From IMG/VR virus record IMGVR_UViG_3300048996_000173, positions 1 through 60,985 of that record: a DNA stretch of 60,985 nucleotides; one strand, written 5' to 3'. Positions 1-60,985 of this stretch are shown piece by piece. The notes under the pieces were generated by a model. It searched no databases, was not told the origin of the DNA, and worked only from the letters and a program-made list of their open reading frames with translations. Position numbers and translations under genes: made by a program. Numbering within the stretch: the stretch's first letter is position 1; the number at the start of each line of letters is the position of its first letter. Origin of the DNA: a virus (Duplodnaviria > Caudoviricetes).

Positions 1-58
1 CCACCACGCGCCGTGGTTCTGTTGGTTCTGGTCCCCCCAAAACCCGCCCCCCCCCCCC

Positions 59-892
59 CACTTCTGTGCGTGGCATCGCATCGACCGACTGCTGATCGAC
101 GACCAGATCGCCGAGGCCAAAGCGCGCCGCGAGCTCATGCTCAAGACTCACGAAGTTCGCGCGCGCGTCCCGGAGGCGCAGTGGCCGGCCGGACGTCGCT
201 TCTGCTCGGGCTGCCAGTTCATGGTCCCGAAGTGGTATACCGACGACTCGAAGTGCCGGGCCTGCGCCAGTGAGTCGCGGTACGGCGCGCACATCCTCGA
301 GACCTACGGCATCACGTACGACTTCTACCTCGCGCTCTACCAGTTCCAGGGCGGCCGCTGCTACATCTGCCGGAAGGTCCCCAAGACCCGCCGGCTCGCG
401 GTCGACCACGATCACTCGCTCTTCGGTCCGGACTCGGTCCGCGGACTGCTCTGCTCCGGCGAGCGATCCTGCAACCACGACATCCTGGGCAACATCACCG
501 GGATTGAGATGGCGCAGCGCATCGTGATCTACCTCGGCGACCCGCCGGCCAGAGCCATGCGCGAGGGCCGAGATCTCCCGGACGAGGTCGCGACCGCCGG
601 CGCCTCGATGCTCGGCGGCAAGGCGCGCACCGTACGCCCGGCAGAGCAGGCGGCTGGCCAGCTCGAGGTCATGCAGAAGATGGCCGCCCAGTCGATCGAG
701 GCCCGAGCTCGGCGAGCTCGCGACCGGGAGTACAGCGACGGCGACTTCTGGCGGTTCCCGAAGGACCACGATGGCCCGCTCGACATCTTCCACGCCGTAC
801 CCGATGCGCTCGACCCGAAGGCCTGGGAGAAGCGCCTGGAGCTGGCCAGGACACGCGAAGACGAGATCGCCGCGGCGCGCGCACGAGGCTAG
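59..892 (+). CDS. Recombination endonuclease VII family protein (5' part probably at 60938-60985, across the window edge)
   Basis: EndoVII motif set YGIT...QGGRCYIC...LAVDHDH...VRGLLC...CN. The frame is open upstream of ATG 137 (HFCAWHRIDRLL...). Confidence 0.8.
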   Translation, partial: HFCAWHRIDRLLIDDQIAEAKARRELMLKTHEVRARVPEAQWPAGRRFCSGCQFMVPKWYTDDSKCRACASESRYGAHILETYGITYDFYLALYQFQGGRCYICRKVPKTRRLAVDHDHSLFGPDSVRGLLCSGERSCNHDILGNITGIEMAQRIVIYLGDPPARAMREGRDLPDEVATAGASMLGGKARTVRPAEQAAGQLEVMQKMAAQSIEARARRARDREYSDGDFWRFPKDHDGPLDIFHAVPDALDPKAWEKRLELARTREDEIAAARARG

Positions 893-910
893 GCCCTCCT
901 GGACGAACAG

Positions 911-943
911 AAGCCCCGGGTCCCTCAGGACCCGGGGCTCTCT
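911..943. terminator. Hairpin between convergent genes, probably a bidirectional terminator
   Basis: GCCCCGGGTCC-ctca-GGACCCGGGGC, an 11-bp perfect stem where the two arms converge. Confidence 0.75.
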
Positions 944-970
944 CGTGCCCTTAGAACGGCTCTCAGGGCC

Positions 971-1144
971 TCAGAACTTCCCGCTCTTGATCTGCAGCCA
1001 GTAGAGATCGTGCTTCTGGTTGCCCAGGATCCCCGTGCGGGTCGTCGACTTGCAGACGTACTGGGCGCCGCACCCGCCGCACTTCCACCGGCGGCCGAGC
1101 TTCTTCTTCACCAGGTAGGTCCGGCAGGTGTGACCGTCCTTCAC
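971..1144 (-). CDS. Small basic Cys-rich protein (57 aa), not in the ORF track
   Basis: GTGA overlap with the upstream stop. Translation MKDGHTCRTYLVKKKLGRRWKCGGCGAQYVC...SGKF with GC3-rich codons. Confidence 0.6.
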   Translation of the reverse strand: MKDGHTCRTYLVKKKLGRRWKCGGCGAQYVCKSTTRTGILGNQKHDLYWLQIKSGKF

Positions 1145-2280
1145 AGCCGGGCCGCCAGTCCGCGCGTTGCCCGGAGCTGCTCCTGGACGTACTTGAAGAC
1201 GACGTGCGCCGGGTCGGTGTGCCAGACCGGGGTCTTGGCGTTGTCGGCCCAGAAGCCCACCCAGGCGATGCCGGCAGACCGGAACAGGTCGGAGGAGTCC
1301 TTGTAGACCTTGAGCAGTCCAGCGGCATCGCTGCCCACCTGGTCGGCGCCGAACTCGACGACCGCGCTGCGCAGCCCGAAGTCCTGCTTGATGGCCTCGG
1401 CACGCTGGAGGAACCCGCCGAGCACGTTGGCCGCGGTCTCATAGCCAGTCGAGCTCAGCCACGCCTCGTTGTAGATGTCCTCGGAGTAGTAGTGGATCGC
1501 CGAGGAGATCGGGTCGAGGTAGGTCTTGTAGTTGAAGCCGGCGTGCTCGATCTGGTAGTGGTTGAAGTTGGCCACCAGTCGGATCTTGTCCTTGTTCGGC
1601 GACTCGTCGTACGCCTGGTGGACGGTGTTCCACTGGGCAGTCCAGGCGGCGACCGACATGTCGGCCGGCTTGATCTCGTGGTTGAAGATGAACATGAACA
1701 GCGCGTAGTCGCGGACCCGGGGATGGTCGAACAGCGCCTTCATCTCGGCCAGGCTGACCGAGCCCTTCTTGCTGCACAGGATCGCGTCACCCTTGCGCTG
1801 CGCGGCGAAGGCGGCCGCAGTCGGGCTGAGCGTCCAGCTCAGCGTCTGCCCCGGCGAGGCGAAGACTCCGCGGGCGATGTTGAACGCCGGCGCCGGGGCG
1901 GCCGCGTCGGCGAAGAGGGCCTGCTTGGCTGCAGCGTCGGCCGCCCAGTTGCTCCCCGGCGCCGGGGAGGCGTCCAGGCTGAAGATCGTCGGAGGCGGAG
2001 TGTCGTCCTGCTCACCCTCGAGTTCGGCGATGCGAGCCTGCAGTTGATCCACCTCTTCGCCGAGCTCGTCGATGGTGGCATTGCGCTCCTGGATCGCCGC
2101 CAGGTCGGTGGCATGCTGAGCCTGGAGTCCTTGGTTCTGCTGGACCAGCTGGTCGCGGTACGTCGTCAGGGCGACGACCTGCGCCTGCAGCGGGGACGTC
2201 GCGTCAGCGATCGCCTTGGTGACGTAGTCCTGGACCAGCATGTCGTACGCGGTCCGGAGGTTGAGTCCGTGGTCTGCCAT
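1141..2280 (-). CDS. N-terminal coiled coil plus GH26-like (clan GH-A) glycoside hydrolase
   Basis: Heptad-rich N-terminus. FNHE (acid/base), EDIYN and VVEFG (nucleophile) motifs. Start at MADHGL, 6 nt after TACGCT. Confidence 0.6.
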   Translation of the reverse strand: MADHGLNLRTAYDMLVQDYVTKAIADATSPLQAQVVALTTYRDQLVQQNQGLQAQHATDLAAIQERNATIDELGEEVDQLQARIAELEGEQDDTPPPTIFSLDASPAPGSNWAADAAAKQALFADAAAPAPAFNIARGVFASPGQTLSWTLSPTAAAFAAQRKGDAILCSKKGSVSLAEMKALFDHPRVRDYALFMFIFNHEIKPADMSVAAWTAQWNTVHQAYDESPNKDKIRLVANFNHYQIEHAGFNYKTYLDPISSAIHYYSEDIYNEAWLSSTGYETAANVLGGFLQRAEAIKQDFGLRSAVVEFGADQVGSDAAGLLKVYKDSSDLFRSAGIAWVGFWADNAKTPVWHTDPAHVVFKYVQEQLRATRGLAARL

Positions 2281-2292
2281 CTGCCCAGCGTA

Positions 2293-2329
2293 CGAAAGAG
2301 CCCCGCCAGCCACAAGGGCTGACGGGGCT
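2293..2329 (-). terminator. Intrinsic terminator after the holin
   Basis: Stem AGCCCCGCCAGCC/GGCTGACGGGGCT followed by CTTTCG on the minus strand. Confidence 0.65.
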
Positions 2330-2344
2330 TCAAACGACTGATGC

Positions 2345-2725
2345 TCAGGCGACCCGGCGGAGCTGGACGCTGGTGAACGCCTCGTTGTGGAGGCCCGGGT
2401 TCTCCGCAGCCTCGGTGGTCTGGCGCAGGAAGCCGGCCAGGGCGAGCTGCAGGGCCGAGATGATGGCCGCCTGGAGAGCGACGTCGATGTCCGCGCCGAA
2501 GCCGACCAGCAGCGCCAGGACGGCCTGGGCCGCGCCGACGACAACCGCCGTCTGGACCTTCTTGGTGTAGATGGCGGTGACCAGAGCGAACGCTGCGCCG
2601 GCGGCCGCCTGGATCAGGGTGGACCGGACGTCGTCCAGGCCGAACGTGCCGAGGACGACCAGGACGCCGAGGACGCCCTGGAGAACGCCGGCAAACGCGG
2701 CCGGCTCGTAACCGAAGATCTTCAC
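2345..2725 (-). CDS. Holin
   Basis: Four hydrophobic segments, a KIFGYEPA start typical of actinophage holins, and position downstream of the endolysin. Confidence 0.7.
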   Translation of the reverse strand: MKIFGYEPAAFAGVLQGVLGVLVVLGTFGLDDVRSTLIQAAAGAAFALVTAIYTKKVQTAVVVGAAQAVLALLVGFGADIDVALQAAIISALQLALAGFLRQTTEAAENPGLHNEAFTSVQLRRVA

Positions 2726-2734
2726 GTGATGCTC

Positions 2735-3382
2735 CTACTCGGTGATGAGGTTGAAGTCGTTGAGCCGGAAGGTCCGCTCCGCGCCGGCGGTGTTCGCGAT
2801 CTCGACGCCGTACTCGACGGCCGAGACCTTGTCGCTCCCCTTCAGCCAGCCCTTGCCGACCAGCCAATCCAGGACCGCGAGTACATCCAGGCGACCGACG
2901 GGGGTGGGCTTCTCCATCGCCAGGGCGATGTATGACCCACCGACGTGCGATTGGCGCCGCCAGGCAGTGAAGGCGTGCCCATCGATCGTGACCTTGTCGG
3001 ACTCCGCGGCGTTGCGGGGCGGGATGACGCCGTTGTAGCGCTCGTGCGTCCAGATCATGACCTCGGCGGTCGAGCGACTGCCGAACCCGTTGACCCAGAT
3101 GTCGAACGCCCAGTCCCACTCACCGACCGTAAGCTGGTTGGCATCCCAGCTCGCCCGGATCTTGCTGAGCGAGTCGATCGTGCGGTCGAGGTTCTTCTGC
3201 GTGCACGGGTACGACTTGATCGAGCCCGCTGGGACGTCCGCGCGCGAGTGATTCCCGACGACATCCCAGCGGCCCGGCCCCCAGGCGAACATCGTCTGCG
3301 AGCCGGCCTCCTTCTGGTTGTGGACGTTGTTGTTGACGAGGAACCCGTCAACCGACCACTGGGAGAGCGGCTCGCTCAGGCT
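2735..3382 (-). CDS. GH12 (endo-beta-1,4-glucanase-like) domain, probably reached by -1 frameshift from the endolysin (alternative ATG at 3292)
   Basis: Motifs FLVNNNVHN, KSYP, AFDIW, EVMIW (nucleophile) and YGVE (acid/base). The N-terminal NN motif lies upstream of the first ATG. Confidence 0.75.
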   Translation of the reverse strand, partial: SLSEPLSQWSVDGFLVNNNVHNQKEAGSQTMFAWGPGRWDVVGNHSRADVPAGSIKSYPCTQKNLDRTIDSLSKIRASWDANQLTVGEWDWAFDIWVNGFGSRSTAEVMIWTHERYNGVIPPRNAAESDKVTIDGHAFTAWRRQSHVGGSYIALAMEKPTPVGRLDVLAVLDWLVGKGWLKGSDKVSAVEYGVEIANTAGAERTFRLNDFNLITE

Positions 3383-4347
3383 TTTGGGGCCGGGACCGGC
3401 ACGTCCTCGTCGGGCGCAAGCAGGTCCAGCTTCGCCTGCGCGGTCTTCAGGGCGGCCTCGAGTCGGGTGACGGCGTCCTGGGTCTGGGCCCAGCGCGCGC
3501 CAGTCAGCTTGTCGAGGTTGTCGTCCTCGGCCTCGTTCTCGACGACGAGCTTGGTCAGGTCGGCGATCGCGGCCAGCGCGGCGCGGTTCTGCGCACGAGC
3601 CTCCTCGACCTCCTGGGCCCAGCGGCCACTGGCGATTTCGTGGAGGGCGTCGAGCTTGCCGCCCAGGACGGTGATGACGCGGTCTGCTTCAGCCACGGTG
3701 AGTTCTCCTTCAGGGTGTTGGGTGGCGGGCGGCGGGGTGCCACCGTTGACTGCCTTGATCATGGCGTCGACGTCGCGCCGAGCCTTGTCCATCGCGGTCT
3801 TGCCCGGGTCGTCCTTGCGGCGAGTGTGCTCCCGGTGACCGATGACGCTTCCGCCGGTCCAGCCGTAGAAGTCGCAGACCGCCGCGGTGGCCCGGACTGC
3901 GGTGTCGTAGGCCTTGGCGGTCATCGGCTGACCACCGTCGTACTTGACCTCGAATCCGAAGTACTGAGCGTTGCCGTCCAGCACGTCGGAACCGGGGTTG
4001 ATCTCGCCGGTTCGCGGCGCCTTGTCGGCTCTGACGAGAGTGAGGGCGGCCTGGGCGCCCTTGCCGGCGTGGTTCGCCCGGCCGGTCGTGCCCAGGATGA
4101 AGTCGCCGTCCATCTCGATCGTGGCCTGGCACAGCGCGCCGGGAATGCCTTCACTCTCCCGGCCGTCCCAGAACAGGAAGCGGTCGTACGACGTCGAGTT
4201 CTGGCCGCCGTCGCTGCCGGTGTGGTGCCACACGACGCCGACGGGGGAGAAGGCGCCCGGACGCGAACGGCCCGGGTACTTCTTCATGGTCACGCCGAAC
4301 TTGCGCAGCTGGCTTTGCCACTGCGCCTCGGTCATCGGTACGGCCAC
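3376..4347 (-). CDS. Endolysin, N-acetylmuramoyl-L-alanine amidase
   Basis: Amidase_2 motifs VWHHTG, RANHAG, GFEV, IGHRE and KDDPG. AAGGAG ribosome-binding site (RBS) before the GTG. Confidence 0.9.
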   Translation of the reverse strand: MAVPMTEAQWQSQLRKFGVTMKKYPGRSRPGAFSPVGVVWHHTGSDGGQNSTSYDRFLFWDGRESEGIPGALCQATIEMDGDFILGTTGRANHAGKGAQAALTLVRADKAPRTGEINPGSDVLDGNAQYFGFEVKYDGGQPMTAKAYDTAVRATAAVCDFYGWTGGSVIGHREHTRRKDDPGKTAMDKARRDVDAMIKAVNGGTPPPATQHPEGELTVAEADRVITVLGGKLDALHEIASGRWAQEVEEARAQNRAALAAIADLTKLVVENEAEDDNLDKLTGARWAQTQDAVTRLEAALKTAQAKLDLLAPDEDVPVPAPKA

Positions 4348-4414
4348 GGAGGACTCCTTCTGGTGGCGGACAGGTGGGATCAACCTCCAGCCTAACTCGG
4401 CCGCGGAGGAAAAA

Positions 4415-4774
4415 CTAGACAGATGGGGGGCTGGGATCGAGGAGATCCTTCAGCGGCGGCGGCTTCGGAAGGTTGATCCCCTGAGCCGTCAGCGCCTCGT
4501 ACGCCTGCTGGTCCCAGTAGGCGTGGACGGCGATGATGGTGTCCTGCCGGCTGAGGTGACGCTGAGTCATCTCGTCACGCTGGATGAGCATTGCCTCGCG
4601 GGCCAGGATGCGCTGGTTCTCGGACTCCAGGCGCTCGACGACGCCGGACGCTGCCTTGGCAATGACCTCAGTGGCCTCGGCCGACAGCTTCCGCTTGTTG
4701 AACAGACCGGTAACCAGGGCCGTGAGGATCATCCCGATACCGAGGGCTCCGAGGAGCTGAAGGGCTGCGTTCAC
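4415..4774 (-). CDS. Membrane-anchored coiled-coil protein of the lysis cassette
   Basis: N-terminal transmembrane (TM) segment, helical middle and Pro-rich end. Confidence 0.65.
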   Translation of the reverse strand: MNAALQLLGALGIGMILTALVTGLFNKRKLSAEATEVIAKAASGVVERLESENQRILAREAMLIQRDEMTQRHLSRQDTIIAVHAYWDQQAYEALTAQGINLPKPPPLKDLLDPSPPSV

Positions 4775-5313
4775 TCGTCGATTCCCATCCGCTTGCGGAC
4801 CTCGCGAACGATGTCCTGCTGCTCTTGAGCGTCACGCTCGTGCTTGACCGCCTGGACCGCCCGCTCCGCTTCATTGAGCAGGGCCTGGAGCTGTCCCCAG
4901 CGCCAGAAGCAGGAGATCCCCCAGCCGATGGTGATGGCCGCGGGGAACGATGCCGTCACTCCAACGACGAGGAGTACGGTGGCGCCGTAGAAGATGGCCG
5001 ACACGCCGACGCAGATCGATCCGATTTGCTCGGCCAGGATGCCGTTGACGGTCTGGCGGAACATGCCGAACAGGCAGGTGGCCGAGCCGACGGCGAGCGA
5101 CAGGCCCCAGGCGATGACCATCCAGTGGTCGAGCTGAGACTCGATCGTGCCAGGGGCGGCGTTGGCGAAGATCAGCGGGATGCCGGCCAGCGCACAGAGC
5201 GCGAGGACGAAGATCGCACGAGGATCAGCAGGATAGCGCGCGGCCGGCCGCATCACGACCTTGATGACTCGTTGCATCGTCCCTCGCAGTATCTTCTTGA
5301 TCATGGCCTTCAC
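4771..5313 (-). CDS. Four-TM membrane protein (holin-like or lysis accessory)
   Basis: Four hydrophobic helices, located between the tail fibre and the endolysin. Confidence 0.65.
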   Translation of the reverse strand: MKAMIKKILRGTMQRVIKVVMRPAARYPADPRAIFVLALCALAGIPLIFANAAPGTIESQLDHWMVIAWGLSLAVGSATCLFGMFRQTVNGILAEQIGSICVGVSAIFYGATVLLVVGVTASFPAAITIGWGISCFWRWGQLQALLNEAERAVQAVKHERDAQEQQDIVREVRKRMGIDE

Positions 5314-5387
5314 GGTGGAGATTCCCCCAGTCCTCCCCCGAGGTTTGGTTGACAAAGCCAAGCATACTCGGGGGAGGTTGCGCAGAG

Positions 5388-8300
5388 CTACGAGATCCTA
5401 GTCGCTCGCAGGTAAGAGTCAGCGTTCAGGATCAGACCGGTTGCGTTCGCCGTGTTCTGCGCCCAGTTGAGCGTGACAGTACCGAAGGTGGCGCTGGTCT
5501 TGACGATCGCCTGGAACGGGATGAAGGTCGGAATCAAGGTTGCCGTCACCTGGCCACCAACGCCGAAGGTGAGCGTGCTGGCGGCCGACCCGATGACACC
5601 GCGCCAGGTGGTCGGCGCCTCGGCTGCCGCGTCCGTGATTGCCAGTGTCGGGCCAGGCCCGAAGCCCGTCCAGCTGAACCCGGACGGGCCGGAGAACCCG
5701 ACCTTCGCATCGATCGCCGCGGTGTTGTTGGCGGTGAGCCGGAAGATCAGCATCATCTCGACGAGGTAGGTGGCATTCGCCTCGACGTTCCAGAACAATG
5801 CGGTGTCCGGGGTGATCGTGGTGTTGTTGGTCACCGTCTGGTTCGACGGCTTGACCTTCCAGATCGGTCCCCAGAAGCGATTCACGCCAGTAGGCAGAGA
5901 CTGCTCGAACGTCACTCCACGCATGAGGCCGTCGGCATCGATCCGCATGGTGCTGTTGACGTTGCGGAACATCGCCGGCGTGGCCGCAGGGAACGTATTT
6001 GTCACCGGCGCCGCGGTCGTCGTTGCCAGCGTCGTGAGCGTGAACGCCCGGGGTACGTCGTCGTACTCGACCTGACCCTGGTAGTACATGGCCGTGTCGG
6101 CTGGCTGCGTGGCTCCGCGGCCCATGTAGAGCCGAGTATGGCTCGGCGTCGAGCCGCCGGAGTACGGGATGTCCGGCGAGATGTAGCGCAACTTCGCGCG
6201 CCGACGCATCTGGAACGACTTCTTCGCGCCGAGAGTGGTCTCGTAGCCAGCCGAGCTCGAGCGGAACGTGATGCCGCCCCACCAGGTGGAAAGCCCCGTC
6301 GGCGTGTTGAAGCCCGGATCCCAGACCTCGCTAGTGTGCTTGTAGAGGAATCCGTCGCCGCCGAGCGTCCAGAAGCACTGATTGTTTGAGTCCCACGCCA
6401 TGCCGCGGCGGTTGCTGGTGGGCGACTCCCACGACTCGACATTGCGATCGTTCGCCGTCCACCCGCCCGAGCTGCCTGGGTACAAGATGTTGTCGACAGC
6501 TCGGTATACCAGGCGTGCGGCGTACGCCACGCCACGCTCGGCCGTCGCGTAACGGTGGGTAGCGCCGCCACCGATCCGGTCGAAGCCGCCGGTGCCACCC
6601 TTGGTGTCGTACTGGATGGCGCACAGCGAAGTGCCGTACGAGTTGTTGACCGAGCTGTAGCTGGCATACGGCGCTGGCAGGAACGGGATCGCACCGCCGG
6701 ATGCGTACGCCGTGATGTTGTGGTAGTTGATCTTCAGCTGGGTGCCGACCACCTCGGCGACGAACAGCTCGGTGCCGTTGGTGCCCAGCGCTGGCGTGCC
6801 GGCCGGATTCAGCGGAGTGTAGCGCTGGAAGTTGGCGCCGGTGGTCCCGACCGGGCAGCTGATGTACCAGTCGCTCGAACCGCCCACGAAGCGGAATAGG
6901 TTGTAGACGCCAGCCTTCGGGCCGGTCGGGATCGAGATAGTGGACCAGATCTGCCAGTCAACGTAGTCGTTGAAATAGACGCCCGTGCCGTACCGGTCCT
7001 TCGGGGCGCCGTTGATGTCGAAGAACCAAGCGCGCGAGCCGTTGGGGCGAGCCTGGAAGACGATCCAGGTTCCCCCGGAACCCTCGGTCGGCTTAAACTC
7101 CAGCCAGGTGGCGTCTCCGGGCGCGAAGTCGAACGGGCCACCGGGCAGCACTCCGGTCTTCTGAGCTGGCGTCAGGCTGGCCGTACTGAACTGGATCTTG
7201 TCGTAGTCGATCTCGAACTGCGGACTGGCTGACGGCGAAGCGATCCCGTTTTGCAGGATCATCGCGGCGTCGGCGGTCATCTCATTCGTGGCGGACTGAA
7301 TCGACATGCCACCGAGCACGGTGGCCCGGCGTACGACGAGCTCGCCGTCGAACAGCGCCTCGGTGCCGTCCGTCGGGAAGTTGATCATCAGCGAACCGTC
7401 GGACTTGTAGCCCTTGATGCCGACCGTGCCGAACTCGACGCGCTGGCCCTCGGTGGCCGTCTTGAAGACGCTGGCCAGGATCACCTCGGCGGAGAACAGC
7501 TCGCCGGTGAGCGTGCCCAGCTGTACATGCTCGGCGACGATGGTGTTGGCGAGAATCTGCACGCCCTCGACGCGGAAAATCGCGACAACGGCCTGCAGGC
7601 TCTGCGCGGCGGCACCGTCGTCGTCCTTTGCGATGATGCGGGCGTAGTACGTCGTGTCGTACTGGAGGGCGTAGGGATCGGCGTCGCCCGGGGCCGGCTC
7701 GGGGCCAGGCAGGCGCTTCACCGTGAACTGAGTGCCCTCGGTTTCGCCAAGGTAAGTAGTCGAGTCCGCGGTGAAACCTAGCGTGTCACTGACGTGGATC
7801 TCGTACTTGACCGGGTCAGCGTTGGTGATCGCCGTCCAACGAAGGACGGCGTTGTCGATGCCGGACATTGCGAACGGGTCAGGGGAGCTGGCGGGTGCGA
7901 AGCCATCCGAGCTGACGATGACCGGCCAGCTGTCAGCCTCCGTGGCGACCGAGCTCGGCGAGACGACGCCGGCAACCGTCCACGTGACCAGCTTGACGTA
8001 GTAGGTGCCCGGGGCGAGGCCGACGATCTGCTCGCCGCCGGTGGCCGCCACGAACGAGGCGACCCGGTTGCTGTGGTCCGGAGTGAATCCGGCCGTGGCG
8101 CCGATGTGGGCGTCGACGCGCAGGAAGTCCATCGGCAGGATGCCGCCGCTGGCGAACAGGCCGTTCCAGCGGACGATCAGCGCCTCGGTGGCGTCGTCGA
8201 CGACGGCGGCCAGCGGAGTCGGCGGAGTCGGGCCGTTCTGAGCCGTGGCGTTGTAGGTGCCATCCCACTGCCGGCCGATCGTCATGACCTGGCTATCACC

Positions 8301-8429
8301 GGCGTACGCCGACAGGGCGCCGTCCTCGATGGCGGAGTATGCCAGCTGCGCGTTGGAGCCGAGTGCGCTGACGTTCCGCTCGACGGCGGCGAGTCGGCGC
8401 GCGAGGGTGAGCAGCCTCTGATCGGTCAT
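5388..8429 (-). CDS. Minor tail protein / central fibre, candidate receptor-binding protein
   Basis: 1013 aa with an N-terminal RRLAAVER helix, FN3-like segments and beta-rich C-terminal domains. Last gene of the tail module. Confidence 0.8.
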   Translation of the reverse strand: MTDQRLLTLARRLAAVERNVSALGSNAQLAYSAIEDGALSAYAGDSQVMTIGRQWDGTYNATAQNGPTPPTPLAAVVDDATEALIVRWNGLFASGGILPMDFLRVDAHIGATAGFTPDHSNRVASFVAATGGEQIVGLAPGTYYVKLVTWTVAGVVSPSSVATEADSWPVIVSSDGFAPASSPDPFAMSGIDNAVLRWTAITNADPVKYEIHVSDTLGFTADSTTYLGETEGTQFTVKRLPGPEPAPGDADPYALQYDTTYYARIIAKDDDGAAAQSLQAVVAIFRVEGVQILANTIVAEHVQLGTLTGELFSAEVILASVFKTATEGQRVEFGTVGIKGYKSDGSLMINFPTDGTEALFDGELVVRRATVLGGMSIQSATNEMTADAAMILQNGIASPSASPQFEIDYDKIQFSTASLTPAQKTGVLPGGPFDFAPGDATWLEFKPTEGSGGTWIVFQARPNGSRAWFFDINGAPKDRYGTGVYFNDYVDWQIWSTISIPTGPKAGVYNLFRFVGGSSDWYISCPVGTTGANFQRYTPLNPAGTPALGTNGTELFVAEVVGTQLKINYHNITAYASGGAIPFLPAPYASYSSVNNSYGTSLCAIQYDTKGGTGGFDRIGGGATHRYATAERGVAYAARLVYRAVDNILYPGSSGGWTANDRNVESWESPTSNRRGMAWDSNNQCFWTLGGDGFLYKHTSEVWDPGFNTPTGLSTWWGGITFRSSSAGYETTLGAKKSFQMRRRAKLRYISPDIPYSGGSTPSHTRLYMGRGATQPADTAMYYQGQVEYDDVPRAFTLTTLATTTAAPVTNTFPAATPAMFRNVNSTMRIDADGLMRGVTFEQSLPTGVNRFWGPIWKVKPSNQTVTNNTTITPDTALFWNVEANATYLVEMMLIFRLTANNTAAIDAKVGFSGPSGFSWTGFGPGPTLAITDAAAEAPTTWRGVIGSAASTLTFGVGGQVTATLIPTFIPFQAIVKTSATFGTVTLNWAQNTANATGLILNADSYLRATRIS

Positions 8430-8433
8430 AACC

Positions 8434-9576
8434 CTAGGCTACCTGGTCGGTGCGGACCAGGGTCAGCGACGCGTCGTCGGACTGGTCCGGGGCGAGCTGG
8501 ATATTGGTGACGCGGCACCACATGAACTCGTCCGACCACTCGTCGTCCAGCTGTAGCGGGACCTCGTCGCCGGGGCGGATGGAAGTGATGGGCGCGTATG
8601 AGCTGTCCCGCAGGGTGATCCCGCTGACCTGGCGGCCGGCCACCAGCGCCTGCTTGAGGAGTACGGCGGCGCGGCGGTCCGCCTGCGCGATCAGCTTCAG
8701 GTCCTTGCGCTCCTCGAGCAGTACGCGCCGAATGCGGCCGGTCGGCTGGGTCGCGTAGCCGCGGATCATCGTACGGCCGTTACCGGCTCCGAGGACCATG
8801 ACGTCCGTGACGGGCCCATTCGTGGGCGGCTCGACGCTCGGCTGGACGAGGATGTTCTCCCCCACCACGAAGCGGAGGTGGTCCAGGCGGGCTCCCAGGG
8901 TCGGGTAGCCGCGCTCCAGCTTGTGTCGCAGCGTGTCGCCGTCCCACCAGTGCACCTCCCGGTAGTCGAACGGGGTGGTCTCCGCCAGGTCCTGCACCAC
9001 GGGGCCGAGGTCGTGCGTCTCGTACCAGTTCAGCTTGAACGGGCCGGCTTCCAGGCCGATCAGGCCTGACTCGGTATCGAACTCGACCTGGTCCAGCTTG
9101 TAGCCGATCTTGACCGGAGACGAGCAGGCGCCGATCTCGAGCCCCACGTCGCCGCCGGGCTTGGCCTGCAGCCAGTTGTAGACGTGCTCGTGGATGGCCA
9201 GCGGGTCGGTCTCGACGAAGAAGGTCGAGTCCGTGCCGGTACCGTCGCCGTACGGCTGCTTGAACGGGATGCCGGACAGTCCGATGCAGCGCAGGCTCTT
9301 CGTCTGGCCGGTGTGCGGCGCGGTCTCGAGGATGCCGCCGCCGCGGATGTCACCGGAGGAGTCCTCTGCCCAGATCGCCGTACCCCACTCTTCGAAGAGC
9401 GGCCGGCCGTCAGCTGCTTTCATGCCGGCGACGCCCGCCGAGACCTCCGCGGTGAGCTCGTTGGTCGCGGTCAGGTTGTCCATGATGGAGACGTTCGTCA
9501 GCGGCAGATCGGTGTGCAGGAACTCTCCCCACGCCGTACCGCTGTACCGCTGGAGCAGGTAGCGCCAGCCGGCCAT
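8434..9576 (-). CDS. Minor tail protein (baseplate hub/Tal-like)
   Basis: Position, WRYLLQR start and IRPGDEV...CRVTNI end typical of siphophage hub proteins. Confidence 0.75.
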   Translation of the reverse strand: MAGWRYLLQRYSGTAWGEFLHTDLPLTNVSIMDNLTATNELTAEVSAGVAGMKAADGRPLFEEWGTAIWAEDSSGDIRGGGILETAPHTGQTKSLRCIGLSGIPFKQPYGDGTGTDSTFFVETDPLAIHEHVYNWLQAKPGGDVGLEIGACSSPVKIGYKLDQVEFDTESGLIGLEAGPFKLNWYETHDLGPVVQDLAETTPFDYREVHWWDGDTLRHKLERGYPTLGARLDHLRFVVGENILVQPSVEPPTNGPVTDVMVLGAGNGRTMIRGYATQPTGRIRRVLLEERKDLKLIAQADRRAAVLLKQALVAGRQVSGITLRDSSYAPITSIRPGDEVPLQLDDEWSDEFMWCRVTNIQLAPDQSDDASLTLVRTDQVA

Positions 9577-10601
9577 CAGGAGGCCTCTTCGACAAACCTC
9601 AGCCGGATGTGGTAGTTGGAGTTGCCGTCGACCACGAGGTCGCCCTGGCTGGCCGCGTCGGTGGGTACGGCCTGGATCTGGAACGCCTGCGCCGTCCCGC
9701 GCTGGGCAGCCGGGACGATGACGCGCTCAGCCATGAGGACCGGATACCGGCCGGCCACTTGCTGGCTGTACTTGAAGCCACCGGTGCCCCAGCCGCCCGT
9801 CTGGCACCACACGCGGAAGGTGGCGTTGGTGTCGTCGCTGGCGGTATCCTTCATGCCCTGGAGCCAGGCGTCGATGTAGACGACGGTCGCCCAGTCCGGG
9901 ATCGCGATGTTCGAGTTACTGTTGTCCGGAAAGTATTCGAAGGTGACCTGGTTGGCGGTGCTCAGCGTGTCGTTCGAGGCGACAGCGTTCCACTCCCGGA
10001 TGTTCTCCCGGGGGTTCACAACGCGACGCAGGTCGACGATCTGGGCGCCGCCGGTGATGGTGGTCCAGTTGCTGGCCAGGTCCAGGCGCGAGAGGGCGTA
10101 GCAGGGGTACGGCGGCGGGGAGGGGAGGTCCTCGACCCGGGTGGTGCCCGCCGGGACGTTCCGGATGATGAACGGCCGGACGTACTGGTAGGTCAGGGCC
10201 GCGGTCGGCGTCGCCGGCTTGTTCGCGTCGGTCAGCCAGGCATGACCGGCAGTGGTGTACAGCGGGTCGCCGACAGTCACGCAGACGAGGTGAGACTGGG
10301 CGACGCCAGGGTTGGTCGCCGGGAAGCCGCCCGGGAGGTCGACAGACGCATTGGTCAGGTCCATCGCGGCCTGGTTCTCGACGATGTACGCCTGGCCGGA
10401 GTTGGAGACGTACCGGTTCTCGATCACGCCTCCGCCGGCCGAGATGCGCACGCCAGCGCCCGGAGCGGCCAGAGGGATGACCTTCAGGTCGCCGACGTTG
10501 ATGACGCCCGACTGCTTGACGGCGGCGCGGTTGCCCAGGCGCTGCAGCGAGGCCGGCGTCCGGGCGCCATCGATAGCCAGCGCGGCTGCGGTGAACGGCA
10601 C
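9576..10601 (-). CDS. Minor tail protein
   Basis: GDLKVIPLAAPGAGVRI...IVDLR pattern of actinophage baseplate proteins. Confidence 0.75.
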   Translation of the reverse strand: MPFTAAALAIDGARTPASLQRLGNRAAVKQSGVINVGDLKVIPLAAPGAGVRISAGGGVIENRYVSNSGQAYIVENQAAMDLTNASVDLPGGFPATNPGVAQSHLVCVTVGDPLYTTAGHAWLTDANKPATPTAALTYQYVRPFIIRNVPAGTTRVEDLPSPPPYPCYALSRLDLASNWTTITGGAQIVDLRRVVNPRENIREWNAVASNDTLSTANQVTFEYFPDNSNSNIAIPDWATVVYIDAWLQGMKDTASDDTNATFRVWCQTGGWGTGGFKYSQQVAGRYPVLMAERVIVPAAQRGTAQAFQIQAVPTDAASQGDLVVDGNSNYHIRLRFVEEAS

Positions 10602-10614
10602 GAGATCCTCCTGG

Positions 10615-11517
10615 TCAGAGCGCCGCGTGGGCGCCGTAGGTCTTGATGGTGGCTGTACCCGTCATGGTACCGGACAGTGCGCGGAAGCCAAAGCTCTGGT
10701 TGCCGGGCAGGACGAACAGGTTGCGCATCCGGACCCGGGGGTTGATGTAGCCGGCCACGCTCAGGCCGTCCTGGTTGACGATCGACCGTCGCCAGGGGCG
10801 GGTGTCGATCTCGACCCAGTCGCCCTCGGCGATCGTGGCGTTGAGCTTCAGGGTCCATGCGGGAGTGTAGATCTCCGGGTCGATGGCCTCACCGGTGATG
10901 CGGATGATCGGCCAGCTCGGCCGGCTGCCGGGGATGTGGACCTCGCCCTCGTTGTTGCCGGAAGGCAGGCTCGTGGTCGGGTAGGTGATCGGGTAGGTGA
11001 TGCCACCCTCGGACTCGGCCACCAGGTCCAGCGTCGCGACCTCGGGCACGTCGTCGTAGAACAGCGGGTCGACGCGTTGGAAGTCGCAGGTGATCGGGAT
11101 CATGCCCGACAGGACCCGGTTGTCCATCGAGTTGGCCCAGCGGCGCGGGCGGCCGTAGACCCTTCGCGTCCGTCCGGCGACCTTGTAGCGGATCACCGCC
11201 ACCTCGTCGGCGACGGTCGAGACGCCAGGGCCCGTCCAGGCGGTCGCCAGGGCACTCAGGGCGGCGAAGGCGTCCTCCTCCGACTGCTGGTTCACGAAGA
11301 GAGACCAGGTGAAGTTGGAGCCCTTGCGGACGTCGCGGCCCATCATCGTCGCACCGGTGGCCGGGTTGTCGACGTCCTGGGTGAGCCACTCGGCCACGCC
11401 CGGGTCGAAGCCGTCCGCGGTGCAGTGGATGGCGCGGCCGATCCCGAACGCCGTACCGGTGTCGAACTCCTCGGTCTGGAGGAGTTCGAACTGGTGGTCC
11501 TCGAGCAGCGTCGTCAC
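10615..11517 (-). CDS. Distal tail (Dit-like) protein
   Basis: Directly after the tape measure gene. Motifs VYGRPRR, DPLFY, WPIIRITG and IDTRPW. Confidence 0.8.
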   Translation of the reverse strand: MTTLLEDHQFELLQTEEFDTGTAFGIGRAIHCTADGFDPGVAEWLTQDVDNPATGATMMGRDVRKGSNFTWSLFVNQQSEEDAFAALSALATAWTGPGVSTVADEVAVIRYKVAGRTRRVYGRPRRWANSMDNRVLSGMIPITCDFQRVDPLFYDDVPEVATLDLVAESEGGITYPITYPTTSLPSGNNEGEVHIPGSRPSWPIIRITGEAIDPEIYTPAWTLKLNATIAEGDWVEIDTRPWRRSIVNQDGLSVAGYINPRVRMRNLFVLPGNQSFGFRALSGTMTGTATIKTYGAHAAL

Positions 11518-14500
11518 TTGAACACCCCGTCGTCGATCCGCTTCCAGGTGAAGGCCAGGTCGTCAGCGACATCGCCGGCCGTGAGGTCGGACTGGTTGAA
11601 CGTCGGCGCGTAGGTGAATCCGTCACCCTTGCTGCCGGCGCCCATGCTGGAGAACTGGTCCTCGGTGAAGACCGGCTCGGGCCTGCCCGTGAGGTTGACC
11701 ACTCGGGTGATGCCCGGGGGCAGGTACCCACCGTTGTCGTACATCATCGTGCCGTTGTCGGGCACGGTGCCACCGTCAGAGTACCAGCCGTGGTCCTCGC
11801 GGAAGTTCAGCGCCCCCTGCGGGTCGCCGTACCGGTCCTTGATGTACTGCAGGCCGTACTGGGCCTGCAGCTGCGGGTCGCTGGTCTTCTTGCCGTACGG
11901 GCCCCAGGTGCCGTTGAGGAACTGGAAGAGGCCGTACGCCGTGCTCGACGGGTTCTGTGCGTTCGGGTCCCAGCCGGATTCGGCCTGGACGATCTTGGCG
12001 AGGGCCGACCACTGGTTGCCCTCCCAGCCGAACATGGTCTTCGCCATCGTGGCGACCATTTCCTTCAGGCCGCCGGCGATCGGGGTCCAGCTCTCCTCGC
12101 TCTGGCCCGGCAGGAATCCGGTGATCATCTGGCCCATGCCGGTGATGATCGCCTCGGGGATCGCCTTCAGGGTCTTGGTGAGGGTGTTGTCGCCCCAGTC
12201 CTCGGTGAGCTTGCCCAGCTTGTCGCTGATCTTGCCGCGCAGCCAGTCGACCGGGTTGCTGATGGCGTCGCTGACCCAGCCGACGATGCCGCTCAGGCCG
12301 CCCTTGATCTTCTCGAGCAGGCTCGGGTCCTTCTTGACGTTCGGGCCGTCGTCCTTGCCGCCCAGGCCATCGCCGCCGGCGTAGTAGTCGGCGACCTGTC
12401 GCTTCGCGGCGTCGGACGCGGTCGGGTCACCCGCGGCGATGCCGTGGATGTGCGGGTTCCAAGGGCCCTGGCTCGAGTTGCGGTGCCAGGCAGCGAAGCC
12501 GACGGTGCGCAGCGCGAAGACGAGAGCTTGGCCGAGCAGGCCGCCGGGCCAGCCGGCGTCGAAGGCGCCACCGCCGGCGTGCGTCGATCCGGACGCGGCC
12601 ACCGAGGTGGAGTAGGAGCCCTGGGTGATGCGGAGGGTCTGCTGCGACAGCCGCTCGGCCGCCTGCAGCATCCGGATCGTGCGGTAGTTGAACCGCTTGC
12701 CGCGCCAGGTGGTCTTGTCGAACTCGCCGACCGAGCTGGCCGGCACGACGCCACCCTCGTAGTAGCCGCCGAGGTAGTTGGCGACACCCTGCGTCCCCTG
12801 CAGCTTGGCGCGCTTGTTGATGGCGTTGACCCACCCCGGGCCGAGTACGCGGGTCGCCTCCGGGCGGAGGATAGCCTCGCCTCCACCGACCGCGATGAGC
12901 TGGTTGTCTCGGCCCGGGGTGTAGCCGAATCGGACGCCGTAGTTCTTGTCCGGGATACCGCCGTTGGCGAAGCCCGCCGGCGGCCACGGGATCGGTTCGA
13001 CCGGCTTCAGGCCGGGCAGGTGGTTAGCCAGTCCGTTGAAGCCGGCGATCAGACCCTTGTTGATGATCGTGTCGACCATGAACGTGACGGGCGCCTTCAG
13101 GGTGTTTCCGAGGCCCTCCCAGATGGTCTTGATGAGGCTGATGGCGGAGCGGAACGCCCCGACCAGGCCGCCGCCCTTCTCCTTGCCGGCATCGTCGACA
13201 CCGAGCTTGTCAGCGATCGTGTCGAAGACCGGCTTGAGGATGGTCTCCCAGCCGAGCTTGATCAGCTTCCAGGTGTCGTCGAAGAGCTTGCCAACAGCGC
13301 GCAGGACCGGGCCAACAGTGAGGTTCCACAGCTGCCACAGGATCCGGCCGAGCACATCCAGGACCGGCCAGATCACGTTCTCCCAGACCCACTTGATGTC
13401 GCCGCCCATCTCGGAGAACAGGTCCTTGATGTCGGTCAGGACGGGCTTGGCCGTATCCTCCCAGAAGGCCTGGAGGTTCTCGGTGGCCCAGTCGAGGAAC
13501 GGGCTCAGCACCTCATCCCAGAACCAGACGAGAGCAGTCTGGAGATCGGAGAGCACGCCGATCACGAGACCCATGTTCCAGGCCCAGAGCTGGAAGGCGT
13601 GGACGATGATCCACTCGACGACCGGCCAGACGTCCTGGACGAGCTTAGCAAAATCTTCGTTCGTCTTGTAGAGGTAGACCAGCGCAGCGACCAGGGCGAG
13701 CGCGATGAGGACCCAGGCGCCGATGGGGCTGAAGATCACGGAGACGAGCGCGATGATGCCGGACAGTGCCTGGAAGGCGCCGATCAGCGTCAGGATCGCG
13801 CCGATTACGGTAGCGATGGTCTTGGGGTCCAGCCCGGCGATCCAGTTGAGGATGTCGGTGAGGACCTTCAGGATGTCCGGGCCGAACATCGCGAGCGCCT
13901 CGACCACGGCGAGCAGGGCGAGGGCGAGGGCCTTGAAGAAGTCGCGGACGGTGGGAGCGACCTCGACCAGGTAGGCGAAGAAGTCCTGGATCAGCTTCTG
14001 CCCCTCCTTCGAGCGCGTCCACTCGAGGACTCGCTTGGAGATGTCGAGCAGCGCCTCCGAGACGAGCAGGGCGAATGGGGCGGCCGCGACCGCCAGGTTG
14101 GCGAAGGCGGACAGCCAGTTGATGAAGGCCTCACCGAACTGCTTGGTGATGATCGGGGCGATGTCCCCGACCATCTTGAAGAACGCCTTCCACTCCTTGT
14201 TCGTGAAGACCGCGGCGGCCTGCTTCGCCAGCTCGCCGAGCAGCTTCGCCATCTCGCCAGCGAACTTGATGAAGTCCTCGCCGTAGGTGTCGATCAGGGT
14301 CTGCAGGGCGTCCTGGAGGCCGGGCAGGAAGCCCTCCTGGATGACGGCGCGCAGACGCTCGAAGTCGTCGGCCAGGCCGTGGATGAAGAGCGCGAAGGCC
14401 TGGCCAGCGGGGGACAGCTTACCCATCGCGTCAGCGAGCTTCTGGGCGGACGCCGAGCCGAGTTCGTTCGTCTCGACCAGGGCGTCCTTGTAGTCCAGCT

Positions 14501-16412
14501 GGGCCTGGGTCAGGCGCCGCTGGGCATCCTCGAGCGCCTCGCTGTTGTCCTGCTGGGCCCGCTTCTGGGCCTTGATGGCGTCGGCGACCGAACGCGCACC
14601 GTCGATGCGAGCCTGGTTCAGCTCGCGCTCAGCGTCGACCAGGCCACGCTGGGCCTCCTGCTGAGCCTCGAGCGCGGAGGTGACGCGGTCCTGAGCGTTC
14701 TTGACCTTGTCGGAGTCGTTGACCCCCTTCTTGCGCTGGTCGGCGAGCTCCTTCTCTTCCTTTCGGATGTCCTCGAGACGCAGCTTCGCGTTCTCCAGGT
14801 TGATCGACGCCTGCTCCTTCTCGAAGTTGGTCGCCCCCGGGTCGCGCTGGGCGGCGTCGTTCTCGACGGTTGCGGTGAAGAGGTCAAGCACGCCCTGGCG
14901 CTCGTCGAGCCGGTTCCGCTTCTGCTTGGCTGCGATCTCATCGAGCTCCTTCTGAGCGTCGATGCGCGCCTGGGTCAGGTCCTTTTGAGCCTGGGCGGCG
15001 TCCTCGTTGGCCTTGGAGAGCCGGCGCTCGGCGTCCTCCTGACGGCGCAGCGCGCTCTCGATCGAGCGAGCAGCCTGCTCCTTGGCGTCGACGACAGCCT
15101 GCTCGGCGTCGGCGGCACGCTGAGCAACGTCCTCCCGAGTGCGGGCCAGGGCGCGCTCGGCGTCCTCGACCTGCTCCGCGGCGTTGCGCATCCGCTTGGC
15201 GGCCGCCTGGGAGTCCTTGGCGGCGTTCTTCTGCTGGTCACCCAGCGCCGTGACGGCGTCGCCGATACCGGAGAAGCCGATGAGCATCACGCCGAGCGCG
15301 GCTCCGAGGCCCAGGGCCGCTACGGCGGCACCGAGCAGACCGCCGGAGATCAGAGCGAGGATTGGAACCAGGCCGGCGCCCGTGGCGGATACGGCCAGGG
15401 CTGCTCCATTGAAGAAGCGGAACGAGTTGGCGGTGTCGCGGCCATCCAGCGACAGGCGCTGGAACGCCCGGCCGAGCAGGCTGAGGTCCTTCTCGGTCTT
15501 GCGCGCGTTGTCGGCGTCGACCTTGATTCGGGCGCGCTTACCGTCCAGCTTCTCGCGCGCTCGGTCGGCGGACTCGATGGCGAGCAGGGCCGCGGTAGCG
15601 TCGGCGTTCACCTGAATGTCGATGGTGGTGGCGGCGAGGCGAGCCAGCTCGATCTCGATCGAGCGGATCTCCTTCTCCGCCTCCTTCGCGGTGACGTCGA
15701 TGCCGATCTTCTTCAGGTTGAGCGACTGTAGCCGGGCCTGGACTTCCTGGAGGTTCCGGTTCACGCTGTCGCCGATGGCGTCGCCCGCCTTGTTCAGGCG
15801 GTTCTTCAGCTGCTGCTCGAACGCGCCCAGCTTCCGCTCGGCCGGCTTGGTGTCGACGTCGACCTTCGCGGTGTGGTCCAGCTTCTGGATCTGGCGCTCA
15901 AGGCGCTCCAGGCCGGCGGTGGCCGCCGTGGCGTCCAGGCCGACGCGGAAGTCCTGGTCGCGCATGGTGCGCTTCAGGAAGACGGCAACCTCGGCGGCGC
16001 GACGCTCGATCTCCGAGGTGTCCATGCCGGGCTTGATCTGGATCTTCGACAGAGCCTTCGCCTCGGCCTTATAGTGCTCGAAGAGGCTGGCCAGCTCGCG
16101 GTCATCCGTGCGCAGCTGGATCGGGTCCAGCTCCTTGCTCAGCGACTTCAGTGAGTTGCCGAGCTCGGTGCGGAACTTTCCGGCATACTTCTTGCCGGCT
16201 TCCTCACCAGCCCGCTCTGCGCCTTCGCCCAGTTCGGCTCCGAGGATCTTGCCGGCCTTGGCGGCCGCGGACTTGGCGCCCTTCTGGACGCCGTCGTCGA
16301 TCTCCTTCTCGAGCGCCCGGCCGAGCCCCTTGGCCATGCGCGAGTTAGCATCCTGCACACCGTCGTACGAAACCTGCACCTGGAGGAAAACGGTGCCAGC
16401 TGAGTACGGCAC
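11514..16412 (-). CDS. Tape measure protein with C-terminal peptidase-like and lytic transglycosylase domains
   Basis: 1632 aa with long helical repeats and a W/F periodic region. Motifs STHAGGGAFD...HIHG and ESGWDPNAQNPSSTAYGLFQF. Confidence 0.92.
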   Translation of the reverse strand: MPYSAGTVFLQVQVSYDGVQDANSRMAKGLGRALEKEIDDGVQKGAKSAAAKAGKILGAELGEGAERAGEEAGKKYAGKFRTELGNSLKSLSKELDPIQLRTDDRELASLFEHYKAEAKALSKIQIKPGMDTSEIERRAAEVAVFLKRTMRDQDFRVGLDATAATAGLERLERQIQKLDHTAKVDVDTKPAERKLGAFEQQLKNRLNKAGDAIGDSVNRNLQEVQARLQSLNLKKIGIDVTAKEAEKEIRSIEIELARLAATTIDIQVNADATAALLAIESADRAREKLDGKRARIKVDADNARKTEKDLSLLGRAFQRLSLDGRDTANSFRFFNGAALAVSATGAGLVPILALISGGLLGAAVAALGLGAALGVMLIGFSGIGDAVTALGDQQKNAAKDSQAAAKRMRNAAEQVEDAERALARTREDVAQRAADAEQAVVDAKEQAARSIESALRRQEDAERRLSKANEDAAQAQKDLTQARIDAQKELDEIAAKQKRNRLDERQGVLDLFTATVENDAAQRDPGATNFEKEQASINLENAKLRLEDIRKEEKELADQRKKGVNDSDKVKNAQDRVTSALEAQQEAQRGLVDAERELNQARIDGARSVADAIKAQKRAQQDNSEALEDAQRRLTQAQLDYKDALVETNELGSASAQKLADAMGKLSPAGQAFALFIHGLADDFERLRAVIQEGFLPGLQDALQTLIDTYGEDFIKFAGEMAKLLGELAKQAAAVFTNKEWKAFFKMVGDIAPIITKQFGEAFINWLSAFANLAVAAAPFALLVSEALLDISKRVLEWTRSKEGQKLIQDFFAYLVEVAPTVRDFFKALALALLAVVEALAMFGPDILKVLTDILNWIAGLDPKTIATVIGAILTLIGAFQALSGIIALVSVIFSPIGAWVLIALALVAALVYLYKTNEDFAKLVQDVWPVVEWIIVHAFQLWAWNMGLVIGVLSDLQTALVWFWDEVLSPFLDWATENLQAFWEDTAKPVLTDIKDLFSEMGGDIKWVWENVIWPVLDVLGRILWQLWNLTVGPVLRAVGKLFDDTWKLIKLGWETILKPVFDTIADKLGVDDAGKEKGGGLVGAFRSAISLIKTIWEGLGNTLKAPVTFMVDTIINKGLIAGFNGLANHLPGLKPVEPIPWPPAGFANGGIPDKNYGVRFGYTPGRDNQLIAVGGGEAILRPEATRVLGPGWVNAINKRAKLQGTQGVANYLGGYYEGGVVPASSVGEFDKTTWRGKRFNYRTIRMLQAAERLSQQTLRITQGSYSTSVAASGSTHAGGGAFDAGWPGGLLGQALVFALRTVGFAAWHRNSSQGPWNPHIHGIAAGDPTASDAAKRQVADYYAGGDGLGGKDDGPNVKKDPSLLEKIKGGLSGIVGWVSDAISNPVDWLRGKISDKLGKLTEDWGDNTLTKTLKAIPEAIITGMGQMITGFLPGQSEESWTPIAGGLKEMVATMAKTMFGWEGNQWSALAKIVQAESGWDPNAQNPSSTAYGLFQFLNGTWGPYGKKTSDPQLQAQYGLQYIKDRYGDPQGALNFREDHGWYSDGGTVPDNGTMMYDNGGYLPPGITRVVNLTGRPEPVFTEDQFSSMGAGSKGDGFTYAPTFNQSDLTAGDVADDLAFTWKRIDDGVFK

Positions 16413-16459
16413 GAGGATCTCCTCCGGGGTGGGGGTGCGGACGGCTAACGCTCAGTGTA

Positions 16460-17179
16460 TCAGTCGGCTCTGGAGCGCCGGTTCCGCAACATCCGGGCGG
16501 CCAGCGCCTCGTGCTTGCGCCACTTCATCCGCTCCATGGCCTTGCTCAGCTCGGACTTCGGCCGGGCATCCATCTTCGGCTTCTCGACGCCCGTGGCACC
16601 GTTCGTGGCGGCGATCCGGTACGAGATGATCTTCAGCTGGTCGAGCACGTCGGTGAGCTTGGCGAGCTCGGGCGACCAGGTGTACCACGGCGGTGAGGCG
16701 TCGGTCTCCTGCTCCGGGTGCTGCGCGCGATGCTCGGCAATGCGGGCGGCGTGCTCGGGGTCCTTGGCCAGCGCGTTCTGGTAGTGGGTGTTCTGGGGCA
16801 GGTGATCGATCAGGTTGAGGAGGGCCCGCCACTTCCGCGCGCGCCACATGTCGGCCGGTCCGATCCCGGGATACCAGCGAGGGAAGTCGGCCTCGAGCTG
16901 ATCTGAGTAGCGGTCCATCGCGTGCGCAAGCCGGCGGGTCTGAGCCTCATCCGGAGTCAGGCCGTAATGGGCCACCCAGGCCGCGCGGAGCAGGTCCGCT
17001 TGAGCGAGGGACATTGCACCGAGCTGGGCGGAGTTGATGAAGGCCTTGACGTCGGAGACGCAGGCCGCCACGCGACGCCAGTTCATCTGCGCTGGGTCCA
17101 GAGACACGACGACCCGCTGGCCACTCAGGGAGGCGACCAGCGGGCCGGTGCGCTCTCGATCTAGATCGTCGAGAGCCAT
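16460..17179 (-). CDS. Tail assembly chaperone, GT-like
   Basis: Directly before the tape measure gene. LEADF...LLNLIDHLP...W(S/T)PE pattern. Confidence 0.75.
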   Translation of the reverse strand: MALDDLDRERTGPLVASLSGQRVVVSLDPAQMNWRRVAACVSDVKAFINSAQLGAMSLAQADLLRAAWVAHYGLTPDEAQTRRLAHAMDRYSDQLEADFPRWYPGIGPADMWRARKWRALLNLIDHLPQNTHYQNALAKDPEHAARIAEHRAQHPEQETDASPPWYTWSPELAKLTDVLDQLKIISYRIAATNGATGVEKPKMDARPKSELSKAMERMKWRKHEALAARMLRNRRSRAD

Positions 17180-17183
17180 GTCG

Positions 17184-17546
17184 TCAGATCGGCAGGCTCT
17201 TGCGGCCGCCGATCTCCGGCATGCCGAAGTGCTTGCCGATCTTCTGGACGAGGACGCCCATCAGCTCGATCGCGATCGGGTTCTCCCGCAGGAAGATCTT
17301 GTCGTCCTCGTCCGGGATGATGTGCCTGAGAATCTCGATGTTGTCCTCGAGCGTCGCCAGGATGCGCCAGTCCACCAGGTTCGGGTCGGTGACCCGGATC
17401 CGCTGGGTGACGTCCTGCTTTACGCCGTCGACCTCGACCTTGCCCTTGCGGACGAAGTAGAAGTCGCGACGCTTCGGCAGGTTGGACTGCTCGACATCCA
17501 GGTCGACATCGACCACAGAGTCGAAGTTCACGACGTTGTCGGTCAC
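17184..17546 (-). CDS. Tail assembly chaperone, G-like
   Basis: Size and position. AAGGAG RBS. Confidence 0.7.
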   Translation of the reverse strand: MTDNVVNFDSVVDVDLDVEQSNLPKRRDFYFVRKGKVEVDGVKQDVTQRIRVTDPNLVDWRILATLEDNIEILRHIIPDEDDKIFLRENPIAIELMGVLVQKIGKHFGMPEIGGRKSLPI

Positions 17547-17563
17547 TTGGGCGGGCTCCTTCG

Positions 17564-17911
17564 TCAGTTCGCGCGCGGGGGCCGCGGGGTGTTGGCCTTG
17601 GGGGCCGGAACCTTCGCGTCCTCGGAATCGGTCTTCGGGGCCTCGGCCGAGCCGGCGACAGCGGAAGCCTGGTCGGCGCCGCCCGTCTGCTCGTCGGAGG
17701 TGTTGGCCTCGGCGGAGTCCGCCTCGGTCTTCTCGGTGGCCTTGGCGACCTCGGACTGGTAGTCCTTGGTCCCCTTCTCGTCCACCACGTAGCCCCGGGC
17801 GGTGAGGTTGTTCTCATCGGTCGGGGTGTACGCGACACGGGTCGAGCGGGTCTCGTTCTCGCCCTTGGCGAGGATCTTCGGGAACCCCTCGTACTTCTTC
17901 TTCTCTGCCAT
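17564..17911 (-). CDS. Hypothetical protein with acidic low-complexity tail
   Basis: Good codon bias, with TAAGCT 7 nt before the ATG. Confidence 0.7.
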   Translation of the reverse strand: MAEKKKYEGFPKILAKGENETRSTRVAYTPTDENNLTARGYVVDEKGTKDYQSEVAKATEKTEADSAEANTSDEQTGGADQASAVAGSAEAPKTDSEDAKVPAPKANTPRPPRAN

Positions 17912-17943
17912 GGCCACCAGCTTACACCAGGAGTCCGGACATG

Positions 17944-17985
17944 GCGAGAGCCCCGACCGCCCGCCCAGGGAGTCGAGGCTCTCGC
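17944..17985 (-). terminator. Hairpin after the major tail gene
   Basis: Stem GCGAGAGCCCCGAC/GTCGAGGCTCTCGC. Confidence 0.55.
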
Positions 17986-17998
17986 GCCAGAGGGTAGC

Positions 17999-18685
17999 TC
18001 AGGCCCAGCCCATCTCCGCCAGGGTCGCGTTCCAGCCAGCGCCGCCGAAGATCCAGCGCTCGGAGTAGCCCAGGTCGTCGTCGACCTCACCGGTGAAGGT
18101 GAAGCTCCACGCGATCGGGTCGTCGCCGCCACCGAACGCCTGCTCGCCGCGGTTGGTCACCTTGGCCTTGGGCAGGAAGCGAGCGATGTAGATCTCGCCG
18201 GAATCCGTCAGGTCGACCGCCAGCGAGAGCAGACGGTAGTGCCGGCCCTGCGGACGGGTCGCCTTCGGGATCGAGACCTCACCGGTGTCGACGTCCGGAA
18301 CCAGTGCGGCCGCGTCGACCGCGGTCATCAGGCCGATCGTGCGGGCCTTGGTCTCCTGGGCCACCACACTCAGGGTCGTGGTGTCGGAGATGATGTCCGA
18401 ACGGGTCGGGGTCACCGAGCCCCAGGACTGGACGTCCGAGGTCGTGGTGTCGGTCGCGAACGACGCGCCGTCGGTCGAGAGCAGGCCGAGGTCGTCGTAC
18501 GTGAGCGGCAGCGCAACAAGGTCGATGACCTCGTTCGGCGCGGTGCCGGTCTTGGCGGTCAGGTCCGCGATCGGGGAAGTCGGGGCACCGGTACCGTCCA
18601 GGAAGTCGCTCACGAAGACGGAGCCATCGAGAGCCTTCCGGATCAGGGCCCGCTGCTTGTTGGCCACTGCGTCGTAAGAGGGCAC
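17999..18685 (-). CDS. Major tail protein
   Basis: Motifs LIRKALDGSVF, DLGLLSTDG, SWGSVTPTRSDI and GAGW, plus position. Confidence 0.85.
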   Translation of the reverse strand: MPSYDAVANKQRALIRKALDGSVFVSDFLDGTGAPTSPIADLTAKTGTAPNEVIDLVALPLTYDDLGLLSTDGASFATDTTTSDVQSWGSVTPTRSDIISDTTTLSVVAQETKARTIGLMTAVDAAALVPDVDTGEVSIPKATRPQGRHYRLLSLAVDLTDSGEIYIARFLPKAKVTNRGEQAFGGGDDPIAWSFTFTGEVDDDLGYSERWIFGGAGWNATLAEMGWA

Positions 18686-18704
18686 GTGTTCACCTTCCAG
18701 GTCG

Positions 18705-19130
18705 TTATCGCCGCAGCGATAGTTGGTATGTTGCGCCGAATCGAGCCACCGCGGTCTCCCCGAAGTAGGGGATTCGCACAGGCGCCCGAGTCTGCTCGAC
18801 GTGGTCGAGCACAACGACGCCGGTCGGTGTCGTTACCCTGACAGGATATCCGAGCAGTACGGCGTCCATCGACTCAATCAGGTCTTCTACCCCGTCGTAG
18901 TCCCGGCCGAGCACCTCGATGTCGACCAGCGGGTAGTCGTTCAGCTTGGTCCGGCCACCGCTCGGCCACCTCCGGGGCTTGAAGAAGTAGCCGTCGATCG
19001 GGTCCGGATCCTCGACGCCGACGTGGCCACCCTCGTACCCGCCGGGGAACTCCGTGGGCCATCGGCCGGCGGCCCAGTGCATCAGGACCTTCTCGATGTT
19101 CGGGAACCGCCCGAAGTCGTTGGCGCTCAC
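18705..19130 (-). CDS. Tail terminator
   Basis: FPNIEKVL...DYPLVDIEV...ATYQLSLRR, located before the major tail gene. Confidence 0.75.
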   Translation of the reverse strand: MSANDFGRFPNIEKVLMHWAAGRWPTEFPGGYEGGHVGVEDPDPIDGYFFKPRRWPSGGRTKLNDYPLVDIEVLGRDYDGVEDLIESMDAVLLGYPVRVTTPTGVVVLDHVEQTRAPVRIPYFGETAVARFGATYQLSLRR

Positions 19131-19489
19131 TTCTTCCCCCTCCGCTGCTTCGGAACGTGCCAGGCCGCCGCGACGTCGGCCATCCAGTGCTTCGCCGTCT
19201 GGTTCTTCCCGCCGAACTCGTCCGGCGCGGCGCCGGGGTGGGAGCTGTAGATGTCGGCGCCGGCGCGCGGCGATCCGTTGATGATGACCGGCTCCGGGTG
19301 CTCGTTGACCTCGTAGGTGTCGGCCAGGTGTACGCCGCCCACCCTCGAGCTCCGGTGCACGATGCCGGACAAGGCGTTCACCATGTCGTACGCCGCCTCG
19401 ACGGCCGGCTTCCGAGCCTGTTCGGACAGCATGAAGGCGCCGAAGTCGGCGTGGTTCGGGACGTACTTCACTCGCACGCGCGTGCTCAT
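19127..19489 (-). CDS. Neck / HK97 gp10-like connector protein
   Basis: Position and EFG motif. Confidence 0.6.
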   Translation of the reverse strand: MSTRVRVKYVPNHADFGAFMLSEQARKPAVEAAYDMVNALSGIVHRSSRVGGVHLADTYEVNEHPEPVIINGSPRAGADIYSSHPGAAPDEFGGKNQTAKHWMADVAAAWHVPKQRRGKK

Positions 19490-19812
19490 GAGCCCACTCG
19501 CTTGACCTGCATGATGACCTTGACGCCGGAGCTCGGCCGGAACTCGCCAGGAGCGCCGTCGATCTCCCAGTCCTTGCCGCGCGCGGTGATGCGGTCGTTG
19601 GCCTTGATGGCGACGGGGAGCTCGGTCGTCGCGAGAGGGTCGGCACGCGGGGGCACGTAGACGTTCAGGCCGTCCAGGATCGCGCCGTCCTCGGCCTCGC
19701 TCGAGGTTCGGGGCCAGATCTTGCAGCCCTTGATCTCGCGCGGGTCGCCGTACTCGCGCTGGCCGGTCGGACCCTTCTTGATGAAGGGCTCCACGGTGAT
19801 CGTCTCGGTCAT
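19486..19812 (-). CDS. Head-to-tail stopper
   Basis: DRITARGKDWEIDGAP pattern. Confidence 0.75.
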   Translation of the reverse strand: MTETITVEPFIKKGPTGQREYGDPREIKGCKIWPRTSSEAEDGAILDGLNVYVPPRADPLATTELPVAIKANDRITARGKDWEIDGAPGEFRPSSGVKVIMQVKRVGS

Positions 19813-19828
19813 GGTGTCAGTCTACCGA

Positions 19829-21877
19829 TCAGACGATCTCTACGCCGGTGATTGGGACGATCTCGCCAGCCACGACGACACCCTCGACCGGCAGCTCCTC
19901 ACCGCCGAGCACGTACGTCAGCGACCAGCTCTCGCCGGTGGCCAGGTCCCAGGTGTCGACGTTGGTCCACTTCACCGTGCCGGTGATGGCGTCGTACCCC
20001 TGGTCGGTGATTTCGATCGTGGTGCCGTCGTCGACCAGCGTGCTGCGGACGAACTGCCGGCAGGCGGCTGGCGCCGGGCCGGAGAAGAACTCGTCGAAGG
20101 TCGACGGGTTACGTCCGCCGCCGGTGTTGTGCATGGGCGACGAGCAGACCACCGGGAAGTCGCCGTAGTCGTTGTTCTCGCGGCGGGTGTAGCCCATCAG
20201 GTGGCTGTCGCCGTGGTAGATCTTGATGTTGGCGCCGGCCGCCGCGACCAGGCCGTTGAACTCATTCCGGTAGTCGGCGTAGGACCACATCTTGTCCTCG
20301 CCGTTCGCCGTACTGGCCGGCCCCATCCAGGCGACGTCCATGAAGATGATCTTGAGCTGCTCGTCGCGCTCAAGCTCGCTGGCCAGCCAGGCCTCCTGGG
20401 CGGCGCCGAACGGAGTCTTGCTCGGCCCATCGGCGGTCAGGCCGGCAGTGCGGTCGAGGTTGCGGATGTCCGGCATGATGAACCGGACCCCGCCAGACGG
20501 AGTCGGCACGGTGAAGGCGTGGTGCCGACTCCGGAGTGGGCTGGTGGCGTCGACCAGCGGGTAGTGCGGAACGAAGTCCTTGTACGCCGTCAGAGCGGCG
20601 CCGTTGACGGTGTTGTTCGAGTCGGCGTTGTCGACGTTCGAGGTGTCGTGGTCGGATGGGAGGTAGTCGGCCGGGGTGTCCCGGAGCATTGCCTTCAGGC
20701 CAGCGGCGCCGGCGATCTGGCTCTCGAGCAGGCCGATGTGGGCCTCAGGGTCGGTCGACGTCGGGCCGGAGTAGTGGAAGTCACCGGTGCAGATCGACCA
20801 GTCCGGCGCCCAGGTGGCCAGAGCATCCATGGCCGCCGAGTCCGCGGCGTTGGTCGTGATGCAGGACCAGGCGGAGAACTTGACCGTGCCGTCGTCCGGT
20901 AGGGTGATCAGCCGGCCGGCCACGCCCAGGAGGTAGTCGACGCCGGAGATCGTGTCGACCAGACGGTACGAGTACGTCGTACCGGGCGCCAGGCCGGTCA
21001 GGTCGAACAGGTACCGGCCCGCCGCGGAGCTGGTGGGGATGAAGTCGCCGACGCCGACCACCCGCAGGGACAGCGAGGTCGCGCCGGTGACCTTCGCGCG
21101 GACGCGAGCGGTCGTGGTGGTGTTGGTGTACCACCGGTACACCTCGGTGCCTGGAGTCGGTTCCACCGGTGCCGGCGCGGGCCGGACGGCGAAGGTGTAG
21201 GAGACGCCGGACGGGGTGGCGACGTTGGACGTGAAGCTCATCGCGCCGGACGAGCCGGAGTCCACCGCGGCGTCACGACCGAACAGGCCGATCGCCGTGG
21301 CGCCGCTGGCCGTCTGCGCCCAGAAGCCGTGCGAGGTCCAGCCGGCCGGGACCGTCCAGCCGGTGAGGCTCGACTGCCGGTAGACGGCGATGGTATAAAC
21401 CTTGCTGCCTACGGTATCTAGATCGGTTACCACGGGGGCAGGGTGGACAGTGGCGCCGGTGCCCGACTCGGCCAGCCAGGTCGCAGTGCCGGACAAGAGG
21501 TCGGCGCCGTCGGACTCGCTCAGTACGATCGGGAGCAGGGCGGACCGGGCCGTGGTTGGCGCGGTCCAGTGCGCGTGGAAGATCTTGCCGGTGTCGGAGT
21601 CGGTGTATCGCTTCACCCAGACGGCGGACGTGTTGGCCGAGCTTGACCGGACAGAGCCGGTGAGCAGGGTCCAGCCCGCGGTGGCCGGATCGACTCCCGC
21701 CCCGGCCGCGCCGTACGTGAAGGTCAGGCCGGCCGTGATGACGACGTTCGTGGCGAAGACGACCGCGAGGAACTGGCCCTCGGTGTAGTCGCCAATCGTG
21801 AGTTCCTGCAGCTCCGGATCCAGGGCGCCCGAGGTGGCGATCAGGGGCAGGCCGAAGCTGGTGAACGCCGCGGTCAC
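19829..21877 (-). CDS. Beta-rich N-terminal domain, FN3-like segment and PhoD-like metallophosphatase
   Basis: FSAWSC, TGDFHY, SDHD, PDIRN and HGDSH match the PhoD/alkaline phosphatase D motif order. Confidence 0.75.
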   Translation of the reverse strand: MTAAFTSFGLPLIATSGALDPELQELTIGDYTEGQFLAVVFATNVVITAGLTFTYGAAGAGVDPATAGWTLLTGSVRSSSANTSAVWVKRYTDSDTGKIFHAHWTAPTTARSALLPIVLSESDGADLLSGTATWLAESGTGATVHPAPVVTDLDTVGSKVYTIAVYRQSSLTGWTVPAGWTSHGFWAQTASGATAIGLFGRDAAVDSGSSGAMSFTSNVATPSGVSYTFAVRPAPAPVEPTPGTEVYRWYTNTTTTARVRAKVTGATSLSLRVVGVGDFIPTSSAAGRYLFDLTGLAPGTTYSYRLVDTISGVDYLLGVAGRLITLPDDGTVKFSAWSCITTNAADSAAMDALATWAPDWSICTGDFHYSGPTSTDPEAHIGLLESQIAGAAGLKAMLRDTPADYLPSDHDTSNVDNADSNNTVNGAALTAYKDFVPHYPLVDATSPLRSRHHAFTVPTPSGGVRFIMPDIRNLDRTAGLTADGPSKTPFGAAQEAWLASELERDEQLKIIFMDVAWMGPASTANGEDKMWSYADYRNEFNGLVAAAGANIKIYHGDSHLMGYTRRENNDYGDFPVVCSSPMHNTGGGRNPSTFDEFFSGPAPAACRQFVRSTLVDDGTTIEITDQGYDAITGTVKWTNVDTWDLATGESWSLTYVLGGEELPVEGVVVAGEIVPITGVEIV

Positions 21878-22473
21878 GGGGTGGTCCGTACGACAAGCGT
21901 GCCGTCCGGGGTGCCTCCGGGGAGCGCCTCGCCGGTATCCAGCTGGAGGACGGTGGCCTTGGTCGCGAGCTGGGCGTCGACGTAGGTCTTGTCGGCCTTG
22001 GCCGCGAGGGTCGTGGTGTGCCCGCCGACGGTGTTGGACAGGGTGGTCAGCGCGCTGGCCGCGGCCTTGCCGGACAGGGCGGAGTTGGTCGCAGAAACGA
22101 AGGCGTCGTACGTGCTGGTCGAGACCTTGTCGGCCAGGGAGGTGGCCACCGCCGAGGCAACCGCCTTCGTGGCGAGCTGAGCGTCGACGTACGACGTGTC
22201 GGCCTTGGTGCCGAGAGCGGATGAGACGTCGGAGCTGTTCGCCTTGCCGGCCAGTCCGCTGGTAAGCGCAGCAGCGGACGCCTTACCGGCGACGGTCGTC
22301 GACAGAGTGCCCAGGGTTAGCTCGATCGCGGCCACATCGGCCTGCAGGTCAGTGATCACCTGCGGATCGCCGCCGCCGACCACTCCGGCGATCTGCGACT
22401 CCAGGTCGGCCTTGATCGAGAGCAGGGTGTCCATGACCACGTTGGTCACGTCGTGGTCGAATCCTTGGGTCAT
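21874..22473 (-). CDS. Fibre-like coiled-coil virion protein
   Basis: Repeats KADTSYVDAQLATKA/KADKTYVDAQLATKA and a PDGTLVVRT C-terminus. Confidence 0.65.
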   Translation of the reverse strand: MTQGFDHDVTNVVMDTLLSIKADLESQIAGVVGGGDPQVITDLQADVAAIELTLGTLSTTVAGKASAAALTSGLAGKANSSDVSSALGTKADTSYVDAQLATKAVASAVATSLADKVSTSTYDAFVSATNSALSGKAAASALTTLSNTVGGHTTTLAAKADKTYVDAQLATKATVLQLDTGEALPGGTPDGTLVVRTTP

Positions 22474-22476
22474 GGG

Positions 22477-22971
22477 TCAGTCTCCGAATGCGCCAGTTTG
22501 CGAGGTCTCGCCGTACGGGATCTCCCAATCGGAACCGAGGTTGTCCGGCAGGTACACGGTCGGCATCCGGGGAGTGTCGTCGATCGGGCGGATGACCCAC
22601 AGGCCGCCGAAGCTGCCGGTCTCGGTCTTCATCGCCTCGAGCTCGTCCTTCTCGTCCTGGGTGAGCTCCATGGCCGCGGCCATCTTCGCCAGGATCGACT
22701 CGTTCAGCGGACCGGTGCCCTCGGTGATGATCGACCGGGGGTTGGTGTAGGTCCGGGCGGCGACCAGCAGGCAGATCGTCCGAGCGCGCGAGGGGACCAG
22801 GGTGGGGTCTGTCTCCCAGGCCGGCACCGGGATGCCGGCGGCCGAAGTCACCAGCTCCGTGGCGCGCTCAAGCACCATCGTAGCGAAGGGGTCCGCGAGC
22901 ACCTGCGCCTTGTCCCGACCCATGCCCTCGCACCAAGTGCCGAGGTGGTCGAGCGATTCGAGGGTTGCCAT
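22477..22971 (-). CDS. Head-to-tail adaptor
   Basis: Follows the capsid gene. ARTYTNP...ELTQDE pattern. Confidence 0.8.
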   Translation of the reverse strand: MATLESLDHLGTWCEGMGRDKAQVLADPFATMVLERATELVTSAAGIPVPAWETDPTLVPSRARTICLLVAARTYTNPRSIITEGTGPLNESILAKMAAAMELTQDEKDELEAMKTETGSFGGLWVIRPIDDTPRMPTVYLPDNLGSDWEIPYGETSQTGAFGD

Positions 22972-22990
22972 GAGCCCATGCTACGCGAAG

Positions 22991-23021
22991 GGCCCCCGCT
23001 CGCGCGATGCGAGCGGGGGCC
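22991..23021 (-). terminator. Terminator after the major capsid gene
   Basis: 13-bp perfect stem GGCCCCCGCTCGC/GCGAGCGGGGGCC. Confidence 0.75.
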
Positions 23022-23062
23022 TCGACCCTCAAGCCGAAGCCGGAGGGGGGATGATCCGAAGA

Positions 23063-24103
23063 TCAGTCCAGCACGGAGCCGGTGCCAGTGAAGGCGAACC
23101 GGACGTTGCGGACGTTCTTGCGGGTACCGACCGCCGACGGAACGACCGGGTTGCCGGTGTTCGGGTCGATCGGCAGGTCTTCCTCGTCCAGGTCGTCGAC
23201 CTCGTAGATCCACGAGCCGTCGGGGTTGCGCTGGTCGCGCACGTCCGCGATGCCCAGGAACGCGCTCACGATCGAGCGGTCACGAGCGTAGTTCGCGTCG
23301 TAGTCCTGGATCCAGCGCATCGCGTAGCCGTTCAGCGACAGGCCCGCGCCGGTGGCGGCACCCGTCGGGACGAACGGAGCGAGGCTGGCCAGGATCATGG
23401 CCGACGGGGAGAGCAGGTAGCCCTCCTTCGGGTCTAGGCCCGTGTGCTCCAGGACCGGCAGGCCCGAGAGCTGACCGATGAGCGCCTGGCGCACGGCCGG
23501 GACGGCGTTCTCGCCGATCGAGTCGTAGCGGGACAGTCGGTCCGAGACCCGGAAGGCCGCGGCGACGTCGGAGCCGACCAGGATCGCCCGGCCGCGGGTC
23601 GGCGCCACCTTGAACGAGTTCAGCCGGCGGACAGCCTCGACCACGTAGGTGTGCGGGTCCACGTCGCCCAGATCCATGGCGGGCATGATCAGGTCGGCGT
23701 GGTTGTTCAGGGTACGGAAGCCCGCGACAGCCTTGGCCTCGAAGTCCTTCGCGATCGCCTGCGCCTGGGGGGCGACGACGTCCTCGGACAGCGAGATCTC
23801 GTCCATCCGCATGTGCTCGTCGGTCAGAGCGGTCGCGGAGTAGACGTGCTTGTTCAGCTTCACGGGCATCGACGCGCCGCCCATGATGTCGTCCAGCACG
23901 ATCGGGGCGTTGCGGGTGCGCCACTCGTAGTCACGAGCCGTCGCCTGGAGCTCCTTGATGCGCATGTTAACCGTGTCGCCCTTGGCGCCGACGAAGTTCT
24001 CGCCGGAGAAGCGCGTCACGAAGTACGGCGCAAGGAGCTCGTCACCCATCACGGGGAGCGAGTACTCGATGACCTTCTCCGGCTTTACCTTCAGTACAGC
24101 CAC
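23063..24103 (-). CDS. Major capsid protein
   Basis: GAKGDTVNMRI, HVYSATALTDE and RWIQDYD motifs, strong codon bias, follows the scaffold gene. Confidence 0.9.
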   Translation of the reverse strand: MAVLKVKPEKVIEYSLPVMGDELLAPYFVTRFSGENFVGAKGDTVNMRIKELQATARDYEWRTRNAPIVLDDIMGGASMPVKLNKHVYSATALTDEHMRMDEISLSEDVVAPQAQAIAKDFEAKAVAGFRTLNNHADLIMPAMDLGDVDPHTYVVEAVRRLNSFKVAPTRGRAILVGSDVAAAFRVSDRLSRYDSIGENAVPAVRQALIGQLSGLPVLEHTGLDPKEGYLLSPSAMILASLAPFVPTGAATGAGLSLNGYAMRWIQDYDANYARDRSIVSAFLGIADVRDQRNPDGSWIYEVDDLDEEDLPIDPNTGNPVVPSAVGTRKNVRNVRFAFTGTGSVLD

Positions 24104-24170
24104 GGGGGACCTCCTAGAGATCGGGTCGGCCGCCTAGGTCTCCGTGGCAGGTGACCTTGCGGTGTGTTCG

Positions 24171-24755
24171 TCAGTTTCCGAACGGGTTGGACTGCTTGGC
24201 GCGGAATCGATCGCGGAACTGGTCCGCGGTGAGCTCGGTGCCGCTCCCGGTCTGCTTCCGGTCGCCCGGATTGACCGTTTCCTTCGGGGTGGTGTCGACC
24301 GGGTTCTTACCCCCGTCGTCGCCGTCCTTGTCGGTGGTCTTCTTCTCGCCGACCCGGGCCTTCAGCTGCTCCGCGATCGCCTTGTTGGCGTCGAGGTCAG
24401 CTCCGGTCAGGAAGGCGATGTCGCCCTTTTCGAGCCCGTTGTCCTGGATCAGTTCCAGCTTCGCCCGCTCGAGCTCGGCCTTGGCGGCCTGGCCGGTGAG
24501 GGCTTCCACGGACTGCTGCAGCTTCTGGATCTCGGTCAGCCCCTCCTGGGACTTCTCGGTCACCTTGGTCTCCAGCTCCGTGATCTTCGTGTCCTTCTCG
24601 GACACTCGGGTCTGGAGCTTGTCCTTGTCGTTGAGCACGTTCCAGAGGTAGGTCTTGAGCTGCGCCTTGTCGATCACCTGATCTGCATCAGCGACCGGCT
24701 GGCCGTCCTTGACTTCCCACGGGGCCTTGAACTCTTCGAGCTTCGGAACGGGCAC
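24171..24755 (-). CDS. Capsid scaffolding protein
   Basis: Charged helical protein with APWE and LTG motifs, located before the capsid gene. Confidence 0.8.
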   Translation of the reverse strand: MPVPKLEEFKAPWEVKDGQPVADADQVIDKAQLKTYLWNVLNDKDKLQTRVSEKDTKITELETKVTEKSQEGLTEIQKLQQSVEALTGQAAKAELERAKLELIQDNGLEKGDIAFLTGADLDANKAIAEQLKARVGEKKTTDKDGDDGGKNPVDTTPKETVNPGDRKQTGSGTELTADQFRDRFRAKQSNPFGN

Positions 24756-24846
24756 GGTGTCCTCCTACGGACGTCGAGGGAAGACCACCTGCGGCCGTTC
24801 CCAATGGGATCAGTCTAAAGTGCGCGCTGGGGCCGGTGCATCCCAA

Positions 24847-25680
24847 TCAGCGAGACTTGCGGCGAGAGCGGTATTCCCGGCCCTCGACCAGCGCGCGGAA
24901 CGCCCGGCGATCTTCCTTCGGGCCGCCGTCGGACAGCTGAGTCGCCTGGATCCACAGCGCCTCGAAGTCGCGACCACGGCCTGGCCACTCACTCGAGCGG
25001 GAGTACGCCGGCTCCATGGTGCACTGGCACGCGTCGTGGACCTTGGCGATGCCTGAGCCAGTGAACTTGGCATCCGAGTCGGTGAACACCTTCTCGCCGT
25101 ACAGGGGTCCGCGACTGGCCAGCATCGCGCAGAAGTAGCACGGGTCGTCGCGAGTGACGCGCGCCCAGCCGATCGCGAGCCTGTCCTCCTGGGCTGCCTC
25201 GCGCATCAAGTCCCGGCCGCCGTCAAGCGTGTGGCGTACGGCGGCCGCGGAGACCGTCTTGCCGGCGGACTCGAAGGCTTCGTCCAGCCAGGCTCGGTCG
25301 AACTCAGGGGTGGTCTCGAGCTCCTTCAGCTTGCCGGCCTTCGCGCTGTAGGCCAGCGGGCCGGTCACGCGCAGGGAGGTCTCGACCGCCGGCAGAGAGA
25401 GTGGCGGAGCGTCGGGGAGCTCGAAGCGCGGCGCGTTCGGTACCTCCAGCGCGCGGAACTGCGGGTAGTACGCGCGCGTCAGGGCGACAGACTTCGGCCG
25501 CTCGCGCCGGATCAGCGCCAGAGCGAGCTGGAGGAAGCGCTCAGTCGTCTCGGCGAAGTTGTCTTGTCGGACAGTGCGCGCCCAGAGTGCGGCGATCGCG
25601 TAGGCCATGAAGGCGCCCCGCTTCGCCTGGGCGGCCCGGTGCGCCTCAGTGAGGCCGGCCGCGACCGGGGAGACGCTCAC
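24847..25680 (-). CDS. Capsid maturation / MuF-like protein
   Basis: WARV...PCYFCAMLASRG...HDACQC. Confidence 0.8.
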   Translation of the reverse strand: MSVSPVAAGLTEAHRAAQAKRGAFMAYAIAALWARTVRQDNFAETTERFLQLALALIRRERPKSVALTRAYYPQFRALEVPNAPRFELPDAPPLSLPAVETSLRVTGPLAYSAKAGKLKELETTPEFDRAWLDEAFESAGKTVSAAAVRHTLDGGRDLMREAAQEDRLAIGWARVTRDDPCYFCAMLASRGPLYGEKVFTDSDAKFTGSGIAKVHDACQCTMEPAYSRSSEWPGRGRDFEALWIQATQLSDGGPKEDRRAFRALVEGREYRSRRKSR

Positions 25681-27194
25681 TTCGCGCCCCGGTCGCTACC
25701 CCCGGTGCCCTTGCCGACGACGGGCGTCGGCGGCACGGCGTCAGCCATCTGCTTCGCGGCGTCGGCGGCCTGCTCGGCCTCGAGCTCGGCGAACAGCGTC
25801 TCCATCAGGTCGCCGGACTCCACCAGGTCCTTAGCGCGCTCGCTGTCCTGGTCGGTCCAGCCGGGGATGCGCTCCCACAGCATCTCGACCGGGATCTTCA
25901 GCGCCGTCGCGGCGATGCCCAGGGCGTTCACGGTCTGGACCAGCGAACGCGACTCGGTGTCACGCCAGCGGACCTCCATGTCCCAGGCGCGAGACTCGCT
26001 GGTGTCGCCGTTGATGTGCGCCGCCAGACGGAGCAGCTTCTCGTGCGACTCCCCGCAGAAGGTCTTGAAGTCGCCGGCCTTTCGGAGCAGCCCGCCTTCG
26101 GCCGCGGCCAGAGCCTCGGCCTGCAGGTTGCTGGACAGGCCGAGCAGGTGGTGCGGCGGGGTCTGGGTGATGGCGGCCAGCTGGCGCAGGTCGTTGTCGA
26201 TGGCCGAGAGGAAGCCCGAGATGTCGGTCGCGTCGAGCGTGCCGAACTTCGTCTCCTTGTCGGGGCTGACCAGGAGGTCGGCGATGCGCAGCTTGAGCTT
26301 GACGTACTCCTCGTCGGTCGCGTCCTTGGGCTTGGCCAGGCCGGCGATGTACCGGACCTTCCAGGCGCCGAAGCGCTGCACGATAAGGCGGTCGAAGGTG
26401 CCCTGGTCCAGCCGGCGGAGCAGCGGGATGACGGGCTCGATCTCACCGGTGGCCAGACCATCGAGGTCGAGCGAGTTGGCGTACCGGACGAAGGGGGTCA
26501 CGTTCAGGTCGTGGCTGACGTAGCTGACGTACGACCACTCCTTCTTGTCGGCGCCGTCGCCCTTGGCCTTCAGCTTGTGCGTGCCGGTGTTGTCGACGAA
26601 GTCGATGTTCCAGCCCCTCTCCTTCTCGGTCACGCCGTCGGAGCCGACCTCGCGGTACGGACGGAAGTGCATGACGTGGAGCGGCCACTGGTCGTCCGGC
26701 TCCTCGTAGAACGCAGCCATCCGGCTCGCCGGGTACGCGCGCAGTCGGGCGAGCTTGTCGCCGGTGAACGGATCCTTGCCGGGCATGGCCGAGGCGAAGG
26801 CCAGACCGTGGCCGATGGTCGAGCGGGTGAGCGGGATCTGCATCGCGTCCCACTCGTTTCGCTGCCACGTCTCCCAGACCTTCAGGTTGTCGCGCGAGCC
26901 CGGCCGGCGTACGCCGTCGACGTACAGCATCTGGCTCATCGACTTGACCACCAGGCCGGCGAACGCGTTCGGCGATCGGGACTGCAGGTCCTCGTACTCG
27001 TCGTCGACGGAGTCGGGCTGATAGACCCCACCCTGCCAGGCCGCCAGGGAGCTGTTCGGCCGGAGCATCGCGGCGATGTCGTTCTGCTCCCCGCGGACCC
27101 AGGAATCCAGGACCAGGGTGCGCTCCCGCTGCCGCAGGCAAGAGGGGAAGTCGAGGTGTGCTTGAGCGAGCACCGACGTGCTACTGGCGACCAC
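25677..27194 (-). CDS. Portal protein
   Basis: 505 aa SPP1-type protein following terminase. Motifs GEIEP and TPPHHLLG. Confidence 0.88.
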   Translation of the reverse strand: MVASSTSVLAQAHLDFPSCLRQRERTLVLDSWVRGEQNDIAAMLRPNSSLAAWQGGVYQPDSVDDEYEDLQSRSPNAFAGLVVKSMSQMLYVDGVRRPGSRDNLKVWETWQRNEWDAMQIPLTRSTIGHGLAFASAMPGKDPFTGDKLARLRAYPASRMAAFYEEPDDQWPLHVMHFRPYREVGSDGVTEKERGWNIDFVDNTGTHKLKAKGDGADKKEWSYVSYVSHDLNVTPFVRYANSLDLDGLATGEIEPVIPLLRRLDQGTFDRLIVQRFGAWKVRYIAGLAKPKDATDEEYVKLKLRIADLLVSPDKETKFGTLDATDISGFLSAIDNDLRQLAAITQTPPHHLLGLSSNLQAEALAAAEGGLLRKAGDFKTFCGESHEKLLRLAAHINGDTSESRAWDMEVRWRDTESRSLVQTVNALGIAATALKIPVEMLWERIPGWTDQDSERAKDLVESGDLMETLFAELEAEQAADAAKQMADAVPPTPVVGKGTGGSDRGAK

Positions 27195-27233
27195 GATGGT
27201 GCTCCTTCAGGTAGATGATAGCGTCCATGGTAC

Positions 27234-29159
27234 TCAGTACCCCCACACTTCCGCGCCGTCGGCGTACTGGTCTTCCTCTTCCTCGGTGTTGAGGTAGACC
27301 TTCCGGAGCAGGCGGGCGCCGACCAGACACACGGCCAGGTCGATCTTGTGCTTGCTCTCCCGGTTCTCCTTCATCATCGAGACGCCCCACTTGTTCGAGG
27401 GGTTCGACCGGGCGTTGCGGAGGTGCTGCACGAGGGCGGGGTGGCCGTCGATCATGAACTTCGGCCCGAACTCCTCGAACTGGTTCAGCGCCTCGAAGTC
27501 CTCGACGGTCTGCATGGCCATCTGGACGAAGGCCTTCTGGTTGGTCGGGCTTGTCATGTCAAAGTTGATCGCGTGCGTGCCGAGACCGCCCTTGACCGGC
27601 CAGACCTTCTTGTCGAGCTTCCGGCCGTGGCGCTTCATCCAGTCGTCGATCGTGTCGTCCCAGTAGTTCGAGCCGTCGGAATCCTCGGTGGCGTGCGACG
27701 GGTCGGCCCAGAAGCCGACGACGTTGAAGCGCTCGAACATCTCGTCGACCCGGGAGGTTATGGCGCCGCGGGGCGCGAGCCACTTCTTCGCGCGCTCCTT
27801 CTGCGACGGCGGCTGCCAGACCCCGATGGTGAAGCAGTAGCCGTCCTCGATGCGACAGCCGACCAGCGCCGAGGCGTCGTCGGACTTCGAGCCGTCGAAG
27901 AAGGCCACGACGGGCTCGTGCGGCATGACGATCCAGCCGGCGTGGAGGTCATCGGAGCCCGGGATGCGCCGGGCGGTCGCGACCACCTTGTCGATGGCCG
28001 CTTCGACGGCGGCCGGGTCGACCCAAGAATCCTCGGAGGCGATGATCTGGTTGAAGTAGAACCGCCGCGACTCGCCGGCCGGGTTGTTCGTGTCCATGAT
28101 CTCGGCCAGGATCGTCTCCAGGTCGAGCCAGGTCGCATCGCCACGGACCGCCGAGACGACCGCGGCCAGGTAGGCCTTGACCTCGTCCTCGGTCGGATCC
28201 GGGGAGTCCTCGCGCAGCTTCTTCGGGCGAATGCGGGCGTCCGGCGGCGCCTCGATCGAGTCGTACAGGACGCGCGAGTTGTAGGCCAGGCCGGCCAGTT
28301 GCTCTTCGTAGGTCTCGCGGCGCTTCTGGGCGACCGAGTCCTCCGACGGATCGTAGGCGTTGGTGATGGCCAGGATCCGCGCGGCGCCACCCTTGCTCTT
28401 GGTCACGTTACGTGTGATGACCTTGAACATAGCGTGACCCTCGTTGTTGGCCCGCCAGTGATGGGTCTCGTTCATGATGACGAAGGTCGGCCGGCCGCCC
28501 TCGAGGCCGCGCGGCGAGCTGGTCACACACTGGATCCGGCGCTGTCCGCCGTACGCGTAGATGATCTCCTTGCCGATGTCGAGACCGAACTTCTCCTTCA
28601 TGTGCTCGGCGCTGAGCATGCCGGGGAAGAGGGCCGACGTGTTGACCGTCTGGTCCTTGTTCACCGCGGCGATCTGGATCCAGGCCCGCGGGTTGTCGAT
28701 GCCGACCGGGTCGCCGTACAGCACGCCGATGTCGGGCATGTCCTCGACTGCCCAGCCGCCGAATCGGCACGGGCCGAGGAGCTCGACGATGGCGAGCACG
28801 GCGACGATCGGATCCTTGCCCCAGCCCTTGAGGCGCTGTAGGACGCCCTGGCGATAGCTGAACCGCCCGTTCTCGTCGATCGCGTACCACCACAGAATGA
28901 AGCGCGACTGCTCGCCGGTGGGAATGAAGGGCAGGCGGTTGCCCTCGATGTCGACGTCGTCGCCGAGTACGTTCTCGCCGATCCACTTCAGGATCTGCCA
29001 GCCCAGGGTGAACTCCGGCAGGATGTAGCGGAGCCCCTCGTTGTCGCCATCCCAGGCGGGATCCTCCTGCCAGGTCGGGCCGAGGTGCTTCGGTACGACG
29101 TTCCAAGCCTGATCCTCGGCGACCCAGTAGACGCCGGGCTCGAGGACTGCGGTACTCAT
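27234..29159 (-). CDS. terL: Terminase large subunit
   Basis: RLKGWGKDP Walker A, MNETHHW Walker B, ITNA, FDGSKSDD and KIDLAV. Confidence 0.93.
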   Translation of the reverse strand: MSTAVLEPGVYWVAEDQAWNVVPKHLGPTWQEDPAWDGDNEGLRYILPEFTLGWQILKWIGENVLGDDVDIEGNRLPFIPTGEQSRFILWWYAIDENGRFSYRQGVLQRLKGWGKDPIVAVLAIVELLGPCRFGGWAVEDMPDIGVLYGDPVGIDNPRAWIQIAAVNKDQTVNTSALFPGMLSAEHMKEKFGLDIGKEIIYAYGGQRRIQCVTSSPRGLEGGRPTFVIMNETHHWRANNEGHAMFKVITRNVTKSKGGAARILAITNAYDPSEDSVAQKRRETYEEQLAGLAYNSRVLYDSIEAPPDARIRPKKLREDSPDPTEDEVKAYLAAVVSAVRGDATWLDLETILAEIMDTNNPAGESRRFYFNQIIASEDSWVDPAAVEAAIDKVVATARRIPGSDDLHAGWIVMPHEPVVAFFDGSKSDDASALVGCRIEDGYCFTIGVWQPPSQKERAKKWLAPRGAITSRVDEMFERFNVVGFWADPSHATEDSDGSNYWDDTIDDWMKRHGRKLDKKVWPVKGGLGTHAINFDMTSPTNQKAFVQMAMQTVEDFEALNQFEEFGPKFMIDGHPALVQHLRNARSNPSNKWGVSMMKENRESKHKIDLAVCLVGARLLRKVYLNTEEEEDQYADGAEVWGY

Positions 29160-29581
29160 TGCGGCCGCTTGAAGGTCCACCAGCCGTCGTAGCCGGCCGG
29201 AGCTTCGGGGAAGCCCTTGAGCATCGCATCCAGAAAGGCCTGGTCCTCGACCATGGCCGCCCAGGTGGTCTCGGGCGCCCAGAGGCATTCACCATCCCAG
29301 CGCGACCGGCAGTTGCCGCCGTATCGGCCGTCCCACATGTTCTCGAGCCACGACGTGACGTCGGCCGGCGGCTCTCGGGAGGTGTCCCACAGGCTGCCGT
29401 AGTGTGCAGTCAGCGCGCCGTCCTTGCGACGGAACCAGACTGCCTCGGCGCCGATGTTGTAGTGCGGAGTCTCCGAAACTCGCCCGCCGGAATATGTGGA
29501 GTACTGCTCGGTAACCTTGAAGGTATCGAGCGCGACGGCGTACGGCGCCTTGCTGATCTGGAACTTGTCGAGCCGCTGCAC
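29156..29581 (-). CDS. Hypothetical Trp-rich protein
   Basis: GGAGG RBS before the GTG, with an ATGA overlap with terL. Confidence 0.6.
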   Translation of the reverse strand: MQRLDKFQISKAPYAVALDTFKVTEQYSTYSGGRVSETPHYNIGAEAVWFRRKDGALTAHYGSLWDTSREPPADVTSWLENMWDGRYGGNCRSRWDGECLWAPETTWAAMVEDQAFLDAMLKGFPEAPAGYDGWWTFKRPQ

Positions 29582-29583
29582 TG

Positions 29584-29682
29584 CTACCTCCGCTTGATGT
29601 AGAAGACCCAGATCAGCCAAAGGCCGACCCCGAACACGATCAGGAAGTAGACCGCCGGCGCGGCGACCTGCCACCAGTACAT
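29584..29682 (-). CDS. 32-aa single-TM peptide, not in the ORF track
   Basis: MYWWQVAAPAVYFLIVFGVGLWLIWVFYIKRR, with a TGATG overlap with the small terminase gene. Confidence 0.6.
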   Translation of the reverse strand: MYWWQVAAPAVYFLIVFGVGLWLIWVFYIKRR

Positions 29683-30272
29683 CAGCTCGCCTTGCCGCCG
29701 TTGAGCAGCTCGAGCCGGTTCATCGTCACCCGCTGGCGAGCCGTCTGCGACTCCTCGCCGTGGCGCTTGTGCGACTTCCGCTCGACGACGATCTGCAGGC
29801 GGCGGCGGTCGGCCTCAGTCGCGACCAGGGAGTTCAGGCCCTTGATCAGCGCGTTCAGCTTGGCGCCGGGCATCGGCTGCTCCATCTCGACCAGGATCGA
29901 CTCGCCCATCCCGTTCACGCCGACCTGGACCTGCCGCGGCTTGAGCTCGCGCGAGTAGTCCTCGCAGAGCAGCTGCAGGAACTGCCAGTCCGACGGCTCG
30001 TACAGGCGGGCCGGCACCGACTTGGCGATCCCCTCATAGAGGTCGATCGCCTTCTGGTGCCACTCGACGTCGGCCGGCGGCACCGGCACGAGGTCGGACA
30101 GGTCCTCCAGGACACCATCTTCCTCGGCGCCCTCTTCGTCATCGAGCTCGAGGTCCTCGTCGGTCAGCGGCTCGAGCACGGTCGGATCCCCGACGGCGCG
30201 CTTGTTGCGCCGGCGGGCAGTCGGGGATGGCGGCGGGCCGGAGTGACCCGGCGAGCCTGGCGTGCGGGGCAT
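29682..30272 (-). CDS. terS: Terminase small subunit
   Basis: GPPP...RRRN, WH...YEPSDW and TEADRRRLQI actinophage pattern. Confidence 0.8.
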   Translation of the reverse strand: MPRTPGSPGHSGPPPSPTARRRNKRAVGDPTVLEPLTDEDLELDDEEGAEEDGVLEDLSDLVPVPPADVEWHQKAIDLYEGIAKSVPARLYEPSDWQFLQLLCEDYSRELKPRQVQVGVNGMGESILVEMEQPMPGAKLNALIKGLNSLVATEADRRRLQIVVERKSHKRHGEESQTARQRVTMNRLELLNGGKAS

Positions 30273-31090
30273 CAGAAGTCCAGGTCTTCGGTACCCTCGG
30301 TGAGCCGGGGGTCACTCGGGTCGCGCAGCCGCAGGGCAGAGGTCGCCTCGGACAGCTCCTTGGCGTTGTCGTACGACGGGTCAGCCTCGTGAGCCGCGAA
30401 GGCGTTGTCGTACGCGATCTGCTGGTTGTTCCGGCGGGCGCGGCGGACGGGAGCGGCGGACTTCGGCTCGAGCTTCGACTGCTCGTTCGCCTTGTCGACG
30501 GCGTCCTTCTGCTCCTCGGTGAGGGTCGGCGTCAGGAGCTCGACCTCCTCCTCAGAGGCGCCGGCGGCGCGGAGTTGGTCCGGCGTCAGGGTCAGCTCGG
30601 GCAGGCCGGTGTCGTTCGTGATCTCGGTCAGGCCGGACGGCAGGCCCTGATTGGCCGCCTCGGTCTCCGGGCGCACCCAGGCAGCCATTCCGAGGTCGCG
30701 CAGAGTGTCGGCCGGGTCCTCGTTGGCGTGGAAGATGATCTCGGCCTTGTCGTCCTCGGGGGCGACCGGGCGCTCCACCTCGACGAAGTCGGCCGGATCG
30801 AACGAGGTGTCGACAGGTTCGTCGGACGTGTCAGCGTCCTGGCCGGGCTTCTCGATCTCGAACTTACCGCGGCGGGTCAGGCTCTTCAGGCGGTCGGTGA
30901 TGGCGAAGGTGCCGCGCTTCTTCGCGAAGCCCGGGAGCTCCACGATGCGGTCGTCACCCTTCCGGTTGTGGTAGGGGAGCACGCTCGCGCTGTGCACGTA
31001 CACGATGTCCCGCAGGTTCAGCTCCTGCTCGGTCGCCCACTGAGCGGCCTCACGCTGGTTGAACGCGAGCACGTAGATCTTCGGCTTCAC
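30272..31090 (-). CDS. Hypothetical protein
   Basis: GGAGG RBS and strong codon bias. Confidence 0.7.
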   Translation of the reverse strand: MKPKIYVLAFNQREAAQWATEQELNLRDIVYVHSASVLPYHNRKGDDRIVELPGFAKKRGTFAITDRLKSLTRRGKFEIEKPGQDADTSDEPVDTSFDPADFVEVERPVAPEDDKAEIIFHANEDPADTLRDLGMAAWVRPETEAANQGLPSGLTEITNDTGLPELTLTPDQLRAAGASEEEVELLTPTLTEEQKDAVDKANEQSKLEPKSAAPVRRARRNNQQIAYDNAFAAHEADPSYDNAKELSEATSALRLRDPSDPRLTEGTEDLDF

Positions 31091-31151
31091 CACGACCTCC
31101 TGGGGTCTGTTCGGGCGCCACCTTCGGCGTCTCAGACCCCAGGGTATCAGC

Positions 31152-31349
31152 TCACTGCTCGACGATGAAGACCTGGTCAACGAGCTCGCCCTTGTCGAGA
31201 AGGATGCGCCGGCGGCCCAGGTAACGATAGGTGAGGACCTTGCGGTTGACGTACGTCCGGACGGTCTCGCCGGGCAGGAGCATCTCATCCGGTAGCCCGA
31301 ACTCGAGCTCCTGGCCGTCGGCCGGGCCGCCCTGGAAAAGGATCTTCAC
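31152..31349 (-). CDS. Small hypothetical protein (GGPADG motif)
   Basis: GTGA overlap with the helicase stop. Confidence 0.6.
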   Translation of the reverse strand: MKILFQGGPADGQELEFGLPDEMLLPGETVRTYVNRKVLTYRYLGRRRILLDKGELVDQVFIVEQ

Positions 31350-32926
31350 GCGATCACGTCCTGGCGCTTGAACTCGCGGAGGTGGCGGCACATCAGCGAG
31401 TTGTCCTGCAGTACGGCGGCCGCGCGCGAGTCGGCGATGAACAGCCGGCCCTGGTCGTCGACGGTGCGGATGAGCCGGCCGGCGGCCTGTGTAATCCGGG
31501 TCAGCATCTGGTCCTTGTATCGCGGGTAGTAGCGCTTCATCAGCGCCTCGCTGACCGGGTCCTTCCCGGGGTACGGCAGCTTGAAGATCACTGTGAGGCG
31601 CAGCGCCTCGCCTGGAGCGTCGAAGCCGGTCGCGAAGGATTCGCTCCCGAACAGTACGGCGTTCCCGTCAGCCTTGAACTGCTCGCCGAGCAGCTTGTTG
31701 TCGACCGTCCCATCCTGGCGGAGCACGGTCAGGCCAGCGGACTTCAGTGCCGGCGCGATCTGGTCGTAGACCCGCTCGAGGTCCTTGAAGCTGGAGAAGA
31801 GCAGGAGCGCGCCGCCCCTGGCTGCAAGCACCTCGGTGAGGATCTCGTCCGCGCGGGTCGCGATGTTGTTCGGGTGGCTGGCGTACTTGAAGGCGCCGTT
31901 CACCTGGCTCACGCCGACCGATGCCTGCTTGGCGTAGTCGAACGGGTGGCCGACGTCAATCACTCGAGCATCCTCCACGCCGAGCGAGCCGGCCATGGAC
32001 GAGGGGACGGTGGCGCTGACCAGTCCGAACGGGCGAGCGCGCAGGAGCTCGCGCGCCGTCGTACTGACGTCGATCCAGCTGAGCTTGAGCGACTCGCCGT
32101 CGGTCCAGATCAGGGCCTTGTCGGTCGGCGCGGCCAGGCGCGACTCGATCTTGATCAGCGACTCCTTCGTCTGCTGCTGGCGAACCGAGAGTGTGACCTC
32201 CTCCTCGAAGTCGGCGAGCACGCCCTTGATCAGACTCGGCAGCTGCGGCTGGTCGGCGACGACGACCGGCTCGCGGAAGTGGGCGATCCAGCTGGCGAGC
32301 TGGCGGCCGGCGGGTCCCTGCCTGGTCAGGTTGTCGGCGTTGACCGAGCGGTCCGCCCAGCTGCGCAACTTCGGCTCGAGCTGGTGCGCCTCATCGACGA
32401 GCAGCGGGCCCTCGCGGTCGAAGATCGGCTCCTGGAGCAGGCGGTCGTTCACGATCAGCATGTCGCTGTTCGTGACCACGATGTCGGCTGCGCTCGCCCG
32501 GAGCTTGGCCTCCTGGTACTCGCAGAGGTAACCGTTCTCCTGCCACTGCTGGAGGGTGCAGTTCGCGTCGGAGGCCATGCAGCCGGCATCGGGGTCGAAC
32601 TCGGCCGAGCGGGCGCAGGAGTACCAGCGCTTCCCGCGGAGCTCGGCGACCTCCATGCCGAAGCACTCGGCCGCGGCCGGCGCGTCGGAGGCCATGTACT
32701 GGTCCATCAGCACGCGCGTCGGGGTGACGACCAGCGACTGGACGTCATGGAGCTGGCGGAGGTGGGCCGCGGCCGCCAGGATGGCGATCGACTTGCCGAC
32801 GCCGGTGCCGGCCTGGGCGATGACGCCCGTGTTGTCGAGGGTGATCAGGTGCTCGTAGAGCGCCACCTGCTGCGATCGTGGCGCATAGCCGATGTGGTCG
32901 AGTAGGGTGGTGAGTTCCGAAGTCAT
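31346..32926 (-). CDS. DinG/YoaA-family SF2 helicase
   Basis: Motifs AGTGVGKS, a four-Cys Fe-S region, DEAH, SAT, KLPYP and QAAGRLIR. Confidence 0.9.
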   Translation of the reverse strand: MTSELTTLLDHIGYAPRSQQVALYEHLITLDNTGVIAQAGTGVGKSIAILAAAAHLRQLHDVQSLVVTPTRVLMDQYMASDAPAAAECFGMEVAELRGKRWYSCARSAEFDPDAGCMASDANCTLQQWQENGYLCEYQEAKLRASAADIVVTNSDMLIVNDRLLQEPIFDREGPLLVDEAHQLEPKLRSWADRSVNADNLTRQGPAGRQLASWIAHFREPVVVADQPQLPSLIKGVLADFEEEVTLSVRQQQTKESLIKIESRLAAPTDKALIWTDGESLKLSWIDVSTTARELLRARPFGLVSATVPSSMAGSLGVEDARVIDVGHPFDYAKQASVGVSQVNGAFKYASHPNNIATRADEILTEVLAARGGALLLFSSFKDLERVYDQIAPALKSAGLTVLRQDGTVDNKLLGEQFKADGNAVLFGSESFATGFDAPGEALRLTVIFKLPYPGKDPVSEALMKRYYPRYKDQMLTRITQAAGRLIRTVDDQGRLFIADSRAAAVLQDNSLMCRHLREFKRQDVIA

Positions 32927-32983
32927 GCCAAGAGCATAAGCCGACTTGCGGAAAATTGCAAACTCTGTGATAGAGTGATTCTC
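32927..32983. promoter_or_regulatory. Divergent back-to-back promoters
   Basis: AT-rich 57-bp gap with TATGCT 6 nt before the helicase ATG and TAGAGT 7 nt before the HTH ATG. Confidence 0.65.
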
Positions 32984-33328
32984 ATGACTGACGAACTCCT
33001 CGGCCTGGCCGAGCTCGCGGAGCTGTACGGCGTCACCAAGGCCACCGCGAGCAACTGGTCCCGCCGGCACACTTTCCCTCAACCCCACCAGCACCTGAAG
33101 ATGGGTCCCGTCTGGCTGAAGTCGGACGTGGTCGCCTGGCGCACGCCGGCGACACAGCAGAAGTGGGTCCTGACCTGCGGATCGTGTGCGAGCCCGAGTA
33201 TCTTCCTGGTCGGGATCGGCTTCGGAGCCATCACCTACGACTGCCACGCCTGCGAAGCGCAGACAACCCTAGCCGCCACTCAAGGGGAGCCCCTTGGAGT
33301 GACGCTGATCGTGAAGGAGTCCAAGTGA
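32984..33328 (+). CDS. HTH DNA-binding protein (AlpA/Xis-like) with Zn ribbon
   Basis: LLGLAELAELYGVTKATASNW...FPQP...GPVW, plus two CxxC motifs. Confidence 0.75.
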   Translation: MTDELLGLAELAELYGVTKATASNWSRRHTFPQPHQHLKMGPVWLKSDVVAWRTPATQQKWVLTCGSCASPSIFLVGIGFGAITYDCHACEAQTTLAATQGEPLGVTLIVKESK

Positions 33329-35832
33329 CCGAGCCGTCATTCCTGGAGGCCCGCGGCCTGGGGAAGGTCGTCGCTCCGCACGGCGGGCCGGCGTCCGCTG
33401 CCCGCCTGGTCGAGAAGTACGGCTGCCACGTCCATCCGCTCCGGCTCGGCACGAAGGCGCCGGCCACCGAACACGGAACCTCCGACGCCGTACTGAGCGC
33501 CGCGGCGATCACCGGTAACTACGGTGTCAACGCTGCGAAGTCGCAGATCGTCGCCGTTGACCTCGACGACTACGTGCCCGACAACCTCTGCGACGAGTTC
33601 CTCGCGGAGTTCGAACTGCCGCCGACCTTCACGGTCCGGACTGGCTCGGGCGGCCGCAGCCTCTGGTACCGGGCGCCCGGGGATGTCACCCTGCGCCAGA
33701 AGCTCGGCATGTGGACCGGCGTCGACATCAAGGCCGGCAACTCTTACGTGCTCGGCCCTGGGAACAAGCTGGCCGGCAGTGAGCTGAAGCCCGGCGCGAC
33801 CGGCGACGGCACCTACTCCTTCGACAAGGACTCACCGAAGGAGTTCGCTCCGCTCCCGCAGAAGCTCGTCGACGCGCTGACGGTCAAGCCGGCCACGGTC
33901 TCCGTGCAGTCCACCGGCGAGTCCGCGGAGTACGCCGAGCTCAGCGACAGCCTGAAGGAGCGCGCGGACCAGTACGCGCGAGACTCGATCGCCCGAGAGC
34001 TCGAAACTGTTCGCGCGCTCGGGGAACTGGGCGACAATGAGCGGAATTCCGACGACGACGGCTGGGAGAGCGGAACCTGGCATGCCGCCGGCGCGATCGC
34101 TTCGCTGGTCAAGGCCAGCTGGAACGCCATGTCGTACGACGACGTCATCGAGCAGTGGCGCGAGGCAGTGCCGGGCGACGGATCGAAGTGGCACTCGCAC
34201 GGCGTCGGCATGCTGCCGCGGACGATGGTCAACGACGACTTCCCGGCGCGCGTCTGGCCAAAGTCGATCGAGGAGGAGCTCGACTGGTGGGTGGAAGGTA
34301 CCTACCGCCAGGTGGGTTTTCGCGAGGCCGGTGGTAGCGACGAGGCGCCGCCGGCCGAGCCCGTAGTCGTCGAGGAGGACCCGAACGACTGGCCGAAGGA
34401 AGCCTGGAACGAAGAGGGCCACGTCCAGCGCGGGGCTCGCTGGAGCGCCGGAGCCCTCCGCTGGCTGAAGGACGAGGAGACCTGGGTCACGTACGACCAG
34501 ATCCGCTGGGTCCGCGACAAGACCGCGGGCGCCTACGCCGTCCAGCAGGGGATGAAGGTCGCCCGCTGGACGGAGCTCAAGAACTACGACGCGACGCCCC
34601 AGGTCGACGAGAAGACCGGCCAGGCGAAGCCGAACAGCTCCGAGCAGGACAAGTTCGTCAAAGCCCTCTCGGATCAGTCGACCAGCATGATGTTCGACCG
34701 GGCCTCCCGCGCGCTGGCGCTGTCCGGCGAGCTGACCGCCCTGTCGACGGACTTCGACCGCGACCCGCTGGTCATCGGCGCGCTGAATGGCGTCGTCGAC
34801 CTCCGCACCGGTGAGCTCACCCCGCCGGCGCCGGAGCTGATGGTCAGTCATGTCGCGCCGGTCCGGTTCGACCCGGCCGCCACGGCGCCGCGATTCCTGC
34901 AGTACCTGGAGGAATCGCTACCGGATCCGGAGGTTCGGTCGTACCTGAAGCGCGTCATGGGCTACTCGATCACCGGGAGCGTCGCCGAGCAGGTGATGTT
35001 CATCCACCACGGAAAAACCAGTAACGGCAAGTCGGTCCTGTTCAAGGTGCTTTCGGCTGCGCTTGGTGAATACGCCGGCGGCGCCGACCCGAAGGCGCTG
35101 ATCGAGACCAGGAACGAGCAGCACAGTGCGCACATCGCATCACTCTACGGTCCGCGTTTTCTGACAATGAGCGAAACGGCGCGTGGTGCCCGGCTCAGCG
35201 ACGTTCTGATCAAGAACATCACTGGTGCCGACACCGTGACGGCGCGAAAGCTCTACAAGGAAAACGAAGACCTGGAAATCACCGGTAAAATCCACATGGC
35301 GACGAACCATCTTCCGCACATCGTCTCGTCGCCGTCGACAAATCGCCGAATCCAGCTCATTCACTGGCCGGTCGAAATCGCCGAGGAGAAAATCGACCTG
35401 CAGCTCGCGAGCAAGCTGATCGCAAACGAGCTCGAGGGCATCTTCACCTGGCTGGTCGAGGGGGCGGTCGAGTGGTGGACGACGCTCGCCGACGCTCAGG
35501 GGAAGCCCGTCCGCCGTGGAGGCCGGCCGTCCGGGCTGGCGATGCCTCACCAGGTGCTCGTCGACACCGCGAACTACCTCCGCGGCGAGGACGACATCCT
35601 GGAGTGGCTGGAGGAGCGCACGGAGACCTCCGACGCCATCGAGTCCACCGGCAACCTGTACCGCGACTACCGGACGTGGGCCGAGGCGCGCGGGGTGCGC
35701 AGTCCACTGACCCAGCGGGCCTTCACGACCGACCTGGAGACCTCCGGCGAGCTCGAGCGCGGCCGGACGAACGACAGGAAGGGTTTCAAGGTAGCTCTGA
35801 AGCCACTGCAGAAGACTTGGTTCCAAGGTTAG
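33325..35832 (+). CDS. Bifunctional primase-polymerase with D5/P4-type SF3 helicase
   Basis: VDLD and TGSGG in the prim-pol domain, NGVVDLRTGEL, and GKTSNGKS Walker A. Confidence 0.9.
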   Translation: MTEPSFLEARGLGKVVAPHGGPASAARLVEKYGCHVHPLRLGTKAPATEHGTSDAVLSAAAITGNYGVNAAKSQIVAVDLDDYVPDNLCDEFLAEFELPPTFTVRTGSGGRSLWYRAPGDVTLRQKLGMWTGVDIKAGNSYVLGPGNKLAGSELKPGATGDGTYSFDKDSPKEFAPLPQKLVDALTVKPATVSVQSTGESAEYAELSDSLKERADQYARDSIARELETVRALGELGDNERNSDDDGWESGTWHAAGAIASLVKASWNAMSYDDVIEQWREAVPGDGSKWHSHGVGMLPRTMVNDDFPARVWPKSIEEELDWWVEGTYRQVGFREAGGSDEAPPAEPVVVEEDPNDWPKEAWNEEGHVQRGARWSAGALRWLKDEETWVTYDQIRWVRDKTAGAYAVQQGMKVARWTELKNYDATPQVDEKTGQAKPNSSEQDKFVKALSDQSTSMMFDRASRALALSGELTALSTDFDRDPLVIGALNGVVDLRTGELTPPAPELMVSHVAPVRFDPAATAPRFLQYLEESLPDPEVRSYLKRVMGYSITGSVAEQVMFIHHGKTSNGKSVLFKVLSAALGEYAGGADPKALIETRNEQHSAHIASLYGPRFLTMSETARGARLSDVLIKNITGADTVTARKLYKENEDLEITGKIHMATNHLPHIVSSPSTNRRIQLIHWPVEIAEEKIDLQLASKLIANELEGIFTWLVEGAVEWWTTLADAQGKPVRRGGRPSGLAMPHQVLVDTANYLRGEDDILEWLEERTETSDAIESTGNLYRDYRTWAEARGVRSPLTQRAFTTDLETSGELERGRTNDRKGFKVALKPLQKTWFQG

Positions 35833-35854
35833 GCTCCCCTTCCCCACTTCCCCT

Positions 35855-35892
35855 AAAACGAGGTCCCGGCCACAACGGCGGGGCCTCGTTTT
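35855..35892 (+). terminator. Terminator after the primase gene
   Basis: AAAACGAGGTCCCG...CGGGGCCTCGTTTT. Confidence 0.7.
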
Positions 35893-35908
35893 GTCGTTTT
35901 AGGGCGGC

Positions 35909-36220
35909 GTGACTCTCGAGTGACCCTCGAGTGACCCAACTTCGGCACTTGGGTCACCGCTCTGACCTGCGGTTTTAGCCAATAGTGACCCAAGTGACCC
36001 AAATCGAAGGTCAGCTTCCTCTATGGAGCATCTAGAGCTCTTCTAGAGACTCTTCCAGACTCCCCTAAGGGGACTTTTGAATATTTGGGTCACTTGGGTC
36101 ACTAGGCATAATTCAGTAGTAGAAATAAGGGTCTGACCTGGGCTTACTTCGGAGAGTTACAGTGACCCACCCTTCGTGTTGGGTCACTTTGAGCGTGAAG
36201 TTGGGTCACTCGAGAGTCAC
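35909..36220. repeat. Nested palindromic GTGACCC array, probable replication origin
   Basis: Ten GTGACCC/GGGTCAC copies arranged around a more AT-rich core, next to the primase-helicase gene. Confidence 0.7.
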
Positions 36221-36408
36221 CTGGTTGAAAACCGAAGCAAGTAAGGGGTCCGAGACATATGACCCGTACATAACTGGAGCTGCTATGCAGACCGGTCACG
36301 CGTGCGCGCGTAGCAGGGGACCCCCTCCCCCGTCAAGGGGTAAGAGGCAGGAAGTTTGGCACATCGGTGTCATAGGTAGGTTGGCACCAATGTGCCACAG
36401 GTAGGGGG

Positions 36409-36700
36409 TTGACAGGGGTGAGCATGGTGGTGTAGTACGCATGCGTGCAGCACAGGTCATAGAGTGCACTACACACAGTGAGCACCATGTACACAAAGTA
36501 GTTGTCCATATAGTGAGATAGGCTATTGACAGGTGGGGGAATCTCAGGCAGAGTTGTCCTCATCACCACACAGCAGCACCGCAGGGCAGGCAGGGAGCAC
36601 CGCTACTACCCCACTAGGGGAAGGGGCTCACACCATGGCCCAGCAGCAGGAAACAGGGGGTTGACAGAACCCCCGCAGTATGGCAATGTTCTCCACAGCA
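36409..36700 (+). promoter_or_regulatory. Tandem SigA-type early promoters
   Basis: TTGACA at 36409, 36526 and 36661 with -10-like hexamers at about 17 bp spacing. Confidence 0.65.
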
Positions 36701-36712
36701 CCACACAAAAAC

Positions 36713-37170
36713 TTCACAGCGGAGGGCACGGAACAAGAGCCCCGAACGGAACACGGCAGGCAATACGGGCTGCGGCAGTTCATCCAGGTCGGCGGTTTGC
36801 AGCAGTCAGGCACATGCGAGGACACCACAACGCTCGTAAGTCTCAAGACTTATCCCCTCCGCTGTGAACACCACTGGGCAGCTGATCCCGAAAGGGCAAA
36901 GGCCCGAACCCGAAACTTGACAAGAGAATGTACGCCTCCTGAGGGCAGAAACTCAGGGCGCTCCCGCTAGCTAAGCCGATTAAGGCGACCCAGGCGAGGA
37001 CCGCGCCGGAGATGAATGCAATCCGGGTAACTAACTATGATCACGAACAAGCCCTGCCAGAGCAGGGCTGACCCTTGAATTGCCCCAGCCAGGATGCGCC
37101 ACTCCGTGAAACCCGGAAATCGACGCCTCCTGACTCGGGTCGAGCTTCACCCACAGGGGTGAGGTTGGAT
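36713..37170 (+). ncRNA. Structured non-coding leader or sRNA region
   Basis: 14-bp closing stem (36713-36726 with 36855-36868) plus many hairpins, and no credible ORF. Confidence 0.45.
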
Positions 37171-37186
37171 CTGAGAGGAATGCGCC

Positions 37187-37651
37187 ATGAGCAAGCGCGC
37201 ACTGGAAATGCCCGCGTTGAACCACGAGCCCGTCACTGAGTGGCACGCTCGCTACTGCCGGGAGAACGGCCACGCCACGCACCGGGTGGACGGCTTCCTG
37301 GAAGTGGACTGCCCTCGCTGCGGAGAGATGGTCTGGACGGGCAGCCTGCCCACGGTCAAGAGCTCCGAGCTCCAGCTCGGCGACGTCGTCCACGCCTACG
37401 GCATGCAGGTCAAGCTCGACCGCACGCCGTCGGTCTACAAGGCCAGTCACGGCGAGGGCAACGCCTACTCCTGGAACGGCGCGGTGCTCAACCCGGACCA
37501 GCGCGACAGCGCCCTGCCTGAGTCGTGGCTCTACCCGGACCAGTTCGTCGCCGGCCAGGGGTGGATCAAGGACAAGTCCGGCGGACCCCGCTGGACCATC
37601 CAGGGTAACGACCTGGTCCGCTGGACGATCGAGCCCCGCAAGGCGGTCTGA
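37187..37651 (+). CDS. Hypothetical early protein
   Basis: GAGG RBS and codon bias. Confidence 0.75.
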   Translation: MSKRALEMPALNHEPVTEWHARYCRENGHATHRVDGFLEVDCPRCGEMVWTGSLPTVKSSELQLGDVVHAYGMQVKLDRTPSVYKASHGEGNAYSWNGAVLNPDQRDSALPESWLYPDQFVAGQGWIKDKSGGPRWTIQGNDLVRWTIEPRKAV

Positions 37652-37653
37652 TC

Positions 37654-37746
37654 ATGCCGAGCCTGACCTTCACCCCCGCCGAGATGGCCGCTTGGCTCCG
37701 CGAGGAGCGCCTCGCGGAGATCGCCGAACAAGCCGAGGAGAACTGA
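37654..37746 (+). CDS. 30-aa hypothetical peptide
   Basis: MPSLTFTPAEMAAWLREERLAEIAEQAEEN fills the gap between its neighbours. Confidence 0.5.
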   Translation: MPSLTFTPAEMAAWLREERLAEIAEQAEEN

Positions 37747-37747
37747 A

Positions 37748-37999
37748 ATGATCAAGCTCACGCAGATCGCAGCCAACCACACGCAGGTCACCGTCGGGCG
37801 AGTGCAGATCGCCTTCAGCTACGAAACCCCGATCGGCTTCTCGGTCGACTGGTCCCCGTGGATCCTCCGGGAGAACTCGTGGGGGCCGACGACGGGCAAG
37901 CACCTGAACTACTACGACGGCGGCACTGCTGCGGCCAAGGCCAAGCGCGTCTCGCACGACGACTTCCCCCACCAGTTGGCACGAGCGCTGCGCGGGTAG
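37748..37999 (+). CDS. Hypothetical protein (FSYETPI...TTGKH family)
   Basis: GAGGAG RBS and a motif common in phage early genes. Confidence 0.75.
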   Translation: MIKLTQIAANHTQVTVGRVQIAFSYETPIGFSVDWSPWILRENSWGPTTGKHLNYYDGGTAAAKAKRVSHDDFPHQLARALRG

Positions 38000-38087
38000 C
38001 CTGACCCCATCCCTTGGCGCACAGCACCTCTCGGGGGTACTGTGCGCCTTGGAGGACAGTCAGTCCTAACTACAGGGAGTGATGAGA

Positions 38088-38645
38088 ATGACGATTCACC
38101 GCGACATGACCGGCGGTTCCTGGTACCGCAGGACGCTCAAGTACGCCTGGCACACCCCGAAGGGTGACGGCATCCTCGGCGACGCGCTCACCGACTACCG
38201 CGACGTGATCCTGCCCGCGCTCGATCGCCACTACGTCGACGTGACCGGCCTGGCCGCCACTGGCGGATTCATCGTCAAGGCGTCCGGCGAACTGGTCGGC
38301 GTGTTCTCCGCCTACAAGGGCCGTGGTGACGATCTGGTGGACGCCGCACTCAAGTCCGGCGCGACCCACCTGGACTGCTTCGACGGCTACCTGACCGAGT
38401 TCTACGCCCGGCACGGATTCATCGAGTACCACCGGGACCCGAACTGGACACCCGGCGGGCCGGACGTGGTCCTCATGGGCTTGCCGTCGTGGGTCCGGAG
38501 TGAGATCAAGGCGGGCAGGCTGCCGGAGGTCACCCCGCCGAAGTTCCCCGAAGGCACGCCGGAGTACGACGCCTACGCCGCCGAGCTGCGCGTCGAGCTG
38601 GCCAAGTTCTCGCGCGGCGAAGCGCCGTACGACGCGTCGCTCTGA
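38088..38645 (+). CDS. GNAT-like acetyltransferase
   Basis: KGRGDDLVDAA...LDCFDGYLTEFYARHGF. Confidence 0.6.
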   Translation: MTIHRDMTGGSWYRRTLKYAWHTPKGDGILGDALTDYRDVILPALDRHYVDVTGLAATGGFIVKASGELVGVFSAYKGRGDDLVDAALKSGATHLDCFDGYLTEFYARHGFIEYHRDPNWTPGGPDVVLMGLPSWVRSEIKAGRLPEVTPPKFPEGTPEYDAYAAELRVELAKFSRGEAPYDASL

Positions 38646-38647
38646 TC

Positions 38648-38854
38648 ATGCTCTGCCATCCGCGGAAGGGCAGGCGCGGCGGGATCCGTTGCTCCTGCCG
38701 CCACGGCCGCATGATGACGGCTTTCGACTGCGCCTCGGAGGTCTGGAGGGATCAAGCCGAAGCGGCCAGCAATGGCCACGACGCCGAGCTTGAAGAGTAC
38801 CGGCGGGACAATCCCCCGCCGCACCTGAGCGACTACATGAAATCGGAGTTCTGA
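38648..38854 (+). CDS. Hypothetical protein
   Basis: Tight operon packing. Confidence 0.55.
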   Translation: MLCHPRKGRRGGIRCSCRHGRMMTAFDCASEVWRDQAEAASNGHDAELEEYRRDNPPPHLSDYMKSEF

Positions 38855-38855
38855 G

Positions 38856-39110
38856 ATGAGTAATACGGTTTGGGATGCGGGGAGCGGTTGGCATGACGGC
38901 CAGGAGGTTGATGTCCAGCTCGACTCTGGTGGCCGGATCACCACTGCGCCGCGAGTCAAGTTCGTCGACGAGAGCGGCGCCGAGGTCACCATCCCGTGCC
39001 AGTGGATGGCCCTGTGCGACCACGACGCGGTCACCGTGCAGCCCCATCCGATCCTGGGCGACGTGCCGATCTGCGACCGTTGCAAGAAGCGCTACGACGC
39101 ACTGGCCTGA
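38856..39110 (+). CDS. Small Zn-binding protein
   Basis: CQWMALC...HPILGDVPICDRC. Confidence 0.7.
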   Translation: MSNTVWDAGSGWHDGQEVDVQLDSGGRITTAPRVKFVDESGAEVTIPCQWMALCDHDAVTVQPHPILGDVPICDRCKKRYDALA

Positions 39111-39210
39111 TCGGACCACCCTAGTCCGGCACGACTGGCAGCGAGAATCACACTCCGCCAGCCGTGCCGTTCCAAGGTCGCCTGACCTGATCCACGACGA
39201 AAGTGAGCAC

Positions 39211-39369
39211 ATGATGAACGCCAGCAAGCACCTGCACTTCGAGCGCACCAGCGCGCCGACGCGGGACCGCGTCACCACCCACCACAAGCCCGCCCGGGGC
39301 GCGGCCGGACAGCGTCGCAACGCCGCCCGGCACACCGTCGCGGCCGAGCGTGCGGGGGTCGAGCTGTGA
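39211..39369 (+). CDS. Small basic hypothetical protein
   Basis: ATG after GAAAG, overlapping the next gene. Confidence 0.55.
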   Translation: MMNASKHLHFERTSAPTRDRVTTHHKPARGAAGQRRNAARHTVAAERAGVEL

Positions 39370-39578
39370 GCAAGATCCTTGTCAACGTGACGGGCAACCG
39401 CAGCGAGCCGCGCACCGTCGAGGTCGACCTGCCCGACAGCATGACGGATCGTCAGGCTGTCGCGGACGAACTGTTCGGCTTGACCGGTGGCAACAACGAC
39501 ACTCTCGTGAGTGTCGGCATCATCCAGGCCGACCAGCGTCCCGAGCTGGTCGGCTTCGTCTACACCTGGGAAGGCTGA
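39366..39578 (+). CDS. Hypothetical protein
   Basis: GTGA overlap and codon bias. Confidence 0.65.
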   Translation: MSKILVNVTGNRSEPRTVEVDLPDSMTDRQAVADELFGLTGGNNDTLVSVGIIQADQRPELVGFVYTWEG

Positions 39579-39580
39579 CC

Positions 39581-40000
39581 ATGTCGAACCCCATCACTCA
39601 CGCACTCGACAACCTGGCACCGCTCACCAATGCGATCGATGACTTCGGCGCGCTGTTCACCGTCTCGCGCGGCCTCGGCGAGCAGGTCGGGCAGGTGCTG
39701 ACCTGCAGCGAGGCGAACCGGTTCGCTGATCTGCTGGACGCGCTCGGCCTGAGCGAACTGGCCGCCGACCTGCTCTCGAACCACTACCACAACGGCGACA
39801 CCGACGACGCCGGGTGGGAGAACCACTGGGAGTTGGTGGAGGTCACGCAAGGCGAGCCGAACGAGTGGTACCTGGACGAGCGCATCACCCCGGAGCGCGC
39901 AGGCTGGCACGACAACAACAGTCCGGCCGCCGACTACGACCCGAGCACCGACGGCGGCGACAACAGCGCCGAGCTTCGATCGACCGCTGACTACCGCTGA
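39581..40000 (+). CDS. Acidic hypothetical protein
   Basis: GAAGG RBS and codon bias. Confidence 0.7.
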   Translation: MSNPITHALDNLAPLTNAIDDFGALFTVSRGLGEQVGQVLTCSEANRFADLLDALGLSELAADLLSNHYHNGDTDDAGWENHWELVEVTQGEPNEWYLDERITPERAGWHDNNSPAADYDPSTDGGDNSAELRSTADYR

Positions 40001-40009
40001 CCGGACATC

Positions 40010-40043
40010 TTGACTGGTGCGGCGAACCTGCGATAGGTTCGCC
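40010..40043 (+). promoter_or_regulatory. SigA-type promoter with overlapping palindrome
   Basis: TTGACT-18-TAGGTT, overlapped by GGCGAACCT-gcgat-AGGTTCGCC. Confidence 0.6.
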
Positions 40044-40080
40044 GTGCTACCTGGCCGTCCGGCCACCACAAACGAGAGAG

Positions 40081-40854
40081 ATGATCCGAATGAGCACTGA
40101 GACCCTGCGGCCGCGCGATTGCCGCAACATCCTGAAGCTGTTCCGCGAGATCCCGGCCGACGTCATCGCCGAGGGCCGCGAGTGGTACCCGCGAGCTCGG
40201 GCCCTGGCCGAAGAGCTGGCTGACACGCACGGCCACGTGAGTCGGCACTACTCGAACCTCTGGGACGCTGAGGTCCGCAAGGCTGCGGCCGTCATCGCCG
40301 TACTGTCGCCGCGCGTGAACTGGGAGCGGAACAAGATGCTCGCCCGGCTGGTTTATGACCTGGCCGCGATCGAGACCTGGACCGTCGACATGTCTGTCGA
40401 GGAGGTCCGCAAGGGATGGGGTTACGGCCTGTCGGACGGCGCGGGCAAGGCGTTCCGCATCCTCGTGCTCAACGAGGACCCGGACGACGTGGTCGGCGGC
40501 CCGAAGGTCCGGCAGTTCTGGCAGACCATCGTCGACCCGACCGACTCGCGCGCCGTAGTGATCGACCGGCACGCGATCGATGTTGCGTTCGGGCGGATCC
40601 TGTCCGACGCCGAGCGGGGTCGCGCGGTCGGGCCGGCGGGCGCGTACGACCACCTGTCGCAGCTCTACCGCAACGCCGCGCGCATCATCTCCCGCGAGCT
40701 GGCCGAGGCCGCCATGGTCGGCCCGAACTCCGGCAGCATCACTCCAGCCAGCGTGACCCTGACCCCCGCCGAGCTGCAGGCGATTACTTGGACCTACTGG
40801 CGCCGCACGCGCGCCGCGAACGCTAAGGCCAACCGCAAGACCGAGGGGAAGTGA
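40081..40854 (+). CDS. Conserved phage protein, HhH DNA-glycosylase-like
   Basis: WY...AVLSP...W..N, GPKV, VIDRHA and LQAITW. Confidence 0.55.
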   Translation: MIRMSTETLRPRDCRNILKLFREIPADVIAEGREWYPRARALAEELADTHGHVSRHYSNLWDAEVRKAAAVIAVLSPRVNWERNKMLARLVYDLAAIETWTVDMSVEEVRKGWGYGLSDGAGKAFRILVLNEDPDDVVGGPKVRQFWQTIVDPTDSRAVVIDRHAIDVAFGRILSDAERGRAVGPAGAYDHLSQLYRNAARIISRELAEAAMVGPNSGSITPASVTLTPAELQAITWTYWRRTRAANAKANRKTEGK

Positions 40855-41123
40855 CGACGATGAGCGATCGAGTCGATTTCGACGCCGTAGACGCCAAGCA
40901 CGCCGCCGGACTCGAGGAGGCCAAGGCTGCCGCCCGGGTTGCAGCGAAGGAGGGGTGGGGCGTAATCCGTCCCGGCGACCGCAAGGCGCACTACTACGTC
41001 GATGCCTTCAGCCTGTGCCGCCGCGTCGGCTTCTACTACGGTCCGCTCGACGTACTGGACAAGCCGTCGCCGGACGACTGCGCGGCCTGCCGCAAGAAGC
41101 TCGACAGGAACAAGGGGAACTGA
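40851..41123 (+). CDS. Small Zn-binding protein
   Basis: KAHYY...SLC...CAACRKKL. Confidence 0.7.
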   Translation: MTTMSDRVDFDAVDAKHAAGLEEAKAAARVAAKEGWGVIRPGDRKAHYYVDAFSLCRRVGFYYGPLDVLDKPSPDDCAACRKKLDRNKGN

Positions 41124-41125
41124 CC

Positions 41126-41398
41126 GTGGCGATGAGTCTCAAGATGGCCCGCTGGATCGATCAGATGGCCGCAGCGGCTGACAAGGCCGCCCGCGCGGTC
41201 TGGTCGGGCAGGGGCGAGGAGCTGATCCACCTACCGCGTGGGACCGAGGTCCCCAAGTCTCGAGAGTCCGGCGGCGACACGTTCATCTCGGCGATCGACC
41301 TGCTTCGCGCCCTGGTTGCCGAACACGAACGCGACAACGCCACCGACGAGGAGTACGAGCCTGTCGACATCATCCTGCCCCCCAAGGAGATCCGGTGA
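41126..41398 (+). CDS. Hypothetical protein
   Basis: Operon packing and RBS. Confidence 0.6.
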   Translation: MAMSLKMARWIDQMAAAADKAARAVWSGRGEELIHLPRGTEVPKSRESGGDTFISAIDLLRALVAEHERDNATDEEYEPVDIILPPKEIR

Positions 41399-41547
41399 CG
41401 CCCGTTTTGCTGGCCTGGTCGCTGTTCATCGCGGCCATGGCCGCCCTGCTCCTGATCCTGCTCACCGTCCGCCACCCGGTGCGGCTCGTGCCGTTCTGGG
41501 TGGCCCTGATCATCCTGACCCCCCGAGCCCTTGGAGGCTACGCATGA
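41395..41547 (+). CDS. 50-aa two-TM membrane protein, not in the ORF track
   Basis: AAGGAG RBS, with GTGA and ATGA overlaps on either side. Confidence 0.6.
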   Translation: MTPVLLAWSLFIAAMAALLLILLTVRHPVRLVPFWVALIILTPRALGGYA

Positions 41548-42260
41548 GGCGCATCCTGATCCAGGCCGTCGCCGTACTCGCTCTGGGCGGCGCGGTCGCT
41601 GGTCTCGCTGTCCGGCCCGCGACGTTCGAGCACACGCCCACCCCGGACGGGACGTTCCGCTACGACGAGCGCCCCGCGCCGTCGCCGCTCATGCCTGCTG
41701 GCCACCACCCTGAGCCAAAGGTCAATGGTCGGCAGGCCAAGGCAACCACGACGCCCTGGTCCGAGGGGTGGCAGTTCCGCTACCGCTCGGTCTGCATCGA
41801 GTCCGGCATCACCGGTGCGCCCCTGGCCAACGTGGCCTCGATGTTCCGCGTGAAGGGCATCGAGGTGTTCGTCCGCTTCGGCTACGGCCACTGCGCGGAG
41901 GCTGGCTTCGATGCCTCTCAGCGCATCGTGTTCAGCTACTACACCGCGGCTGACAAGGTCGATCCGAACCTCAAGGGCGCCTGCGCCTATACGCAAGCCG
42001 GGAGCTACGGCTTCCTGACCAGCGTCTACGTCCGGGTGAACGTGCTCGGCGGCGCCGGCGGGATGCGTACGGCGTGCGGCGACGTCGCCTCCGGAGAGTG
42101 GCAGGACGTCTTCGGCCACGAGGCTGGACACAGCTTTGGCCTGTCGCACGAGCAGCCGTACGTCACGTCCATCATGCGAGATGGGCGCTGGACTTCGGCG
42201 ACCGATGTGGCCTACCTTGGCTACATCTACGACAACAACCCCAAACTTCGGAGGTCCTGA
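41544..42260 (+). CDS. Secreted zinc metallopeptidase (metzincin/matrixin-like)
   Basis: Signal peptide, HEAGHSFGLSH and a SIM Met-turn. Confidence 0.8.
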   Translation: MRRILIQAVAVLALGGAVAGLAVRPATFEHTPTPDGTFRYDERPAPSPLMPAGHHPEPKVNGRQAKATTTPWSEGWQFRYRSVCIESGITGAPLANVASMFRVKGIEVFVRFGYGHCAEAGFDASQRIVFSYYTAADKVDPNLKGACAYTQAGSYGFLTSVYVRVNVLGGAGGMRTACGDVASGEWQDVFGHEAGHSFGLSHEQPYVTSIMRDGRWTSATDVAYLGYIYDNNPKLRRS

Positions 42261-42742
42261 TGAAGATCGAGAACCAGTACGGCGACGAGACGCGCCGCCT
42301 CACCACCGGCCGCACGCCCGGCCGCACGCCCGGCTCCAACCACGACACCAACATCGTGATGTCGCGCGACGAGTACGACGGCGATCGATACACCGGCGGA
42401 ACGGTGCTGGTCGGGATGAGCCTGAACGTCGAGCAGTCCCGTCAGCTGGCCTACGACCTACTGAAGCGCATCGGCGACCCGGTCCCGGAGCCGCCGGCCA
42501 AGCCCTTCGAGCCGGGTGAGTTCGTGCAGAACTGGCAGGGTCAGCCGACCAAGCCGCAGGTCTACCGCCTCGTCGAGCCGTACGTGATGCACGGCAACGA
42601 GCAGTGGTGGAAGGTGCAGTACCTGGTCGGCGGCGGCGAGGTCAAGCACGCTCAGATCCAGACCAACCGTCCTGGCACGGAGTTCCGGCGGGTCAAGGTC
42701 GAGGTCACCAAGGCGTTCGAAGCCTGGGAGGTGGTTGAGTGA
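42260..42742 (+). CDS. Hypothetical protein
   Basis: GGAGG RBS and TGATG overlap. Confidence 0.7.
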   Translation: MKIENQYGDETRRLTTGRTPGRTPGSNHDTNIVMSRDEYDGDRYTGGTVLVGMSLNVEQSRQLAYDLLKRIGDPVPEPPAKPFEPGEFVQNWQGQPTKPQVYRLVEPYVMHGNEQWWKVQYLVGGGEVKHAQIQTNRPGTEFRRVKVEVTKAFEAWEVVE

Positions 42743-43014
42743 ATCGGATCGTGCAGTCTGGGCTCGGCGTCGGCGCGGCTGTCGTGCTGGCGCTCGCCCC
42801 CGCCGTGTTCCTGGTCGGCGGCTTCGTCATCGGCCTCCTGATCTACAACGAGCGTCGCAAGCGCAAGACGCGCAAGCCGGCGGCTCCCCGCTTCGCCAGC
42901 GGCGGCACGATCCCACCGTCGCCGTACAACCGGCCGATGGATGACCGAGTGCTCTTCGTCATCCCGCCGCCCAACTTCGACCGCCCGACAACCTGGTACG
43001 ACGAACGGAGGTAG
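42739..43014 (+). CDS. Membrane protein
   Basis: N-terminal TM segment followed by a basic patch. Confidence 0.65.
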   Translation: MNRIVQSGLGVGAAVVLALAPAVFLVGGFVIGLLIYNERRKRKTRKPAAPRFASGGTIPPSPYNRPMDDRVLFVIPPPNFDRPTTWYDERR

Positions 43015-43019
43015 GTGAG

Positions 43020-43895
43020 ATGACGCTCTTCATCGTGTGCGCCATGCTCGCATGCGCCATGACCATGGGATTGGCGCGGATGGTGATCCAGAGCAAGCAG
43101 GTGCGCAACGAGGCGCTGGAGATTCTGACTGAGAGGCACCACAAAGAGCTCGCCCTCCATCGCGAATGGGACGAGCGAGCGAGCGAAGCGCTGGCCCCGT
43201 ACGACGCCGGGGGATTGCTGCCGCCTGGCTCTACCACGCACTGGCGAGACCGAGCGGTCGCCCGCCCGACGCCCGTCGAGGTCGACGAGGAGTACGAGGG
43301 CGAGCCGATGTCCGACGAGGACTGGCAGCTCCACGCGTACGGGCCGGATACCATCTACGGAATCGTGCAGGCCACGATCGAGCGCATCGACGCCGAGCTT
43401 GACAAGCCGTATGCGATCGCCCGAGCTTGGGCCGACGGCACCCTGGTCGCCGCGGAGCAGCGTGCCGAGCAGGTCCTGTCCGACGCGCACGACGAGTTCG
43501 AGCGCGAGCAGGCCGCCGCTCAGCTGCAGCAGGCTCACCGCGAGCTCGCCTGGATCTACGACGGCGGCGTCGGCGCGGCCGGCATCGAGAGTACGGCGTA
43601 CGACGCTCAGTTCGCCTTCGGTCAGCTGGTCGAGCGGAAGCGCCGCGAGATCGCCACCCGCAAGGCGCTGGGCGTCGGGAACGCTGAAGCTCACGGGTTC
43701 GCGCAGCCGCACGACCGTAACGCCCTCTACTCCCTCTATTCGAAGGCCGGCCTCATCGACGACACGGGCGACACCGTCGAGGTCCACTCGTGGGGCCAGG
43801 CCGAGCCGATTCAGGTCCAGGTGATGCGGTTGGTGAGCTCTGGATTCATCACCCAGGAGTACGCCCTCCAGATGATTGAGGAGGGAGAACGATGA
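43020..43895 (+). CDS. Membrane-anchored hypothetical protein
   Basis: N-terminal hydrophobic segment and RBS. Confidence 0.65.
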   Translation: MTLFIVCAMLACAMTMGLARMVIQSKQVRNEALEILTERHHKELALHREWDERASEALAPYDAGGLLPPGSTTHWRDRAVARPTPVEVDEEYEGEPMSDEDWQLHAYGPDTIYGIVQATIERIDAELDKPYAIARAWADGTLVAAEQRAEQVLSDAHDEFEREQAAAQLQQAHRELAWIYDGGVGAAGIESTAYDAQFAFGQLVERKRREIATRKALGVGNAEAHGFAQPHDRNALYSLYSKAGLIDDTGDTVEVHSWGQAEPIQVQVMRLVSSGFITQEYALQMIEEGER

Positions 43896-44359
43896 CCGAC
43901 CCGATCCAGCCCACCTATCGACGCGAGGAGGTGGAGCCTGAGAAGATCGCAGTGCCCGCACCCGAGGTTCCTGCCCGGCCGGCTCGCCCGGAGGAGATCC
44001 CTGGCGGCGCCCGCACGGTGCTCAAGCGCCTGGAGAAGCACGGCTGGACCACGGAGGCGCTGTACGCACGAGGGCCCTGGGTCGACAATGCCATGACGCC
44101 CGACATGATCACGATGTGGGAGGTCGACTCCGCCGGCCAGGCCGAGCCGGCCACCATCGTCGCGGTCACCGCGAGCATCCTGGTCAGGGGCCGCCGCGGC
44201 CGCCAGCAGGTCGCGGCGCTCTGGGTCTTGCGCCCGGGGCTGAAGGACGCTACGTTCAAGTTCCATTTCGCCTACACCAAACCCACCCCCGCCGGTGCGA
44301 CCACGGGTCGCATCGACAGCAAGCAGCTCAAGCAGCTGACAGAGAGCGAGGCATCATGA
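43892..44359 (+). CDS. Hypothetical protein
   Basis: ATGA overlap and RBS. Confidence 0.7.
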   Translation: MTDPIQPTYRREEVEPEKIAVPAPEVPARPARPEEIPGGARTVLKRLEKHGWTTEALYARGPWVDNAMTPDMITMWEVDSAGQAEPATIVAVTASILVRGRRGRQQVAALWVLRPGLKDATFKFHFAYTKPTPAGATTGRIDSKQLKQLTESEAS

Positions 44360-45312
44360 CCGAAACCAACATGGAACGCATGTACGCAATGGCGCTGGAG
44401 GCGAGCGTCAAGACCACCGTGACCCACGAGCTGGCCGACGGATCGAGCATCGTGTTCGAGATGCCGAACGGCGCTCGCTTCACTACCGGCCGGGCAGCGG
44501 AGGAGCGGGAATTCCGTCGCGGTCAGTCAGTGCTGACGCTCGACCGCGGCGATGAGTTCGTGACCTTCTGGCCGATGCAGCCCGGTACGGCCGCAAAGCC
44601 GGGCCAGGATCACTCCTACCGGATGATCTTCAAGGAGCGGCCGCTCGAGGTGGGCGACTGGGTGAAGTGGGCCGAGCATCCGGACGCGCTCCCCATGCGC
44701 GCCGACTATGTGGCCAGTGCCGCCCAGGATGGACGCGGAGCGTACTGGTCCCTGCGGACCTCGAACGGCGGAAACATCGGAGCGTTCGAGAGGGACCTGG
44801 TCCGCGTCGACGCGCCGGCCCCGACCGGGCGGCCGAAGTTCGTGGTTGGCGACATCGTCCAGGTGCCGGGAAAGTACTTCCACGGCTGGACCAAGCCGCG
44901 CGCCATGGTCGTCACCGAGGTGATGTGGCGTTGGAGCAAGGACCTCACCGGCGAGTGGGTTTACATCCTCGACAGCCGCAAGGGCGACCCGTCGCCGCAC
45001 TCGTTCGCCGGCGCCTCGGTTGCCGACCTGACCAAGCTCCGCCAGTGGCCGATCCGCGTCGGAGACTTCGTCCGCGCGAACTACCCGCGGATCGATGGTC
45101 TCTCAGGCGAGGTGTGGAAAGTCTCCGGTGTTGACCGTCACGCCTACGGCAACTCGAGCGACCCGGACCAGTGGCTGATCTACGGCAAGGATCTCGCCGG
45201 AGTCGAACACTCGGACGAGGGCCTCTTGCTCGACCAGGTCGACGTGAAGGTCACCAAGACCGACCGCAAGGTCACCGTGACGTACGACGAGAAGTGGGAG
45301 GTGCAGGCGTGA
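44356..45312 (+). CDS. Protein with three small SH3/KOW-like beta-barrel repeats
   Basis: VGDWVK, VGDIVQ and VGDFVR repeats. Confidence 0.6.
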   Translation: MTETNMERMYAMALEASVKTTVTHELADGSSIVFEMPNGARFTTGRAAEEREFRRGQSVLTLDRGDEFVTFWPMQPGTAAKPGQDHSYRMIFKERPLEVGDWVKWAEHPDALPMRADYVASAAQDGRGAYWSLRTSNGGNIGAFERDLVRVDAPAPTGRPKFVVGDIVQVPGKYFHGWTKPRAMVVTEVMWRWSKDLTGEWVYILDSRKGDPSPHSFAGASVADLTKLRQWPIRVGDFVRANYPRIDGLSGEVWKVSGVDRHAYGNSSDPDQWLIYGKDLAGVEHSDEGLLLDQVDVKVTKTDRKVTVTYDEKWEVQA

Positions 45313-45387
45313 GCGATCAGATCGACCCGACGAACATGTCGCACATGCTCAACCTGAACGGCGAGTTTGAGAAGGGAGGTGAGAGCG

Positions 45388-45591
45388 GTGGGAGATCCGA
45401 AGAAGGCTGACCCGACCTACCCGACAATCGTCGTGCACGCCGAGGGCGTGATGCCGAAGAATGCCGCCGAGCTGGGCATCCTGCACGAGCAGATCGAGAA
45501 GGTCCGCTACGGCACGGGAGCCAAGGCCAGCGACGTCAAGGCGACGCTCGGCCCGCTCGGCAAGACGATCGAGTTCTCGTTCCTGGTCTAG
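45388..45591 (+). CDS. Hypothetical protein
   Basis: GGAGGT RBS. Confidence 0.6.
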   Translation: MGDPKKADPTYPTIVVHAEGVMPKNAAELGILHEQIEKVRYGTGAKASDVKATLGPLGKTIEFSFLV

Positions 45592-45746
45592 GCCAGCTAC
45601 CCTGGTGTCACCGGTCGCCTCGGGGGCGACGCGGCCGGTGATGCTGGGGGCTTTGGTGGACAACGACGAGATCATCGCAGGATTCCGGTCTATCACGGAA
45701 CGGTGGATTCTTGACCTGCGGAAGGAATTCGGCGATGATGGGCTCC

Positions 45747-46220
45747 ATGACCGAGTCGAAGCCGATCGAGACGCCCTGCCAGACCGGGAACCTCTGCAAG
45801 GTCCCGAAGTACCGCAATGAGATCCTCGAGCAGACAGGCCTCACAGACGAGGACCGCGCCGAGCTCATTGCGCAGGTCGAGTCGTCGTGCGACCACGAGA
45901 CCCACCCCGACGATTGGTTCGAGGATCCCGGGGCCGGCTACGGGACGCCGCCGTACTGGCGAGCTCAGCGCGCTCGTGCGCGCTGCTTCAACGTGTGCCC
46001 GATCCGCGTGCAGTGCCTCCAGATCGGCATGCAGCGTATTGACCACGGCGTCATGGGCGGATACACTGCCGCTCAACGTGCTCAGGTCGCAAGCACCTGG
46101 GCTCAACGGAAGGAGCACAACGATGCCGAGAAGGAACAAGCGCGGCCGGTCGCCGCAGATCACGAAGCGGCCGAGCAAGGCGATGCCGACCACCAAGGTG
46201 CGGAACGCCCTGGCCGCTAG
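45747..46220 (+). CDS. whiB: WhiB-family transcription factor
   Basis: C...PDDWF...ARCFNVCPIRVQC...GVMGG. Confidence 0.85.
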   Translation: MTESKPIETPCQTGNLCKVPKYRNEILEQTGLTDEDRAELIAQVESSCDHETHPDDWFEDPGAGYGTPPYWRAQRARARCFNVCPIRVQCLQIGMQRIDHGVMGGYTAAQRAQVASTWAQRKEHNDAEKEQARPVAADHEAAEQGDADHQGAERPGR

Positions 46221-46515
46221 GGCCGGCGTGTCCCCGAGCCGGCTCGCCCCGCTCGTGAAGCCCGACGGGGTCTGCAACGGGTACCTGAAGCCGAAGTACG
46301 CCTTCTTCACGGAGGAGAAGGCGCAGCGAGCTCTCACGGCCGCCCAGAAGAACCACACTCTGCTCAGCAGCGACCACGTCGAGGAGCGCTACTTCGAGTG
46401 CACCCGCATGAACGCCCTGCTGACGCCGTTCGACCAGCGCGTCGAGGTCCCGGCCACTCACTGGCACCTCACGAGCATGCCGGCCGCTCCGGAGGTTATC
46501 GATGGGGAAGCGTAG
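46123..46515 (+). CDS. Hypothetical protein (C..K...ERYFEC...HWHLTS family)
   Basis: AAGGAG RBS, overlapping the 3' end of whiB. Confidence 0.65.
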   Translation: MPRRNKRGRSPQITKRPSKAMPTTKVRNALAARAGVSPSRLAPLVKPDGVCNGYLKPKYAFFTEEKAQRALTAAQKNHTLLSSDHVEERYFECTRMNALLTPFDQRVEVPATHWHLTSMPAAPEVIDGEA

Positions 46516-46774
46516 CAAGGAACTGCTCGCCGAGCTGGAGAGGGCGGAGAAGAAGGCTCTTGGCAACGACAAGCCCTGTAGACTGTGTGTGGCGCTGATG
46601 GACCTGGAACCGGGTGCGATCGATGCGGTCGAAGCCGTGCTCCAGAAGCGCCACCCGAATCGGGACAGGTACCTTCTCGGGGAGAGAAAGCTCCATCCCA
46701 TCCTGAATGCCGCGGGAATCAAGGTGACCCAGGTTGACATTCAGGTCCACCGAGAGGAAGGCCACGGAGCGTGA
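46502..46774 (+). CDS. Small Zn-binding protein
   Basis: CRLC...HREEGH, typical of genes found next to phage metallophosphoesterases. Confidence 0.65.
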   Translation: MGKRSKELLAELERAEKKALGNDKPCRLCVALMDLEPGAIDAVEAVLQKRHPNRDRYLLGERKLHPILNAAGIKVTQVDIQVHREEGHGA

Positions 46775-48081
46775 CCACCGACACCAAGAAGCTGATCGCG
46801 GACCTGAATGACGCCGTCCGCGCCAAGATCCAGACCCCGCCGGCGCCCATCGCAGCCCAGCGAGCCCCGAAGGACTGGAAGCCGGGCGTCAAGTACGACG
46901 GCCGCGGCCAGGTCTCGGAGATCACCACGGTAGCCATCCCGGGCGACCAGCTGGCCGCTGAGGACTATCAGCGCGTGGTCGAGGAAATGGGTGTCACGGT
47001 TCCGGCCGGCCTGGTACTCGTGCTGGCCGAGGCGAGCTTCGACCCCTTCGCCTGGACGCGCGAGGAGCCCTTCTGGATCGACGAGAAGGGACACCAGCGC
47101 AAGACCCCGGCGACCACTCAGGCTGGCTGGCGCTACCGCTTCAAGACCGCTTCAGCAGCTCTCGTGGCAGCCTCCGACGAGGACCTCGAGAAGCTTCAGG
47201 CCGCCGCTCGCCGAGCGGTCCGGGCGCGACCCCGTACGACTCCGTTCGACGGTGTCACGCAGGTCATCGTGCTCGGGGACATCCAGGCTGGCAAGGTCGA
47301 TCGCCGCGGCGGATCCGCCGAGCTCCTGGTCCGCCTGGAGCATGCGCTGGCCGAGATCCTCCGTCACGTGAAGCGGACCAAGCCGAACGAGATCCTGCTG
47401 ATCGACGGCGGCGACGGCATGGAGATGTTCGAGTCCTCGCCTGGCGCCGACCGGACCAACGACCTGTCGCAGACCGAGCAGATCCGCCTGTGGCGCCGCG
47501 TCCTGATGTCGTGGGTCCGCGAGCTGGCCAAGGTCGGCGTGACCGTGAAGGTCATCTCGGTGCCGTCCAACCACTGCTCGGTGCGCCGTGGGAAGCAGAA
47601 CATGGGCACGCCCGCCGACGACTACGGCATCGAGGTCCTGACGCAGGTGGCCGACATCTGCGCCGAGAACCCCGACGCGTACGGCCACGTCGAGTTCTAC
47701 TCACCCGGCGAGCACGAGGAAGCCCTGGCGATCACCCTGGCCGGCGGAAAGACCCTCGGCGTCGCACACGGCCACCAGAAGACCCGGCCCGAGGCCATTC
47801 CGGCCTACCTGGCCGGCCAGGCTGCCGGCCGGACCCCGATCGGCGACTGCGACATCGCAGTCTTCGGCCACTGGCACAACCTCCGGGTGCAGACCTGGGG
47901 CGACGACCGGTGGTTCTTCATCGCGCCGACCATGGACTCCGGCTCGAGCTGGTTCGCCAACAACACCGGCACCGAGTCCGCTCCCGGTGTGCTCACCTTC
48001 GTCGTCGACAGCCGCGGCTGGCGCGACATGCACGTCGCCTGGGCCCGCGAGGGCATCGACTACGAAACCCTGGAGGCCTGA
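46771..48081 (+). CDS. Calcineurin-like metallophosphoesterase (Mre11/SbcD-like)
   Basis: GDIQ, GD, SNH, AHGH and GHWH motifs. Confidence 0.85.
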   Translation: MTTDTKKLIADLNDAVRAKIQTPPAPIAAQRAPKDWKPGVKYDGRGQVSEITTVAIPGDQLAAEDYQRVVEEMGVTVPAGLVLVLAEASFDPFAWTREEPFWIDEKGHQRKTPATTQAGWRYRFKTASAALVAASDEDLEKLQAAARRAVRARPRTTPFDGVTQVIVLGDIQAGKVDRRGGSAELLVRLEHALAEILRHVKRTKPNEILLIDGGDGMEMFESSPGADRTNDLSQTEQIRLWRRVLMSWVRELAKVGVTVKVISVPSNHCSVRRGKQNMGTPADDYGIEVLTQVADICAENPDAYGHVEFYSPGEHEEALAITLAGGKTLGVAHGHQKTRPEAIPAYLAGQAAGRTPIGDCDIAVFGHWHNLRVQTWGDDRWFFIAPTMDSGSSWFANNTGTESAPGVLTFVVDSRGWRDMHVAWAREGIDYETLEA

Positions 48082-48082
48082 C

Positions 48083-48244
48083 GTGACCAGCCACTCGTCG
48101 CACCGCCGCTGGAAGGGTTGTCAGCTGTGCAAGCCCCACAAGAACCGCGACCGAGGTCAAGCTGAGCGGCAACCCTTCGCCGCCCTGCGCAAGCTCGGCA
48201 AGCGCCGGCGCGTCTCCCGCCGAGAGATCGGAGACGACCAGTGA
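48083..48244 (+). CDS. Small basic CxxCxxH protein
   Basis: GGAGG RBS and GCQLCKPHK. Confidence 0.6.
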   Translation: MTSHSSHRRWKGCQLCKPHKNRDRGQAERQPFAALRKLGKRRRVSRREIGDDQ

Positions 48245-48414
48245 CCGCCGAGGAACCGACCCTGGCCGAGCTGGAGGAAGCGATCACCCACGTGGCCGCG
48301 ACCGCCGGCCGGTACAGCGACGTCGACCCGAAGAAGGCCCGGCTGCACGAGGAGCTCAACCACCTGCTCGAGGACCGGGACCGCCTCTTGACGGAGCGAC
48401 CGGCGATCGGCTAA
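48241..48414 (+). CDS. Small helical hypothetical protein
   Basis: GTGA overlap. Translation TLAELEEAITH...LNHLLEDR. Confidence 0.6.
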   Translation: MTAEEPTLAELEEAITHVAATAGRYSDVDPKKARLHEELNHLLEDRDRLLTERPAIG

Positions 48415-48417
48415 GCT
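48388..48417 (+). promoter_or_regulatory. Promoter for the ncRNA
   Basis: TTGACG-18-TAAGCT. Confidence 0.7.
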
Positions 48418-48601
48418 CGGTACTGCCGAACAGCGCTTCTAGAAGTGGAAGACCTCGGTGCTCTTCCTGAGACGCAAGGGTTGAGCGGTGGCGGTGCAGG
48501 ATCGGAGTCGGGAAACCTGCACGCGGTCACCTGATGAACTGATCAGGACCAGATGGGCCGGTACCCTTGCAGGGTAGTCGGAGACAGGGTCTAGATCGGC
48601 A

Positions 48602-48672
48602 ATCGGTGCAGCATGGCGGAGAGCGGTCACCCGCGGAGGGTGGCCACGCGGGTTCGAGTCCCGTCACCGATG
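48602..48672 (+). tRNA. tRNA-like element with non-canonical anticodon arm
   Basis: ATCGGTG/CACCGAT acceptor, GCGGG-TTCGAGT-CCCGT T-arm, and an 8-bp arm with a GCGGA loop. Confidence 0.5.
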
Positions 48673-48707
48673 CGAAGTTCGGCGGCTTAGTCCGTCGGGC
48701 CTTAAAT

Positions 48708-48801
48708 TCGCCATTAGCTCAGTCCGGTAGAGCACCGCTTGGCCAGCCCCGCAGTGTCGGGGGTAACGCGGAGGTCCTAGGTTCAAATCCTGGATGGCGA
48801 A
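48708..48801 (+). tRNA. tRNA-like element (Thr-GGU-like) with ~20-nt insertion in the anticodon loop
   Basis: TCGCCAT/ATGGCGA acceptor, GCTC/GAGC D-arm, AGGTC variable loop and CTAGG-TTCAAAT-CCTGG T-arm. Confidence 0.65.
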
Positions 48802-49054
48802 CGAGGTAACGAGGGATCCCGAAACCCCATCCCGCAGTGTGGAAGAGAGGGTAAGAGGGTGAGGTTCGACCTCGGTGCGGCGACCGAAAACGCCCTTCTG
48901 GTCCACGACAGGACTCGCCTTGGCGGCGCGTATCCGTCTACGTGACCCGAGCGCACTCGGGCATTCAGGCCCCGCCGGTATGCATGCTCCCCACGGTTCG
49001 ACCGTGGAACTTGGAAGCAACCGGTGGGGTCTGTCTCATTCTGCGGACAGTCTA

Positions 49055-49083
49055 TTGACCCAATCGGCAGCAGGCTGTAGGTT
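49055..49083 (+). promoter_or_regulatory. Promoter for the RNA ligase operon
   Basis: TTGACC-17-TAGGTT. Confidence 0.65.
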
Positions 49084-49119
49084 TTGAGCATCAGAACTTG
49101 CAACCACCTGGAGGTTTCC

Positions 49120-50301
49120 ATGCATCTGTATGACCTGGTCGACGTCAACGAGACGACCTGGCTCTACGAGAACGGCTGGCTGAACGAGACCGAGCACCCG
49201 ACCGAGCCGCTGCGCATCCTGAACTACTCCAAGCGCGCGCAGACTGCCGTGGAGCCGTGGTCGGTCGAGTCGCTGCACCACTGCCGCGGCCTGATCTACA
49301 ACACCACCAACGGTGAGATCGTCGCCCGGCCGTTCCCGAAGTTCTGGAACTACGGCCAGGCCGGCGCCCCGATGATACCCCTGGATGCCCTTGTCCAGGT
49401 GACCGACAAGGCCGATGGCTCGCTCGGCATCATGTATCGCCGACCGAGCGACGGCGAACTGGCCATCGCCACGCGGGGCTCGTTCCTGTCGGAGCAGGCC
49501 GTCCACGCTACGCAGACCCTGTATCTGAAGCACAACGACTTCGAGCCTAATCCCGACTGGACGATGCTGTTCGAGATCGTCTACCCGGAGAACCGGATCG
49601 TGCTCGACTACGGCGCTCGCGACGACGTGGTGCTGCTGGGTGGCGTCTTGACCCACTACAAGGACCTGGTGATCCTGGGCCCGAACGGCTTTCCGGAGTG
49701 GAAAGGCCCGAAGACCGAGATCATCTACGAGGGCAACTTCGACGGCGCGCTGGCGCTGAAGATGGACCGGCCGAACTCCGAGGGCTACGTGATCCGCCGG
49801 ATGATCGACGGCGGCATGGTGAAGCTCAAGCAGGAGGACTACAAGGCCCTACACGCCGCGCTCTTCGGGCTGAACCAGCGCCGGATCTACGAGATCGTCA
49901 TGGCTGGCCGCGGCCTCGGCCAGCCGGGCCAGTACGAAGGCGTGCCCGAGTTCGACACCCTGCTGGCCCAGCTGCCCGACGAGTTCCACGACTGGGCGCG
50001 CAACCAGCGGCACCAGATCCTCGAGACGATCCGGAAGCGCGCGGATGACATCTTCGAGGAGTACGGCGCGATCGTCGAAGGCTGGAGCGTGATCTACGAG
50101 GTAGACGACCAGCGGAGCCGGAAGAAGGCATTCGCGGCCGAGGTCGCCAAGGTCAAGACGCCGTATGCGTGGGCGCTGTTCGCCATCTTCAACGGCGCCG
50201 GCCGCGACGACATCGAGGACCAGCTGCTGCACCACCTGGACAAGGACAAGGAGATCGACGCCAAGGTCCGTCCGGTCAACCAGCCGGTCGAGGAGGTCTG
50301 A
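49120..50301 (+). CDS. T4 Rnl1-like RNA ligase
   Basis: CRGLI, RPFPKFWN, KADGSLG, TRGSF, FEIVYPENRIV, EGYV and VKLK. Confidence 0.92.
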   Translation: MHLYDLVDVNETTWLYENGWLNETEHPTEPLRILNYSKRAQTAVEPWSVESLHHCRGLIYNTTNGEIVARPFPKFWNYGQAGAPMIPLDALVQVTDKADGSLGIMYRRPSDGELAIATRGSFLSEQAVHATQTLYLKHNDFEPNPDWTMLFEIVYPENRIVLDYGARDDVVLLGGVLTHYKDLVILGPNGFPEWKGPKTEIIYEGNFDGALALKMDRPNSEGYVIRRMIDGGMVKLKQEDYKALHAALFGLNQRRIYEIVMAGRGLGQPGQYEGVPEFDTLLAQLPDEFHDWARNQRHQILETIRKRADDIFEEYGAIVEGWSVIYEVDDQRSRKKAFAAEVAKVKTPYAWALFAIFNGAGRDDIEDQLLHHLDKDKEIDAKVRPVNQPVEEV

Positions 50302-50302
50302 C

Positions 50303-50473
50303 GTGGCCTGGGGTCGGAAGAAGAAGCAGGACATCAAGGGCGGCAAGGGCAAGCCGAAGGAGCCGTTCGTCCCGTGCGGGAAGCCGATCCACCGGCTCGC
50401 CAAGCGGGAGAAGAACGGCTCGGTGACCACCCCGATCTGCCAGAAGCAACGTGGACACTTTGGAGGTTGCTGA
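50303..50473 (+). CDS. Small basic Cys/His protein
   Basis: GGAGG RBS and CG...C...GHFGGC. Confidence 0.55.
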   Translation: MAWGRKKKQDIKGGKGKPKEPFVPCGKPIHRLAKREKNGSVTTPICQKQRGHFGGC

Positions 50474-50474
50474 C

Positions 50475-50663
50475 GTGAGCAAACAGATCAGAATCCACGA
50501 CGACGGTGACGAGATCGTCTGGATCGACGTCGACGGAGAGCAGTTGCACGAGCTGAACCACGACCTCGATGGCTGGGATGGCATGAAGCGGGGGATCGAC
50601 CTGGTCGAGAAGCTCGCCAAGGCCTTCGGCGTCGAGGTCAGCTACGAGCAGGACATCGTCTGA
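50475..50663 (+). CDS. Small acidic hypothetical protein
   Basis: GGAGG RBS. Confidence 0.65.
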   Translation: MSKQIRIHDDGDEIVWIDVDGEQLHELNHDLDGWDGMKRGIDLVEKLAKAFGVEVSYEQDIV

Positions 50664-51616
50664 TGTCCACACTCGTTGTAACGAGAGGCCTGCCCGGATC
50701 CGGCAAGACGACGTACGCCAGAGAGTGGGTGGCCACCTGGATCGAGACGCGGTCGCGCGTGAACCGGGACGACCTGCGCAAGATGCTCCACAGCGGCCCG
50801 AACGGCTACTCGCGCGAGCTCGAGAACGCGATCACGGCCGCCCAGGAGGCGCAGGTCACCGCGCTGCTGAAGGCTGGTCGCGATGTCATCGTCGACGACA
50901 TGAACCTCCGCCAGCAGTACGCGCGCCGGTGGGCCAAGATCGCCGACCTAGCCGGCGCCGAATTCGACGTCGTCGACCTGACCAACATCCCGGTCGAGGA
51001 GTGCATCCGCCGCGACGCCGCCCGTCTGCCGGAGGAGCGCGTCGGAGCGCGATTCATCACCGAACAGCACGTCCGCTACCTGGCCGGCAAGACGCACCCG
51101 CTTCCCTGGCCGACCAACGACTACGGCGTCGTCCCCGAGCCGTACGTGCCGCCCGGCACCGGCAAACAGGCGATCATCGTCGACCTCGACGGGACGGTCG
51201 CTCTGCTGAACGGTCGCAGCCCGTACGACGTCACCACGGTGAGCAGGGACCTGCCCAACGCACCGGTGATCCGGATCGCGCGGGACATGATGGGCATCGC
51301 TGACGAGTACGGCGACACCCTGCACATCCTCTTCACCAGCGGCCGGAGTGAGCTCGCCCGCGAGGACACGGTGGGCTGGCTGGCGGAGCACTTCTTCGGC
51401 GGTTCGGGCTATGCGTTCGAGCGCGGATGGGCCCGCCTGTTCATGCGGCCGGAGGGCGACGGCCGGCGCGACTCCGAGCTCAAGCTCGAGATCTTCAACG
51501 AACACATCCGCAACGAGTACGACGTCGTGCTCGCGCTCGACGACCGGAACCAGGTCGTTGACTTGTGGCGCTCGCTGGGACTAACGTGCTTGCAGGTTGC
51601 GCCGGGCGACTTCTGA
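50663..51616 (+). CDS. pseT: Polynucleotide kinase / 3'-phosphatase (T4 PseT-like)
   Basis: GLPGSGKTT and RDDLR in the kinase domain. DLDGT, SGR and DDRNQVV in the HAD domain. Confidence 0.93.
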   Translation: MSTLVVTRGLPGSGKTTYAREWVATWIETRSRVNRDDLRKMLHSGPNGYSRELENAITAAQEAQVTALLKAGRDVIVDDMNLRQQYARRWAKIADLAGAEFDVVDLTNIPVEECIRRDAARLPEERVGARFITEQHVRYLAGKTHPLPWPTNDYGVVPEPYVPPGTGKQAIIVDLDGTVALLNGRSPYDVTTVSRDLPNAPVIRIARDMMGIADEYGDTLHILFTSGRSELAREDTVGWLAEHFFGGSGYAFERGWARLFMRPEGDGRRDSELKLEIFNEHIRNEYDVVLALDDRNQVVDLWRSLGLTCLQVAPGDF

Positions 51617-51697
51617 CCTACCGTCCAGATCCTGGAACCGTAACCCGCTTACGGTTCCAGATATGCACCACCACTCACCACTAGGAGGTACCACCCC

Positions 51698-52420
51698 GTG
51701 AAGAAGTTCATCGCCAGCGCCGTACTCATCGGTCTCGCCCTCAGCATCGGCGCCAAGCCGGCCGAGGCGGCCACGCCCAAGCCGGCCGAGCACCTCGTCG
51801 TCGTGAAGCTGTACCCGGACGGCGGCAAGACCACCTCGGTCGACGGAAAGCTCGTCCAGGACACCCGCGCCGGCAAGCGCGACGCCGTCGCGGCCGGACC
51901 GTACCGCGGCACCCGGTTCGCCGGCTCGTACATCTGTCTGTGGAACCAGATCGGAACGACCTGGGACATCGGCGGCGCCGGCAACGCCTGGGAGGGAACC
52001 AACTCCATCCAGACCGGCTACCGCTCGGCGGCGCAGGGCTGCGGCGGCTACAACACCAACCAGCACCTCCGCTTCAGCACCTACAGCGAGGGTGATGGCG
52101 CCTGCTCGGCGCTGATCGGCTACTCGGCCTCCGTCGGCCCGTACGCCTACTACAACGAGCAGTGGACCGCCACCGGCGGGGGTCCGCGGATCCTGATGAA
52201 CACCTACTACTACGCTGCGCTCGGGTGCCGGGACACCGTCCAGCACCGCAACAACAGCATGAGCCGGGCCCAGGGGCTCGCGTTCGGCATGCAGACGCTG
52301 GACAACCCCTACACGGCGTCGGTCATGAACGACCACTTCCAGGACAGCTACAACTTCGCGGGAGCGGTCGACCGGAACAACGCCTGGTCGCTCTACAACT
52401 GCCCTGGCGTCGGCTGCTAG
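51698..52420 (+). CDS. Secreted Cys-containing protein, metzincin-fold paralog without Zn ligands
   Basis: Signal peptide AEA-A. Aligns with the 41544 peptidase but has RAQGLAFGMQT in place of the Zn motif. Confidence 0.7.
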   Translation: MKKFIASAVLIGLALSIGAKPAEAATPKPAEHLVVVKLYPDGGKTTSVDGKLVQDTRAGKRDAVAAGPYRGTRFAGSYICLWNQIGTTWDIGGAGNAWEGTNSIQTGYRSAAQGCGGYNTNQHLRFSTYSEGDGACSALIGYSASVGPYAYYNEQWTATGGGPRILMNTYYYAALGCRDTVQHRNNSMSRAQGLAFGMQTLDNPYTASVMNDHFQDSYNFAGAVDRNNAWSLYNCPGVGC

Positions 52421-52505
52421 TACATCTCGCATCGTGGGCGCTCTCTGGACTCCAGGGGGCGCCTTCGGTACGCTGGGCCCACGAACTCACCACTTGGAGG
52501 TGCTG

Positions 52506-52745
52506 ATGAAGATCCACATCGCCGGCGTCGTACGCCGAGCTCGCCGCGAGCGCCTGGCCCGCCGCTATGACCTGATGGCCGACAAGGCCGCGGAGCGCGC
52601 GGTGTTCTGGGCGAACCAGGCCGCCGGCTTCGCCCTCTTCGACCTGGAGGGCTCGTTCCAGGAGGCCAAACACAAGCACCAGGAGCACGTCGAGGCCGAG
52701 CGCGTCGCCCGCGTCCGCGCCGAGGGAATCAGGAGCGGCAAGTGA
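52506..52745 (+). CDS. Hypothetical protein
   Basis: GGAGG RBS. Confidence 0.65.
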   Translation: MKIHIAGVVRRARRERLARRYDLMADKAAERAVFWANQAAGFALFDLEGSFQEAKHKHQEHVEAERVARVRAEGIRSGK

Positions 52746-52963
52746 TCCCCACCTACATTCACGTCTGGCTGAAGAACGATGGAGCAGCCCCAATCAAGCA
52801 GACCGTCCAGACGTACCACACTTACGACGAGGTGCAGCGGGTCGTAGGTCAAGACACCACCTGGCTCGGTCTGACAGATTGCCTGGGCATCTACTGGTGG
52901 TTCCCGCGCGAGTCCATCGCGTTCATCCAGGTGATGCCGACGGCACAGGTCCAAGACTCATGA
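52742..52963 (+). CDS. Hypothetical protein
   Basis: GTGA overlap. Confidence 0.6.
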   Translation: MIPTYIHVWLKNDGAAPIKQTVQTYHTYDEVQRVVGQDTTWLGLTDCLGIYWWFPRESIAFIQVMPTAQVQDS

Positions 52964-53289
52964 CCTGGGGTGACGAGAAGGGCCGCAACCTCCCGCCGAA
53001 CTGGCCGGCCCTTGTCAAGGCGGTCAAGCACCGGGCCAAGGCGACCTCGCCCCTGGGGATCGAGCAGTGCGAAGGACGCCTGCCACGGTCCGGGAAGCGC
53101 TGCACCGAACTCGGGGTCGATGTCGACCACACCGGCGACCGGGACGATCACAGCCTGGGTAAGCTGCGCCTGAAGTGCGAACACTGCCACGACAAGAAGA
53201 CCTCGTCCCAGGGTCACCAGGCCTGGGCCGCGAAGAAGGGTCCGAAGAAGAGTCTCCGCAGAGATGAGCATCCCGGCCGCGTGAGGTAG
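52960..53289 (+). CDS. HNH endonuclease (packaging-associated type)
   Basis: LPPNW...C...VDH...DHS...CEHCHDKKT...EHPG. Confidence 0.85.
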   Translation: MTWGDEKGRNLPPNWPALVKAVKHRAKATSPLGIEQCEGRLPRSGKRCTELGVDVDHTGDRDDHSLGKLRLKCEHCHDKKTSSQGHQAWAAKKGPKKSLRRDEHPGRVR

Positions 53290-53327
53290 CCTGGAGGGGT
53301 CATGTACCTACTCGAACGGAGGCCGTA

Positions 53328-53804
53328 GTGGCCATCAAGCTCACGTCACCGGTCTTCGGGCAGCCCGCCGGCGCCACCTTCTCAGGGCCGGCCAGCGTCG
53401 TACCGTGGCTGATCGCCGAGGGTTACGCCTTCGACGACGCCAACGTGACCGACCATATCAACCAGCGTGCGGTCCTGCCGGCCGACGACCCTCAGCTCGC
53501 CGTGAACCGCGAGGCACCGGGGCAGCCCTTCGGCCTCAGTGGCCGGCTCGCCGTAGTCACCGCGTCCGCGATCGTCCCGAACACCGGACTGGCTGCGGGC
53601 GGCACGGATGTCGTCATCACCGGCGACCACATGGTCGACGTGACCGGGGTGACCTTCGGTGGCGTCGCCGCGACGAACGTCGTGGTCGTCGACGACCAGC
53701 ACGTGAAGTGCACCACCCCCCCGCACGCCGCCGGCGCGGTCACCGTGGTGATCACGGACTCCGACGGCTCGGCGACCAAGCCGACCTTCTACACCTACAG
53801 CTGA
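53328..53804 (+). CDS. IPT/TIG (Ig-like) domain protein, probable virion decoration
   Basis: PNTGLAAGGTDVVITG...VTFGG...TPPHAAGAVTV...FYTY. Confidence 0.8.
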   Translation: MAIKLTSPVFGQPAGATFSGPASVVPWLIAEGYAFDDANVTDHINQRAVLPADDPQLAVNREAPGQPFGLSGRLAVVTASAIVPNTGLAAGGTDVVITGDHMVDVTGVTFGGVAATNVVVVDDQHVKCTTPPHAAGAVTVVITDSDGSATKPTFYTYS

Positions 53805-53842
53805 GCCACGCCAGGCTCTGACACCGAACAAGGAGATCCATC

Positions 53843-54031
53843 GTGGCCAAGCTCACCCGACCGAAGCAGGTCAGCCGCCGGTACGGCCCCCGTCCCGGCC
53901 TTTCCCCGCAGGCGACCCCCGGCGACCCGGATTTCGTCTCGCCGTTCCAGTCGTCCAACGACATCCTCGGTTTCCCCGAGGCCGCGGACTCGAACCGCCC
54001 GGCCGACTGGGAGCCGGAGGACGAGGGGTGA
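53843..54031 (+). CDS. Small hypothetical protein
   Basis: AAGGAG RBS. Confidence 0.6.
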   Translation: MAKLTRPKQVSRRYGPRPGLSPQATPGDPDFVSPFQSSNDILGFPEAADSNRPADWEPEDEG

Positions 54032-54048
54032 TCTGATCCCCCTCCCTT

Positions 54049-54088
54049 GAGCCCCTCGCGCCGATCCGGCGTGAGGGGCTCTTTCTTG
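54049..54088 (+). terminator. Intrinsic terminator
   Basis: GAGCCCCTCGCGCCG-atc-CGGCGTGAGGGGCTC followed by TTTCTT. Confidence 0.8.
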
Positions 54089-54151
54089 TGGTCGTACGAC
54101 GACAATCTGGAATGTGCACGTACGACGACATCCATATGCCGAGACGGACGC

Positions 54152-54181
54152 TTGACGGGGCTCGGCCGGGCGGCGTAGGTT
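54152..54181 (+). promoter_or_regulatory. SigA-type promoter
   Basis: TTGACG-18-TAGGTT. Confidence 0.6.
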
Positions 54182-54219
54182 TTCCCCAGACGCACTGACC
54201 ACCGAGGAAAGGGGGCCAC

Positions 54220-54471
54220 ATGGCCGAGACCAAAGAGCGACTGCCGGTCAGCTCACCGAAGAACAGCTGCTGCGGGCTGCGCTGGAAGATCGCCCAGGGG
54301 GACCGCCGGGATCTGTCCGACTGGGCCCGCAAGCTGGCCAAGCAGCTCCCCCGCGGCGCCCGTCCGTCGGAGGCGCAGCAGGAGACCCTGGATCGGGTGA
54401 AGCAGAACCTGGCCGAGTCGACCCGGCAGTTCTTCCTGCACATCCACGACGAGGGGATTGAGCACCGGTGA
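54220..54471 (+). CDS. Hypothetical protein
   Basis: RBS and codon bias. Confidence 0.65.
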   Translation: MAETKERLPVSSPKNSCCGLRWKIAQGDRRDLSDWARKLAKQLPRGARPSEAQQETLDRVKQNLAESTRQFFLHIHDEGIEHR

Positions 54472-54725
54472 TCGAGCACCAGGCCACCTGGGAGGACGTC
54501 GCCGGCGGCCACAACATCAAGGACAAGACCGGCCGGGTCTGGCGCGTCGTCGAGTTCGAGTCGACCGGCAAGAACCCGCCGGAGTCGACCCACTTCGTCC
54601 ACATGGTCAGCGGCGTAAAGAAGGGTAAGATCCTCCTCCCGCCGGCGCTGACTCCCGTCACCATCGTCATCCTCAGCACCATCGAACTCGTCGAGCTCGA
54701 GCTCGACGGAACGGAGATCACGTGA
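54468..54725 (+). CDS. Hypothetical protein
   Basis: GTGA overlap. Confidence 0.65.
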   Translation: MIEHQATWEDVAGGHNIKDKTGRVWRVVEFESTGKNPPESTHFVHMVSGVKKGKILLPPALTPVTIVILSTIELVELELDGTEIT

Positions 54726-55081
54726 GCGAGTCACCGCAGGACCGGCCCCTGACGCCAGAGGAAGAGGCTATCGCGGCCCAGTTCGCCGAGCAGCTGGCCA
54801 GCAGCGAGAGCATGAAGACCGAGGAGGACGAAGACGGCGTTTGGTGGTTCACCTACGGCGACTTCACCGTTCCGGTCACCCCGGAACAGCAGGCCGAGTT
54901 CGCTCAGACGCTCTACAACTCCGCGCTGGCCAAGGCTCGCTCGATGGCGCCGGTCGAGAAGAAGCCGTACGAGCCGCCGTTCGTCGCCCGCCTGATTGGC
55001 AACACGGTGGGCATCGCCGCCTTCGTGCTGATCGCCGCCGCAGCTGGCCGGTTGGTTGTCAGGATCCTCGGCATCGGCTAA
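54722..55081 (+). CDS. Protein with C-terminal TM segment
   Basis: Acidic N-terminus and hydrophobic C-terminus. Confidence 0.65.
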   Translation: MSESPQDRPLTPEEEAIAAQFAEQLASSESMKTEEDEDGVWWFTYGDFTVPVTPEQQAEFAQTLYNSALAKARSMAPVEKKPYEPPFVARLIGNTVGIAAFVLIAAAAGRLVVRILGIG

Positions 55082-55185
55082 GCTCCATCCCGTTCGGTAA
55101 CTACCGAACACCGAACACCCCCGGGGATCCCGGCCGGCTCAGTCCCGGTGCTGCACCCCACACCCAGACACCTGGAGGTACCACC

Positions 55186-55758
55186 GTGAAGCTCTTCGGA
55201 CGCAAGAACGACGTCGACGAGACGATCCCCGCCCCCGGCACTCCGCCCACCTTCGACGAGCACGGCGTCCTCACCGACCCGGGCAACCCCTGGTTCGGGC
55301 CGATCAACCAGAAGCTCGGCTACGCCACCGAGGGCTTCTCGGGCGAGCAGCGCCGTCGGATCCGTCGGGCCAGCGAGCGCCGGTCGGCCGCGGAGGTCCG
55401 CGTCGCCAGCCGGAACTACGCCCGGAACCAGGAGAAGCGAGCGCGCTACGAGTCCTTCGTCGCCCAGCGGACCCGGATCGTCACCGGGGAGATCGCAGTC
55501 GAGCCGTACTTGCTGGCCAGCGTCCAGCGCGACGAGGCCCGCCGGCGCTCCGTTACCCGCGCCTTCGAGACCCAGGCTGAGACGAAGCAGGCCAAGGCCG
55601 ACCGGATCGAGGACCGTCTGGACGCGCGCCGCATTGCCCGCTTCAAGGCCGGCAAGCCGCGCGGCAAGGACCTGCGCGAGGAGACCTTCAAGCAGTACTC
55701 CTCGTTCTTGCCGGCGTCGTACTGGCAGACCGAAGCCGACTACTACAAGCGCGGCTGA
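55186..55758 (+). CDS. Basic hypothetical protein
   Basis: GGAGGT RBS before the GTG. Confidence 0.7.
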   Translation: MKLFGRKNDVDETIPAPGTPPTFDEHGVLTDPGNPWFGPINQKLGYATEGFSGEQRRRIRRASERRSAAEVRVASRNYARNQEKRARYESFVAQRTRIVTGEIAVEPYLLASVQRDEARRRSVTRAFETQAETKQAKADRIEDRLDARRIARFKAGKPRGKDLREETFKQYSSFLPASYWQTEADYYKRG

Positions 55759-55838
55759 TCTCAGCATCTGGGCGCCCTCTATTCACGGGGATAGAGGGCG
55801 CCCTATGCTGTCCATACACCGAGCGAGAGGAGGTCCGG

Positions 55839-56291
55839 ATGCCGAAGCGCGGAGGCGCCCTGGGGATGTACGAGCCGACGGCGTGGGCGAAGCCCGCCGA
55901 GGGGATCACCCTGAAGCTGATGGACCGAGTCTGCTCGAAGTGCCAGCGAGACCTGGTCGACAAGAACCAGTGGTACGGCCTGCCGTGGGATCTCCGCCAG
56001 GCCGTGCGGAGCGAGTTCGCCTGCGGGCCCGGCGCACGCGGACTGTGCAACTCTTGCTACAGCCAGCTCCGCGGCAATGACCCCGACCAGCTGGCCGACC
56101 ACGAGCGCAAGACGCTGCCGCTGGATATCTTCGCCGAGGAGTACAACCTGCTGCACGAGCAGGGCGTCACCGATCGGCTGATCGCCGAGAAGCTCGGCCT
56201 GTACCGCCGGCACCGCTCGATGCCTTCGAAGCGGATGGACACTTTCTACAAGGCGCTGAAGCGCGCCAAGGATCGAGGACTGATCACGTGA
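55839..56291 (+). CDS. Zn-finger plus HTH-like DNA-binding protein
   Basis: CSKC...GLCNSCY and DRLIAEKLGL. Confidence 0.65.
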   Translation: MPKRGGALGMYEPTAWAKPAEGITLKLMDRVCSKCQRDLVDKNQWYGLPWDLRQAVRSEFACGPGARGLCNSCYSQLRGNDPDQLADHERKTLPLDIFAEEYNLLHEQGVTDRLIAEKLGLYRRHRSMPSKRMDTFYKALKRAKDRGLIT

Positions 56292-57358
56292 CCCAGGGCT
56301 ACTTCGCCGAGGCGATGACGGACGAAGCGCAGGTCGAGCGGCAGCAAAGCACTGGCCGACCGCTCATCAAGCAGCCGGACGGCTCCGTCCGGGCGTACAC
56401 CCGCGCCAGCTCGCTCGGGGACTACCTGACCGATCAGGAGTTCCTCAAGCAGTGGGAGATGATCTACCTGGCCATCGGGCTCGGCCGCCGGCCGGACCTC
56501 GCCGACCAGTGCGCAGTCGAGCCGTACACCACCGGATTCGACGAGCCGCCGCGGCTGGTCAAGGCCGAGTCGAAGCGCAACGTCCTCTCGATCATCCGGC
56601 GCGTGCTGGACGCGATGAAGATCCACGAGCGGGCCGACCGCGGCACCGTCGCCCACGCGATCACCGAGACCGGCTACGACGGGTACGTTCCACCGGCGCT
56701 GGTCGGCGAACACGCGGTCTTCGGTGCGTTCATCGATCTCAACCACATCATCCGGCTCGGCTCTGAGATCTTCGTCGTCAACGACGAACTGAAGGTGGCC
56801 GGCACCTTCGACCACCTCTGGTACGTGCCGAGCCTGCGGTCGGTGGTGATCGGCGACACCAAGAACGGCCGAAACAAGAACAGCCTGGGCTTCGGTGTCC
56901 AGTTCGCCGTCTACGCGAACAGCGTGGTCTACAACGCCGAGACCGGCGAGCGCATGACGCTCGAGGAGTACGTCGCACTGGCGCTCGACGAGCTGGGTCT
57001 GGGGATCGATCCGATGCCGCCCATCAACCGCAAGGTCGCTCTGCTGCTCTCGCTGAAGGAGCGTCAGGCCAAGCCGTCCGACGTCGACATCGAGTGGGGC
57101 TACCGGATGGCCAAGCTGGCCGCCACGGTCCGCGATGCCCGGGACGACACTGCCGGCCGGGTGCTGCAGTCCGAGCTCGTGCAGGGCGTCAAGGGCAAGA
57201 TGGCCCAGGAGATCACCCTGGCCGCGCTGGCTGAGCGCATCGAGGCGACCGAGAACGCCGGCGAGCTCGCCGTGCTCTGGCGCCACCACAAGGACATCTG
57301 GACCCCCGAACTGACCACCCGCGCCGCCGCGCGCAAACTCACCCTGGAGGCATCGTGA
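56288..57358 (+). CDS. PD-(D/E)xK exonuclease (Cas4/RecB-like)
   Basis: YTRASS, GTVAH, AGTFD, GDTKNG and QFAVYA. Confidence 0.8.
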   Translation: MTQGYFAEAMTDEAQVERQQSTGRPLIKQPDGSVRAYTRASSLGDYLTDQEFLKQWEMIYLAIGLGRRPDLADQCAVEPYTTGFDEPPRLVKAESKRNVLSIIRRVLDAMKIHERADRGTVAHAITETGYDGYVPPALVGEHAVFGAFIDLNHIIRLGSEIFVVNDELKVAGTFDHLWYVPSLRSVVIGDTKNGRNKNSLGFGVQFAVYANSVVYNAETGERMTLEEYVALALDELGLGIDPMPPINRKVALLLSLKERQAKPSDVDIEWGYRMAKLAATVRDARDDTAGRVLQSELVQGVKGKMAQEITLAALAERIEATENAGELAVLWRHHKDIWTPELTTRAAARKLTLEAS

Positions 57359-57960
57359 GCAAGTTCAAGGTCGGCTTCGACATCGACGACGTCCTGATGC
57401 CTTGGTATGCCCGAGCTCACGAGGCCTGCAAGGAGGCCGGGCTCACCGGCGGCGTCGAGCCGACCACCTGGCGCCCGTTCGAGGAGTACCCGGACTGCAC
57501 TCAGGAGCAGTGGCTCGAAGCGCTCGACGTCGTCACGCTGAAGGGCACGCTGTACCTCGAGACGGCGCCGGACGAGGACGCGGTCCGAGCACTCCGGTCG
57601 CTCTACTTCGAGGGCCACGAGGTGCACCTGATCACCGCTCGGGGCTTCATCGGCCACAGCCGGCTGATCAGCCAGCACACCGTCCGTTGGCTGGAGCTGA
57701 ACGCGATTCCCTACAAGACCCTGTCGTTCACGCAAGCGAAGGGCCCAAAGGCCAAGCAGCTCGGGCTGGACTGGTTCATCGACGACAACGAGAAGAACTG
57801 GCGCGAGGTGGGTGAGGCGATCAATCCCTGCTGGGCCGAGCCGCGCTCATTCCTGCTGGATCGCCCGTGGAACCAGAACGTCAACACCTTCCCCCGAGTG
57901 CGGGTAAGGTCTGTCCAGGAGTACGTCGACATCATCACCAAGGAGGCAAACCGTGAGTGA
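57355..57960 (+). CDS. HAD 5'(3')-deoxyribonucleotidase-like protein
   Basis: DIDDVL, ITAR, IDD and PWN. Confidence 0.85.
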   Translation: MSKFKVGFDIDDVLMPWYARAHEACKEAGLTGGVEPTTWRPFEEYPDCTQEQWLEALDVVTLKGTLYLETAPDEDAVRALRSLYFEGHEVHLITARGFIGHSRLISQHTVRWLELNAIPYKTLSFTQAKGPKAKQLGLDWFIDDNEKNWREVGEAINPCWAEPRSFLLDRPWNQNVNTFPRVRVRSVQEYVDIITKEANRE

Positions 57961-58279
57961 ATCACCGCACGAAGGAGAGCTCGAGCCCCAGGGCGTGACC
58001 TACGTCATGGAGGACGTCGTCCGCCTGGAGTTCACGCTCGGCCGGACCAAACTCACCCTGACCGGCCCGCAGGAGGAGACCGACAACGCTCGAATCCTGG
58101 TCGAGGGCGCGAAGGACCTGTTCATCCAGGCCGTCGCGGCCGAAACGGAGAAGTCGGAGGTGCTCGTTCCGGAGGATTACGAGACCACCGACGACGGCGA
58201 CTTGATCGTCGACTACGAAGCCGACGACGAGGACGACTTCAGGAACGACACCTTCGGACGCCAGCCGGGGGAACTGTGA
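57953..58279 (+). CDS. Acidic hypothetical protein
   Basis: AAGGAGG RBS. Confidence 0.7.
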   Translation: MSESPHEGELEPQGVTYVMEDVVRLEFTLGRTKLTLTGPQEETDNARILVEGAKDLFIQAVAAETEKSEVLVPEDYETTDDGDLIVDYEADDEDDFRNDTFGRQPGEL

Positions 58280-59037
58280 CCACCTTCGAGACGAAGGACT
58301 CCGGCATCCACCAGGAATACAGCTCCGGCATGCGCCGCGACAGCCAGGACGGCAAGCCGCGCTTCGGCCTGATGCTGACCAAGCTGCAGCCGTACGAGGA
58401 GCAGATGCTCACCCGGTACGCCGCCCTGCTCGCCCGCGGCGCCGAGAAGTACTCCTCGCGCAACTGGGAGGAGGGCGACTCGGAGGAGGAGCTCGAGCGC
58501 GCCGAGGAGTCGCTGTTCCGCCACACGATGCAGCTGCTGGCCGGCGAGACCGACGAGGACCACGCGGCCGCGGTCTGGTTCAACACCCAAGCGGTCGAGT
58601 ACTTCCGCTGGCGGATCGAGCAGAAGATGAGCGGCGAGGTGGCGGAGACCTGGCCGCCGGCCGGCTCGACCAAGAGTGATTTCGTGAAGCAGAACGGATC
58701 GGAGATCGACCCCTTCCTGGCCGCCGTCGACGAGCATGTGGCCGAGATGGCCAAGGTGACCGAGACGCCGGCGCACTTCATCACCGGTGATCGCGAGGCG
58801 ACCACCGCGGCGGCGCTGAAGGAGTACGAAGTACCGCCGGCCAGCGAGTGCTGCGAAGGCGCCGCGGCATGCCAGGCCCACCAAGGGTACCCAGATCCCG
58901 AGGACGACTACATCCCGACGGCGGCCGAGCTGGCGCCGTCCGTCGACGACACCGCGGCATACTGGCGGAAGAAGCACCAGGACCAGATCAACGCCTGGCA
59001 CAACCGGCCCCTTGACCAGGGCAACCACGGCGAGTAA
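58276..59037 (+). CDS. dATP/dGTP diphosphohydrolase-domain (DUF5664-like) protein
   Basis: SGMRRD...GKPR...GAEKYSSRNW...RH...DEDHAAAVWFN. Confidence 0.75.
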   Translation: MTTFETKDSGIHQEYSSGMRRDSQDGKPRFGLMLTKLQPYEEQMLTRYAALLARGAEKYSSRNWEEGDSEEELERAEESLFRHTMQLLAGETDEDHAAAVWFNTQAVEYFRWRIEQKMSGEVAETWPPAGSTKSDFVKQNGSEIDPFLAAVDEHVAEMAKVTETPAHFITGDREATTAAALKEYEVPPASECCEGAAACQAHQGYPDPEDDYIPTAAELAPSVDDTAAYWRKKHQDQINAWHNRPLDQGNHGE

Positions 59038-59147
59038 GATTGACCCCGTCACCAGCTAGTCCCTGGTGACTCACCCGGCTCAGGAATGCAGTCGGGGAAA
59101 CCCCGTCAGGAATTGTCGGGGAACTCAGATGCCTAGGAGGCACTCTC

Positions 59148-59798
59148 GTGACTGACACCAAGAAGACCAGTGGCGGCTACTTCGACGACGCCATGAAGGA
59201 AGGCGCCCCGTCGGCCAAGCTGAAGGACAAGGGCGACTACGTCGTCGGCAAGATCATCGACCTGTTCGAGTCGGGGATGACCAAGTTCGGCACCAACGAC
59301 CCGGTGATCGACGAGCGCACCGGCCAGCAGCGGATGCAGCTGGTCATCATCCTCCAGACCGACTACCGCAACTGGGAGCGCGTCGCCAAGGTCCCGACCG
59401 CCGAGGACGGCACCGTCGCCGACCCGACCAAGGACGAGGGCAAGCGCGCGGTCTACACCCCCAAGGGAACGAACATCTACGCCGCCCTCGGCAAGGCGCT
59501 GAAGGCTGCCGGCGCGGTCGACGTGGAGATCGGCGGCCAGTTCGGCATCGTGATCGAGGATCTGCAGGACACCGGCAAGGGCAACAAGCTGAAGATCCAC
59601 CGAGCGAAGTACGACCTCCCGGTCAAGGGCGTGAAGGTGGAGACCGGCGACGACCCGCTGGCCGGCATCGGCGCCAAGTCCGAGGAGGCGAAGCCGGAGA
59701 CCCCGGCCGAGCGGCCGCAGGACAGCAAGCCGCAGGACGAGGCCAAGCCGGAGTCGGTCACCGCGCCGTCGGGCGAGGTCGAAGAGCCGCCGTTTTAG
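59148..59798 (+). CDS. ssb: Single-stranded DNA-binding protein
   Basis: OB-like core with an acidic tail ending EEPPF, preceded by a promoter and strong RBS. Confidence 0.75.
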   Translation: MTDTKKTSGGYFDDAMKEGAPSAKLKDKGDYVVGKIIDLFESGMTKFGTNDPVIDERTGQQRMQLVIILQTDYRNWERVAKVPTAEDGTVADPTKDEGKRAVYTPKGTNIYAALGKALKAAGAVDVEIGGQFGIVIEDLQDTGKGNKLKIHRAKYDLPVKGVKVETGDDPLAGIGAKSEEAKPETPAERPQDSKPQDEAKPESVTAPSGEVEEPPF

Positions 59799-60211
59799 TG
59801 GCCAGTTACCAGACCCCTTCGGGCCAGGTTGTCCTGCTGGACGATGACGACCTGGCCCGAGTTCCGGGCAGCATTTCGATCGGAAGTCACGGGTACGCTC
59901 AATTCTGGGAGCCCGAGCTGAAGAGGATGCTTCTGCTGCACCGGTGGATTCTGGGTCTGGTCGCGAAAACGGGATACCGCTTCATCGGAGACCACATCGA
60001 TCGCAACCCGATGGATTGCCGAAAGGTGAACCTTCGGATCGTGACGCCGACCGAGAGCAATCTCAACCGAGAGACTCCCGATCGCGACCTGCCTCGCGGC
60101 ATCTACCAGAGGCCAAGCGGCAGGTACGTGGCTAAGTTGAAGCTGGGTCGCAAGCAGACGACGTACGGAACCTTCGACACGATCGAAGAGGCCGTCGCCG
60201 CACTGCCCTGA
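59798..60211 (+). CDS. HNH homing endonuclease with AP2-like tail
   Basis: LHRWIL...DHIDRNPMDCRKVNLR...N. Codon usage is less GC3-biased than its neighbours. Confidence 0.85.
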   Translation: MASYQTPSGQVVLLDDDDLARVPGSISIGSHGYAQFWEPELKRMLLLHRWILGLVAKTGYRFIGDHIDRNPMDCRKVNLRIVTPTESNLNRETPDRDLPRGIYQRPSGRYVAKLKLGRKQTTYGTFDTIEEAVAALP

Positions 60212-60217
60212 CACCCC

Positions 60218-60260
60218 AGAGGCCCCGCGCCCACCACCCCGGGCGCGGGCCTCGCCCTTT
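60218..60260 (+). terminator. Hairpin, possible terminator
   Basis: Stem GAGGCCCCGCGCCC/GGGCGCGGGCCTC. Confidence 0.5.
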
Positions 60261-60276
60261 GGAGAGGAGAACCACG

Positions 60277-60615
60277 GTGAACGACAGTATCAAGCGAGTC
60301 CTGAACGACGTCCAACGCGAGGTCGAGCGGGCCGAGGTCAAGCACGGCGACCAGTTCCACCTGCCCGTCATCGTTGAAGGCGAGGGCAGCACGAAGAAGT
60401 ACGCCAGCCTCGCCGATCGACAGAAGGCGTTCATCGCCAAGATGGGTAGGGCCGGCGCCACCATCACCTGGCAGGACATCGCGCTCGAAGAGGTCTTCGA
60501 GACCTTCGCCGAGACCGAGCCAGCCAGGATCCGCGCGGAGGCGCTGCAGGCCGCGGCGATGTTCGTCCAGATTGCTCGGCGCTGCGATGTGGAGCTGGAG
60601 AAGATCGATGGCTGA
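60277..60615 (+). CDS. MazG-like nucleotide pyrophosphohydrolase
   Basis: LEEVFE...RAEALQAAAM. Confidence 0.7.
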   Translation: MNDSIKRVLNDVQREVERAEVKHGDQFHLPVIVEGEGSTKKYASLADRQKAFIAKMGRAGATITWQDIALEEVFETFAETEPARIRAEALQAAAMFVQIARRCDVELEKIDG

Positions 60616-60934
60616 CCAGCCGTGGGAGATCGTCGTCGCGCCGAACAAGGTCGTTGGCCGTCGCTGGGCGCAGCACCTGTACCAGCAGGGGATTGTGATC
60701 CGGGAACGCGACGTCTACTCGATCATCGACTCCCGAAAGTGGGAAGGTGCGCGGTTCACCAAGGTCTACCTGACGCCGTACGTCGAGTCGCCCGGCAGCA
60801 TTCGCGCGATGATCGAACGCGTCCAGGCTCTGCAAGCGCTCCACCAGACCTGCATCAAGGGCGGCGATCGGTTCGAGGGCTACTTCATCATCAGCCCTAC
60901 CGGCCAGATCTTCGGGCCCCAGAAGACGTTGTAA
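60608..60934 (+). CDS. Hypothetical protein
   Basis: GGAG RBS and overlap with the upstream gene. Confidence 0.6.
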   Translation: MADQPWEIVVAPNKVVGRRWAQHLYQQGIVIRERDVYSIIDSRKWEGARFTKVYLTPYVESPGSIRAMIERVQALQALHQTCIKGGDRFEGYFIISPTGQIFGPQKTL

Positions 60935-60937
60935 GTC

Positions 60938-60985
60938 ATGGCTCAACCGAAGCCGTGCAAGGTGGACTGGTGCGACGGCAAGAAG
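60938..60985 (+). CDS. Partial CDS, probable N-terminus of the EndoVII gene at the left edge
   Basis: MAQPKPCKVDWCDGKK runs off the end of the window. Confidence 0.6.
   Translation, partial: MAQPKPCKVDWCDGKK

Follow-up and report, generated by a model that had tools for sequence, protein, structure and literature searches.

A probable -1 frameshift joint between an amidase endolysin and a GH12 glycanase domain in a phage lysis cassette

Results

An amidase endolysin gene is followed by an open -1 frame and a holin gene. The window (the whole stretch of viral DNA that we analyzed, 60,985 nucleotides) contains a lysis cassette on the minus strand, the features of which are collected in Table 1. 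The first gene of interest matched Amidase_2 in Pfam (PF01510, E = 8.9e-15) and the endolysin family phrog_880 in PHROGs (E = 1.2e-33), and on these matches its product is a predicted Amidase_2 phage endolysin in a holin-bearing cassette. An AlphaFold model of the amidase, built with alignment A9, had a pLDDT of 84.3. The same holin (MKIFGYEPAA...) also follows the cassettes of two of the related loci described below (L023 and L024). Searches with the amidase (tblastn) against annotated phage records found only matches with less than 40% identity, to LysM-type lysins of Streptomyces and Gordonia phages.

Table 1. Features of the lysis cassette in the window (positions are those of the window)
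Feature	Position	Strand	Basis or remark
Shine-Dalgarno-like GAAGGAG, 6 nt 5' of GTG 4347	4354..4360	-	read from sequence
Endolysin gene, 0 frame, 323 aa, GTG 4347 to TGA 3378-3376	3376..4347	-	ORF; Pfam Amidase_2; phrog_880
Amidase_2 catalytic domain, residues 36-183	3799..4242	-	Pfam stretch; compact fold over residues 1-202 in AlphaFold model
Helical stalk, residues 218-310, with one 69-residue helix; then disordered Pro-rich tail, 311-323	3418..3696	-	AlphaFold model
Internal SD-like GAGGA upstream of heptamer	3404..3408	-	putative role
Slippery heptamer C_CCA_AAA (candidate)	3382..3388	-	phase is that of the amidase frame; read from sequence; identical at 8/8 related junctions
-1 frame extension, 215 codons (S-L-S-E-P-L-S-Q-W...), complete GH12 domain	2738..3382	-	
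CTG overlapping stop (CTGA), candidate non-canonical re-initiation codon	3377..3379	-	aligns with GTG start of heptamer-less relatives
0-frame stop TGA	3376..3378	-	single codon (GCC) between heptamer and stop; equal spacing in 8/8 loci
First ATG/GTG/TTG of -1 frame (ATG 3292)	3290..3292	-	
Glu of EVMIW (E106), putative GH12 nucleophile	3062..3064	-	invariant in alignment A1; aligns with EIMLW of 6sdu
Glu of YGVE (E193), putative GH12 acid/base	2801..2803	-	invariant in alignment A1; aligns with YGVEI of 6sdu
-1 frame stop codon TAG	2735..2737	-	
Holin gene directly downstream, closing the lysis cassette	2345..2725	-	phrog_9752 holin, E = 3.2e-15

The -1 frame encodes a GH12 domain. A Pfam search with the 214-aa GH12 part of the frame gave no match even at E ≤ 10, the PF01670 model not being reached, and a search of PHROGs gave no match. 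Among PDB sequences, phmmer found the GH12 xyloglucanase domain of NopAA (6sdu) with E = 1.8e-16 over query residues 4-211, followed by six listed entries that represent five other distinct GH12 sequences (E from 3e-11 to 1.5e-8). The AlphaFold model of this part had a pLDDT of 95.6. In Foldseek it matched 6sdu with a TM score of 0.85; the top matches were GH12 entries (TM 0.79-0.86), as was the majority of the other matches listed, and the extension is thus predicted to have the beta-jelly-roll fold of GH12. Both glutamates, E106 and E193, were invariant in 22 aligned homologues and their motifs aligned with those in 6sdu and 7mks; we take these motifs (E-x-M-x-W and G-x-E) to hold the GH12 catalytic residues. 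The catalytic residues and 25 invariant columns of the alignment were intact in the window. An earlier note on this DNA, made from the letters alone, had named a GH12 domain with both catalytic glutamates (EVMIW and YGVE) and had pointed to HMM or structure searches of the -1 translation as a check. Despite the lack of a Pfam match, this identity is borne out by the PDB sequence search, the fold match and the invariance of the glutamates.

Homologues of the domain are often called incompletely. The gene calls of 21 of 38 GH12 homologues begin inside the domain, and a precomputed PF01670 label was present on 10 of the 38 clusters. The nearest relative of the locus has an amidase (P0045) with 85% identity and a GH12 protein (P0004) with 68% identity to those of the window. 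There was no match to the GH12 domain in tblastn searches of annotated phage records, nor any match in a single-protein scan of viral contigs.

The coding frame switches at a heptamer located one codon before the amidase stop. Read from the minus strand, the 3' end of the amidase gene is ...GTG CCG GTC CCG GCC CCA AAA GCC TGA. The -1 frame across this joint reads ...GPGPKSLSEPLSQWSVDGFLVNNNVHN... and is open as far as its stop (2737-2735), an open stretch of 317 aa in total. Its sole ATG, GTG or TTG is ATG 3292, 87 nt beyond CTG 3379, and at the stop itself there is no canonical start, only CTG 3379. CCA makes up 5.5% of the Pro codons and AAA 2.1-2.4% of the Lys codons in the window. The earlier note was accurate on each of these points: an in-phase X-XXY-YYZ heptamer at 3388-3382, rare CCA and AAA codons, and a -1 frame open without ATG, GTG or TTG before 3292. 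Its product lengths, 323 aa and about 537 aa, also agree with the arithmetic (322 aa through the Lys plus 215 aa of the -1 frame gives 537 aa).

We compared third-position GC content (GC3) in the two frames. Upstream of the heptamer, GC3 was 0.34-0.41 in the -1 frame versus 0.93-0.97 in the amidase frame; between 3381 and 3292 it was 0.97 in the -1 frame. GC3 periodicity changes frame at the heptamer, and the 30 codons that precede ATG 3292 and lack a start are coding. These codons form the strands at residues 6-10 and 13-17 of the GH12 model and line up with S-S-E-x-L-G-Q-W, a motif at the N-terminal boundary that is found in the in-frame fusions of other loci. CCCAAAA occurs twice in the window, with 1.8 occurrences expected, so its presence alone is uninformative; what exceeds chance is its position and its conservation elsewhere. 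There are four in-phase heptamers near ORF ends in the window, and only the one at the amidase joint is followed by a long -1 extension.

The joint is conserved in diverged relatives. The nine nucleotides C_CCA_AAA_GC, followed by one base and a stop codon, were identical in eight diverged and distinct loci (the window, L001, L002, L007, L008, L023, L024 and L062), which are not fully independent of each other (the SLT_3 extension of L023 shares 74% identity with that of L062 and 67-69% with that of L024). All eight have the form NNC CCA AAA GCN-stop, with a lytic domain in the -1 frame. The amidase of L001 is 44% identical to that of the window and that of L002, a prophage locus in an isolate genome, 21%. 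The residue that precedes the Pro varies across the eight loci (A, L, P, P, L, A, A and H), and the third base of its codon is always C. Under the codon usage of the window, the probability of that third base over seven loci is 0.0016, and that of both CCA and AAA is 0.0011 per locus. Judged from these comparisons, the candidate slip site is conserved at synonymous positions. The earlier note had asked whether the heptamer and the frame offset would recur in related phages; both are kept in 8/8 loci, each time with a start-poor lytic domain in the -1 frame.

Different enzymes meet at this joint. The upstream partners are the Amidase_2 type of the window, a second Amidase_2/endolysin type (L002, phrog_1493) and an unclassified ORF (L007), making at least two upstream enzyme types, and the -1 extensions are of three kinds. 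GH12 comes directly after the joint in the window, L001, L002 and L008; SLT_3 (PF18896) follows it in L023 and L024, as identified by Pfam, and in L062, as identified by its tblastn identity to L023; and an SLT_3-GH12 pair follows it in L007. The -1 frame contains a stop two codons before the Lys codon in L062 and five codons before it in L002, so that any shift in these loci would be confined to the heptamer. Searches with the SLT_3 extension of L023 (tblastn) gave no match in annotated phage records. Together with the same result for GH12, this indicates that the arrangement is absent from the cultured phages of that annotated collection.

The heptamer occurs where a second lytic domain follows. 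Among 42 amidase-related loci from viral contigs, collected irrespective of the joint, the heptamer was present in four (L023, L024, L033, which is the contig of L001, and L062/L094), and these are exactly the four with GH12 or SLT_3 in the -1 frame. In a negative control, L095, which lacks a lytic partner, the gene ends in HPKP and uses the common codons CCG AAG. Counted at the protein level only, 43 of the 120 amidase cluster representatives listed end in PKA, about a third of the family, the tails being otherwise variable. We considered a role for PKA in the protein itself and set it aside because the rare Pro and Lys codons are found only where the -1 frame holds a lytic domain. Counting against the frameshift reading, a chromosomal amidase (L079) from a member of the family that contains the Kribbella genome G001 ends in EPKA (GAG CCA AAA GCC TAA) with no lytic domain downstream.

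In-frame fusions with GH12 exist elsewhere: SLT_3-GH12 in six clusters (P0006, P0009, P0011 and P0015-P0017) and GH19-GH12 in three (P0041-P0043), so the fused architecture is a natural one. There was no in-frame amidase-GH12 or amidase-SLT_3 protein among the 120 amidase relatives listed or the three longer GH12 matches. A genome search at the level of the order (401 genomes) gave nine matches at E ≤ 1e-40, including the L002 prophage locus; the open frames of the other matches (321-468 aa) suggest multi-domain genes. The corresponding amidase search at the family level found mostly chromosomal orthologues.

The RNA structure downstream of the joint differs between the GH12 and SLT_3 types. 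An SD-like GAGG or AAGG lies 10 nt upstream in L001, L002, L008 and L062, and the spacing of the GAGGA in the window is longer. The small GAGCG/CGCTC hairpin that the earlier note had placed after the site is present in the window, but neither its significance nor its conservation held: the minimum-energy fold of the 40 nt past the heptamer omits it, and the z-score was -0.44. Downstream folds of 40-50 nt in the other loci with GH12 directly after the joint (L001, L002 and L008) had z-scores of -0.41, -1.17 and +0.65, none of the four being significant, and no downstream structure was conserved among them (consensus fold, -5.85 kcal/mol). In L023, L024 and L062 there is a 31-bp hairpin starting 2-7 nt past the heptamer (z = -4.3 to -5.0), with three compensatory pairs and with none of 200 shuffled sequences as stable, and L007 has an 8-bp hairpin starting 8 nt past the heptamer (z = -3.7); these are candidate stimulators of a frameshift. 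Comparable hairpins are also found in relatives that lack the heptamer (z = -3.0, -4.0, -2.3, -0.9 and -3.0), and part of the structure may therefore stem from the coding of AGFTDPA.

Alternative readings of the junction

We weighed the possibility that the GH12 domain is made by re-initiation. Ribosomes that terminate at TGA 3378-3376 might start again at CTG 3379 and make a free GH12 protein of about 214 aa, a separate second lysis enzyme with a position in the cassette comparable to that of mycobacteriophage LysB; CCCAAAAGC would then have another role, or frameshifting would be a minor side route. We think that this is unlikely, even though several junctions fit it. Relatives of the same amidase family that lack the heptamer and have SLT_3 in the -1 frame (L065-L067) have a GTGA start/stop overlap, and the CTG of the window is aligned with their GTG; L064 has CTGA only, and L068 has an ATG that overlaps the stop. 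These junctions indicate that a two-gene arrangement can work without the joint. CTG itself is a rare initiator. Among the loci with the joint, L008 has GTGA, but the nearest possible start lies at very different distances from the joint: it overlaps the stop in six loci, L001 has a GTG two codons beyond the stop codon, and L007 has an ATG seven codons beyond it. Moreover, the number of loci with CTG or GTG overlapping the TGA stop is at chance level (6 of 8, versus 4.7 expected), and the -1 frame of L024 contains no ATG, GTG or TTG between 3184 and a point 200 nt beyond the stop. The existence of stand-alone GH12 proteins with a complete N-terminus (10 of 38 homologue calls), along with the lack of in-frame amidase-GH12 proteins among the relatives listed, favors a free enzyme. 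Re-initiation gives no account of the rare CCA and AAA codons, the NNC that precedes them and the one-codon distance to the stop in 8/8 loci, and in L023, L024 and L062 the 31-bp hairpin starts at or beside the CTG.

Two other explanations are much less probable. Translation of GH12 only from ATG 3292, as a 185-aa ORF, would use the sole canonical start in the frame and is what gene callers report (the database entry P0003 is this call). Such a protein would lose two beta-strands (6-10 and 13-17) and the NNN motif, and the 30 codons upstream, with their high GC3 in the -1 frame, are conserved in homologues; we consider this start very improbable. An artefact or decay, in which an assembly indel in the run of four A residues splits one ORF or the GH12 region is a pseudogene without a start, seems to us extremely improbable. 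The window is a metagenome assembly and homopolymer runs are prone to indels, but the joint and the frame offset recur in eight loci from different assemblies, including the isolate genome with L002. A second assembly, from a run that is possibly the source (possibly the same reads), matches 3194-4105 with no differences, and so the indel error that the earlier note had named as a way for its reading to fail was not seen. The intact catalytic residues and invariant columns argue against a pseudogene. Transcriptional slippage was set aside, a run of four A residues being too short for it.

Discussion

Because the joint is conserved, accompanies a second lytic domain and coincides with a switch in GC3, we believe, with a probability of roughly three in four, that programmed -1 frameshifting at C_CCA_AAA yields both a 323-aa amidase and a 537-aa amidase-GH12 protein, which was the core of the earlier note. 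In this uncultured soil actinophage of 61 kb, a single message from the lysis cassette would be read in two ways. Most ribosomes would end at the amidase stop and make the endolysin, with its Amidase_2 domain, long helical stalk and Pro-rich tail. A minority, with the P site at CCA and the A site at AAA, would slip back by one nucleotide, the tRNAs re-pairing as CCC-AAA, and would read AGC CTG AGC and onward for 215 codons. In the P site, the move from CCA to CCC leaves an imperfect wobble pair. The long product would carry the complete GH12 beta-glycanase domain, with both catalytic Glu residues, on the same stalk as the amidase. Across the related loci, NNC CCA AAA GCN-stop would act as a portable recoding cassette that joins at least two types of wall hydrolase to GH12, SLT_3 or SLT_3-GH12.

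A broader proposal is tentative, and we regard it as rather doubtful in its entirety. The cassette may be family-wide in the lysis genes of soil actinophages, with the efficiency of frameshifting setting a fixed ratio of plain amidase to amidase-glycosidase. The 69-residue helix might bring the short and long forms together in a hetero-oligomeric lysin, the GH12 arm of which could cut a non-peptidoglycan beta-glycan layer of a filamentous host.

The proposed joint would put a known mechanism to a new use. Tail chaperones are a textbook example of programmed frameshifting in tailed phages. For the lambda-like tail assembly chaperone G/GT, ribosomes slip by -1 at a heptamer that lies a few codons short of the stop in the upstream ORF. 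One message thereby gives a short major product and a minor one with a C-terminal extension, and strong downstream structure is often absent. The amidase-GH12 locus is like G/GT in its -1 heptamer just before a stop and in the proposed pair of short and extended products. It differs in that G/GT are chaperones of virion assembly, whereas here the protein is a lysis enzyme, the extension is a catalytic glycosidase, and the joint is common to different enzyme pairs. In E. coli dnaX, a -1 frameshift takes place at a slip site of Lys codons, with an SD-like element about 10 nt upstream and a downstream hairpin. The upstream elements of L001, L002, L008 and L062 and the strong hairpins of the SLT_3-type loci are dnaX-like; however, the shifted product of dnaX is the shorter one, and the window itself has a more distant SD-like element and no significant hairpin.

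Lysin loci that make two polypeptides are known from internal translation starts, as in Ms6 LysA, Lys170 and the CD27L/CTP1L endolysins. Likewise, these have one locus and two polypeptides with a common module, but the extra product arises by internal initiation and consists of a shorter fragment or a binding domain, with no catalytic domain added. We found no described case of a frameshift-built lysis enzyme in a full-text search of the literature. The nearest cited item is reportedly a 1994 paper on a lactococcal lysin with "two overlapping genes". Putative frameshifts predicted by GeneMarkS have been described in genes near the endolysins of Streptomyces cluster BI phages (PMC9671017). The shared feature is that frameshifts are predicted in the lysis region of an actinophage; the passages on them name no slip site, conservation or lysin extension.

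If confirmed, this mechanism would make endolysins another group of proteins in which recoding determines the composition. It would also mean that gene callers systematically truncate or orphan the second lytic domain, as in the 21 of 38 GH12 calls that begin inside it, and that a simple rule (a C-terminal PKA-stop encoded as CCA AAA GCN) finds hidden bifunctional lysins in metagenomes. A GH12 glycanase acting as a lysis factor would imply that the envelope of Kribbella-like actinomycetes includes a beta-glycan barrier, which phages need to cut. For the engineering of lysins that come in two forms, the modular joint might offer a natural template.

The in-frame SLT_3-GH12 and GH19-GH12 fusions contain the same GH12 subfamily (48-62% identity), placed C-terminally behind a wall hydrolase with the same boundary motif. 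They differ from the window in having GH12 on every molecule and in lacking both a short form and a slippery joint between the domains; in L007, the joint lies upstream of an SLT_3-GH12 pair. Compared with NopAA (6sdu) and Rhodothermus Cel12A (1h0b), the GH12 domain of the window has the same fold (TM 0.83-0.85) and both Glu motifs align, but it is at most 26% identical to them, falls below the Pfam model and is located in a phage lysis cassette.

The amidase gene and the frame that follows it

The amidase gene of the window, a 60,985-bp viral contig classed as complete, ends in a slippery heptamer. Its product is an Amidase_2 endolysin (Pfam, 8.9e-15; phrog_880, 1.2e-33), and the 3' end reads ...GTG CCG GTC CCG GCC CCA AAA GCC TGA. 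An earlier note had proposed that a -1 frameshift at C_CCA_AAA probably joins the amidase to a GH12 domain; the heptamer is where the note placed it, in the amidase frame, and the note's observation at the junction is confirmed. In an AlphaFold model (pLDDT 84), a catalytic domain (residues 1-202), a disordered link and helices 218-239 and 242-310 are accompanied by a disordered Pro-rich tail that runs into the slip site. Both slip-site codons are rare in the window (CCA, 5.5% of Pro codons; AAA, 2.1% of Lys codons). The single phage tRNA gene reads the common CCG codon, not CCA. Four window ORFs have an in-phase XXXYYYZ within their last 20 codons, and a long -1 extension is found in the amidase only. 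The membrane-protein gene immediately 5' of the amidase carries CCCCCCA in phase, two codons ahead of the stop, with a -1 extension of just 7 codons.

Features of the window
Feature	Position	Strand	Basis or remark
Endolysin ORF, 323 aa	GTG 4347 to stop 3378-3376	minus	ORF reading
GAAGGAG	5' of GTG 4347	minus	sequence
Heptamer C_CCA_AAA	3388-3382	minus	in phase with amidase frame
Holin phrog_9752	2725-2345	minus	PHROG match; just downstream of amidase/GH12 region
379-aa ORF	1144-2280	minus	right after holin
Membrane-protein gene	4415-4774	minus	phrog_9635/9090
120-aa chaperone-like ORF	17546-17184	minus	
239-aa ORF	starts ATG 17179	minus	
CCCAAAA	36-42	plus	sole other copy in window
tRNA-Pro(CGG)	48602-48673	plus	

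The -1 frame encodes a GH12 domain that extends upstream of the first conventional start codon. As the note had it, this frame is open across the junction (...PKSLSEPLSQWSVDGFLVNNNVHN...), as far as 2735, and its first ATG, GTG or TTG is ATG 3292. The GH12 part had no match in Pfam or PHROGs. A phmmer search of PDB sequences found the GH12 domain of NopAA (6sdu; 1.8e-16, query residues 4-211) and five more distinct GH12 sequences (six listed entries). An AlphaFold model built with an alignment of 22 homologues (pLDDT 95.6) matched 6sdu in Foldseek with a TM score of 0.85, GH12 entries making up most other matches listed, and the two glutamates that the note had pointed out (EVMIW, YGVE) are invariant in that alignment. 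Strands at residues 6-10 and 13-17 of the model precede Met30 (ATG 3292), so a complete domain needs the start-less part. GC3 of the -1 frame is 0.97 from 3381 to 3292 and only 0.34-0.41 before the heptamer, a stretch in which the amidase frame reaches 0.93-0.97. This places the change of coding frame at the heptamer.

Conservation of the joint

The key result of our analysis, at the level of sequence comparison, is the conservation of the joint. Loci were found via GH12, the amidase or SLT_3, with the heptamer used in none of these searches. Eight have the joint, and in 8/8 the -1 frame holds the following lytic domain; both heptamer and frame offset are kept. The flanks have diverged (amidase identity to the window, 44% in L001 and 21% in L002), and the joint follows an Amidase_2 like that of the window, another type of endolysin (L002) or an unclassified ORF (L007). 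Given the amino acids, the probability that the codon before CCA ends in C was 0.0016 over 7 loci. The -1 frame of L024 has no ATG, GTG or TTG near the junction. In L062 and L002, that frame has a stop 2 and 5 codons, respectively, before the joint Lys codon, and a productive shift is therefore possible there only at the heptamer.

Joint and following domain in the eight loci
Locus	Joint	Domain after joint
Window	GCC CCA AAA GCC TGA	GH12, directly
L001	CTC CCA AAA GCT TAG	GH12, directly
L002 (Kribbella sp. genome)	CCC CCA AAA GCC TGA	GH12, directly
L008	CCC CCA AAA GCG TGA	GH12, directly
L007	CTC CCA AAA GCG TAA	SLT_3-GH12
L023, L024	GCC CCA AAA GCC TGA	SLT_3 (Pfam)
L062	CAC CCA AAA GCC TGA	SLT_3 (tblastn)

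The heptamer and a lytic partner occurred together. A PKA ending with the heptamer was present in 3 of 38 amidase-related viral loci in a first scan, and GH12 or SLT_3 was nearby in those three only. A second scan found L062 again (as L094) and three new loci (L093, L095, L096) with neither heptamer nor lytic partner; L095 ends in HPKP with common codons (CAC CCG AAG CCA). At the protein level, 43 among the 120 amidase clusters listed end in PKA. A chromosomal amidase homologue (L079, genome G072; family of Kribbella genome G001) ends in TEPKA (GAG CCA AAA GCC TAA) with no lytic domain downstream. This locus counts against the frameshift reading; its ending may be left over from a phage joint.

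RNA structure next to the heptamer differed among loci. In L023, L024 and L062, a 31-bp hairpin (-41 to -47 kcal/mol; z = -4.3 to -5.0; 0/200 shuffles as stable) begins 2-7 nt past the heptamer and has compensatory changes at 3 pairs; in L007, one of 8 bp is found 8 nt past it (z = -3.7). Folding of the four GH12-type loci, including the window, gave no significant or common structure after the heptamer, leaving the GAGCG/CGCTC hairpin of the note unsupported. L001, L002, L008 and L062 have GAGG or AAGG at a distance of 10 nt on the upstream side of the heptamer, and the window, L007, L023 and L024 do not have it at that spacing; as a context element it is suggestive only.

Alternatives to frameshifting

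Re-initiation at CTG 3379, which overlaps the amidase stop (CTGA) and would give a free GH12 protein, is unlikely to be the sole route. It accounts for none of the nucleotide-level constraints of the joint, and [CG]TG over the stop was no commoner in heptamer loci than expected by chance (6/8 observed, 4.7 expected). In its favor, CTG 3379 aligns with the GTG of heptamer-less relatives, heptamer-less loci fold into hairpins too, and no in-frame amidase-GH12 protein was found among the amidase clusters and longer GH12 matches listed. In L065-L067 (same amidase family as the window, checked for L065 and, by sequence, L067), SLT_3 is in the -1 frame without a heptamer, with a GTGA overlap instead. 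In L064 (2480-2500), the SLT_3 frame, -1 relative to an upstream ORF without Pfam or PHROG match, has no ATG, GTG, TTG or heptamer; there is CTGA alone. In L068 (2496-2512), the amidase ends GAG GGA AAC TGA TG; the -1 frame holds the SLT_3 gene, and an ATG overlaps the stop. The different classical heptamer directly before that stop, G_GGA_AAC, could be a further slip site that arose independently, or a chance occurrence. Given these heptamer-less junctions, separate translation through coupling is an alternative that works in this family of genes and may operate alongside frameshifting.

A start at ATG 3292 and an assembly error or pseudogene are, even taken jointly, very improbable. The note had named an indel fusing the ORFs as a possible refutation; a second assembly, from a run that may be the window's source, covers 3194-4105 with zero differences, and a relative ~87% identical is present in another soil run.

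Proposed mechanism and origin

Based on these results, we believe, with a probability of about 0.75, that -1 frameshifting yields a 323-aa amidase and a 537-aa amidase-GH12 protein. Most ribosomes would stop at the end of the amidase, and a fraction would shift at CCA-AAA and attach the GH12 domain to the end of the stalk. Making two forms could hold the activities at a fixed ratio, or allow mixed oligomers to assemble via the stalk. The comparison systems were lambda G/GT, dnaX, internal-start lysins, LysB and phage A2; a frameshift-built amidase-GH12 would be a new variant, in an endolysin, of a known mechanism. Neither a frameshift-built endolysin (PMC13313380 and PMC10732093 included) nor a GH12 lysis enzyme was described in the excerpts of the literature searched. 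Excerpts of two further papers mention GeneMarkS-predicted frameshifts near endolysins of Streptomyces BI phages (PMC9671017) and lysins among genes "known to contain a frameshift", citing Shearman 1994 (PMC10885494).

The in-frame fusions show that a wall hydrolase with a C-terminal GH12 module is a natural architecture: among 38 GH12 gene calls, 21 start inside the domain, 10 stand alone and are complete, and 7 are in-frame fusions, and three more GH19-GH12 fusions were found. Kribbella chromosomal GH12 genes (L003-L006, and L015-L018 from the same four records and positions, with open frames of 417-468 aa) are 45-47% identical to the phage domain, and L003-L006 have a Pro/Thr-rich linker in frame before GH12. 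This suggests a host origin, and these genes are, judging from sequence, the likely source of the phage module.

Other regions of the window

Two ORFs lie upstream (16460-17546, minus strand) of a 1632-aa tape-measure-like ORF (11514-16412). The frame of the 239-aa ORF differs by +1 (or -2) from that of the 120-aa ORF, with a 4-nt gap and not the usual -1 overlap; CCCAAAA is absent from 16460-17546. In the 379-aa ORF after the holin, the N-terminus is probably a coiled coil, with a FliJ match that is weak and falls short of the curated cut-off. Its C-terminal ~250 aa had no match in Pfam, PHROG or PDB sequences; the ORF may encode a further lysis-cassette protein.

What the first reader, a model, noticed from the sequence alone, without database searches (positions are those of the whole stretch)
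48388..49083. Large ornate ncRNA (~620 nt) with its own promoter
Seen in sequence: an ORF-free region between promoter TTGACG-18-TAAGCT and the next promoter at 49055. A 5' domain is closed by GCCGA..TCTAGA (48425-48443) pairing with TCTAGATCGGC (48590-48600). It contains GTGCAGG/CCTGCAC, CCTGAT/ATCAGG and TACCCT/AGGGTA stems. Two tRNA-like modules follow. A 3' domain has AGGGTGAG/CTCGCCTT, CCCGAG/CTCGGG and GGCCCCGCCGGT/ACCGGTGGGGTC stems, plus two extra TTCGA T-loop hairpins. Established: GOLLD and ROOL RNAs are large phage RNAs often associated with tRNAs. Inference: this is either a divergent member of those classes or a new one.
Basis: partly seen in the sequence, partly recalled or inferred. 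Interest (0 to 1): 0.8.

Follow-up and report, generated by a model that had tools for sequence, protein, structure and literature searches.

The report
Compact phage array of tRNA-like RNAs
This gene-free 700-base stretch of a soil phage genome is most likely a small operon making two tRNA-shaped RNAs that cannot read codons, placed just before the phage's RNA-repair genes, rather than one giant ornate RNA.

Summary
The interval 48415-49110 is non-coding. No frame exceeds GC3 0.74, against 0.90-0.95 in the flanking genes. It lies between a conserved 57-aa ORF and a T4-type RNA ligase (Rnl1-like) plus polynucleotide kinase-phosphatase.

It holds two tRNA-shaped modules. Module A (48602-48673) was called tRNA-Pro by ARAGORN but is not a Rfam tRNA. 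Module B (48708-48801) scores 50.4 bits as a Rfam tRNA, but 29 nt stand where the model has 9.

No GOLLD, ROOL or tmRNA match appears even at E<=10. Fold z-scores are weak (-1.5 to -1.95).

In related phages (ligase 41-48% identical) the same position holds arrays of up to 8 tRNAs, odd tRNA-like genes and TLD-only tmRNAs. These arrays share a similar promoter, a leader hairpin and an end hairpin.

A closer relative, seen only in run X2, carries modules A, B and the 3' part in different neighbourhoods. This argues for separable modules.

Module B keeps its fold against its L025 counterpart (8 of 25 pairs changed on both sides). An 88-nt stretch of the trailer is identical in X2.

Verdict: a reduced tRNA-array-type operon of anticodon-less tRNA mimics. 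Function is unproven and no transcript data exist. It is a new variant of a known kind.

The parts
48388..48417 (+). Likely promoter, TTGACG-18 nt-TAAGCT. The stop codon of the 57-aa ORF lies inside the -10.
   Evidence: Read. L023/L024 have TTGACA-18-TAAGGT after the homologous small ORF. The strict sigma-70 scan does not report it. No transcript data.
48424..48601 (+). Leader ('5' domain'). A block of about 75 nt (48455-48530) is shared with the leader of the L023/L024 tRNA array. The rest has no known relative.
   Evidence: BLAST 78% over 55 nt (48474-48528 against L023 2115-2168). Alignment A4. z -1.59.
48494..48522 (+). Conserved leader hairpin: GTGCAGG, a 15-nt loop (AUCGGAGUCGGGAAA), then CCTGCAC.
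   Evidence: 21 of 21 cells paired in WIN/L023/L024. One pair changed on both sides (A-U to C-G) and one on one side. The shuffle control is not significant (163 of 500), because only two independent sequences exist.
48602..48673 (+). Module A, a non-canonical tRNA-shaped RNA. It has acceptor ATCGGTG/CACCGAT, a poor D arm, an 8-bp hairpin 48625-48645 with loop GCGGA, and a T arm GCGGG-TTCGAGT-CCCGT.
   Evidence: ARAGORN calls tRNA-Pro(cgg). The Rfam tRNA model does not report it; the best clan hit is tRNA-Sec at 14.7 bits. In X2, T48627C turns U.G into C-G, and the loop gains 4 nt and one substitution. The TLD-only model R2 gives 17 bits, E 0.37.
48674..48707 (+). Spacer between the two modules.
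   Evidence: Read. No relative found.
48708..48801 (+). Module B, a tRNA cloverleaf (acceptor, D arm, T arm TTCAAAT). The anticodon arm is replaced by a long arm: 4 bp, then an 8/5-nt internal loop, then 5 bp (48747-48751/48758-48762), then a 6-nt loop.
   Evidence: Rfam tRNA 50.4 bits, with 29 nt where the model has 9. Against L025 131-219, 49 of 49 cells are paired and 8 of 25 pairs changed on both sides. Model R1 finds the long-arm form only in the window and L025. In X2, C48750T keeps the pair as U.G. The flanks match the L023 'tRNA-???(caaa)' at 85%.
48802..48859 (+). Variable first part of the trailer.
   Evidence: 16 listed substitutions and 2 insertions against the X2 relative within 48818-48859. 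It begins CGAGGTAACG, like L023 CAGGGTAACG.
48860..48978 (+). Conserved trailer core. It includes hairpin GAGG-TTCGA-CCTC (48861-48873), hairpin CCCGAG-CGCA-CTCGGG (48946-48961) and GCATTCAG (48961-48968).
   Evidence: No difference from the X2 relative is listed in 48860-48978, and at least 48860-48947 (88 nt) can be judged. The ligase start shows 22 differences in 196 nt. AAGG-TTCGAC-CCTT stands in the L023/L024 trailer. GCATTCAG+hairpin stands in L014, L022, L025 and L026.
48966..49043 (+). Terminator-like GC hairpin (CAGGCCCCGCCGG ... CCGGTGGGGTCTG) with a T-arm-like hairpin at its tip (48991-49007), followed by the tail TCTCATTCTG.
   Evidence: The base of the stem and both flanks are conserved in L014 (18 of 18 and 31 of 37 nt). 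The stem is also kept in L022, L025 and L026, with G.U/G-C/A-U and C-G/U-A exchanges (read). The tip (48979-49104) is replaced by 108 other letters in X2. The strict terminator scan does not report it.
49055..49122 (+). Promoter-like TTGACC-17-TAGGTT, GGAGG 49110-49114 and the ATG 49120 of the RNA ligase gene.
   Evidence: The ligase is PF09511, E 6.2e-10.
49120..51616 (+). Neighbouring RNA-repair genes: Rnl1-like RNA ligase 49120-50301, a small ORF 50451-50663, and polynucleotide kinase-phosphatase 50663-51616.
   Evidence: PF09511. phrog_505, 1.3e-86. AAA_33 plus HAD_PNKP, 1.9e-44.

Best explanation
The interval is one short transcription unit of the tRNA-array type: promoter near 48388-48417, end hairpin at 48966-49043. 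It is the reduced counterpart of the tRNA gene arrays that related phages carry between the same small ORF and the same RNA ligase/polynucleotide kinase genes.

Its roughly 620-nt primary transcript would be cut by the host's tRNA-processing enzymes (RNase P at the 5' side, 3' trimming and CCA addition; inferred). The products would be two tRNA-shaped RNAs plus a leader and a structured trailer.

Neither module has a usable anticodon loop. Module A has a 5-nt loop, or a 7-nt loop without U33, and its length differs in the nearest relative. Module B has a 37-nt extended arm. They therefore cannot decode.

The most likely role (inferred, not shown) is tRNA mimicry in the contest over host tRNAs that the adjacent Rnl1-Pnkp repair pair also serves. 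They would act as baits or competitors for tRNA-targeting nucleases or tRNA-binding factors, much as the TLD-only tmRNAs of related arrays are thought to titrate SmpB.

Shown: non-coding nature, tRNA-like folds, synteny, modularity, conservation. Inferred: transcription, processing, function.
For: 1. Non-coding. GC3 is at most 0.74 in every frame, against 0.90-0.95 in the neighbours.

2. Context. RNA ligase PF09511 and Pnkp with kinase plus HAD phosphatase domains lie directly downstream.

3. Synteny.
- Of 13 loci that encode ligase relatives and had upstream DNA (L002, L003, L014, L022-L031), 9 carry tRNA or tRNA-like genes just upstream on the same strand. L002, L003, L029 and L030 carry none.
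- L023/L024 have 8 ARAGORN tRNAs in about 2 kb.
- The 57-aa ORF before the window's promoter is 44% identical over 50 aa to the ORF end before the L023 array, and an exonuclease-like gene precedes it.
- The promoter form TTGAC(A/G)-18-TAAG(G/C)T is shared.

4. Shared non-coding blocks, although the ligases are only 41-48% identical.
- Leader hairpin.
- Module B flanks, 85%.
- End hairpin with GCATTCAG and CTGTCTCA in 5 of 5 high-GC loci that reach that point: window, L014, L022, L025, L026.

5. Module B fold. 49 of 49 cells are paired and 8 of 25 pairs changed on both sides against L025; 1 of 500 shuffles reaches this, and slid controls give 0-1.

6. Modularity. In run X2, module B is followed by unlike sequence, the trailer is preceded by tRNA-Lys(CTT)-like letters, and the letters before module A are unlike the window.

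7. Constraint. Modules A and B differ from X2 at 5 of 80 and 6 of 88 letters, with pair-keeping changes. 48860-48947 shows no difference, while the ligase start shows 22 of 196.

8. Not a known large RNA.

9. Precedents.
- TLD-only tmRNA in phage DS6A, said to inhibit tmRNA perhaps by titrating SmpB (passages of PMC4131195; PMC11915505).
- T4 RNAC and RNAD, transcribed from its tRNA region, role unknown (passage of PMC3014915).
- Phage tRNAs as an answer to tRNA-targeting defences (title and the start of the abstract of PMC10264068 in the search listing, plus reference-list passages).
Against: - There is no expression evidence of any kind.
- The promoter and terminator are not reported by the consensus scan (0 and 0).
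- Each conserved element rests on only 2-5 sequences. For the leader there are two independent ones, and its covariation is not significant (163 of 500).
- Module A has no relative beyond the X2 contig. Neither Rfam tRNA nor the TLD model separates it from background.
- The 88-nt identical block could reflect recent recombination rather than selection.
- The X2 evidence comes from short contigs of one run and gives differences, not full sequences.
- The mimic or bait function is pure inference. A non-functional remnant would look similar in several respects.
- A single unprocessed RNA cannot be excluded without end mapping.
Confidence: 0.6

Rival explanations
1. Decaying remnant. The array lost its working tRNAs by deletion, and what remains (modules A and B, T-arm-like hairpins, spacers) is pseudogene debris with no function, still lying between a promoter and a terminator.
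For: - Relatives have 3-8 canonical tRNAs where the window has none that Rfam accepts with a normal anticodon loop.
- Module A's loop differs in length and sequence in X2.
- T-arm-like GGTTCGA hairpins are scattered through the trailer.
- The trailer abuts a different tRNA in X2, as expected after a deletion between similar T-arm or acceptor ends.
- Fold z-scores are ordinary.
Against: - Module B keeps all 25 pairs and the same 8/5 internal-loop geometry as L025, with 8 double changes, although the ligases of these phages are under 50% identical.
- The changes in X2 keep pairs.
- Modules A and B are at least as conserved as the ligase coding DNA, and 88 nt of the trailer are identical.
- A complete 61-kb phage genome keeps 700 non-coding bases.
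Confidence: 0.2
2. One large structured RNA of about 620 nt, a new class with GOLLD-like layout (5' domain, tRNA-bearing linker, conserved 3' domain), acting as a whole.
For: - There is a single promoter-like site and a single end hairpin, with no internal TTGAC box.
- Here the 3' part is also the best conserved.
- GGTTCGA hairpins are enriched.
Against: - No GOLLD or ROOL match even at E<=10.
- z-scores are -1.5 to -1.95.
- Leader-trailer complementarity is not above shuffles (57 of 200).
- One proposed long stem is broken by three one-sided changes, and the 5' closing stem is not kept in X2.
- Modules are shuffled among relatives. In L023 the homologous leader block and the end hairpin are about 1.8 kb and 8 tRNAs apart.
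Confidence: 0.1
3. Module A is an ordinary phage tRNA-Pro(CGG) that supplies the common CCG codon. Module B is a tRNA with a short insertion that is removed. The locus would then be a plain two-tRNA operon.
For: - ARAGORN calls tRNA-Pro(cgg) at default settings.
- With introns allowed it calls module B tRNA-Tyr(gta) with a 22-nt insert between positions 33 and 34.
Against: - Module A lacks U8 and U33 and has a 3-pair D stem. Rfam tRNA does not report it.
- In X2 the loop is 4 nt longer and the CGG triplet is interrupted by the change at 48635.
- The L025 counterpart of module B is read as Ala(cgc) with an insert at position 38, so there is no consistent anticodon or insert site.
- Bacterial tRNA-Tyr has a long variable arm (recalled), whereas module B has 5 nt.
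- No bacterial route for removing a 22-nt insert is known (recalled).
Confidence: 0.05
4. A cis-acting leader or attenuator of the ligase-Pnkp operon. The structured RNA and its end hairpin would control read-through into the repair genes.
For: - The end hairpin lies 80 nt before the ligase start.
- Its flanks (GCATTCAG, CTGTCTCA) and a TGTC-N10-GACA palindrome next to the ligase promoter are conserved.
Against: - The ligase has its own promoter-like site and Shine-Dalgarno sequence after the hairpin, in the window and in relatives.
- The tRNA arrays at this place in relatives are genes, not leaders.
- No riboswitch or T-box match was found.
Confidence: 0.05

Closest known systems
Phage tRNA gene arrays next to T4-type RNA ligase (Rnl1) and polynucleotide kinase-phosphatase. 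The loci L014 and L022-L028/L031 found here, and the T4 tRNA region with the small RNAs RNAC and RNAD.
   Same: Same genomic position and strand (small ORF, promoter, leader, RNA genes, end hairpin, ligase, Pnkp). Shared promoter form, leader hairpin, module B flanks and end hairpin. T4 also transcribes two small RNAs of unknown role from its tRNA region (PMC3014915 passage).
   Different: The window has no canonical tRNA. It has only two anticodon-less tRNA-shaped modules in 0.7 kb, instead of 3-8 tRNAs in 1-2 kb.
TLD-only tmRNA (mycobacteriophage DS6A; also L022 696-775, L023 3214-3292 and L024 2513-2593 here)
   Same: A tRNA-shaped phage RNA without an anticodon, encoded among phage tRNAs. 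Module A shares the overall layout: acceptor, loose D region, an 8-bp hairpin in place of the anticodon arm, and a T arm.
   Different: Module A lacks G3:U70 (it has C3-G70) and the inner CCGC...GCGG hairpin. It scores only 17 bits (E 0.37) with a model built from the three TLD-only genes, the same as ordinary tRNAs. No Rfam tmRNA match.
GOLLD (RF01998) and ROOL (RF03087) large ornate phage RNAs
   Same: Phage-borne, near tRNA genes. The layout of 5' part, tRNA-bearing middle and better-conserved 3' part recalls GOLLD (passages).
   Different: No covariance-model match at any threshold tried. Shorter, with ordinary fold energy, no support for inter-domain helices, and modules that are separable in relatives.
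YrlA / bacterial Y RNA-like tRNA mimics (RF02553)
   Same: A tRNA-mimicking non-coding RNA linked to RNA repair or quality-control genes.
   Different: The Rfam hit is 20.7 bits against a gathering score of 69. It spans the T arm of module A and the D arm of module B, so it is an artefact of two adjacent tRNA-like genes. YrlA is a permuted tRNA mimic closed at the acceptor end (recalled), whereas here the acceptor ends are open.

Membership tests
GOLLD RNA (RF01998) | Match to the Rfam covariance model | tested here: not met
   0 matches at gathering score on the whole window. Not among the 6 matches at E<=10 on 48300-49150.
GOLLD RNA (RF01998) | Phage or prophage location near a tRNA island | tested here: met
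   The window is a complete virus record. The locus is the counterpart of tRNA arrays in relatives.
GOLLD RNA (RF01998) | Large multi-domain fold supported by covariation | tested here: inconclusive
   Too few homologs. z is -1.49. Leader-trailer duplex is no better than 57 of 200 shuffles. One long stem is broken in X2.
ROOL RNA (RF03087) | Match to the Rfam covariance model | tested here: not met
   No match.
tRNA (RF00005), module B | Cloverleaf with acceptor, D and T arms at or above the gathering score | tested here: met
   50.4 bits against a gathering score of 29, E 1.1e-09. All 25 pairs are kept against L025.
tRNA (RF00005), module B | 7-nt anticodon loop with U33 and a defined anticodon | tested here: not met
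   29 nt stand where the model has 9. Intron-allowing calls give different anticodons and insert sites in the window (Tyr, 33/34) and L025 (Ala, 38).
tRNA (RF00005), module A | Match to the tRNA model and a canonical anticodon loop | tested here: not met
   Only tRNA-Sec at 14.7 bits, E 8.2. ARAGORN accepts it as Pro(cgg) but draws C8, G33 and a 3-pair D stem. The loop is 4 nt longer in X2.
TLD-only tmRNA | G3:U70 alanine identity pair | tested here: not met
   Module A has A1-U72, U2-A71 and C3-G70. The three TLD-only genes of relatives all have G3:U70.
TLD-only tmRNA | Match to the tmRNA model or to a TLD-only model | tested here: not met
   Model R2 gives the training genes 91-94 bits, module A 17 bits (E 0.37), and ordinary tRNAs 17-28 bits. 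No Rfam tmRNA hit.
YrlA (RF02553) | Match at the gathering score | tested here: not met
   20.7 bits against 69, spanning two separate modules.
YrlA (RF02553) | Neighbouring Ro60/Rsr (TROVE) gene | not tested
   Only 23 different ORFs of the window were scanned and none showed TROVE. The rest were not scanned.
Phage tRNA-array operon beside Rnl1/Pnkp | Same-strand RNA genes directly upstream of the ligase and Pnkp genes | tested here: met
   9 of 13 relative loci show the same arrangement.
Phage tRNA-array operon beside Rnl1/Pnkp | Transcribed as a unit and processed into small RNAs | not testable with these tools
   No RNA run holds the stretch. Only sequence-level promoter and hairpin evidence exists.
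T4-type tRNA repair pair | Rnl1-family ligase plus a bifunctional kinase-phosphatase | tested here: met
   PF09511, 39.7 bits against a cut-off of 28.3. AAA_33 at 71.1 bits plus HAD_PNKP at 151.7 bits. phrog_505, 1.3e-86.

The most novel reading that the evidence does not exclude
Modules A and B, together with the near-invariant 90-120-nt trailer RNA, would form a new class of phage counter-defence RNAs. They would be anticodon-less tRNA mimics made to bait or jam host tRNA-targeting nucleases, or tRNA-binding factors such as SmpB, and they would work with the adjacent Rnl1-Pnkp.

The boldest version concerns module B. Its 22-nt hairpin sits exactly at the 33/34 junction, where anticodon nucleases cut and Rnl1 seals. 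It could be cut out and resealed by the phage enzymes, which would be protein-only tRNA splicing in a bacteriophage.
Probability: 0.12. Interest if true: 0.75.

Novelty: new variant of a known kind. Interest (0 to 1): 0.45.

Why it matters
Phage tRNA genes are now read as weapons against tRNA-cleaving host defences. T4-type ligase and kinase are the classic repair answer. This phage kept the repair genes and the array's promoter, leader and end hairpin, but it kept only tRNA-shaped RNAs that cannot decode. One of them has a long-arm design that recurs, with compensatory changes, in a distant relative.

If these RNAs are made and stable, they would show that phages deploy tRNA decoys as well as spare tRNAs. 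Together with the TLD-only tmRNAs and other odd tRNA-like genes in the related arrays, they would offer a set of natural tRNA mimics to test against anticodon nucleases, SmpB and processing enzymes.

The practical lesson for genome scans is that an ORF-free, stem-rich gap next to an RNA ligase is more likely a tRNA-type array than a giant RNA.

Tried and rejected
- blastn of 48388-49083 against 50,697 phage records: no match.
- IMG/VR relatives by ligase (2 loci, 37-39%), primase (10 loci, 28-35%) and Pnkp (2 loci): only L014 is informative.
- DNA search in four relatives' records: only the L014 record matches.
- Pattern scans:
  - GTCTCATTCTGYGGACA gave one chance hit (L020, a coding-looking contig with no tRNA) besides the L014 record.
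  - GCATTCAGSCCC..GGGNCTGTCTCA gave only the L014 record among viral contigs and 0 in genome contigs.
  - The trailer core 19-mer gave 0 viral hits and 26 genome-contig hits. None of the 26 extends beyond 19-27 nt, so they are chance.
  - The leader pattern gave 0 viral hits.
- Arthrobacter phage Seahorse has ligase plus Pnkp but no annotated RNA gene upstream.
- The look-up of sequencing runs: no RNA holder listed.
- Read laying: no X2 cover of 48368-48571 at 80% likeness. X3 and X4 give only short pieces under 90% alike at the edges.
- RNAalifold on the end hairpin was thrown off by a 1-nt offset between two sequence groups, so I read the stem by eye.
- The intron reading of module B was rejected for lack of consistency with L025.
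- The YrlA hit was rejected as an artefact of two adjacent modules.
- The TLD-only reading of module A was rejected.
- A tmRNA-tag-like reading of the L014-type trailer (GACGAGAAACTAGCAGCT) was rejected. There is no stop codon, and the motif is not kept in L014.
- Supplements of papers were not opened. Those of PMC9569102 and of the GOLLD papers may list actinobacterial GOLLD variants that I could not compare.
- The paper by Morgado et al. on GOLLD in Mycobacterium tRNA arrays was seen only as a reference entry.
Full report
**What is there**

The window is a complete 60,985-bp virus record with high G+C. The stretch 48415-49110 has no credible ORF. The four flanking genes have GC3 of 0.90-0.95, while no frame inside 48424-49087 exceeds 0.74.

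Upstream lie an exonuclease-like gene (46771-48081, phrog_284) and a 57-aa ORF (48241-48414). Downstream lie three genes:
- a T4 Rnl1-family RNA ligase (49120-50301; PF09511, E 6.2e-10);
- a small ORF;
- a polynucleotide kinase-phosphatase (50663-51616; phrog_505 1.3e-86; AAA_33 plus HAD_PNKP).

**Known families**

Rfam at gathering score finds nothing in the whole window. At E<=10 on 48300-49150 it finds six things:
- One is significant: tRNA (RF00005), 50.4 bits, at 48708-48801, with 29 nt where the model has 9 (module B).
- The stretch 48602-48671 gets only tRNA-Sec at 14.7 bits. ARAGORN calls 48602-48673 tRNA-Pro(cgg) (module A).
- A YrlA hit (20.7 bits against a gathering score of 69) joins the T arm of A to the D arm of B and is an artefact.
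- GOLLD, ROOL and tmRNA do not appear.

Fold energies are not unusual: z -1.49 for 48415-49060, -1.59 for the 5' part and -1.95 for the 3' part. The consensus scan reports no promoter or terminator.

**Relatives**

The phage is an orphan. There is no DNA match among 50,697 phage records, and hallmark proteins are 28-35% identical to IMG/VR contigs.

Ligase relatives at 34-54% identity were found in IMG/VR (L014, via Pnkp) and in metagenome contigs (L022-L031). Of 13 such loci with upstream DNA, 9 carry tRNA or tRNA-like genes just upstream on the same strand. L002, L003, L029 and L030 carry none, and phage Seahorse has none annotated.

L023 and L024 hold 8 ARAGORN tRNAs (Met, Glu, an odd 'caaa' one, Tyr, Asp, Phe, Asn, Lys) in about 2 kb of non-coding DNA. 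That stretch begins with TTGACA-18-TAAGGT, and before it come a homolog of the window's 57-aa ORF (44% over 50 aa) and an exonuclease-like gene. The window's interval is therefore the positional counterpart of a tRNA array.

**Conserved non-coding pieces**

Although the ligases are under 50% identical, several blocks are shared.
- Window 48474-48528 matches the L023/L024 leader just before their first tRNA (78%). Its hairpin GTGCAGG/CCTGCAC becomes GTGTCGG/CCGGCAC, with one double and one single change and 21 of 21 cells paired. With two independent sequences the control is not significant (163 of 500).
- The two flanks of module B match the L023 'caaa' tRNA-like gene at 85%.
- The trailer's GAGG-TTCGA-CCTC hairpin recurs as AAGG-TTCGAC-CCTT in L023/L024.
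- The end hairpin, with GCATTCAG before it and CTGTCTCA after it, is present in the window, L014, L022, L025 and L026. Its stem exchanges G.U, G-C and A-U at one pair and C-G/U-A at another (read).

**Module B**

L025 131-219 has the same design:
- a cloverleaf;
- then a 4-bp stem;
- an internal loop of 8 and 5 nt;
- a 5-bp G+C stem;
- and a small loop.

On the two sequences, 49 of 49 cells pair and 8 of 25 pairs differ on both sides. Only 1 of 500 shuffles reaches this, and slid controls give 0-1.

A model built from them finds the long-arm form only in these two loci among 16 sources. It scores ordinary tRNAs lower.

ARAGORN with introns allowed reads the window's module as Tyr(gta) with a 22-nt insert at 33/34. 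It reads L025's as Ala(cgc) with an insert at 38. There is therefore no consistent intron reading.

**Module A**

Module A has a good acceptor stem and T arm, a poor D arm, C8 and G33, and an 8-bp hairpin with loop GCGGA.

Relatives carry TLD-only tmRNA genes: L024 2513-2595 at 48.6 bits on RF00023, and L022 696-777 at 44.2 bits. L023 3214-3292 is a third. All three have G3:U70. This kind is known from phage DS6A.

A model of the three gives module A only 17 bits (E 0.37), like ordinary tRNAs, and module A lacks G3:U70. It is not a member of that family.

**A closer relative**

Run X2 (DNA contigs) holds pieces 88-94% like the window.
- One contig covers 48597-48676. T48627C turns a U.G pair into C-G. 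The hairpin loop gains A and TTC and has a G>A change, so no anticodon is conserved. The letters before 48597 are unlike the window.
- A second contig covers 48716-48803 (C48750T keeps a pair as U.G) and then runs on unlike.
- A third contig has tRNA-Lys(CTT)-like letters, then 48780-48978, then 108 other letters in place of 48979-49104, then the ligase start.

Modules A, B and the trailer therefore occur in other neighbourhoods. The window looks like a version shortened by deletion between similar tRNA 3' ends (inference).

In the third contig, 16 substitutions are listed in 48818-48859. None is listed in 48860-48978, of which at least 48860-47 can be judged, since differences near a piece's end are not listed. 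By comparison there are 22 in 196 nt of ligase DNA.

**Large-RNA test**

Leader and trailer are no more complementary than shuffles (57 of 200). In L023 the homologous leader block and the end hairpin are about 1.8 kb apart.

GGTTCGA is enriched (3 of the window's 14 matches lie in 48651-49001). This fits either remnants of T arms or reused T-loop hairpins.

**Reading**

The best-supported account is a compact tRNA-array-type operon. Its products are two tRNA-shaped, non-decoding RNAs plus a structured leader and trailer, beside the phage's tRNA-repair genes. Transcription, processing and the proposed mimic or bait role are inferred.

Rivals are a functionless remnant, a single new large RNA, a plain two-tRNA operon, and a leader for the ligase operon.

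Literature seen:
- title and start of the abstract in the search listing, plus reference-list passages, of PMC10264068;
- passages of PMC4131195, PMC11915505, PMC3014915, PMC9569102 and 10.1101/2024.12.08.627333.

What I say about T4 PrrC and repair at position 33/34, the class II shape of bacterial tRNA-Tyr, and YrlA topology is recalled.

Noticed in passing
L024 2513-2595; L022 696-777; L023 3214-3292: TLD-only tmRNA-like genes of about 80 nt, with no tag reading frame, inside the tRNA arrays of three related metagenome contigs. All have G3:U70, A73 and a conserved inner CCGC..GCGG hairpin. 7 of 21 pairs changed on both sides.
   Followed up: yes
L023 2529-2604, L024 1837-1912, L022 198-268: tRNA-like genes whose anticodon loop holds CCAAAC. 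The loop has 8 nt in L023/L024, which ARAGORN calls 'tRNA-???(caaa)'. They are the short-arm counterparts of the window's module B.
   Followed up: partly
L022 985-1056 and L026 195-266: tRNA-Lys(CTT)-like genes with an aberrant 9-nt T loop (CGGGA-TG.C.GAAT-TCCCG). Rfam scores them at 43-46 bits but ARAGORN does not call them.
   Followed up: no
L023 3466-3551, L024 2708-2793: An 86-nt tRNA-Asn(GTT) with an extra roughly 13-nt stretch in the variable region and a T loop ATCGAAA.
   Followed up: no
L014 147-234, L022 1057-1152, L025 220-325, L026 419-509: A conserved trailer of about 100 nt after the last tRNA(-like) gene (CAGTGACAGCCNGGATAGATCGCT ... variable hairpin ... GACGAGAAACTAG ...), with compensatory changes in the variable hairpin. 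No Rfam match at E<=0.1. It is a candidate small RNA and differs from the window's trailer except at its 3' end.
   Followed up: partly
window 49032-49049: A palindrome TGTC-N10-GACA just after the end hairpin and before the ligase promoter. It is kept in L014, L022, L025 and L026, where it overlaps the -35 box TTGACA in L022 and L025. It may be an operator or a small hairpin.
   Followed up: no
window 48708-48801: The Rfam run at gathering score missed a tRNA match that scores 50.4 bits in the permissive run. The fast filters probably fail on the 20-nt insertion, so odd tRNA-like genes can escape routine annotation.
   Followed up: partly
L031 1241-1327: An 87-nt tRNA-like gene (Rfam tRNA 33.6 bits) with an enlarged anticodon region, in a low-G+C phage contig that also has a tRNA array before its ligase. 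Non-canonical tRNA-like genes are therefore not confined to the high-G+C group.
   Followed up: no
window 53328-53804 and 57355-57960: A protein with an IPT/TIG domain (PF01833, 9.3e-16) and an NT5C-type 5'-nucleotidase (PF06941, 2.2e-08) lie downstream of the repair genes.
   Followed up: no
L022 20-40: A GC hairpin (GGCCCCAG-GAAGAT-CTGGGGCC) directly before the first tRNA of the L022 array. It has a different sequence from the window/L023 leader hairpin but stands in the same place, so a 5' hairpin before the first tRNA may be a general feature.
   Followed up: no

Follow-up and report, generated by a model that had tools for sequence, protein, structure and literature searches.

The DNA analysed here, an IMG/VR virus record taken in full (60,985 nt; the window in what follows), has a CheckV completeness of 100% and a G+C content of 66.5%. 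A GC3-based gene call places the structural genes in the left half on the minus strand and the early or replication genes in the right half on the plus strand. The virus is a phage of high-GC bacteria, and the closest deposited phages, whose hosts are Streptomyces and Arthrobacter, match it at 40-45% identity in single proteins only. Canonical tRNA genes are absent from the phage: ARAGORN with default settings reported one aberrant gene, and model R1, which was built from element #2 described below and its homologue in L015, gave one match in the window at E<=1.

On the plus strand, an exonuclease-like gene (46771..48081; PHROG 284 'exonuclease', 2.4e-54; Pfam Metallophos below the cut-off) and a 57-codon ORF lie upstream of a non-coding stretch of 705 nt (48415..49119), which contains two tRNA-like elements, here called element #1 and element #2. 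Coding-signal tests showed that no frame of this stretch reaches a third-position GC of ~0.9, the level of the flanking genes; the GC3-based call places no gene within it, and its MFE z-score is -2.69 against 20 shuffles. The region of element #2 is directly upstream of a gene for an Rnl1-type RNA ligase (49120..50301, + strand; Pfam RNA_lig_T4_1, E 6.2e-10; PHROG 562, E 2.8e-52), which is followed, after a 70-codon ORF, by a gene for a polynucleotide kinase-phosphatase (Pnkp; 50663..51616, + strand; Pfam HAD_PNKP, 1.9e-44, and AAA_33, a P-loop kinase, 1.5e-19; PHROG 505, 1.3e-86). A possible ligase promoter (TTGACC-17 nt-TAGGTT, 49055..49083, + strand) was read by eye, and a consensus scan of 48100-49300 returned neither promoter-like nor terminator sites. 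The biggest gap of the genome without a high-GC3 ORF in a crude gene call, 1,354 nt in length, is at 35833-37186.

Element #1 (48602..48673, + strand) was called by ARAGORN as tRNA-Pro(cgg) with a score of 105. Its acceptor, anticodon and T stems are well formed, its D arm is weak, position 33 is a G and CGA follows the element; it gave no match to the Rfam tRNA model at E<=10, and tRNA-Sec reached only 14.7 bits.

A complete tRNA body with an elongated anticodon arm

Element #2 (48708..48801, + strand) combines a full cloverleaf body with an elongated anticodon arm. A preliminary description of this DNA, made from its letters, had recognized canonical acceptor, D and T arms at this position, and all three are indeed found, namely a 7-bp acceptor stem TCGCCAT/ATGGCGA (48708-48714 / 48794-48800), a D arm GCTC-AGTCCGGTA-GAGC and a T arm CTAGG-TTCAAAT-CCTGG. 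The variable region, AGGTC, is 5 nt long, the discriminator is A at 48801, and the letters that follow are CGA, not CCA. By inspection, U8, A14, G18-G19, G15/C48, G53-T54-T55-C56 and A58 are all in place. In E-value mode, the element matches the Rfam tRNA family RF00005 over model positions 1-71 of 71 with 50.4 bits, above the gathering score of 29, and an E of 1e-9 that refers to 801 nt x 4227 families, so the match is far beyond chance. The canonical anticodon arrangement, a 5-bp stem with a 7-nt loop that has U33 and a purine at 37, is missing from the element.

In place of this arrangement, the stem strands CCGC (48735-48738) and GCGG (48768-48771) enclose 29 nt, TTGGCCAGCCCCGCAGTGTCGGGGGTAAC, where RF00005 has 9, just as the preliminary description had counted. 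From reading of the sequence and folding of the arm alone, the elongated arm (48735..48771, + strand) consists of this proximal stem, an asymmetric 8/5 internal loop (UUGGCCAG, 48739-46, opposite GUAAC, 48763-67), an inner hairpin stem that had been noticed before and is read here as CCCCG/CGGGG (48747-48751 / 48758-48762), and a distal loop CAGUGU (48752-57). The arm folded by itself retains the 4 bp of the proximal stem and the distal helix. Its MFE is no better than that of shuffles (z 0.06), and the same holds for thermodynamic folding of the whole element (z -0.51), in whose MFE fold the proximal stem is in a shifted register. The earlier statement that removal of 21 nt would leave the loop TTGGTAA needs correction, as 8 nt then remain between the 4-bp stems (TTGGTAAC, that is TTGGTAA plus an extra C); removal of 22 nt gives TTGTAAC, the loop of the tRNA-Tyr (GUA) that ARAGORN proposes.

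Default ARAGORN did not report element #2, and an Rfam scan of the whole window in gathering mode gave 0 matches despite the 50.4 bits that the element scores in E-value mode; the speed filters of Rfam lose tRNAs bearing large anticodon-loop inserts. Because both default ARAGORN and the gathering mode of Rfam missed element #2, such genes are probably under-counted in phage genomes.

The preliminary description had also pointed to a segment of the insert that recurs downstream, and the 10-mer CCCGCAGTGT does occur exactly twice in the 60,985 nt, at 48748-48757 and 48831-48840. By reading, the second copy (48831..48840, + strand) lies within the loop and 3' strand of a small variable hairpin in the downstream RNA. 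With up to 1 mismatch allowed, 6 matches were counted in the window against 6.59 expected; repeated 10-mers number 3 in the 705-nt region, where shuffles average 0.36 and 3.3% of 300 shuffles reach 3; and 3 of the 10 positions of the second copy differ in a contig of run X2. A function of CCCGCAGTGT as a motif is thus unsupported, given near-chance counts, only mild enrichment and divergence in the run X2 relative. The CCGCAG within both copies is complementary to CUGCGG at 49041-49046.

Conservation of the elongated arm

Searching metagenome contigs with the ligase protein yielded 12 loci, among them L014, L015 and L016, whose ligases share 51%, 47% and 46% identity, respectively, with that of the window; the ligase of L227, a locus retrieved by a pattern search described below, shares 41%. 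In L015, positions 131-219 match the Rfam tRNA model with 47.9 bits and have 27 nt where the model has 11. Alignment revealed that the arm of L015 is built as that of the window: its proximal stem has 4 bp, the strands of its internal loop have 8 and 5 nt, and its GC-type distal stem has 5 bp. The 4th proximal pair is C-G in the window and U-A in L015, and the fifth distal pair, seen by eye and masked by the alignment, is G-C in the window and C-G in L015. With the structure given, standard pairs fill 49 of 49 pair cells of window and L015, and both sides have changed in 8 of 25 pairs; the acceptor stem accounts for 5 of these changes, the T stem for 2 and the proximal anticodon stem for 1. 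Only 1 of 500 shuffles equals these pairing and covariation values, and all controls with slid 3' partners pair at <=50%. This covariation comes from two sequences, window and L015, since L015 is the sole homologue with the same arm. The sequences of the internal loop and the cap diverge (CAGUGU in the window, a CUCG-type tetraloop in L015), and therefore the helices are the conserved part. An unconserved insert had been named beforehand as a sign of a decaying pseudo-tRNA; the architecture of the insert is kept in L015.

A tRNA body with the 4-bp/8/5/5-bp arm upstream of an Rnl1-type ligase was found in the window and L015 only. Across 100 sources (633,571 nt), model R1 scored 111 bits on element #2 of the window and 96 bits on L015, both by construction, and the next match had 57 bits. 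Among 79 viral ligase loci (L026-L105, a set of 80 from which L044 was excluded as repeating the contig of L002), R1 detected no extended-arm element, and 10 of the 79 had tRNA-type matches at E<=0.01. Neither a tRNA nor a non-coding gap is found at the ligase in L002, L003 or the Arthrobacter phage Seahorse locus. By blastn against 50,697 phage records, the 705-nt region had no match, and the matches of 46771-51616 were confined to the ligase and kinase genes. Pattern scans of viral contigs returned 0 matches to the exact body or arm, 1 unrelated match (L106) and otherwise only L227, and the architecture is absent among the 121 genome-contig matches listed for a loose pattern, the majority of which are tRNA-Ser-like genes of class II and the 3' ends of tmRNAs.

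Contigs of relatives from two sequencing runs bear on the same region. A 907-nt contig from run X2 aligns from 48780 rightwards at ~88%, and another 308 nt of this contig have no alignment at >=80%; because the alignment starts at 48780, the 5' two thirds of element #2 may be different in this relative. In run X1, which may be the source sample, a second contig (5,090 nt, at lower depth) matches on both flanks, but 1,590 different letters replace 1,128 nt at 48065-49194, and since it swaps this segment, a co-occurring relative has, to judge by its contig, another insert, of greater length, between its exonuclease and ligase genes. No joint across 48739-48767 was listed for the parts that the contigs of these runs cover.

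Arrays of tRNA-shaped elements upstream of RNA ligase genes

Arrays of tRNAs and tRNA-like elements are present directly upstream of the ligase gene in L014, L015 and L016. Local alignments of the flanking non-coding DNA beat 200 of 200 shuffles for both L015 and L016 and 196 of 200 for L014, and a pattern search with a conserved hairpin retrieved a fifth cassette, L227. The alignments, the pattern search and alifold together delimit a downstream non-coding RNA segment at 48802..49046 (+ strand) in the window, with counterparts at L014:1057-1222, L015:220-385, L016:417-565 and L227:4510-4683 (-). This conserved RNA, which has no Rfam family, lies between the last tRNA or tRNA-like element and the ligase gene and ends in a hairpin of 12-13 bp; in the window the hairpin has 13 bp (48966-48978 / 49021-49033) and the conserved flanks GCAUUCAG and UCUCAU. 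RNAalifold modelling suggests that the 5' and 3' ends of the conserved RNA pair with each other.

In all five cassettes (window, L014, L015, L016 and L227), a tRNA or tRNA-like element is located 5' of the conserved RNA. It abuts this RNA in L014, L015, L016 and L227, and the alignment of the window has extra letters in between. The letters after the element are CGA in 4 of the 5 cassettes and CCA in L227. The window and L015 have an extended-arm mimic as this element, whereas it is a short-arm aberrant form in L016, tRNA-Lys(CUU)-like in L014 and a canonical tRNA-Lys(CUU) in L227. What the cassettes have in common is the tRNA shape, not the anticodon; and as L016 has a different, short arm and L014 and L227 have tRNA-Lys or tRNA-Lys-like genes, the long arm itself may be dispensable.

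The relatives carry tRNAs for Asn(GUU), Lys(CUU), Met and Trp. Genes of the tRNA-Lys(CUU) type were observed at L014:985-1056, L016:195-266 and L227:4684-4757 (-). The copies of L014 and L016 have odd T loops, score 43 and 45.7 bits with Rfam and are uncalled by ARAGORN; that of L227 is canonical (68.5 bits) with CCA encoded. Two mini-tmRNA elements, L014:696-777 and L039:638-718, match the Rfam tmRNA model with 44.2 and 55.4 bits and have 12 nt where the model has 304, and are thus the tRNA-like domain only. Both are within tRNA arrays upstream of phage Rnl1-type ligases, and a G3:U70 pair was seen by eye in the L014 copy.

Insert-bearing tRNA-like genes in other genomes

A pattern scan found insert-bearing tRNA-like genes in 9 unrelated viral contigs. 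Enlarged anticodon arms are present, in contigs of 41-58% GC, at L005:11696-11797, L006:1889-1993 (-), L008:10205-10305 (-), L011:134-222 and L013:4463-4558, several of these genes lying in ordinary tRNA arrays; ARAGORN -i places 'introns' in them at non-canonical positions. An extra mini-hairpin follows the D arm in L007, L009, L010 and L012. According to ARAGORN, two phage tRNAs of L008 have four-base anticodons (9528-9602 (-), ttga; 9761-9838 (-), cgaa). A genome contig labelled Chitinophagales (L177:5027-5089 (-)) has a tRNA-like gene with a GCCGA/TCGGC hairpin in the anticodon loop.

Discussion

In this study, the tRNA body of element #2, its insert, the conservation of that insert with compensatory changes and its genomic linkage were directly observed. 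In our preferred explanation, which we hold with about even confidence, the element is a conserved tRNA-like module that does not decode, and the phage array of tRNAs and non-coding RNAs to which it belongs is tied to RNA repair. The preliminary description had offered an intron and a structural module of a larger RNA among its readings; the intron is not supported, and the module is the best fit, as a conserved array of tRNAs or tRNA-like elements together with a conserved RNA is found upstream of the ligase in five cassettes. Element #2 would then be a selectively maintained tRNA-shaped RNA gene with no role in decoding, in which a rod (4-bp stem, 8/5 internal loop, 5-bp GC stem and variable cap) replaces the 5-bp stem and 7-nt loop, and it would be one unit of an array, located upstream of Rnl1 and Pnkp, in which tRNAs and tRNA mimics are combined with a conserved non-coding RNA. 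It is most likely a non-decoding tRNA mimic rather than an intron-bearing tRNA, and its role is probably that of an RNase P/Z processing handle, a tRNA mimic, or both.

We infer the transcription, processing, stability and any partner of element #2 along the following lines. The array would be transcribed from the plus strand, host RNase P would recognise the intact top half of the element at its 5' end, and RNase Z would cut at the 3' end, because CCA is unencoded and CGA follows the discriminator; the RNase Z cut would at the same time give the downstream non-coding RNA its 5' end. The freed molecule of ~94 nt would gain CCA and persist as a stable tRNA mimic, which could occupy proteins that bind the tRNA body and could not enter decoding.

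The insert had been proposed to be a short protein-spliced intron. On that reading a hairpin of 20-22 nt would be excised and the halves healed and sealed by Pnkp and Rnl1 into a decoding tRNA, which would be Tyr-GUA according to ARAGORN and Ser-GGA or Ala-GGC in other registers. Pnkp and Rnl1 are enzyme types that complete tRNA splicing of the eukaryal type, and their genes adjoin element #2; in addition, the insert forms an extended helix on the anticodon arm that resembles the anticodon-intron helix by which the arm of pre-tRNAs is extended, so that the element shares with archaeal and eukaryal pre-tRNAs an anticodon-loop insertion, an extended helix and a normal body, with Pnkp/Rnl1-type genes nearby. 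ARAGORN with introns allowed, a check that had been suggested beforehand, does call an intron-bearing tRNA in the window (tRNA-Tyr(gta), 22-nt intron, score 109.6); however, the canonical loop is obtained only with a product anticodon stem of 4 bp and an intron at the non-canonical position 33/34 instead of 37/38, and the variable region of element #2 has 5 nt, whereas bacterial tRNA-Tyr normally has a long variable arm. The call also fails to carry over to L015, where identity and position both shift, to tRNA-Ala(cgc) with G33 and a 16-nt intron at position 38. When all contiguous deletions leaving a 7-nt loop were enumerated, 4 of 16 registers in the window gave a loop with U33 and R37 (three anticodons in all), and 0 of 16 did so in L015, so excision does not give a canonical loop that is conserved in homologues. 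Inspection of the sequence and the folded arm revealed no bulge-helix-bulge motif, the arm folding into a capped helix with an internal loop and lacking the two 3-nt bulges, placed on opposing strands and separated by 4 bp, that such a motif requires, and the splicing endonuclease domain PF01974 (EndA/Sen) had 0 matches in the 60,985-nt phage record and positive controls in 4 archaeal genomes. Since the registers, the motif, the EndA search of the phage record and L015 are all against it, we regard splicing to a decoding tRNA as very improbable. A group I intron was rejected, as the insert of 20-22 nt is far too short and no intron family appeared at E<=10 in the Rfam scan.

Alternatively, element #2 might be a decaying or neutral pseudo-tRNA, that is, the remnant of a phage tRNA (possibly from the tRNA-Lys lineage of the relatives) that suffered a hairpin insertion in its anticodon loop and persists as a functionless relic of a shrinking array. 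The phage indeed has no canonical tRNA, whereas its relatives have real ones; the neighbouring element #1 is aberrant too, the arm of its counterpart at this position in L016 is defective in another way, the run X2 contig aligns only from 48780 rightwards, and the run X1 contig replaces 48065-49194. However, neutral decay would break pairs, so it counts against a relic that 25 of 25 helix pairs are intact in both window and L015 despite 8 double-sided changes and diverged loops, and the same odd arm geometry occurs in two phages whose ligases are just 47% identical; we consider decay to be unlikely. It is somewhat less probable still that the element serves as a sponge, sensor or decoy directed at tRNA-binding defence proteins of the host, for example anticodon nucleases, working with the repair enzymes either by titrating the nuclease or by being cut instead of host tRNA. 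The Lys(CUU) and Asn(GUU) isoacceptors are common nuclease targets, and both are encoded in the same array of the relatives, in which several mimics have disabled decoding parts. Moreover, element #2 is directly upstream of Rnl1 and Pnkp, the pair of enzymes that in T4 reverses cleavage of tRNA-Lys by PrrC (PMC3014915). On the other hand, the anticodon loop is what known anticodon nucleases read, PrrC being an example (PMC3014915), and element #2 offers no mimic of a 7-nt loop. The cap is also unconserved between the window (CAGUGU) and L015 (CUCG-type), and the literature searched gave no precedent for such a decoy.

The conserved, non-decoding module that we prefer may be compared with several known RNAs. 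YrlA RNAs, which sit in rsr-yrlA-rtcB RNA-repair operons, similarly join tRNA-like D, T and acceptor parts to a long non-decoding helix with an RNA ligase gene adjacent, and differ in being circularly permuted relative to tRNA and in binding Ro, while element #2 has normal tRNA topology; the ligase is RtcB there and of the Rnl1 type here, and the phage is without TROVE. Ro/TROVE proteins with a tRNA-like partner in RNA repair are mentioned in a jumbo phage review (PMC7824862). As a candidate family for the locus, YrlA (RF02553) was rejected with 20.7 bits against a gathering score of 69 and an E of 0.12. Its match spans 48630-48758 with a 50-nt insert and runs from the T arm of element #1 into the D arm of element #2; because it bridges the two elements and there is no TROVE gene (PF05731 had 0 matches in the phage record, with positive controls in Deinococcus and Bacteroides), it is regarded as an artefact of tandem tRNA-like genes. 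An attP core derived from a host tRNA gene was likewise rejected, as the whole record has 0 matches to the integrase families PF00589 and PF00239.

In T4, the tRNA cluster is not known to be adjacent to pnk and rnlA. Its RNAC and RNAD are small stable RNAs of unknown role transcribed from the tRNA region, and Pnk and Rnl1 of T4 repair tRNA-Lys cut by PrrC (PMC3014915, PMC9697503); like RNAC and RNAD, element #2 would be a phage-encoded small RNA of a tRNA cluster. The tRNA-like domain of tmRNA and the mascRNA of MALAT1 (PMC11693755) are also tRNA-shaped modules lacking a decoding arm that are recognised by RNase P/Z and define RNA ends; unlike that of tmRNA, the D arm of element #2 is canonical, and its processing is a prediction. 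With counter-defence phage tRNAs the element shares its location in a phage tRNA array. According to PMC10264068, in which a term search gave no mention of decoys or tRNA-like RNAs, changes in the anticodon loop let phage tRNAs escape anticodon nucleases; such tRNAs still decode, in contrast to element #2, whose anticodon loop is unusable. A 2026 preprint deals with bacterial tRNA mimics of three unrelated families. Full-text literature searches gave no description of an element of this kind.

Extending the module to the arrays as a whole, phages of high-GC bacteria might encode a set of purpose-built tRNA mimics, co-transcribed and coupled to their Rnl1-Pnkp repair cassette, which would include the extended-arm RNA, the mini-tmRNA tRNA-like domains and the tRNA-Lys-like bodies with odd T loops. 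This proposal is a speculation with a small chance of being right, as is its boldest form, in which the internal loop is cut by a nuclease and resealed: the extended-arm RNA would be a pre-tRNA-like substrate that a host tRNA-directed nuclease cuts and that the phage Pnkp and Rnl1 reseal.

Among anti-phage defences, tRNA-targeting nucleases form a major class, and phages are known to counter them with tRNA arrays together with Rnl1 and Pnkp. The cassette described here adds that some arrays keep the tRNA body under selection in elements that are unable to decode. If these elements are processing handles, they would show that host tRNA enzymes mature phage non-coding RNAs, and if they are mimics or decoys, they would represent a new RNA-based counter-defence. 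The boldest form, if true, would amount to a viral counterpart, in the bacterial world, of protein-catalysed tRNA splicing, or to a cleavage sensor that couples nuclease attack to repair.
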